A DNA stretch of 24,000 nucleotides from an uncultured Mollicutes bacterium (GTDB lineage: Bacteria; Bacillota_I; Bacilli_A; Acholeplasmatales; Anaeroplasmataceae): the NCBI GenBank assembly GCA_945923475.1, contig CAMELE010000016.1, forward strand, positions 19,170 through 43,169, written 5' to 3'. Within the stretch, counting starts at the first letter, position 1. Each line of letters begins with the position of its first letter. The translations under genes and the position numbers were made by a program. Shown piece after piece: positions 1 through 24,000 of the stretch. The notes under the pieces were generated by a model that was given only the letters and a program-made list of their open reading frames with translations, searched no databases and was not told the DNA's origin.

Positions 1-399
1 CGTCAACGTGAGGTATATAACATTGTATTAAATGGTCAAAAACTAATGTTTGATACTATAAAGCCAGGATATACAACTAAACAGCTAAATGAGATTCTAA
101 TTAAGTATTATTGTAAGGAATTAAAACGGATTGGATTAATTACTAATGATATAGAGGTTTCTAAATATTATTTTCATGGTGTATCGCACCATTTAGGACT
201 TGATTGTCATGATTTATGTGATTATACACCACTTAAGGCTGGTAGTGTTATTTCGAATGAGCCAGGATTATACATACCAGAGTGGAATATTGGTATTAGA
301 ATTGAAGATGATGTGCTTGTAACTGAGGATGGTTGTATTAATTTATCTGAAGAAATAATCAAGTCTGTTGAAGATATTGAGAAATATATGAGTAGATAA
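1..399 (+). CDS. M24-family Xaa-Pro aminopeptidase, C-terminal part (5' end lies upstream of the window)
   Basis: Frame 1 is open from nt 1 (RQREVYNIVLNGQKLMFD...), so the ATG at 46 is internal. Metal-ligand motifs typical of M24B peptidases: HGVSHHLGLDCHD, EPGLY, GIRIEDDVLVTEDG. Confidence 0.8.
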   Translation, partial: RQREVYNIVLNGQKLMFDTIKPGYTTKQLNEILIKYYCKELKRIGLITNDIEVSKYYFHGVSHHLGLDCHDLCDYTPLKAGSVISNEPGLYIPEWNIGIRIEDDVLVTEDGCINLSEEIIKSVEDIEKYMSR

Positions 400-411
400 G
401 GTGGTAATATT

Positions 412-774
412 TTGTCAAGCATTAAAGAATTTAGAATAGATGCGTTTTCTTATCCTATGGATTCTTCACATTTAATTATCAAGTCTGATGGTGAGATAAG
501 AACATTTATTGGTAATAAGGTTTTAGTAAGTAAAATGAAAAGTAAAGCTAAATTTTTTAAGGAATTAGAGAATGCATTAATTTTGGATTTTAAATCCTTA
601 GGAGATTATAGAGAATCTAAGCAGTATTATCATATTTCGGTTATTTATGATGATGGAAAAGAAGAAAGTCATTTTTATATTGAAAATTTAAGTTCAAATA
701 ACCAAATATATATTAAAGATGTTCTTATAAGATATGTTTTACCAGAAAATCTTATTAATGTAGTATCAAGCTAG
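412..774 (+). CDS. hypothetical protein (120 aa), no family recognised
   Basis: TTG start 8 nt after an AAGGTGG RBS (398-404) and 13 nt after the peptidase stop, suggesting co-transcription. Soluble, Lys/Ser/Ile-rich, no motif I can name. Confidence 0.45.
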   Translation: MSSIKEFRIDAFSYPMDSSHLIIKSDGEIRTFIGNKVLVSKMKSKAKFFKELENALILDFKSLGDYRESKQYYHISVIYDDGKEESHFYIENLSSNNQIYIKDVLIRYVLPENLINVVSS

Positions 775-785
775 TAAATTGAGAG

Positions 786-799
786 ATTTATTTATCCAA
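786..799. repeat. left copy of 14-bp target-site duplication ATTTATTTATCCAA
   Basis: Identical 14-mer at 2277-2290, directly abutting the outer ends of the IS inverted repeats. Flanking bases on both sides differ, so the repeat is exactly 14 bp. Confidence 0.8.
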
Positions 800-838
800 T
801 TTGAGTTTCCCCAAAATTAAATTAGTGTATAAAAATAG

Positions 839-869
839 AAAATCCACGAGGTCAAAATTCGTGGATTTT
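839..869 (+). terminator. terminator-like hairpin inside the IS left end, upstream of the transposase promoter
   Basis: 11-bp perfect stem AAAATCCACGA / TCGTGGATTTT (839-849 pairs with 859-869), 9-nt loop, U-rich 3' side. It sits where many IS elements block read-through transcription from outside. Confidence 0.5.
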
Positions 870-903
870 AATGTCTATAAATAGTGAAAAAGAACCCTAA
901 AAA

Positions 904-912
904 TGATATAAT
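904..912 (+). promoter_or_regulatory. extended -10 promoter element (TGaTATAAT) for the transposase
   Basis: TG at 904-905 and TATAAT at 907-912. No good -35. A start site near 919 would exclude the TTG at 917 as the start codon. Confidence 0.4.
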
Positions 913-952
913 GTAATTGGTAAAAAACATAACAATTTGGGGGTTCTTTTCT

Positions 953-2233
953 ATGAGAAATTATAACACTTTAAATGAGATTTTAAAAGATGAAACTGTT
1001 AATTTTATTAAAAATTTATCAAGTGGTTTAGGAAAAGTTGATACGCACTTTATTTCAGATGTTACTTCAGGAATTTTAAAACATAATTCTGTTAATCTAT
1101 CCGATATTGTAAGACAAACAGGAAAGACTAATATCAAAAAAGGCGTAGAACGACTAGAAAGACATTTGGACTCATTTGATGATATATCTGAAGTTATACA
1201 AGATAATTATGAAAATATGATTAGACCATATATTAATGCACGAAAATTATATTTTGTTGATAGAAGCGATATAACAAAATCAGAAACTACAAAATTTGAT
1301 AATCTGGGGTATGTATTAGATGGCTCTAATGAACATAAGGTAAGCAAAGGATATCAAATAAATGAAATAGCTACATTAGATAATTCTAATCAACCAATTA
1401 GCTTAGTATCAGAACTAAGATCAGCAAATGATGAGGATTATAAATCAGAAAATGAATTATGGAGTAAGCATATAGAATATGTTAATAAAACATACGGAAA
1501 AGGTACTTTTATCATGGATAGAGGCTTTGATGGAGCTGTTTTAATGGAAAAAGTACTTAAAACAGGGTCTAATTTCATAATTAGAGCTAAATGCTTAACA
1601 AGAAATGTATATGTTAATGGAGAGAAAACTACTATTAGAAATATAGCATTACATCATAAAGGCTATTATAAGTTTAACTCAAGAGGACAAAATTTAAAGG
1701 TTTATGCAGTACAAATAAGAATTAAAACTCAAGATACTAAAGAATTAAAACAACAACCATTAACACTTATTATAGTAAAAGGTTTTACAACAGATAAAAA
1801 CACTCTAAATGAAGCTTATATGGCATTAATTACTAGTAGAGTAGTTAGTGGGAAAAATGATGTTTTACAGGTTGTTAGAGATTATTTATTAAGATGGAAG
1901 ATTGAAGAAAACTTTAAATATAAGAAACAACAATTTTCATTAGAAAAGATAATGGTAAGAAGATATAAAAGAATTAAAACTTTAAATACATTACTTTCAT
2001 ACGTAATGTTCTTTAGTAATGTTATTAATTTAAAAGCTATAGGAAAAGTAATTAGAAAAAACAAGATACATTTAAAGAATGAAGTAAAATTTTGGTTGTA
2101 TAGAGTAAGTGAAGGCATTAAAGAAATAATGTCATTTTTAAGTATGGAATTAATGAAAATAATATATCCAAAAAGACAACCAAGAAGACGAGATTTATGG
2201 ACTGTATGTGGCATAGCCTTTAGACCGTATTAA
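953..2233 (+). CDS. IS4-family DDE transposase (426 aa from ATG 953; the ORF track starts at TTG 917)
   Basis: DDE candidates: YFVDRSDI (D1), FIMDRGFD (D2), RWKIEENF (E). Exact IS4 signature Y-x2-R-x3-E-x6-K in YLLRWKIEENFKYKK, closely resembling the IS10 YSKRMQIEETFRDLK block. GGGGG RBS at 939-943. Confidence 0.85.
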   Translation: MRNYNTLNEILKDETVNFIKNLSSGLGKVDTHFISDVTSGILKHNSVNLSDIVRQTGKTNIKKGVERLERHLDSFDDISEVIQDNYENMIRPYINARKLYFVDRSDITKSETTKFDNLGYVLDGSNEHKVSKGYQINEIATLDNSNQPISLVSELRSANDEDYKSENELWSKHIEYVNKTYGKGTFIMDRGFDGAVLMEKVLKTGSNFIIRAKCLTRNVYVNGEKTTIRNIALHHKGYYKFNSRGQNLKVYAVQIRIKTQDTKELKQQPLTLIIVKGFTTDKNTLNEAYMALITSRVVSGKNDVLQVVRDYLLRWKIEENFKYKKQQFSLEKIMVRRYKRIKTLNTLLSYVMFFSNVINLKAIGKVIRKNKIHLKNEVKFWLYRVSEGIKEIMSFLSMELMKIIYPKRQPRRRDLWTVCGIAFRPY

Positions 2234-2276
2234 AAATCCAAATTTTTACTTGAATTAAAAAATGGGGAAACTCAAA

Positions 2277-2290
2277 ATTTATTTATCCAA
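2277..2290. repeat. right copy of 14-bp target-site duplication ATTTATTTATCCAA
   Basis: Identical to 786-799 and immediately follows the right inverted repeat. Confidence 0.8.
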
Positions 2291-2293
2291 ATA

Positions 2294-2322
2294 TTTACAA
2301 AAAACGATTAATATGCTATTAT
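2294..2322 (+). promoter_or_regulatory. putative sigma-A promoter of pduL
   Basis: TTTACA (2294-2299), 17-bp spacer, TATTAT (2317-2322), with a TGn extension at 2314-2316. Begins 3 bp downstream of the IS target duplication. Confidence 0.4.
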
Positions 2323-2359
2323 AACGAGGGTGGACTTACACCGTGAAAGGATTATTATT

Positions 2360-2932
2360 ATGAAACAAATTTTAATTGAAACTAGTGCACGTCATGTACA
2401 CGTAACTCAAGAAGCTCTAGAGGTATTATTTGGTAAAGGTGCTGAATTAACAGTTAAGAAGGAATTATCTCAACCAGGACAATTCGCATCTAACCAAAAG
2501 GTAGTTGTTAAGGGACCTAAGGGTGAGCTTAATTGTTCAATTCTTGGACCAGTTAGAAAGGCAAATCAAGTTGAAGTATCATTCTCAGATGCAAGAACTT
2601 TAGGAGTTGTAGCTCCTGTTAGAGAATCTGGAGATGTTGCTGGATCTGCTCCTTGTACATTAGTAGGACCTGCTGGTGAGGTTGAGCTTAGTGAAGGTGT
2701 AATTGTTGCTAAGCGTCATGTACATATGACTCCAGCTGACGCAGAGGAATTTGGCGTTACAAATGGTGAAATTGTATCTGTAAAGGTTGTTACAGAAACA
2801 GGACGTAATCTTGTATTTGGTGATACTGTTATTCGTGTATCAGATAGCTATGCTCTAGCTATGCACATTGATACTGATGAGTCAAATGCAGGTGCATTAT
2901 CTGGACAAGTTTTTGGTGAAATTGTTAAGTAA
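2360..2932 (+). CDS. pduL: phosphate acyltransferase PduL (phosphotransacylase)
   Basis: Two PduL repeats with the conserved histidine motifs: TSARHVHV near the N-terminus and AKRHVHMTP in the second half. Length about 190 aa. ATG 2360 is preferred over GTG 2330 because GAAAGGA lies 8 nt upstream and the predicted promoter ends at 2322. Confidence 0.85.
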   Translation: MKQILIETSARHVHVTQEALEVLFGKGAELTVKKELSQPGQFASNQKVVVKGPKGELNCSILGPVRKANQVEVSFSDARTLGVVAPVRESGDVAGSAPCTLVGPAGEVELSEGVIVAKRHVHMTPADAEEFGVTNGEIVSVKVVTETGRNLVFGDTVIRVSDSYALAMHIDTDESNAGALSGQVFGEIVK

Positions 2933-2944
2933 TTTTCTATATTA

Positions 2945-2968
2945 GGCTCCCAATTGGGGGCCTTTTCT
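2945..2968 (+). terminator. rho-independent terminator after pduL
   Basis: GGCTCCC-AATT-GGGGGCC stem-loop (one G.U pair) followed by TTTTCT. Confidence 0.7.
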
Positions 2969-2985
2969 ATTATTGGAGGTTTTGC

Positions 2986-3720
2986 ATGAATTATTTATAC
3001 ACATATATGCTTATTTTTATGTTTTTTTGCTTCATAGGCTGGATTCTTGAGGTGCTTTACAGAAGCTATAAGCACAAGCACTTTGTAAATCCAGGCTTTT
3101 TGGTAGGATGTGCTTTACCAATTTATGGTACAGGAGGACTGGCTTTATATTTAATTTGTTCTTTAAAACTTAGCTTTATCACTAGTGATGTATTAAGAGT
3201 AGTGGTTATTTTAGTAATCTGTACAATTCTAATGACTCTTATTGAATTTGTGGCGGGTTATATATCGCTTAAATATTATCATAATAGATTATGGGATTAT
3301 TCTGATGTTCCTGGTAATATTATGGGTATAATATGTCCGATTTTTTCACTTGCATGGGGTGTATGTGGAGCTATTTTCTATTTTGGCTTTATGCCATGGC
3401 TTCCGACATTTTGCAAATTTGTATATAGTCATAATTATATGATAATGTTACTTGGAATGGCATATGGAGTATTCTTTGTGGATTTATGCTATTCTCTTAA
3501 AATTATGGATAAAATTAGACATTATGCTAAGCATATTAATTCAACAATTGACTTTGAAGGATTTAAGAGGAATGTTAAGAATAAATTAGCTGAGTCTAAA
3601 AATAAAATTAAAGGTTTATCTATAATAAAGCTTAGAAACTATATGGCAAGCATTATTGATACGGAAATTTTGAGTAAGAAAAAAGATGAAGAATCAAGAA
3701 AAGATTCTCCTAATAAATAA
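2986..3720 (+). CDS. polytopic membrane protein, PF06541-like ('putative ABC-transporter type IV' family) with a charged C-terminal tail
   Basis: GGAGG RBS at 2975-2979. Motifs I associate with that family: FIGWILEVLY, FVNPGFLVGCALPIYG, LWDYSD. Several hydrophobic spans, then a Lys/Glu-rich tail. Confidence 0.55.
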   Translation: MNYLYTYMLIFMFFCFIGWILEVLYRSYKHKHFVNPGFLVGCALPIYGTGGLALYLICSLKLSFITSDVLRVVVILVICTILMTLIEFVAGYISLKYYHNRLWDYSDVPGNIMGIICPIFSLAWGVCGAIFYFGFMPWLPTFCKFVYSHNYMIMLLGMAYGVFFVDLCYSLKIMDKIRHYAKHINSTIDFEGFKRNVKNKLAESKNKIKGLSIIKLRNYMASIIDTEILSKKKDEESRKDSPNK

Positions 3721-3768
3721 AATAAAACACTTGTTTTAGTAAAGCGTTTTCAGGCCTTCGATTTATAT

Positions 3769-3797
3769 TGATTTTAGGGTTTATATATGGTATTCTT
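3769..3797 (+). promoter_or_regulatory. putative promoter of the ABC transporter gene
   Basis: TTGATT, 17 bp, TATTCT, with a TGG just upstream of the -10. By-eye coordinates, approximate. Confidence 0.3.
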
Positions 3798-3846
3798 TTG
3801 TCGTATATTTAACAAATGTTAAATGTAAAGAAAGAAGGTAGTAATT

Positions 3847-6582
3847 ATGTTAAGACTTAAAAACATTGTTAAAACTTACGAAGTTGGGGGACAAAATGTT
3901 GATGCATTAAAGGGAGTAAGCATTGCATTTCGTAAAAGTGAGTTTGTATCTATCTTAGGACCATCAGGATGTGGTAAAACAACTACATTAAATATTATTG
4001 GTGGACTAGATAAATATTCAAGTGGGGATTTATTTATTGGAGGAAAGTCAACTAAGGAATTTAATGACCATGATTGGGACGTTTATCGTAATCATCGTAT
4101 CGGGTTTATATTCCAAAGCTATAACTTGATTCCACATCAAACAATATTAGGAAATGTAGAATTAGCTTTAACAATTGCAGGTATTTCAAAGGAAGAACGT
4201 GTAAGAAGAGCTAAAGAGGCTATTGACCGTGTAGGACTTGCTGGACAATACAATAAAAAGCCTAATCAATTATCTGGAGGTCAATGTCAAAGAGTTGCAA
4301 TCGCAAGAGCTCTAGTTAATGAGCCTGAAATTTTACTTGCTGATGAGCCAACAGGTGCACTTGATACTGAAACGTCAGTTCAAATAATGGATTTAATTAA
4401 AGAAATATCTAAGGATAAATTAGTTATTATGGTTACTCATAATCCTGATTTAGCCCAAAAATATTCAACTCGTATAATTAATTTGCTAGATGGTGAACTT
4501 ATATCTGATACTAATCCGTTCACAGAAGAGGAGGAAATCCAGGAAGTAAGCCAAAACATAAGCATAGTACAAGATGAAGAGGTTAAAGAAAAAGCAAAGA
4601 TGTCCTTTGTGACAGCTACAAAGCTATCATTTAGAAATTTATTGTCTAAATTAAAAAGAACTATTATGGTAGTAGTTGCTGGGTCAATTGGTATTATTGG
4701 TGTTGCTACAGTATTATCAGTTTCTCGTGGTGTTAATGATTATATTGATACTATGCAGGATGATATGCTATCAGGAAATCCAATTACAATTGAGGAAACA
4801 GGTATTGACATGAATGCATTAATGAATAGTGCCTCAACCTCTCAACAAATTGAAGCTGTAAAGAATGGTGATTATGTTAATGTTAATTCAATGATTGAAT
4901 ATCTAGTCACTCATAATGATGAGCTTAACTCTTTAGTTTACAAAAATGAGATTACGAAATCTTATATTAACTACATTAAGGCTATGCCTAAGGAATCATA
5001 TTCAGCTATTTCATATAATTATGGTCTTGATTTAACTAATAATGTATATACAGATTTCCATTTAGATAGTCAAGCATCAAAGTATGATAAGATCATGTCT
5101 TTGTCTTCAATAACTGCAATGTATACGAAGCTGCTTGAGGAGACTGATTATGGAAAATATTCATCAATAATCACAAGCTTAACCTCTTGTTTATCTCAAA
5201 GTGTTAGTAATAATGAATATATTAAAACTCAATATGATGTTGTAGCTGGTACACTTCCTCAAAAATATAATGATGTAATTCTTGTATTGGATTCTAAATC
5301 ATCCGCAACTGATTTATTATTAACTCAGATGGGATATTATACTCAAAATGAGTTCTTTGAATTAATCTATAAGGCGCTTGCAGATAACGGTGATAAAGAT
5401 GTTACCTTAACTCCAGCCTTATATAAAAAGCAATTTACATATGACGAAATATTAAAAAAGAAGTTTACTTGGTTTTCTAATGATGTTGTATTTAGTCAAA
5501 ATACAGATTTAACAGCACTGGCATTCCCATATAAGTACAACTATACAAAAAATGATAGCTGGGATACTTTAGAAGAAGGCAAGGATAAGATTGAATTAAA
5601 CATTGTTGGTATTGTTCAACCAAAGGAAAATATTAATTATGGTGCACTAAGAACTGGATTTTTATATACTCAGGATTTATCTGAAAAAATAATTTCTTTA
5701 AATAAAACTTCTAAAATTACAACTGCGATAAAGAATCAGGGAGGAACTAACATTCTTACAATTTGTAATGGCGGTAAATTTATTAGTGGTATAATTTATG
5801 ATTTAGATTATTATTTTAAAAGAGATGACAATACTACTGATCAAACTGCTACAATCCCTGTAGGAACGACGGATGAGTTTTCTAGCTACTTATCAATGTT
5901 TGGGGGTTCATCATCATCATCCTCAACTACTACGGATACTGTTATTTATACAATTACATCAAGAATGTTAGGAGCTGAAGAGTTACCTAGTACTATCTCA
6001 ATTTATCCACTTAACTTTGAAAAAAAGGATTTAGTAACTGATTATCTAGATAAATGGAACAATTTATCACAAGAAATAATAGTTGATGGCGTAATGATGA
6101 CAAATCGTCAAAAGATTAAATATACTGATCAAATTGCAATGATTATTTCAATGATTGATACAATGATTAATGTAGTAACCTGGGCTCTTGTAGCATTTAC
6201 GGCATTATCACTTGTAGTATCAACTGTAATGGTTGGAATTATTACATATGTTTCAGTTGTTGAAAGAACAAAAGAAATTGGTGTTATTCGTTCACTTGGT
6301 GGTAGAAAGAAGGATGTATCACATTTATTTAATGCAGAAACATTTATGATTGGCCTTGCAAGTGGAGTTTTTGGGGTTATAATTACCGGTATTTTGTCAT
6401 TGATTATTAATCTAATCGTTAATTTAGCATCTGATGGTGCAATAAAATCGATGGCGCATTTAACTCCTGTTACTGCAATTGTAATGGTATTGATAAGTGT
6501 AGGTTTAACATTGATTTCAGGATTCTTCCCTTCAAGAAGTGCTGCTAGTCGTAATCCAGTTGATGCTTTAAGAAGTGAATAA
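3847..6582 (+). CDS. fused ABC transporter: N-terminal ATPase, large extracytoplasmic domain, C-terminal FtsX-type permease (MacB-like, 911 aa)
   Basis: Walker A GPSGCGKTT, signature LSGGQCQR, Walker B ILLADEPTGALD, H-loop VTHN. One TM near residue 271-291, then roughly 470 aa predicted outside. FtsX-domain TMs follow, with the RTKEIGVIRSLGGRKKDV motif. Confidence 0.85.
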   Translation: MLRLKNIVKTYEVGGQNVDALKGVSIAFRKSEFVSILGPSGCGKTTTLNIIGGLDKYSSGDLFIGGKSTKEFNDHDWDVYRNHRIGFIFQSYNLIPHQTILGNVELALTIAGISKEERVRRAKEAIDRVGLAGQYNKKPNQLSGGQCQRVAIARALVNEPEILLADEPTGALDTETSVQIMDLIKEISKDKLVIMVTHNPDLAQKYSTRIINLLDGELISDTNPFTEEEEIQEVSQNISIVQDEEVKEKAKMSFVTATKLSFRNLLSKLKRTIMVVVAGSIGIIGVATVLSVSRGVNDYIDTMQDDMLSGNPITIEETGIDMNALMNSASTSQQIEAVKNGDYVNVNSMIEYLVTHNDELNSLVYKNEITKSYINYIKAMPKESYSAISYNYGLDLTNNVYTDFHLDSQASKYDKIMSLSSITAMYTKLLEETDYGKYSSIITSLTSCLSQSVSNNEYIKTQYDVVAGTLPQKYNDVILVLDSKSSATDLLLTQMGYYTQNEFFELIYKALADNGDKDVTLTPALYKKQFTYDEILKKKFTWFSNDVVFSQNTDLTALAFPYKYNYTKNDSWDTLEEGKDKIELNIVGIVQPKENINYGALRTGFLYTQDLSEKIISLNKTSKITTAIKNQGGTNILTICNGGKFISGIIYDLDYYFKRDDNTTDQTATIPVGTTDEFSSYLSMFGGSSSSSSTTTDTVIYTITSRMLGAEELPSTISIYPLNFEKKDLVTDYLDKWNNLSQEIIVDGVMMTNRQKIKYTDQIAMIISMIDTMINVVTWALVAFTALSLVVSTVMVGIITYVSVVERTKEIGVIRSLGGRKKDVSHLFNAETFMIGLASGVFGVIITGILSLIINLIVNLASDGAIKSMAHLTPVTAIVMVLISVGLTLISGFFPSRSAASRNPVDALRSE

Positions 6583-6682
6583 TACTTAACTGGAAAAAGA
6601 GTATTCAAATTGCTGGATATTCTTTTTTCTTGTTTAAACTTATGCTATACTAAATTAGGAAATAAAAAGAGGTATACATATA

Positions 6683-7302
6683 TGAAACCAGTTTTAATTG
6701 TAATTGCCGGAGGAAGTGCCTCAGGTAAAACTACGGTAGTAGATAAAATTCAGAAGCGTTTATCAGGTACAGAGGTTACTGTAATTAGACATGATGATTA
6801 TTATAAGGACCAAAAATATGTAGAGATGCTAGACAGACAAAAAGTGAACTATGACCATCCAAATGCTCTAGATAATGATTTATTGATTCAAGATTTAAAT
6901 GAGCTTTTAAATGGAAAGGAAATAGATGCACCTACATACGATTTTAAACTTCATACAAGAAGTGATGTTACAAGACATATTATTCCAAGTAAGGTTATAA
7001 TTCTTGAAGGAATATTAACATTACAGGATGAAAGAATTAGAGGACTTGCAGATATTAAGATATTTGTAGATTCTGATGATGATGTTCGTTTTATTAGAAG
7101 ACTTGTTCGAGATATGAATGAGCGTGGTAGATCGATGGATAGTGTAATTAATCAATATCTAGAAACAGTAAAGCCAATGTATTATGAATTTGTTAAGCCT
7201 ACCAAGCGATTTGCAGATATTATTATACCTAATGATAGGCAGCATGATGTTGCAGTAGATGTAATAATATCTAAAATTAAAGATATTATGGGAGGAAATT
7301 AA
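6683..7302 (+). CDS. udk: uridine kinase
   Basis: P-loop IAGGSASGKTT plus DDYYKD, NYDHPNALD, VIILEGIL, DVRFIRRLVRDMNERGRS. ATG 6683 with AAAAGAGG RBS is preferred over the TTG at 6610 used by the ORF track. Confidence 0.9.
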
Positions 7303-7303
7303 A

Positions 7304-7987
7304 ATGATCGGAATTATAGGGGCAATGGATGTTGAGGTTAATGACATTGTATCAGCACTTCAAAATAAAGAAATTATTAAAAAAGGAATATGTACATATT
7401 TTAAAGGAACGATTTTTAGTAAAGAAGTGGTAATCCTAAAATCAGGGATAGGTAAGGTTGCATCTGCAGTGGGCGCCTCATTAATGATTGAACTTTTTCA
7501 TCCAAACTTAATAATTAATACAGGAATTGCTGGAGGAGTAGCACCCCTTAAAACAAAGGATATAGTTTTATCACAGTATTTAACATACGGAGATGTTGAC
7601 GCTACTATATTTGGATATGAGATAGGCCAAGTTCCTCAAATGCCTCATATGTATGAAGCTTCAAAGAAGTATTTAGCACAAGTAGAAGAAATCCTTAAGA
7701 AAAACAACTATTCATACCAATTAGGTACAACTGTCACATCAGATTCTTTTATTACAACAATTGAAAATGTTAAATCAAAAAAATACGAAAATATGATTTG
7801 TGAAATGGAAGGTGCCTCAATTGCTCAAGCATGTTATATACTAAATACTCCATTCATATCAGTAAGATATATATCTGATATTATTGATAGCGACTCTCAG
7901 GTTGATAATTATATGGAATTTGAAGGACAAATGGCAAATCGCTCTTGTAAGATTATTTTAGACTTAATATCTGATTTAAAAATTTAA
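7304..7987 (+). CDS. mtnN: 5'-methylthioadenosine/S-adenosylhomocysteine nucleosidase
   Basis: MIGIIGAMDVEV, GIGKVASAV, INTGIAGG, CEMEGASIAQ, SVRYISD. ATG lies 1 nt after the udk stop, with a GGAGGA RBS inside the udk 3' end. Confidence 0.9.
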   Translation: MIGIIGAMDVEVNDIVSALQNKEIIKKGICTYFKGTIFSKEVVILKSGIGKVASAVGASLMIELFHPNLIINTGIAGGVAPLKTKDIVLSQYLTYGDVDATIFGYEIGQVPQMPHMYEASKKYLAQVEEILKKNNYSYQLGTTVTSDSFITTIENVKSKKYENMICEMEGASIAQACYILNTPFISVRYISDIIDSDSQVDNYMEFEGQMANRSCKIILDLISDLKI

Positions 7988-7996
7988 ATAAAAATA

Positions 7997-8024
7997 TGGT
8001 GCATATCACATTAGATATACACCA
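7997..8024. terminator. bidirectional terminator between convergent mtnN and the U32 gene
   Basis: 11-bp stem TGGTGCATATC / GATATACACCA with one mismatch and a 6-nt loop. A-run on the left and T-run on the right, so it can serve both strands. Confidence 0.55.
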
Positions 8025-8030
8025 ATTTTT

Positions 8031-10253
8031 TTATAGTATTTGACGCTTATATGCGCCTCTTGTATTATTCATTGAATCAAAATAGCTTTTATTTGAGCCA
8101 TTTAAACGTTCTTTAAATTGATCAACAATTTTAATTATTTCATCACTAGACTCATTTGTGAACTGTAATCTTAATCTCTTAACATACTTTGTAATATAAT
8201 CTAGATCATCTATTAAATTATTTGGTTTTTCATTTATTATGTGGGTAATACATCCAACATGATAAATTTCAAATTTACCCTTTTCATCAGCTAAATAATA
8301 CTTATGATGATTACAAATTCCACATTGACCATAACGCTTTAAAGGACAATATTTTGTAGTCATAAGATTTTCTTTTCCATATACTATCATTTCAAGATTA
8401 GGATTATTTCCATAAGGAATATAAGAATCATAGATATTTTTTAAATCTGTCTTTGATGTTTCAAAAGATACAGTTACATATTTAGCACCCGCTTTATGTA
8501 AGTAGTATACTGCATCGGCATTAATCGTATTAAATGAATAGTCCGCGGTAATTGTTTTATCTTTATACTTATATAATGCCCCGTAATTTCCAGCAAGGAT
8601 ATAATCTTCATTAATATCTTTAAATTTAGCATCTACATAAGGAACATAATTCTCGAAGTATATATTTTCAACACCTAAGCTCTTTAATGTATCATATTGT
8701 TCTTTGTTAGTACAAAATGCACATAAGACTATATCTTCGTCCTCATAATTAATTTCCTCATTATTATAATAATTATTAGGTAAGACTCTTGCACCCTGAG
8801 CATATGTATTGATTTGGTCCATTAGATTACGTCTAGTTTCGTTTATAGAACCAACTGACATAAACAAATCACCCTTAAGCTGGTTATCAATGTGCTCTAA
8901 ATACAATGATTGATTATTAAGTTTACTTAAATGCTTACTAAGTATCTCATAATCAATAGGTTTTTTTGAAGCTGATTGGAACACCTCAGAAGAAGTAGCA
9001 GAAAAATCACGTCCGTCAAAGGTTGTAAGAAGTGTTAATGGGGTACCAACACTACCAATGGCTTTTATAATAATACCCTTTTTGAATGTATTGTCTTCCT
9101 CTAAATTCACTTGAGAATTAACCATTCTAAAAATATTGCCTACTTTAATATTTCCATAAATATTAATATAAATCTCACCAATTCCACTTTGATATTCCTT
9201 TTTATCTTTAGGATTTTTATAAATTTTATCAATCGTAAAGTAATAATCTTCATCCTTACCTTCGATTCTGATTCTATCTTTGACATATAATTCTTTAGAA
9301 GCGTTGATTTTAGTTAAATCACCACAGCGCTCAATTATTTTTGCAACAAATTCACCTTCGTTGTTTTTCTTTTTAATATCTACAATGCTTCCTCTATCCT
9401 CATCAAAGATAAAGCCTTCAGTATATGCTCTGTGAAAAACACTAGAAAGCTTATTAGGCTTATAAGTAGCATCGTCAATCTTCTTACGATATTCAGAGGT
9501 GATTATTTTAACATAGTCAGGATTTTTCATTCTACCCTCAAGCTTCAGTGAATCTATGTTAATATCAACTAATTCCTTGACATTAGAAGAAGTGTTCAAA
9601 TCCTTCATTGATAAATGGAAGCCCTTTTCGCTTAAGGCTTGTCCATCCTTAAATATTTGGTATTCACGACGGCAGTTTTGACTACATCTACCACGGTTAC
9701 CACTTCGCTGAGTTAAAAATGAAGACATTAAGCATCCACCTGAGTAGCATACGCATAATGCTCCATGAGCAAATATTTCAAGAGGCATTTTAGAATTTTC
9801 TTTAATTAATTTTATTTCATCAAACGAATTCTCTCTTGCAAGTACAACTCTATCTACGCCAAGCTCTTCAAAGAATCTAACATCATTTAAGCATTTTATA
9901 CCACATTGAGTTGAAATATGAGCTTCAATTCCTTTAAGGTTGTTAATGACATAATTAATCATTGCGAAATCGGCAAGGATTAGCCCATCAACTCCAAGCA
10001 TGTATAATTCATTTACGTATTTTTTGCAAGCTTCAAGTTCGGTGTCTTTAACTATTGTATTGACTGTAACATAGACCTTTTTATTTAAGCTATGAGCTAA
10101 AATTAATAAAGTTTTTAGCTCATCTAAGGTTAAATTTTTGGCATATGCACGGGCACCAAAATGCTCACATGCGCAGTATATTGCATCCGCACCATTATAT
10201 AGTGCAGTTTTTGCACATAATAAATCTCCAGCTGGAGCGAGTAATTCAGTCAT
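8031..10253 (-). CDS. long-form U32-family protein (peptidase U32 / collagenase-like; family now linked to Fe-S dependent RNA or quinone hydroxylation), 740 aa
   Basis: N-terminal ELLAPAGD...GADAIY and the Cys-rich core HGALCVCYSGGCLMSSFL...GNRGRCSQNCR typical of U32. Start at ATG 10253 (MTELLAPAG) with a GGTGAT RBS is preferred over the ORF-track start at 10313. Confidence 0.8.
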   Translation of the reverse strand: MTELLAPAGDLLCAKTALYNGADAIYCACEHFGARAYAKNLTLDELKTLLILAHSLNKKVYVTVNTIVKDTELEACKKYVNELYMLGVDGLILADFAMINYVINNLKGIEAHISTQCGIKCLNDVRFFEELGVDRVVLARENSFDEIKLIKENSKMPLEIFAHGALCVCYSGGCLMSSFLTQRSGNRGRCSQNCRREYQIFKDGQALSEKGFHLSMKDLNTSSNVKELVDINIDSLKLEGRMKNPDYVKIITSEYRKKIDDATYKPNKLSSVFHRAYTEGFIFDEDRGSIVDIKKKNNEGEFVAKIIERCGDLTKINASKELYVKDRIRIEGKDEDYYFTIDKIYKNPKDKKEYQSGIGEIYINIYGNIKVGNIFRMVNSQVNLEEDNTFKKGIIIKAIGSVGTPLTLLTTFDGRDFSATSSEVFQSASKKPIDYEILSKHLSKLNNQSLYLEHIDNQLKGDLFMSVGSINETRRNLMDQINTYAQGARVLPNNYYNNEEINYEDEDIVLCAFCTNKEQYDTLKSLGVENIYFENYVPYVDAKFKDINEDYILAGNYGALYKYKDKTITADYSFNTINADAVYYLHKAGAKYVTVSFETSKTDLKNIYDSYIPYGNNPNLEMIVYGKENLMTTKYCPLKRYGQCGICNHHKYYLADEKGKFEIYHVGCITHIINEKPNNLIDDLDYITKYVKRLRLQFTNESSDEIIKIVDQFKERLNGSNKSYFDSMNNTRGAYKRQIL

Positions 10254-10498
10254 AATATCACCACGTGATATTGTAGCATAAAAAGAAGAGAATGAAAAGT
10301 TTTCAAAGGCCAATGGTAAGATTAAAAAGCATATTTTTAAGATTTAATTAACACAAAATTAAAATTAAATGATATAATGAAATCAATATGTGAAATGCGA
10401 ATAGTGTTTTAACTTATTATTAAGATAGAAATGACATATGGAATTAATTATTAGAATGATACGAGTTAATAAATAATATTAAGCGATAGGAGTTTTTT

Positions 10499-11245
10499 AT
10501 GGTAAAAAAGATACTTGAATATTTTAAATATTGTAAGAATAAAAGATTTGATACCCTAGCAGGTACATTATCGTTTTTCTTTATTTTATCTTTTATACCG
10601 CTTTTATATTTATGCATAAGTGCTTATGTTAAAATCGGGAATTGGTTTAATTTAGAAATTGCACTTCCTTCTGTTATTGTTAATTATATTTCATTTGACT
10701 TAAACGCAGGAGTTTCAATTTTGTTCATTTTAACAACGATTTATTCAGCGTCGAAGTTTTTTACTCAATTAAGAAAAACAGGAGAGATAATATACGAAAT
10801 AAAAAAACCACGAGTAACCATTAAAACACAATTATTTTCCTGTTTGTTTGTGCTTTTGTTAATGCTAATTGTTTCGGCAGGCTTTTTAGCTATTAGTATT
10901 GGTAATACGTTTTTAAAATATCCCTGGTCTAAGGTGCTTGTTAATGTACTTACCTACGCTATATTTTTGGGAATGCTACTAGGATTTTTATGTATTATTA
11001 ATAAAAATGCCTGCCAGGTTCAGGATACTAAAATTAAGCAAATGCTAAGAGGTATTTTGTTCTCACTTTGTTATGTTACAGTTGTATCTATCATTTTCTT
11101 AATATATGTAACCTATTTTGCTAATTATGATATGCTTTATGGAGTATTTTCTACAATAGTTATTGCATTCTTATATATATTTTTAATGATGCAGGGTATT
11201 GTTATTGGAATAATTATAAACGAAAGAAAATTAAAAAATAAATAA
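10499..11245 (+). CDS. YihY/BrkB-family integral membrane protein
   Basis: N-terminal FDTLAGTLSFFFILSFIPLL resembles the YihY family signature. About six hydrophobic spans. TAGGAG RBS. Confidence 0.5.
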   Translation: MVKKILEYFKYCKNKRFDTLAGTLSFFFILSFIPLLYLCISAYVKIGNWFNLEIALPSVIVNYISFDLNAGVSILFILTTIYSASKFFTQLRKTGEIIYEIKKPRVTIKTQLFSCLFVLLLMLIVSAGFLAISIGNTFLKYPWSKVLVNVLTYAIFLGMLLGFLCIINKNACQVQDTKIKQMLRGILFSLCYVTVVSIIFLIYVTYFANYDMLYGVFSTIVIAFLYIFLMMQGIVIGIIINERKLKNK

Positions 11246-11267
11246 AGGAAGAAGTAAGGGGGAAGCT

Positions 11268-12017
11268 ATGCGTTTTATAAGCTTTAATGTTAATGGCTTA
11301 AGGGCTATTAAAAATAAGAATTTCGATGAATTTTTTAAAGAAATTGATGCAGATTTTTTCTGTATTCAGGAAACAAAAATGCAGGAGGGTCAATTAGATA
11401 TTAATATAGATGGCTATTATTCCTATATAAATAGTGCCATAAAGAAAGGCTATAGTGGTACTTTAATATATACTAAGCATAAGCCAATCTCAGTTGCATA
11501 TGGTATGAATGGGCTCTATAATGATGAGGGTAGAATTATTACTCTTGAGTATGATAATTATTATGTAGTAACGTGCTATGTTCCAAATAGTCAGGAGGAG
11601 CTAAAGCGATTAGACTACCGGATGCAATTTGAGGATGATATGAGAGCGTATTTAAAATCATTAGATAATAGGAAACCGGTTATTTATTGTGGAGATTTAA
11701 ATGTGGCTCATAAGCCTATTGATATTAAAAATCCAACTTCAAATGAAAGAAATGCGGGATATACTATAGAAGAAAGAACAAAGCTTCAAGCATTACTTGA
11801 TGAAGGTTTTATTGACACTTTTAGATTATTAAATCCGGATACAATAAAGTATTCGTGGTGGAGCTATCGCTTCTTTGCAAGACAAAAAAATATAGGCTGG
11901 AGAATTGATTATTTTTTAGTATCTAATATGTTAAAAGATAAAATAATTCGAGCAGATATTTTGACAGATGTAATGGGATCAGATCATTGCCCAGTTATAC
12001 TTGAGATGGATTTATAG
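11268..12017 (+). CDS. xth: exodeoxyribonuclease III (AP endonuclease)
   Basis: SFNVNGLRA, FCIQETK, GDLNVAH, WWSYR, GWRIDYFLVS, GSDHCPV: the full Xth/ExoA catalytic motif set. 249 aa. Confidence 0.9.
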   Translation: MRFISFNVNGLRAIKNKNFDEFFKEIDADFFCIQETKMQEGQLDINIDGYYSYINSAIKKGYSGTLIYTKHKPISVAYGMNGLYNDEGRIITLEYDNYYVVTCYVPNSQEELKRLDYRMQFEDDMRAYLKSLDNRKPVIYCGDLNVAHKPIDIKNPTSNERNAGYTIEERTKLQALLDEGFIDTFRLLNPDTIKYSWWSYRFFARQKNIGWRIDYFLVSNMLKDKIIRADILTDVMGSDHCPVILEMDL

Positions 12018-12031
12018 GGAGGAAATAAAAC

Positions 12032-12484
12032 ATGAAAAAACATCTAGATGGAAAAATGAGAACAGTTTGGTTGATTCGTTCAACAATTATTTGGGCGATT
12101 ATTGTCCTATGCTATTTATTTACATTTTTTATACCATGTGATTACTGGTTATATACTGTGCTTCCGGTAGGTGTAGTCTTAGCACTTGGTATAATTATTA
12201 CCTATGTATTTGTAATATTAAGCTATAATTGTTATTACTATTATTTGGAAGAGGAAGTAGTTTATATTGAAAAGGGTGTTATATTTAAGCACCGTATGAT
12301 TATTCCTTGCAAAAAAACTCAGGATGTCCATTTAAGTAGTGGACCTATCATGAGAGCATTAGGACTTAAGTCAGTTGAAATATCTACAGCAGGATCTAAC
12401 TTTGTAGTTGCTGGGTTGAGTGATGCAGAAGCATCAAAGTTTATAGCTGATATCAAGCAAGTGGTTGGTGATAACAGTGACTAG
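12032..12484 (+). CDS. ydbS: YdbS-like membrane protein with one bacterial PH (bPH_2) domain
   Basis: Two N-terminal TM helices, then YYLEEEVVYIEKGVIFKHRMIIPCKKTQDVHLSSGPIMRALGLKSVEISTAG, the bPH_2 pattern. Paired with a YdbT-like gene as in Bacillus subtilis. Confidence 0.7.
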   Translation: MKKHLDGKMRTVWLIRSTIIWAIIVLCYLFTFFIPCDYWLYTVLPVGVVLALGIIITYVFVILSYNCYYYYLEEEVVYIEKGVIFKHRMIIPCKKTQDVHLSSGPIMRALGLKSVEISTAGSNFVVAGLSDAEASKFIADIKQVVGDNSD

Positions 12485-14039
12485 ATTTTCTAAAAAGATA
12501 ATCCCGTTAAGAATTGTTGGGGGATTAATTACAGCATTATTTTTTATTTTAATGTTTAATTTTTCTTTATTTGAAGGGGAAGAAAATGAAAATATTATAG
12601 ATAATATTGGTATAGTTATTCTAATTGATATAATAGTTTTTATTTTAGCGGGAATCGTAATAACAATATATTCATATCTATATTATAAATCAGCTGGATA
12701 TTCAATTAATAATGAAGAAATTAAATGCCAAAGAGGTGTTATATTTAAAAAAACATCTATTATCAAAAGAGAAAAAATCAATGCTATAAACACAAAACAA
12801 TCTTTGCTTGCAAGAATATTTCATGTCAAGTATATTTTAGTTGATTCTGGTTCAACTAATACAGCATTTAATGCTGAGTTTGCGGTTGTATTAGATAACG
12901 AGGATGCGGATAAATTATACAAGCAAATTAAAATAATGAAGGATACGAAGGATGATATTACTAACGATGATGAAGCTTTAATTAGTAATTATGAAAATGT
13001 TATCTCGGGTCAAGATTATGATTATCATTTTACATCAAAGGGTAAATTTCTTTATTCACTTTCAAATATTTTAACTTTCGTTATTTCATTTTTAATATTT
13101 GTAATGATTGGTGTGATTGCTATTGTAATTATAAATAGTATTACTACGTTTGATTTGTTTTGGACAATTATCTTAACCATAATATTTGGTTATTTAGGAT
13201 TGGCTGCATTTACTACAGCTGTAAGTGTTGTAACTACATTTTTTATGTATCATAATTTTAATATTAAAAAGGGTGCTACATCATTACAAATCAGTCATGG
13301 CCTATTAACTAAGGTTGATAATAGCTTAGAGTATTCTAAAATAAGAGGAGTTACTATCTATCAAAATATAATTATGAGAATATTTGGATATGCAACTATT
13401 TATTTAAATGTTGTGGGGTATGGTCAAAATTCAAATAATCAAAATAACTCAAGCAGTCAAAATGCTGGCATACCTGGTGTGTTAATTCCTTTATGTAGAT
13501 TAGATGAGGTAAATAAGTATTTAAATGATCTTGTTGGTGGATATAAGGTTGATGATAAGGATATAGCATCACCAAGCATTACACCTTTCTTGACTTGGTC
13601 AAATTTAAGCTTATTTATAAGTATGGTTGTGCCTTCAATTGTCATATTACTAATTGGTATATTTTATAGTCAAAAGGCATTTTATGGATTCATTGCAGTA
13701 GGTATGTTATATCTTTTTAGTGAGATAATATTAATTATTAATGGAATTCTAGCCAAAAAAACTAACGGTATTACAGTAAATGATGATAAGGTTACGGTAT
13801 ATTATGGATCATTCACTAAAAGGATATTAGTTGTAGAAAAGAAGAATATCATTGGTGTTGAGGATATTTCAACTCCGCTAAGAAGAAAAAAAGGTATTTA
13901 TTCATATGTTATTCATTTTCATAACAACAGTACACTTAATACAGTTAGAGTAGAGTGTGTTGAGTCAAAAGTTATGAATCAAGTTCTAGATATGCTTGAT
14001 TTTAACCAAAATTTTATAAAGAATAACTTAAAAAAATAA
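12465..14039 (+). CDS. ydbT: YdbT-like membrane protein with repeated bPH_2 domains
   Basis: Repeated TM-pair plus PH-like modules (e.g. IKCQRGVIFKKTSIIKREKINAINTKQSLLARIFHVKYILVDSG). TTG start overlaps ydbS by 20 nt; the exact start is uncertain. Confidence 0.7.
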   Translation: MVITVTRFSKKIIPLRIVGGLITALFFILMFNFSLFEGEENENIIDNIGIVILIDIIVFILAGIVITIYSYLYYKSAGYSINNEEIKCQRGVIFKKTSIIKREKINAINTKQSLLARIFHVKYILVDSGSTNTAFNAEFAVVLDNEDADKLYKQIKIMKDTKDDITNDDEALISNYENVISGQDYDYHFTSKGKFLYSLSNILTFVISFLIFVMIGVIAIVIINSITTFDLFWTIILTIIFGYLGLAAFTTAVSVVTTFFMYHNFNIKKGATSLQISHGLLTKVDNSLEYSKIRGVTIYQNIIMRIFGYATIYLNVVGYGQNSNNQNNSSSQNAGIPGVLIPLCRLDEVNKYLNDLVGGYKVDDKDIASPSITPFLTWSNLSLFISMVVPSIVILLIGIFYSQKAFYGFIAVGMLYLFSEIILIINGILAKKTNGITVNDDKVTVYYGSFTKRILVVEKKNIIGVEDISTPLRRKKGIYSYVIHFHNNSTLNTVRVECVESKVMNQVLDMLDFNQNFIKNNLKK

Positions 14040-14106
14040 CTATTTGATTAAAAAGACTTGTATTTTTTTATAATTGTGGTAAACTACATATAGATATTTG
14101 ATTAGG

Positions 14107-14134
14107 AAAGTGAGATTTATTTCTCACTTTTTTA
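14107..14134 (+). terminator. intrinsic-terminator-like hairpin: either the ydbT terminator or a leader attenuator of the rimP-nusA operon
   Basis: 9-bp stem AAAGTGAGA / TCTCACTTT, 6-nt loop, T-run. Lies 68 nt after the ydbT stop and 25 nt before the rimP ATG, downstream of promoter-like TATAAT (14069-14074) and TGgTAAACT (14077-14085). Confidence 0.5.
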
Positions 14135-14158
14135 AATGTCATATTAGGAGGTGCTAGT

Positions 14159-14611
14159 ATGTTTGATACATCTTTAGTTGAAAAAATGATTGAACCTATC
14201 CTTAAGCAGCATGACCTATATTTATATGAGGTATTGTGGGTTAAGGAATACGGATATCGTATGCTTAGGGTTTCGGTTGACAAGCGTGAGGGTGGAATTG
14301 ATTCTGATACCTTAGCAATTGTTAATGAATATCTATCTTCAAAGCTTGATGAATATGATAATGATATGCCTGAGTATATGCTAGAGGTATGTTCACCAGG
14401 AGCAGAAAGAATATTAAGAAATAAAGAAGAAATAAAAGAAAGCGTTGGCCAATACGTCAATGTTAAGACTATAAATGAGACATATGAGGGAACACTATTA
14501 TCCTATGAGGATGATACCTTAGTTGTTGAGATTAATATCAAAGGAAGAATGAAGAAGGTTTCTATTAAAGAAACTGACATCAAAAAGATTAGACTTGCCG
14601 TTAAGATTTAG
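14159..14611 (+). CDS. rimP: ribosome maturation factor RimP
   Basis: LEVCSPGAERIL motif, size and position directly upstream of nusA. AGGAGG RBS. Confidence 0.9.
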   Translation: MFDTSLVEKMIEPILKQHDLYLYEVLWVKEYGYRMLRVSVDKREGGIDSDTLAIVNEYLSSKLDEYDNDMPEYMLEVCSPGAERILRNKEEIKESVGQYVNVKTINETYEGTLLSYEDDTLVVEINIKGRMKKVSIKETDIKKIRLAVKI

Positions 14612-14626
14612 GAGGATTTTTTTAAA

Positions 14627-15706
14627 ATGGTAAACAAGGAATTATTTAAGTTATTAGAGGAATATGCAGTTGAATGTGGTGTAACCTATGAGGAAATGAT
14701 TGAGGTTTTAAAGAAGAGCCTAGCTGCATCTGCAAAGAAGGTTGAGCCAAATTCAACAATTGTTGTAAAGGTTAATCCTGAAAAGAGCGAATTAGTTGTA
14801 ACTGCACAACGTAAGGTTGTTGAAGAACTATCAACTGAGACTGAACCAGATGCTATTGCAGAAATCACATTAGAAGAAGCTAAGAAGATTAAGCCATCTG
14901 CAAAGGTTGGAGATATTTTATCAACTATAGTATCTACTAAGGAGGACTTTGGTCGTCAAGCTGCTCGTAGTGCAAAATCTACATTTGCATCTAACATAAA
15001 GGCTTTACTTCGTGAAAAGGCTTATCAATACTTTAAGGATTTAGAGAATGAAATGATTAGCGCATCAGTATTAAAGGTTGATGACAATTATGCTTACCTA
15101 AGCATTGGTCAAGGAACAACTGCAGTACTTCCTCGTGCTGAATGGCTACCTAATGATTCTTTTGCAGTAGGTGATAGAATTTCTGTATATGTTAAGAAGG
15201 TTGAGCAAACTACAAAGGATCCTAAGGTTAAATTATCTCGTTTAGACCGTAATTTAATTACACGTCTTCTTGAAAATTATATTCCTGAAATTAAAGATGG
15301 AATTATTGAAATTAAGGGAATTGCTCGTGATGCTGGAGACCGTTCAAAGATTGCAATTTATTCTAATGATCCAAAGGTTGATGCTTTAGGCTCATGCGTT
15401 GGTGAAAACGGAAATCGTATTAAGGAAGTTGTTCAAGCTTTAAATGGTGAAAAGATTGACCTTTATAAGTGGAGTGAGGATCCAGAAGAATTAATTAGAA
15501 ATTCACTTCAACCTGCAAAGGTTACATTAGTTTTAAATATTGATCCTAAAGAAAAAACATCTTTAGCTATCGTACCAGATGATCAATTAAGTCTTGCAAT
15601 TGGTAAGTCTGGACAAAATGTTCGTCTTGCTGTTCAATCATGTGGATGGAAGATTGATATTAAGTCTGCTACGGATGCTCGTGCTGAAGGGTTACTTAAC
15701 ATTTAG
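14627..15706 (+). CDS. nusA: transcription termination/antitermination factor NusA
   Basis: N-terminal RNAP-binding domain, an S1 region (VLKVDDNYAYLSIGQGTTAVLPRAE) and two KH regions (GSCVGENGNRIKEV, AIGKSGQNVRLA). 359 aa. Confidence 0.95.
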   Translation: MVNKELFKLLEEYAVECGVTYEEMIEVLKKSLAASAKKVEPNSTIVVKVNPEKSELVVTAQRKVVEELSTETEPDAIAEITLEEAKKIKPSAKVGDILSTIVSTKEDFGRQAARSAKSTFASNIKALLREKAYQYFKDLENEMISASVLKVDDNYAYLSIGQGTTAVLPRAEWLPNDSFAVGDRISVYVKKVEQTTKDPKVKLSRLDRNLITRLLENYIPEIKDGIIEIKGIARDAGDRSKIAIYSNDPKVDALGSCVGENGNRIKEVVQALNGEKIDLYKWSEDPEELIRNSLQPAKVTLVLNIDPKEKTSLAIVPDDQLSLAIGKSGQNVRLAVQSCGWKIDIKSATDARAEGLLNI

Positions 15707-15718
15707 TTTGAGGTAATT

Positions 15719-15982
15719 ATGAAGGAAAAGAAACTCGTTTTACGTACTTGCTGCCAAACCCGTGAGATTCTTGAAAAAAAGGATTTGATTCGTATTGTAA
15801 GAACCCCAGAGGGAAATGTAATTATTGACCAAACTGGTAAGGCAAATGGACGTGGTGCATATCTTAAAAAGGATGTAGCAGTGGTTTTAGCTGCGAAAAA
15901 ATCTCATGTTTTAGATAAAAAACTTGAGGTTTCAGTACCAGAAAATATCTATGATGAATTAGTAGAGGTTGTAAATGGATAA
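15719..15982 (+). CDS. ylxR: YlxR/RnpM-family RNA-binding protein (DUF448)
   Basis: RTCCQTRE...KDLIRIV...GKANGRGAYL motif and conserved position after nusA. Confidence 0.85.
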   Translation: MKEKKLVLRTCCQTREILEKKDLIRIVRTPEGNVIIDQTGKANGRGAYLKKDVAVVLAAKKSHVLDKKLEVSVPENIYDELVEVVNG

Positions 15983-16262
15983 GATTCTTTTAAACCTTGG
16001 CCTTGCTAAAAGAGCTGGTCAGATAGTTTCAGGGACTGATATGGTCATTGAAGGCTTGAGAAATAATAGCATATATTTAGTGTTTCTAGCTAAAGATACA
16101 GCTTTAAATACTACTAAAAAAATAACTGATAAGGCAACAACATATAATGTTGATGTCAACAAAAACTATTCTTGTAATGACCTGAGCCAAGCCATTGGCA
16201 AGAAAAATATACATGTAATAGGTATTATGGATCGAGGCTTTGCAAAATTATTAAAGGAATAA
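15975..16262 (+). CDS. ylxQ: YlxQ, L7Ae-family RNA-binding protein
   Basis: LGLAKRAGQIVSG...VFLAKD pattern. ATGGATAA overlap with the ylxR stop. Conserved position before infB. Confidence 0.8.
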   Translation: MDKILLNLGLAKRAGQIVSGTDMVIEGLRNNSIYLVFLAKDTALNTTKKITDKATTYNVDVNKNYSCNDLSQAIGKKNIHVIGIMDRGFAKLLKE

Positions 16263-16271
16263 GGTGATATT

Positions 16272-18086
16272 TTGGCAAAGAAAGCAAAAAAGACTGAACA
16301 AAGAATATCGAATATCCCGCAAAAGGATAAAAATATTACTAAGGATGGAGTTTTAGTCTATAAAGAAGGAATGACTGTAGCTGATATGGCTACAGAAATG
16401 GGCAAGCCAATTGCTCAAATTATTATGAAGCTAATGCAACTAGGAATAATGGCTAATCAAAATCAATCTGTTGATAGAGATACAATTGAACTTGTAGCCT
16501 CTGAATTTGGTTATTCATTAAAGGATGAGGTTGTAACAGATGTAACTAGATTTGATGAATTCACAATCGATGATGCAGAAGAAACTTTATCTACTCGTCC
16601 TCCTGTTGTAACAATCATGGGTCACGTTGACCATGGTAAAACTACATTACTTGACTATATTAGAAATACACGTGTTGCAGCTGGTGAGGCTGGTGGTATT
16701 ACTCAACATATTGGTGCTTACCAGGTTGAAAGAAATGGTCAAAAAATTACATTTATTGATACTCCAGGACATGCAGCATTTACTGAAATGCGTGCTCGTG
16801 GTGCTCAAGTAACTGATATTGTTGTACTTGTAGTAGCTGCAGATGATGGTGTAATGCCACAAACTGAGGAAGCTATTAGCCATGCTAAGGCTGCAAAATG
16901 TCCAATCATTGTAGCGGTTAATAAGTGTGATAAGCCAGGTGCAAATCCAAGTAAGGTTATGGAGGAATTAACTCATTATGATGTAGTTCCTGAGGCTTGG
17001 GGTGGTTCTACTCCATTTGTTGAGATTTCAGCACTTAAGGGTATTGGTGTAGATGCACTTTTAGATGTAATTCAGCTTACTGCTGAGGTTATGGAGCTTA
17101 AAGCAAATCCTAATCGTCTAGCTACAGGATCTGTAATTGAGGCTGAGCTTGATAGAGGTAGAGGTCCTGTTGCGACATTCCTAGTTCAAAATGGTTCTTT
17201 AAGAATTGGAGATTACGTAGTATGTGGAGATACATATGGACGTGTTAGAACAATGGAGGATGACCGTCATATTAAATATAACGAGTCATTACCATCAATG
17301 GCTGTTGTTGTAACTGGTCTTGATGATGTTCCATTTGCTGGAGATAAATTTATGGCTCTATCATCAGAAAGAGAGGCTAGAGAAATCTCTGAACAACGTA
17401 CAAATAGAACAAAGGATAAGGCAAATGCGGCTTCTAAGAAGTCACTTGAGGAATTATTCCGTACTAAGGATGAATCTAAGGAATTGAGCTTAATTGTTAA
17501 GGCTGATCTTCAAGGTAGTGCTGAGGCATTACGTCAAAGCCTTGAAAAAATTAAGGTTGATGATTTTACAGTAAATGTAATTAGATGCTCAGTAGGTGCG
17601 ATCACAGATACAGATATTATTTTAGCATCTGCGTCAAACGCAATTGTACTTGGATTTAATGTTCGTCCAACTGCAGCAGTTAGACAAACTGCAGCGGAAA
17701 AAGGTGTTGAGATTAGATTATATTCAATCATCTATAAGCTTCTTGAGGATATTGAAGCTGCCCTTAAAGGTATGCTTGCTCCTGAATTTGAAGAGGTTAT
17801 TATTGGCCAAGCAGAGGTACGTAATACATTCAAGATTTCTAAGGTTGGTACTGTAGCCGGATGCTATGTAACTGATGGTGCTATTCAATCTAATTCACTT
17901 GTTAGAATTATTCGTGATGGAATCGTTGTATATGAAGGTAAAATGGCTTCTTTAAAGAGATTTAAGGATGATGTTAAGGAAGTTAAAAATGGATACGAGT
18001 GTGGTATCACAATTGAAAACTTCAACGATATTAAAGAAGGAGATATCTTTGAAGCTTCAGTCATGAAGGAAATTGAGCGTAAATAA
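16272..18086 (+). CDS. infB: translation initiation factor IF-2 (short form, 604 aa)
   Basis: G-domain [32 protein letters not shown] start 4 nt after an AAGGTGA RBS (16261-16267). Confidence 0.95.
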
Positions 18087-18454
18087 TGAGTTTATTGATT
18101 AAAAGATTAGAGTCTAATGCCTTAAGAGAGCTTTCAATCCTTCTTTCTCGTGATTCAAGAAATCAGTATTTAAAGGAAGCTACAATTACAGAGGTTAGAA
18201 TAACTAATGACTTATCCTATATGACTATTTACTATACATCATATATTAAGAAGGATAAGGGTGCTGTCGCTGACGCTTTAGAGGAATCAAAGTCTTATTT
18301 AAGACGTGAGCTTGCAAAAACCTTAAATGCTCGTAAAATGCCTGAATTAATATTCAAATATGATGAAGCTTTAGAATATGGAAACCATATGAACGAGGTT
18401 TTGTCGAAGCTTAATATTAAGCATGATGAAGATGAAAATAATAGCGAAGAATAA
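18086..18454 (+). CDS. rbfA: ribosome-binding factor A
   Basis: RELSILL...ATITEVRITNDLSYMTIYYT pattern. TAATG stop/start overlap with infB. Confidence 0.9.
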   Translation: MSLLIKRLESNALRELSILLSRDSRNQYLKEATITEVRITNDLSYMTIYYTSYIKKDKGAVADALEESKSYLRRELAKTLNARKMPELIFKYDEALEYGNHMNEVLSKLNIKHDEDENNSEE

Positions 18455-18461
18455 TTAGTAT

Positions 18462-18490
18462 AAAGCTTGGGTCAGGCCCGAGCTTTTTAT
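18462..18490 (+). terminator. rho-independent terminator of the nusA-infB-rbfA operon
   Basis: AAAGCTTGGG-TCAGG-CCCGAGCTTT stem-loop (one G.U pair) followed by a T-run. Confidence 0.7.
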
Positions 18491-18544
18491 GCTATTTTTA
18501 TATTAATTATAGAATATTCAAATACATAATATTTAAATGAAATT

Positions 18545-18577
18545 ATGAGCAAAGATTAATATTTGCTCATTTTTTTA
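18545..18577 (+). terminator. second terminator-like hairpin in the same intergenic region
   Basis: ATGAGCAAA / TTTGCTCAT 9-bp perfect stem, 8-nt loop, then TTTTTTT. Confidence 0.55.
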
Positions 18578-18614
18578 TGGATATAATAATAATATTATTA
18601 TAAGGTGAACACAT

Positions 18615-19172
18615 TTGATAAATATATTATTCGTAATAATATTTCTTATTGCAATTATATATGCGATTATAACTGGTAAAGTATCGGAGCTTACATCAAT
18701 TTTACTTGAACTTCCTTATGAAGCGATAATTATGATACTAAAAATGGGCGCTGTAATGATACTATTTTCTGGTATGCTAGAAATTGCTAAAAGAAGTGGA
18801 TTCTTAGATAAAATTACATGCTTTGTATCTAAAATGTTAAAACCATTATTCCCCCGTCTTGATGATAAAGAAGCACTTGACTATATCTCCCTAAATTTAA
18901 CCTGCAATTTTTTGGGTATCAACGGTGCAGCTACAAGTGCAGGAATAAAAGCAATGGAGAAATTAACAAAGGATAAGATTAAATATAATGAAATAACAAC
19001 CTTTTTGACATTAAATGCCTCAGGATTCTGTCTAATTCCTCAAAGTATTGTAGCTATCCGTCAAACATATATAGAAGGCGCTTATGACATTATTTTACCT
19101 ACCTTTCTAGTAAGCTTATGTTGTTTTATATCAACGATTATATTAAATAAGGTTTTGATTAGATATGATTAG
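18615..19172 (+). CDS. spmA: nucleoside-recognition (Gate) domain membrane protein, SpmA-like
   Basis: Collinear resemblance to B. subtilis SpmA (e.g. NFLGINGAATSAGIKAMEKL versus NFFGLGNAATPLGIKAMEQM). TTG start after an AAGGTGA RBS. Confidence 0.65.
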   Translation: MINILFVIIFLIAIIYAIITGKVSELTSILLELPYEAIIMILKMGAVMILFSGMLEIAKRSGFLDKITCFVSKMLKPLFPRLDDKEALDYISLNLTCNFLGINGAATSAGIKAMEKLTKDKIKYNEITTFLTLNASGFCLIPQSIVAIRQTYIEGAYDIILPTFLVSLCCFISTIILNKVLIRYD

Positions 19173-19653
19173 TGCTTATATTATTCCTGTTTTTTTACTT
19201 TTAATATTTGTATTTGCCGTAGTAAAAAATGTAAAAGCTTACGATGCATTTATTGATGGACTTAAGGATGGAGTAAAAAGCGTATTAAAAATCGCACCTT
19301 CTATGATTACAATGTATATTTGTATAAATACCTTAAGAGCTAGCGGCTTAATTAGTGATTTATTTAAAGGTGCAAAGGAATATGCTGATTTAATTTCACA
19401 AGCTTTATTTAGACCCCTTTCTAATCAAGCATCAATTGGATTTATGGTTAATATTTATAATTCATATAAAGCAAATTCAAAGCTTGCTTATGTGTCAAGT
19501 ATATTACAAGGATCAACAGATTCTTCGATATATATAATTAGCTTTTATTTAGGTTCGTTTAAAGTTACGAATATGAAAAAATGTTATCTTATTGGAATAT
19601 TGGTTAATATTATTGCATTTGTGATATGTCTTACAATCTATTTAATAATTTAA
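19165..19653 (+). CDS. spmB: SpmB-like membrane protein
   Basis: Overlaps spmA by 8 nt. Hydrophobic, with size and pairing as in spmA-spmB loci. Confidence 0.6.
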   Translation: MISAYIIPVFLLLIFVFAVVKNVKAYDAFIDGLKDGVKSVLKIAPSMITMYICINTLRASGLISDLFKGAKEYADLISQALFRPLSNQASIGFMVNIYNSYKANSKLAYVSSILQGSTDSSIYIISFYLGSFKVTNMKKCYLIGILVNIIAFVICLTIYLII

Positions 19654-19662
19654 GCATATTTG

Positions 19663-19691
19663 TTGTTTTAAATTCTAAAAATTGGTATACT
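19663..19691 (+). promoter_or_regulatory. putative promoter of pflA
   Basis: TTGTTT (19663-19668), 17 bp, TATACT (19686-19691), with a TGn extension at 19683-19685. Confidence 0.4.
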
Positions 19692-19708
19692 ACATATGGT
19701 GATGTAAT

Positions 19709-20440
19709 ATGAAAGGTAAAATTCATTCATTTGAATCATTCGGTACAGTTGATGGACCAGGGATAAGATATGTTATTTTCTTTAAAGGTTGTCCTTTAAG
19801 ATGTAAATATTGTCATAATCCTGATACCTGGACTCAAGAAGGTGCAGAGGAATGGGAAGCTATAGATATTTTTAATCAGGCCATGAGATACAAAGGCTAT
19901 TGGGGAGATAAAGGTGGAATTACTATTACTGGTGGTGAGCCACTTCTTCAAATGGACTTTGCGATTGAACTTTTAAAGCTATTTCACGATGCAGGAGTCA
20001 GAACAGCTGTAGATACATCTGGATTTATGTTTAATCCTAATAATCCAGAAAATGTTAAAAAGCATGAAGAATTAATAAAATATGCAGATTTATTTTTGCT
20101 CGATATTAAGCACATTGATAGCAAAGGTCATAAAGAATTAACTGGAGTAGATAACACAAATACTTTAGCATTCGCAAAATGGCTATCAGATCACGATAAG
20201 CATATGTGGATTAGACATGTGCTTGTACCAGGAATTACAACAGAAGAGGAAGAACTACAAAAACTAAAGGAATTCCTAAAGGAAATTAAGACTGTAGATA
20301 AGGTTGAGGTGCTACCATATCATACAATGGGTGTTGTAAAATATAAAAATTTAGGAATTCCATATCCTCTTGAGGGTGTAGAGCCTCCTACAAAGGAACA
20401 GGTTTTACACGCTAAAGAAGTATTGAAAGTGGGTGAATAG
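19709..20440 (+). CDS. pflA: pyruvate formate-lyase activating enzyme (radical SAM)
   Basis: GTVDGPGIRYVIFFKGCPLRCKYCHNPDTW (CX3CX2C cluster motif and the glycyl-radical activase N-terminal signature). 243 aa. Confidence 0.92.
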   Translation: MKGKIHSFESFGTVDGPGIRYVIFFKGCPLRCKYCHNPDTWTQEGAEEWEAIDIFNQAMRYKGYWGDKGGITITGGEPLLQMDFAIELLKLFHDAGVRTAVDTSGFMFNPNNPENVKKHEELIKYADLFLLDIKHIDSKGHKELTGVDNTNTLAFAKWLSDHDKHMWIRHVLVPGITTEEEELQKLKEFLKEIKTVDKVEVLPYHTMGVVKYKNLGIPYPLEGVEPPTKEQVLHAKEVLKVGE

Positions 20441-20441
20441 G

Positions 20442-20753
20442 ATGATAACAAAGGATAATTACAAAGAAGAATTAAAAGGAATTTGTGTTATTGAAATATC
20501 TGGTGAATCATGTGCAAATTGCTTATCACTAATGCCTGTGCTTCAAAATATTGTTAGCAAGCGTGAGGATTGTAGATTGGTTCATATTGAAGCATCAGAG
20601 GATACAACGGAATTAATGGAATTATTTGAGGTTTTAACTGCTCCAACTATTTTAGTTACAAAAGATGGAGAAATTAAGGCTCGCTGTAAGGGATATCAAC
20701 CAGAGGAAATTCTTGAATTATGGCTTGATGCAAAAATAAATGAATTAAAGTAA
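20442..20753 (+). CDS. thioredoxin-fold protein with atypical CANC active-site motif
   Basis: About 100 aa. SGESCANCLSLMPVL (CxxC at the expected helix start) and TAPTILV (cis-Pro position). ATG lies 1 nt after the pflA stop; an alternative GTG at 20433 overlaps pflA. Confidence 0.6.
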   Translation: MITKDNYKEELKGICVIEISGESCANCLSLMPVLQNIVSKREDCRLVHIEASEDTTELMELFEVLTAPTILVTKDGEIKARCKGYQPEEILELWLDAKINELK

Positions 20754-20781
20754 AAAAGAGTAAAATTTATATGCATATTTC

Positions 20782-20810
20782 TTGACAAATATATGTCATT
20801 ATGGAATAAT
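20782..20810 (+). promoter_or_regulatory. strong sigma-A type promoter of pflB
   Basis: TTGACA (20782-20787), 17-bp spacer, AATAAT (20805-20810), with a TGG extension at 20802-20804. Confidence 0.55.
20783..20798. promoter_or_regulatory. operator-like inverted repeat TGACA-N6-TGTCA overlapping the pflB -35 element
   Basis: TGACAAATATATGTCA: perfect 5-bp arms separated by an A/T-only 6-bp spacer. Confidence 0.3.
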
Positions 20811-20896
20811 ATCATTCGGTGGGAGCAATTGCTATTAATTAGCAAAAAAAATCTCACAAATAGTAAATTTTTAAATTAAGAAAGAGGTCAAATACT

Positions 20897-22927
20897 ATGA
20901 ACAAAGCATGGGAAGGTTTCACCCTTGGAAAATGGTCTAATGACGAAATAAATACTCGTGATTTCATCCAAAGAAACTATACTCCATATGAGGGAGACGC
21001 TAGCTTCTTAGCACCTGCAACAGACACTACTAAGAAACTATGGAACGAGGTTCTTGAATTAATGGCTCAAGAACGTGCAAAAGGTGGAGTTCTTGATTGC
21101 GATACTGATATCGTTTCTCAAGTTAATTCACACAATCCTGGTTACATCGATAAGGATCTTGAGAAGATCGTTGGTCTTCAAACAGACAAGCCACTTAAGA
21201 GAGCTTTAATGCCATTTGGTGGAATTAAGATGGCTGAGCAAGCTGCTAGTCAATATGGATACCAAGTAACTGAAAGAATTCATGAAATTTTTACAAAGTA
21301 TCGTAAGACTCATAATGACGGTGTATTCGATTGTTATACTCCTGAAATGAGAGCATGTCGTTCAGCTCATATTTTAACAGGTTTACCTGATACATATGGT
21401 CGTGGACGTATCGTTGGTGATTACCGTCGTGTTGCACTTTATGGTACTACATATTTAATTAAGAAGAAGGAGCAAGATAAGTCACTTATTTGTGGTGAAA
21501 TGACTCCTGATCGAGTAAGAGATCGTGAAGAAATTGCTGAACAAATTAAAGCATTAAAGGCATTAACTGAAATGGCAGCTTCTTATGGTTGCGATATCTC
21601 TCGTCCAGCTGAAAATGCTAAGGAAGCTATTCAATGGTTATACTTTGGATATCTTGGTGCTGTTAAGGACCAAAATGGTGCAGCTATGTCAATCGGACGT
21701 AACTCTACATTCTTAGATATCTATATTGAAAGAGATTTAAAGAAGGGAATCTTAACTGAATCTGAAGCACAAGAATTAATGGATCACTTCATTATGAAGC
21801 TTCGTATGGTTAGATTCGCTCGTATTGAATCATACAATGAATTATTCTCTGGAGACCCAACTTGGGTAACTGAGTCAATTGGTGGTATGGGAACTGATGG
21901 TCGTACATTAGTTACTAAGAACTCATTCCGTGTTCTTCATACTCTTGAAAACCTTGGACCAGCTCCAGAACCAAATCTAACAGTTTTATGGTCTAAGAGA
22001 CTTCCTCTTGGATTCAAGCAATACTGTGCTGATTTATCAATCAAGACTTCATCAATTCAATATGAATCAGATGAATTAATGCGTCCAGAAATGGGCGACG
22101 ATTACTGTATCGCTTGTTGCGTATCTTCAATGAGAGTTGGTAAGGATATGCAATTCTTCGGTGCTCGTGCTAACCTAGCTAAGTGTTTACTATACGCTAT
22201 GAATGGTGGTAAGGATGAGCTTATGAAGGACAAGGTTACTGGTAAGCCAATGCAAGTTGGTCCTGAATATCAACCAATTATAGGTGATGGTCCACTTAAC
22301 TTTGATGAGGTTAAGCATAAATATGAAGTTATGATGGAATGGTTAGCTGACGTTTATGTTAATACATTAAATCTAATTCACTATATGCATGACAAGTATT
22401 CATATGAAGCATTAGAAATGGCTTTACATGATACAAAGGTTGGACGTTTCTTCGCAACAGGTGTTGCTGGACTTTCATGTGCAGTTGACTCATTATCTGC
22501 AATTAAGTATGCTAAGGTAACTCCAATTCGTGATGCAGATGGTCTAATCGTTGATTTCAAGACTGAAGGAGATTTCCCTAAGTATGGTAACAACGATGAT
22601 AGAGTAGATGAAATCGCTGTATGGCTAGTTAAGACATTCATGAATATGATTAAGAAGCACTATACATATCGTGAGTCTATTCCTACAATGTCAATCTTAA
22701 CAATCACTTCTAACGTAGTTTATGGTAAGAAGACTGGTAATACTCCAGATGGACGTAAGGCTGGAGAGCCACTTGCACCAGGTGCAAACCCAATGCATGG
22801 TCGTGATTCTCACGGAGCATTAGCTTCACTAGAATCAGTTGCTAAGCTTCCATATGACTATTCAAGAGATGGTATTTCTAATACATTCTCAATTACACCA
22901 AACTCTCTTGGTAAGGATGAAGACTAA
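20897..22927 (+). CDS. pflB: pyruvate formate-lyase, catalytic large subunit lacking the glycyl-radical domain (676 aa)
   Basis: Collinear with E. coli PflB from WEGFT.G.W...[13 protein letters not shown] through [15 protein letters not shown]. Catalytic Cys pair IACCVS (TGTTGC at 22115-22120). Ends at ...PNSLGKDED, where E. coli continues ...PNALGKDDEVRK. Confidence 0.92.
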
Positions 22928-22946
22928 TTATTAGGAGGATAAGAAA

Positions 22947-23180
22947 ATGTCACAAAAGGTAGATAATCTAGTACAAATGTTAGATACTTATGTATCTGAT
23001 GGTGGATACCATTTAAATGTTAACGTATTCAATCGTGAAACATTATTAGATGCTCAAAAGCACCCTGAGAAGTATCCTCAACTTACAATTCGTGTTTCAG
23101 GATACGCTGTAAACTTCATTAAGTTAACAAAAGAACAACAAGATGATGTTATCAGCCGTACAATTCATGAATCAATGTAA
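22947..23180 (+). CDS. autonomous glycyl-radical subunit (77 aa) corresponding to the PflB C-terminus; GrcA/YfiD-like in concept but shorter
   Basis: [15 protein letters not shown]...[31 protein letters not shown] matches the PflB C-terminal glycyl-radical motif (radical Gly = G52, GGA at 23100-23102). Own AGGAGGA RBS (22933-22939) 7 nt before the ATG. Different reading frame from pflB. Confidence 0.85.
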
Positions 23181-23197
23181 TTAAATTAAATAAATTA

Positions 23198-23225
23198 GGC
23201 ATAGGAGATAATCCTGTGCCTTTTT
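23198..23225 (+). terminator. rho-independent terminator of the pfl operon
   Basis: GGCATAGGA-GATAA-TCCTGTGCC stem-loop (one G.U pair) followed by TTTTT. Confidence 0.7.
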
Positions 23226-23260
23226 AAGTGTGTTTTATTGTCAATTCTGCGGTTAAAAAC

Positions 23261-24000
23261 GAATTTGTAAAAAAGAACTATGAATTTTTTTTAAAGGATA
23301 TATTAATGCACGTAGTTTATATTTTGTTGATAGAAGCGATATAACAAAACAACAAAGTTTGAAAATATGGGATATGTTTTAGATGAGTTTAATGAACATA
23401 AAGTTAGCAAAGGATATCAAATTATTGAAATAGCAACAATAGATAATTCTAATCAACCAATTAGCTTAGTATCAGAATTAAGATCAGCAAATGATAGTGA
23501 ATATAATTCGGATAATGAACTATGGATTAAACATATAAACTATGTAACTAATACATATGGGAAAGTTACTTTTATCATAGATAGAGGATTTGATTGAGCT
23601 ATTTTAATTGGAAAAGTAATAAAAATGGGCTCTGATTTCATAATAAGAGCTAAATGCTTAACAAGAAATGTATATGCAAATGGTGATAAAACTACAATTA
23701 GAAATATAGCATTACATCGTAAAGATTATTATAAGTTTAACTCAAGAGGACAAAATTTAAAGAATGTAGTACAGATAAGAATTAAAACAACAATCATTAA
23801 CACTTATTATAGTAAAAGGGTTTACAATATATAAAAACACTCTAAATGAAGCTTATATGACATTAATTACTAGTAGAGTTGTTAGTGGGGAAAATGATAT
23901 TTTACAGCTTGTTAGAGATTATTTATTAAAATGGAAGATTGAAGAAGACTTTAAATATAAGAAACAACAATTTTTATTAGAAAAGATAATGAAGAATTAA
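23261..24000 (+). pseudogene. 5'-truncated, decayed copy of the IS4-family transposase/IS seen at 800-2276 (continues past the window end)
   Basis: Collinear with nt 1190 onward of the intact copy: 18/24 matches at 23261-23284, unambiguous from 23298. GGA to TGA nonsense at 23598-23600. A deletion of about 20 nt near 23785 shifts the frame, and another deletion lies near 23990. Left IR, promoter and about the first 79 codons are missing. Confidence 0.85.

What the first reader, a model, noticed from the sequence alone, without database searches (positions are those of the whole stretch)
22890..23180. Pyruvate formate-lyase split into a catalytic subunit and a separately translated 77-aa glycyl-radical subunit
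In canonical PflB the radical-bearing glycine (RVSGYAV) sits near the C-terminus of one chain of about 750-760 aa. Here the chain stops at ...[12 protein letters not shown] (TAA 22925-22927), exactly where E. coli reads ...PNALGKDDEVRKTNLAGLMDGYF.

After a 19-nt spacer, a new cistron ([16 protein letters not shown]...) resumes the alignment with essentially no residues lost and carries the glycyl-radical motif. The spacer holds a near-ideal AGGAGGA RBS 7 nt from the ATG. The second cistron is in a different frame, and the pflB frame meets further stops (TAA at 22940-22942 and beyond). A single nonsense mutation or base-call error therefore cannot explain it; it looks like an evolved two-cistron design.

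The only comparable thing I know is the E. coli/T4 'spare part' protein GrcA (YfiD). That protein coexists with a full-length PflB and rescues oxygen-cleaved enzyme. Here the large subunit has no glycyl domain at all, so activity would depend on non-covalent assembly. That could make the radical domain freely accessible to PflA and cheaply replaceable after O2 damage. I do not know of a described obligately two-subunit PFL, but I cannot search the literature or databases from here.
Basis: partly seen in the sequence, partly recalled or inferred. Interest (0 to 1): 0.8.

Follow-up and report, generated by a model that had tools for sequence, protein, structure and literature searches.

The report
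Naturally split two-chain pyruvate formate-lyase
This gut Mollicutes-like bacterium encodes pyruvate formate-lyase as two separately translated proteins, a 676-residue catalytic chain and a 77-residue chain carrying the radical glycine; the same design is conserved in dozens of other anaerobe species, yet I found no paper that describes it.

Summary
The pflB-like ORF stops at 22925-22927. AGGAGGA lies 7 nt before an ATG at 22947, and a 77-aa ORF carries RVSGYAV.

Profile models show an exact cut. The large chain covers TIGR01255 positions 1-664 and the small chain covers 665-744.

It is not a lesion:
- All 120 closest large-chain clusters (82-100% identity) are 672-695 aa.
- 76 of the 80 best species-representative loci are split at the same site, in Mollicutes-like MAGs, Ruminococcus, Lachnospiraceae, Oscillospiraceae and Gastranaerophilales.
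- 75 of 76 have a Shine-Dalgarno motif before the small ORF.
- The small ORF has dN/dS of about 0.04-0.08.
- Spacers vary from overlapping ORFs to 296 nt, in all three frame offsets.

The best reading is a heteromeric PFL whose radical-bearing chain is a separate, replaceable subunit. E. coli work with truncated PFL(1-695) plus YfiD shows that such a complex is fully active once activated.

It is not wholly unnoticed. NCBIfam names the small chain GrcA3, a "spare part". PDB entries 38la and 38lb, absent from a copy ending 8 April 2026, are natural truncated large chains. Ten literature searches found no description.

Not tested: enzyme activity, assembly, and the absence of a full-length paralogue elsewhere in the genome.

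The parts
19709..20440 (+). pflA, the pyruvate formate-lyase activating enzyme (radical SAM, 243 aa)
   Evidence: NCBIfam TIGR02493 PFLA equivalog scores 297 bits against a cut-off of 232. Pfam hits are Radical_SAM and Fer4_12. It sits upstream of pflB in all clade-A split loci.
20433..20753 (+). Thioredoxin-like CxxC protein (106 aa, motif SCANC) between pflA and pflB
   Evidence: Pfam Thioredoxin, E = 4.5e-10. It scores below every NCBIfam thioredoxin cut-off. It is conserved at this position in 15 clade-A split loci and in L081. It was not detected in clade B/C or in the fused relatives L062 and L067. Its role is unknown.
20782..20810 (+). Promoter-like site TTGACA-17-AATAAT with an extended-10 TG, upstream of the large chain
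   Evidence: It matches 11 of 12 consensus positions and is the best site in the scan. This is a consensus match only. The total number of sites is no higher than in shuffled sequence.
20897..22927 (+). PFL large (catalytic) chain, 676 aa. It equals E. coli PflB residues ~9-679, ends ...LGKDED, and carries the Cys-Cys pair (C407/C408, nt 22115-22120).
   Evidence: Pfam PFL-like, E = 2.7e-211. TIGR01255 positions 1-664 of 744 score 1092 bits against a cut-off of 994. It is 64% identical to E. coli PFL. A406-C407-C408-V409-S410 are invariant in 28 relatives. PDB 38la is a natural homologue that ends at the same ...LGKED.
22928..22946 (+). 19-nt intercistronic spacer. It holds the Shine-Dalgarno AGGAGGA (22933-22939) and a second stop in the pflB frame (22940-22942).
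   Evidence: Read directly from the sequence. A Shine-Dalgarno 4-mer lies at -17..-5 in 75 of 76 split loci, against 11.7% of random positions. No promoter- or terminator-like site on the + strand lies in the spacer.
22947..23180 (+). PFL small (glycyl-radical) chain, 77 aa. It has an N-terminal helix, strand beta10, the Gly loop RVSGYAV (Gly52 at 23100-23102) and a C-terminal helix. It equals E. coli PflB ~681-759.
   Evidence: Pfam Gly_radical positions 52-106. TIGR01255 positions 665-744, and NF038360 GrcA3 at 158.3 bits against a cut-off of 158. Residues 17-77 align to PflB 699-759 and to YfiD 67-127. dN/dS is 0.04-0.08. The AlphaFold2 model shows H3-17, H30-38, a hairpin at 47-56 and H62-70.
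23197..23231 (+). Intrinsic-terminator-like hairpin plus T-run, 17 nt after the small ORF
   Evidence: 10-bp stem with 5 G-C pairs, followed by TTTTT. It closes the pflB-small transcription unit.

Best explanation
This is a naturally fissioned pyruvate formate-lyase. The catalytic barrel, with the Cys407/Cys408 pair, is made as a 676-aa chain. The last ~80 residues of a canonical PflB are made as a separate 77-aa chain. Those residues are the helix before beta10, strand beta10, the Gly-radical loop and the C-terminal helix. The small chain has its own ribosome-binding site on the same mRNA.

Shown here:
- The cut is exact and no residues are lost.
- Both cistrons are conserved under purifying selection in many species.
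- The small ORF always has its own Shine-Dalgarno motif and ATG.
- pflA is always adjacent.

Inferred:
- PflA abstracts the Gly52 hydrogen on the small chain, either free or docked.
- The small chain inserts beta10 as the tenth barrel strand and places Gly52 next to Cys408/Cys407, giving an active (large-small)2 enzyme.
- After O2 attack only the 9-kDa chain is cleaved and can be replaced, which spares the 76-kDa chain.
- Extra stand-alone copies of the small-chain gene in some genomes would supply replacements.
For: Exact complementarity. TIGR01255 positions 1-664 and 665-744, and Pfam Gly_radical positions 2-50 and 52-106. E. coli PflB residues 9-678 and 699-759.

Fixation.
- All 120 nearest large-chain clusters are 672-695 aa.
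- Hundreds of 77-aa small-chain clusters exist.
- 76 of the 80 best GTDB loci are split after the conserved ...LGK motif.
- The best proteins spanning the junction are at most 84% identical to the query.

Independent translation.
- A Shine-Dalgarno motif precedes the small ORF in 75 of 76 loci, against 12% at random positions.
- Spacers range from 4-8 nt overlaps to 296 nt, in all three frame offsets.

Selection. Small-ORF dN/dS has a median of 0.075, with dS of about 1 or saturated.

Operon. A promoter-like site lies before pflB and a terminator lies right after the small ORF. pflA is adjacent in every clade.

Catalytic residues. ACCVS and the Gly motif are invariant.

Interchangeable states. 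Fused relatives L062/L067 nest inside clade A and L070 nests inside clade B/C in 100 of 100 NJ bootstraps. Fused and split forms have therefore interconverted while function was kept.

Biochemical precedent. E. coli tPFL(1-695) plus YfiD is as active as wild type once activated (PMC8683613).

Second copy. One MAG contig carries both the operon copy and a stand-alone copy. The proteins are identical and the DNA is 97.8% identical. The stand-alone copy lies next to rubrerythrin and suf genes.
Against: - No activity, assembly or radical data exist for any member.
- In E. coli, tPFL bound YfiD too weakly to measure and gave 32-fold less radical. Non-covalent assembly is therefore not automatic. 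The natural cut lies ~16 residues further upstream, which may or may not compensate.
- I could not scan whole genomes, so a divergent full-length PflB elsewhere is not excluded. L069 has a second pflB-like gene next door.
- NCBI curators classify the small chain as a repair factor ('rad_fix_GrcA3'), not as a subunit.
- The AlphaFold2 models were of low confidence: pLDDT 59 for the large chain and 68 for the small chain.
Confidence: 0.8

Rival explanations
1. Spare part only. The 77-aa protein is a GrcA-type repair factor, as NCBI names it. It rescues an oxygen-cleaved full-length PFL encoded elsewhere. The adjacent truncated pflB is either inactive or is rescued only incidentally.
For: The small chain reaches the NCBIfam 'autonomous glycyl radical cofactor GrcA3' cut-off. 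Stand-alone copies lie next to rubrerythrin/suf genes or next to Crp/Fnr-like regulator genes, which resembles a stress-repair gene. Whole genomes could not be checked for a full-length PflB.
Against: - The truncated large chain is highly conserved, with all catalytic motifs, across 82-100% identity clusters. None of the 120 clusters is full length.
- The cut leaves no overlap. Classical GrcA duplicates PflB 693-759 and adds an unrelated N-terminus.
- The small ORF sits inside the pfl operon in every clade.
- The best junction-spanning proteins reach only 84% identity or less.
Confidence: 0.08
2. Recent lesion or assembly error. A nonsense or frameshift mutation, or a sequencing error, broke a normal pflB in this strain.
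For: None beyond the bare fact of a stop codon.
Against: The same architecture occurs in independent assemblies of dozens of species. Spacers are diverged and each has its own Shine-Dalgarno motif and ATG. dS of about 1 between relatives shows long persistence.
Confidence: 0.01
3. One polypeptide after all. Translational recoding (frameshift, bypass or readthrough) or protein trans-splicing joins the two parts.
For: The window spacer is short (19 nt) and the two ORFs lie head to tail.
Against: - The window spacer has two in-frame stops.
- Across loci the spacer ranges from overlapping ORFs to 296 nt, in all three frame offsets. In about 30 loci it holds a whole extra ORF.
- No recoding signal is conserved, whereas a canonical Shine-Dalgarno motif plus ATG is.
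- No intein or Hint domain was found on either chain.
Confidence: 0.02

Closest known systems
Canonical single-chain pyruvate formate-lyase PflB (E. coli; PDB 1H16/2PFL; NCBIfam TIGR01255) with activase PflA
   Same: 64% identity over the large chain. It has the same PFL-like barrel, Cys-Cys pair, RVSGYAV glycine loop and adjacent pflA. Together the two chains cover the TIGR01255 profile end to end.
   Different: The polypeptide is cut between E. coli residues ~678 and ~681, so the radical glycine and the catalytic cysteines lie on different proteins. Clade A also carries a thioredoxin-like gene between pflA and pflB.
[quoted passage not shown]
   Same: It is a small separate protein whose C-terminal ~61 residues are homologous to PflB 699-759. 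It carries the radical glycine, is activated by PflA and docks into PFL (PMC8683613).
   Different: - GrcA is 127 aa with a disordered, unrelated N-terminal ~60 residues. It coexists with a full-length PflB and duplicates its C-terminus. It is described as a repair part.
- The window protein is 77 aa and starts with the PflB helix upstream of beta10. It scores 97 bits against the GrcA cut-off of 170.
- It follows a pflB that lacks that region.
- Phage homologues in IMG/VR align only from residue 18 onward.
Engineered E. coli tPFL(1-695) + YfiD / truncYfiD(61-127) (Andorfer et al. 2021, PMC8683613)
   Same: A two-chain PFL in which beta10, the Gly loop and the C-terminal helix are supplied in trans. 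Once activated it is as active as wild type.
   Different: It is artificial. The cut is ~16 residues downstream of the natural one. Binding was undetectable by ITC and radical installation fell 32-fold. The natural small chain also keeps the preceding helix.
NCBIfam NF038360 'rad_fix_GrcA3', and PDB 38la/38lb 'Formate acetyltransferase'
   Same: Small chains of all three architectures pass the GrcA3 cut-off, at 158-168 bits. 38la (687 residues including an N-terminal extension of ~20) ends at ...NSLGKED, which is the same natural terminus. 38lb continues ~50 residues past ...ALGK, like the extended architecture.
   Different: These are database objects. I found no accompanying description. The NCBIfam name implies a repair role rather than a subunit role. 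The PDB entries contain no small chain and are absent from a PDB copy ending 2026-04-08.

Membership tests
Pyruvate formate-lyase (formate C-acetyltransferase, TIGR01255 / Pfam PFL-like + Gly_radical) | PFL-like alpha/beta barrel domain scoring above the curated cut-off | tested here: met
   TIGR01255 scores 1092 bits against a cut-off of 994. Pfam PF02901, E = 2.7e-211.
Pyruvate formate-lyase (formate C-acetyltransferase, TIGR01255 / Pfam PFL-like + Gly_radical) | Adjacent catalytic cysteines (E. coli C418/C419) | tested here: met
   A406-C407-C408-V409-S410 are invariant in 28 relatives. The aligned IACCVS is seen.
Pyruvate formate-lyase (formate C-acetyltransferase, TIGR01255 / Pfam PFL-like + Gly_radical) | Radical glycine in the RVSGYAV motif (E. 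coli G734) | tested here: met
   Present as Gly52 of the small chain and aligned to G734. It lies on a different polypeptide from the cysteines.
Pyruvate formate-lyase (formate C-acetyltransferase, TIGR01255 / Pfam PFL-like + Gly_radical) | Single polypeptide of ~750-760 aa containing both the barrel and the Gly loop | tested here: not met
   Two ORFs of 676 and 77 aa are separated by two stops and a frame change.
Pyruvate formate-lyase (formate C-acetyltransferase, TIGR01255 / Pfam PFL-like + Gly_radical) | Cognate radical-SAM activase PflA | tested here: met
   TIGR02493 scores 297 bits against 232, at 19709..20440.
Pyruvate formate-lyase (formate C-acetyltransferase, TIGR01255 / Pfam PFL-like + Gly_radical) | Catalyses pyruvate + CoA -> acetyl-CoA + formate through a glycyl radical | not testable with these tools
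   Needs anaerobic enzymology and EPR.
GrcA/YfiD spare-part protein (TIGR04365, IPR011140) | Score above the GrcA equivalog cut-off; ~127 aa with a disordered N-terminal half | tested here: not met
   97 bits against a cut-off of 170. Only profile positions 61-126 match. The protein is 77 aa.
GrcA/YfiD spare-part protein (TIGR04365, IPR011140) | C-terminal domain homologous to PflB ~693-759, including the radical glycine | tested here: met
   Residues 17-77 align to YfiD 67-127, E = 8e-24.
GrcA/YfiD spare-part protein (TIGR04365, IPR011140) | Redundant with an intact full-length PflB in the same cell | tested here: inconclusive
   The adjacent pflB and all 120 nearest homologue clusters are truncated. 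Whole genomes could not be scanned.
NCBIfam NF038360 GrcA3 | Full-length match to the 78-position model at or above 158 bits | tested here: met
   158.3 bits, residues 2-77 on model positions 3-78. Relatives score 160-168 bits.

The most novel reading that the evidence does not exclude
In large groups of strictly anaerobic gut bacteria (Mollicutes-like/RF39-type MAGs, many Clostridia, Gastranaerophilales) the working PFL may be an obligate (large-small)2 enzyme. Its radical-bearing 9-kDa subunit would be an exchangeable, separately supplied protein cofactor. It would be activated off the enzyme by PflA, discarded after oxygen damage and replaced.

Two accessories would fit this picture. Stand-alone small-chain genes lie next to rubrerythrin/suf genes or Crp/Fnr-like regulator genes. 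In other clades a third, uncharacterised ORF copies the small chain's helix plus beta10 and adds a Cys-rich tail, and it could act as a placeholder or regulator of docking.

If so, 'GrcA' spare parts and PFL subunits would be two ends of one evolutionary continuum, with repeated fission and fusion at a single loop.
Probability: 0.45. Interest if true: 0.8.

Novelty: new variant of a known kind. Interest (0 to 1): 0.68.

Why it matters
PFL is the founding and most widespread glycyl radical enzyme. In the papers I read, including a June 2026 field review (PMC13450708), it is treated as a single chain. Separate Gly-radical proteins appear there only as E. coli and T4 spare parts.

A natural, widely conserved two-chain PFL would matter in four ways:
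- It gives a ready-made system for two open questions: how the activase reaches the buried glycine, and how a Gly-radical domain docks and undocks.
- It suggests how strict anaerobes limit the cost of oxygen damage to a 9-kDa chain.
- It means that 'GrcA' annotations in hundreds of gut genomes describe a subunit, not a repair factor.
- It offers a modular design for engineering oxygen-tolerant or switchable glycyl radical enzymes.

Tried and rejected
- **Representative-library search with the small chain.** The top 150 hits were mostly metagenomic fragments of 80-390 aa. They were useless for counting split against fused forms.
- **AlphaFold2 of the large chain.** A 28-sequence alignment at 82-91% identity gave pLDDT 59, so I drew no structural conclusions from it. 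The Foldseek PDB search with that model returned E. coli PFL but not 38la/38lb. That only shows those entries postdate 2026-04-08.
- **AlphaFold2 of the small chain alone.** pLDDT was 68, with the beta10 segment at low confidence.
- **Complex modelling.** No multimer prediction is available, and a concatenated chain would not test non-covalent docking.
- **Literature.** Ten full-text searches found no description of a natural split PFL. Bowman 2019 and Kammel & Sawers 2022 are not held.
- **Junction-spanning query.** It returned only fragments of fused PFLs at 84% identity or less. This suggests that no close fused relative is on record, but the fragments cannot serve as tree outgroups.
- **Third-ORF family.** No hit in Pfam, NCBIfam or PDB.
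- **Rejected readings.** Assembly error, recoding and intein splicing are dealt with under the rival explanations.
- **Direction of change.** Whether L062/L067 re-fused or kept the ancestral state is unresolved. Their linker has the canonical length, so simple readthrough of a spacer does not explain it.
Full report
**1. The observation**

- A 676-aa ORF (20897..22927) ends ...[12 protein letters not shown], with TAA at 22925-22927.
- The same frame meets TAA again at 22940-22942.
- AGGAGGA (22933-22939) lies 7 nt before the ATG at 22947.
- A 77-aa ORF (22947..23180) lies in the +1 frame and carries RVSGYAV. Gly52 is GGA at 23100-23102.

Three independent profile libraries show that the cut loses nothing.
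- Pfam Gly_radical positions 2-50 are on the large chain and 52-106 on the small chain.
- NCBIfam TIGR01255 (formate C-acetyltransferase, 744 positions) is covered 1-664 by the large chain and 665-744 by the small chain.
- Against E. coli PflB, the large chain aligns to residues 9-678. Small-chain residues 17-77 align to 699-759, so Gly52 corresponds to G734.
- Small-chain residues 7-16 ([10 protein letters not shown]) correspond to E. coli NLAGLMDGYF (684-693).

The natural break therefore falls at about E. coli residues 678-681.

One correction is needed. The large chain still holds the first half of the Pfam Gly_radical domain. What has moved to the small chain is the helix before beta10, strand beta10, the Gly loop and the C-terminal helix.

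**2. Context in the window**

The window has about 31% G+C. Its nearest relatives are MAGs labelled Acholeplasmatales or 'Candidatus Pelethenecus', which NCBI places in Mollicutes incertae sedis.

The gene order is pflA (19709..20440), a thioredoxin-like CxxC gene (20433..20753), the large chain, then the small chain.

The best promoter-like site (TTGACA-17-AATAAT with TG) lies at 20782-20810. A terminator-like hairpin with a T-run lies at 23197-23231, 17 nt after the small ORF. No + strand signal lies in the 19-nt spacer. These are consensus matches only, but they fit a bicistronic pflB-small unit.

**3. It is not a lesion**

- The small chain has hundreds of near-identical 77-aa relatives.
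- The 120 best large-chain clusters (82-100% identity) are all 672-695 aa. None is about 750 aa.
- A scan of one genome per GTDB species gave at least 593 matching stretches. Of the 80 best, 76 have a stop just upstream of the small ORF. Only L024, L062, L067 and L070 are fused.
- By their record titles, the split loci come from MAGs labelled Acholeplasmatales and Anaeroplasmataceae, Christensenellaceae, Ruminococcus (including one cultured isolate, L019), Lachnospiraceae, Oscillospiraceae and Gastranaerophilales.
- The large chains end after the conserved ...LGK motif: at ...LGKD(E)D in the window's clade, and after a further 20-35 residues in clades B and C.
- The intercistronic DNA is unconserved. 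It ranges from 4-8 nt overlaps to 296 nt, in all three frame offsets.
- A Shine-Dalgarno 4-mer lies at -17..-5 of the small-ORF ATG in 75 of 76 loci. A 5-mer lies there in 73 of 76. At random positions in the same loci the rates are 11.7% and 3.6%.
- Small-ORF dN/dS is 0.04-0.08 against the window, with a median of 0.075 over 49 usable pairs. dS is about 0.8-1.1 or saturated.

A sequencing error, a recent nonsense mutation and translational recoding are therefore excluded.

**4. Variation on the theme**

Large-chain phylogeny separates two groups, with 100 of 100 NJ bootstraps.
- **Clade A**, which includes the window. The order is pflA, trx-like, large, small, and the large chain ends ...LGKD(E)D.
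- **Clade B/C.** The order is large, small, pflA. Here the large chain carries a 20-35-aa C-terminal extension (...VFxGDLDxxL...).
  - In type B the extension ends in a Cys-rich motif (GCCE, or CxxxACxIPN).
  - In type C, about 30 loci, it is followed by a third ORF of 55-77 aa.

The N-terminal half of that third ORF is homologous to small-chain residues 3-31, which are the helix plus beta10 (hhalign probability 94.6%, E = 6e-8). The rest is a Cys-rich tail. It has no Pfam, NCBIfam or PDB match.

Fused relatives nest inside both groups. L062 and L067 nest within clade A and L070 within clade B/C, each in 100 of 100 bootstraps. L070 keeps a B-type Cys-containing insertion but is a single chain. 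The junction is therefore an indel-tolerant loop at which fission and fusion have happened more than once. The direction of change is unresolved.

Both states evidently work. That is itself evidence that the split form is a functional PFL.

**5. Extra copies of the small chain**

One 277,587-nt MAG contig labelled Anaeroplasmataceae carries the full operon (L081). About 150 kb away it carries a second, stand-alone small-chain gene (L006). The two encode identical proteins, and the DNA is 97.8% identical. The stand-alone copy lies directly after a rubrerythrin gene (identified by eye from the translation) and putative sufS, sufU and sufB genes.

Other stand-alone copies have no pflB within 4 kb upstream (L032, L045, L046, L079, L080). 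Three of them (L045, L079, L080) lie next to what looks like a Crp/Fnr-type regulator gene. This fits a replaceable-module role. The window itself is too short to show whether this organism has such a copy.

**6. Mechanism**

Shown by the data:
- exact complementarity of the two chains;
- independent translation signals;
- conservation and purifying selection;
- linkage to pflA;
- intact catalytic Cys-Cys and Gly motifs.

Inferred:
- PflA installs the radical on Gly52 of the small chain. records that PFL-AE installs the radical on YfiD and Y06I. From my own knowledge, short RVSGYAV peptides are also PFL-AE substrates.
- Beta10 of the small chain completes the ten-stranded barrel and puts Gly52 beside Cys408/Cys407.
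- O2 then cleaves only the 9-kDa chain.

The nearest experimental precedent is E. coli tPFL(1-695) plus YfiD. Binding was undetectable by ITC and radical installation fell 32-fold. Once activated, however, the complex was as active as wild type (PMC8683613).

The natural cut lies ~16 residues upstream of tPFL's end, so the small chain also keeps the preceding helix. AlphaFold2 predicts this as H3-17. The beta10 segment (20-27) is of low confidence when the chain is modelled alone. Whether the extra helix supplies the missing affinity is untested.

**7. Comparison with what is known**

The enzyme works like PFL plus GrcA, but it is a full member of neither.
- It meets every PFL criterion except 'single polypeptide'.
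- It fails the GrcA equivalog (97 bits against 170) and lacks GrcA's disordered N-terminal half. Within its locus it is not redundant with a full-length PflB.
- Phage homologues in IMG/VR align only from residue 18 onward, like classical GrcA and Y06I.

It is not unknown to databases.
- NCBIfam has a dedicated 78-position model, NF038360 'rad_fix_GrcA3'. The window protein just reaches it (158.3 against 158). Small chains of all architectures pass it at 160-168 bits. The model name implies a repair role.
- The 2026 PDB sequence file holds 38la, with four chains of 687 aa ending ...NSLGKED. It also holds 38lb, 739 aa, which runs ~50 residues past ...ALGK.
- No small chain from those entries is in the file.
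- They are absent from a PDB copy that ends on 8 April 2026.

Someone is therefore studying these large chains.

Ten full-text searches found no description of a natural split PFL. A June 2026 field review (PMC13450708) mentions only YfiD-type spare parts. A 2021 paper states that YfiD and Y06I are the only characterised GrcAs. A 2025 review attributes such proteins to 'some facultative anaerobes'.

**8. Verdict**

- The strong claims, obligate two-chain enzyme and exchangeable radical subunit, are well motivated but untested.
- I rate it a new variant of a known kind, with interest about 0.68.
- The main risk to novelty is an unpublished or very recent structural study behind 38la and 38lb.

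Noticed in passing
window 20433-20753 (+); also L001-L014, L026, L076 and L081 9566-9886: A thioredoxin-like CxxC (SCANC) gene lies between pflA and the large chain. It overlaps the pflA stop by 8 nt. It is conserved at this position in clade-A split loci. It was not detected in clade B/C, in L036 or in the fused relatives L062/L067. It scores below all NCBIfam thioredoxin cut-offs. It might be a redox partner of PflA or of the split enzyme.
   Followed up: partly
L006 4001-4234 and L081 12051-12284 (same 277,587-nt MAG contig): This genome has two small-chain genes encoding identical proteins (97.8% nt identity). One is in the pfl operon. The other stands alone, directly after what looks like a rubrerythrin gene and sufS/sufU/sufB (read by eye from the translations). 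It looks like a true spare copy linked to oxidative-stress genes.
   Followed up: partly
L032, L045, L046, L079, L080 (small ORF at ~3986-4237 in each): These are stand-alone small-chain genes with no pflB within 4 kb upstream, in Gastranaerophilales and Lachnospiraceae MAGs. In L045, L079 and L080 the neighbouring gene looks like a Crp/Fnr-type regulator (judged by eye, not confirmed by a profile search).
   Followed up: no
About 30 loci of clade C, e.g. L021 3717-3950, L019 3730-3960, L054 3665-3874: A third ORF of 55-77 aa lies between the large and small chains. Its N-terminal half is homologous to small-chain residues 3-31, the helix plus beta10 (hhalign 94.6%, E = 6e-8). The rest is a Cys-rich tail (C..C...ACxVPTL or TDCG..GACxQPTE). 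It has no Pfam, NCBIfam or PDB match. Function unknown; it could be a placeholder for the beta10 slot.
   Followed up: partly
Clade B loci, e.g. L033 ~3850-3973, L057, L061, L038, L052, L071: The large chains carry a 20-35-aa C-terminal extension (..VFxGDLDxxL..) that ends in GCCE or CxxxACxIPN motifs. The tail motifs resemble the tail of the third ORF. The fused Treponemataceae protein (L070) has a comparable Cys-containing insertion at the same site. L057's small chain also ends in ...GNSCGC.
   Followed up: no
PDB 38la_A and 38lb_A (sequence file copy of 2026): These are two solved structures of natural truncated PFL large chains, one ending ...NSLGKED and one with a ~50-residue tail. Each has four chains and no small chain on record. 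They are not in the PDB copy ending 2026-04-08. Organism and citation are unknown. The best match among my loci is 82% identity (L017, partial).
   Followed up: partly
L069 2-1669 (- strand): A second pflB-like gene (66% identical to the window large chain, residues 4-567) lies divergently upstream of the split pflB in a 'Ca. Ornithomonoglobus' MAG. Its C-terminus is outside the fetched locus, so split or fused is unknown.
   Followed up: no
L062 and L067 junctions (nt shown): In fused relatives the linker ...SSEED... is encoded by TCCGAGGAGGAC. This is a perfect Shine-Dalgarno-like GAGGAGGA inside the coding sequence at the exact fission site. It could be a pre-adaptation for fission or a remnant of re-fusion.
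   Followed up: no
L102-L132 (IMG/VR contigs of ~104-121 kb, three of ~355 kb): Phage-size contigs carry GrcA/Y06I-type homologues that align only to small-chain residues 18-77 at 73-80% identity. L082-L100 are large 'viral' contigs (up to 333 kb) with the full 77-aa form. One of these (109,813 nt) has the same length as the longest contig on record for a bacterial large-chain cluster, so they may be host DNA or prophage-bearing fragments.
   Followed up: no
window 23367-24000 (+): Three short consecutive ORFs (76, 69 and at least 47 aa) lie downstream of the terminator. The last one weakly matches an IS4-family transposase (NF033590 positions 256-296, E = 3e-4). This is probably a degraded insertion sequence.
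   Followed up: partly
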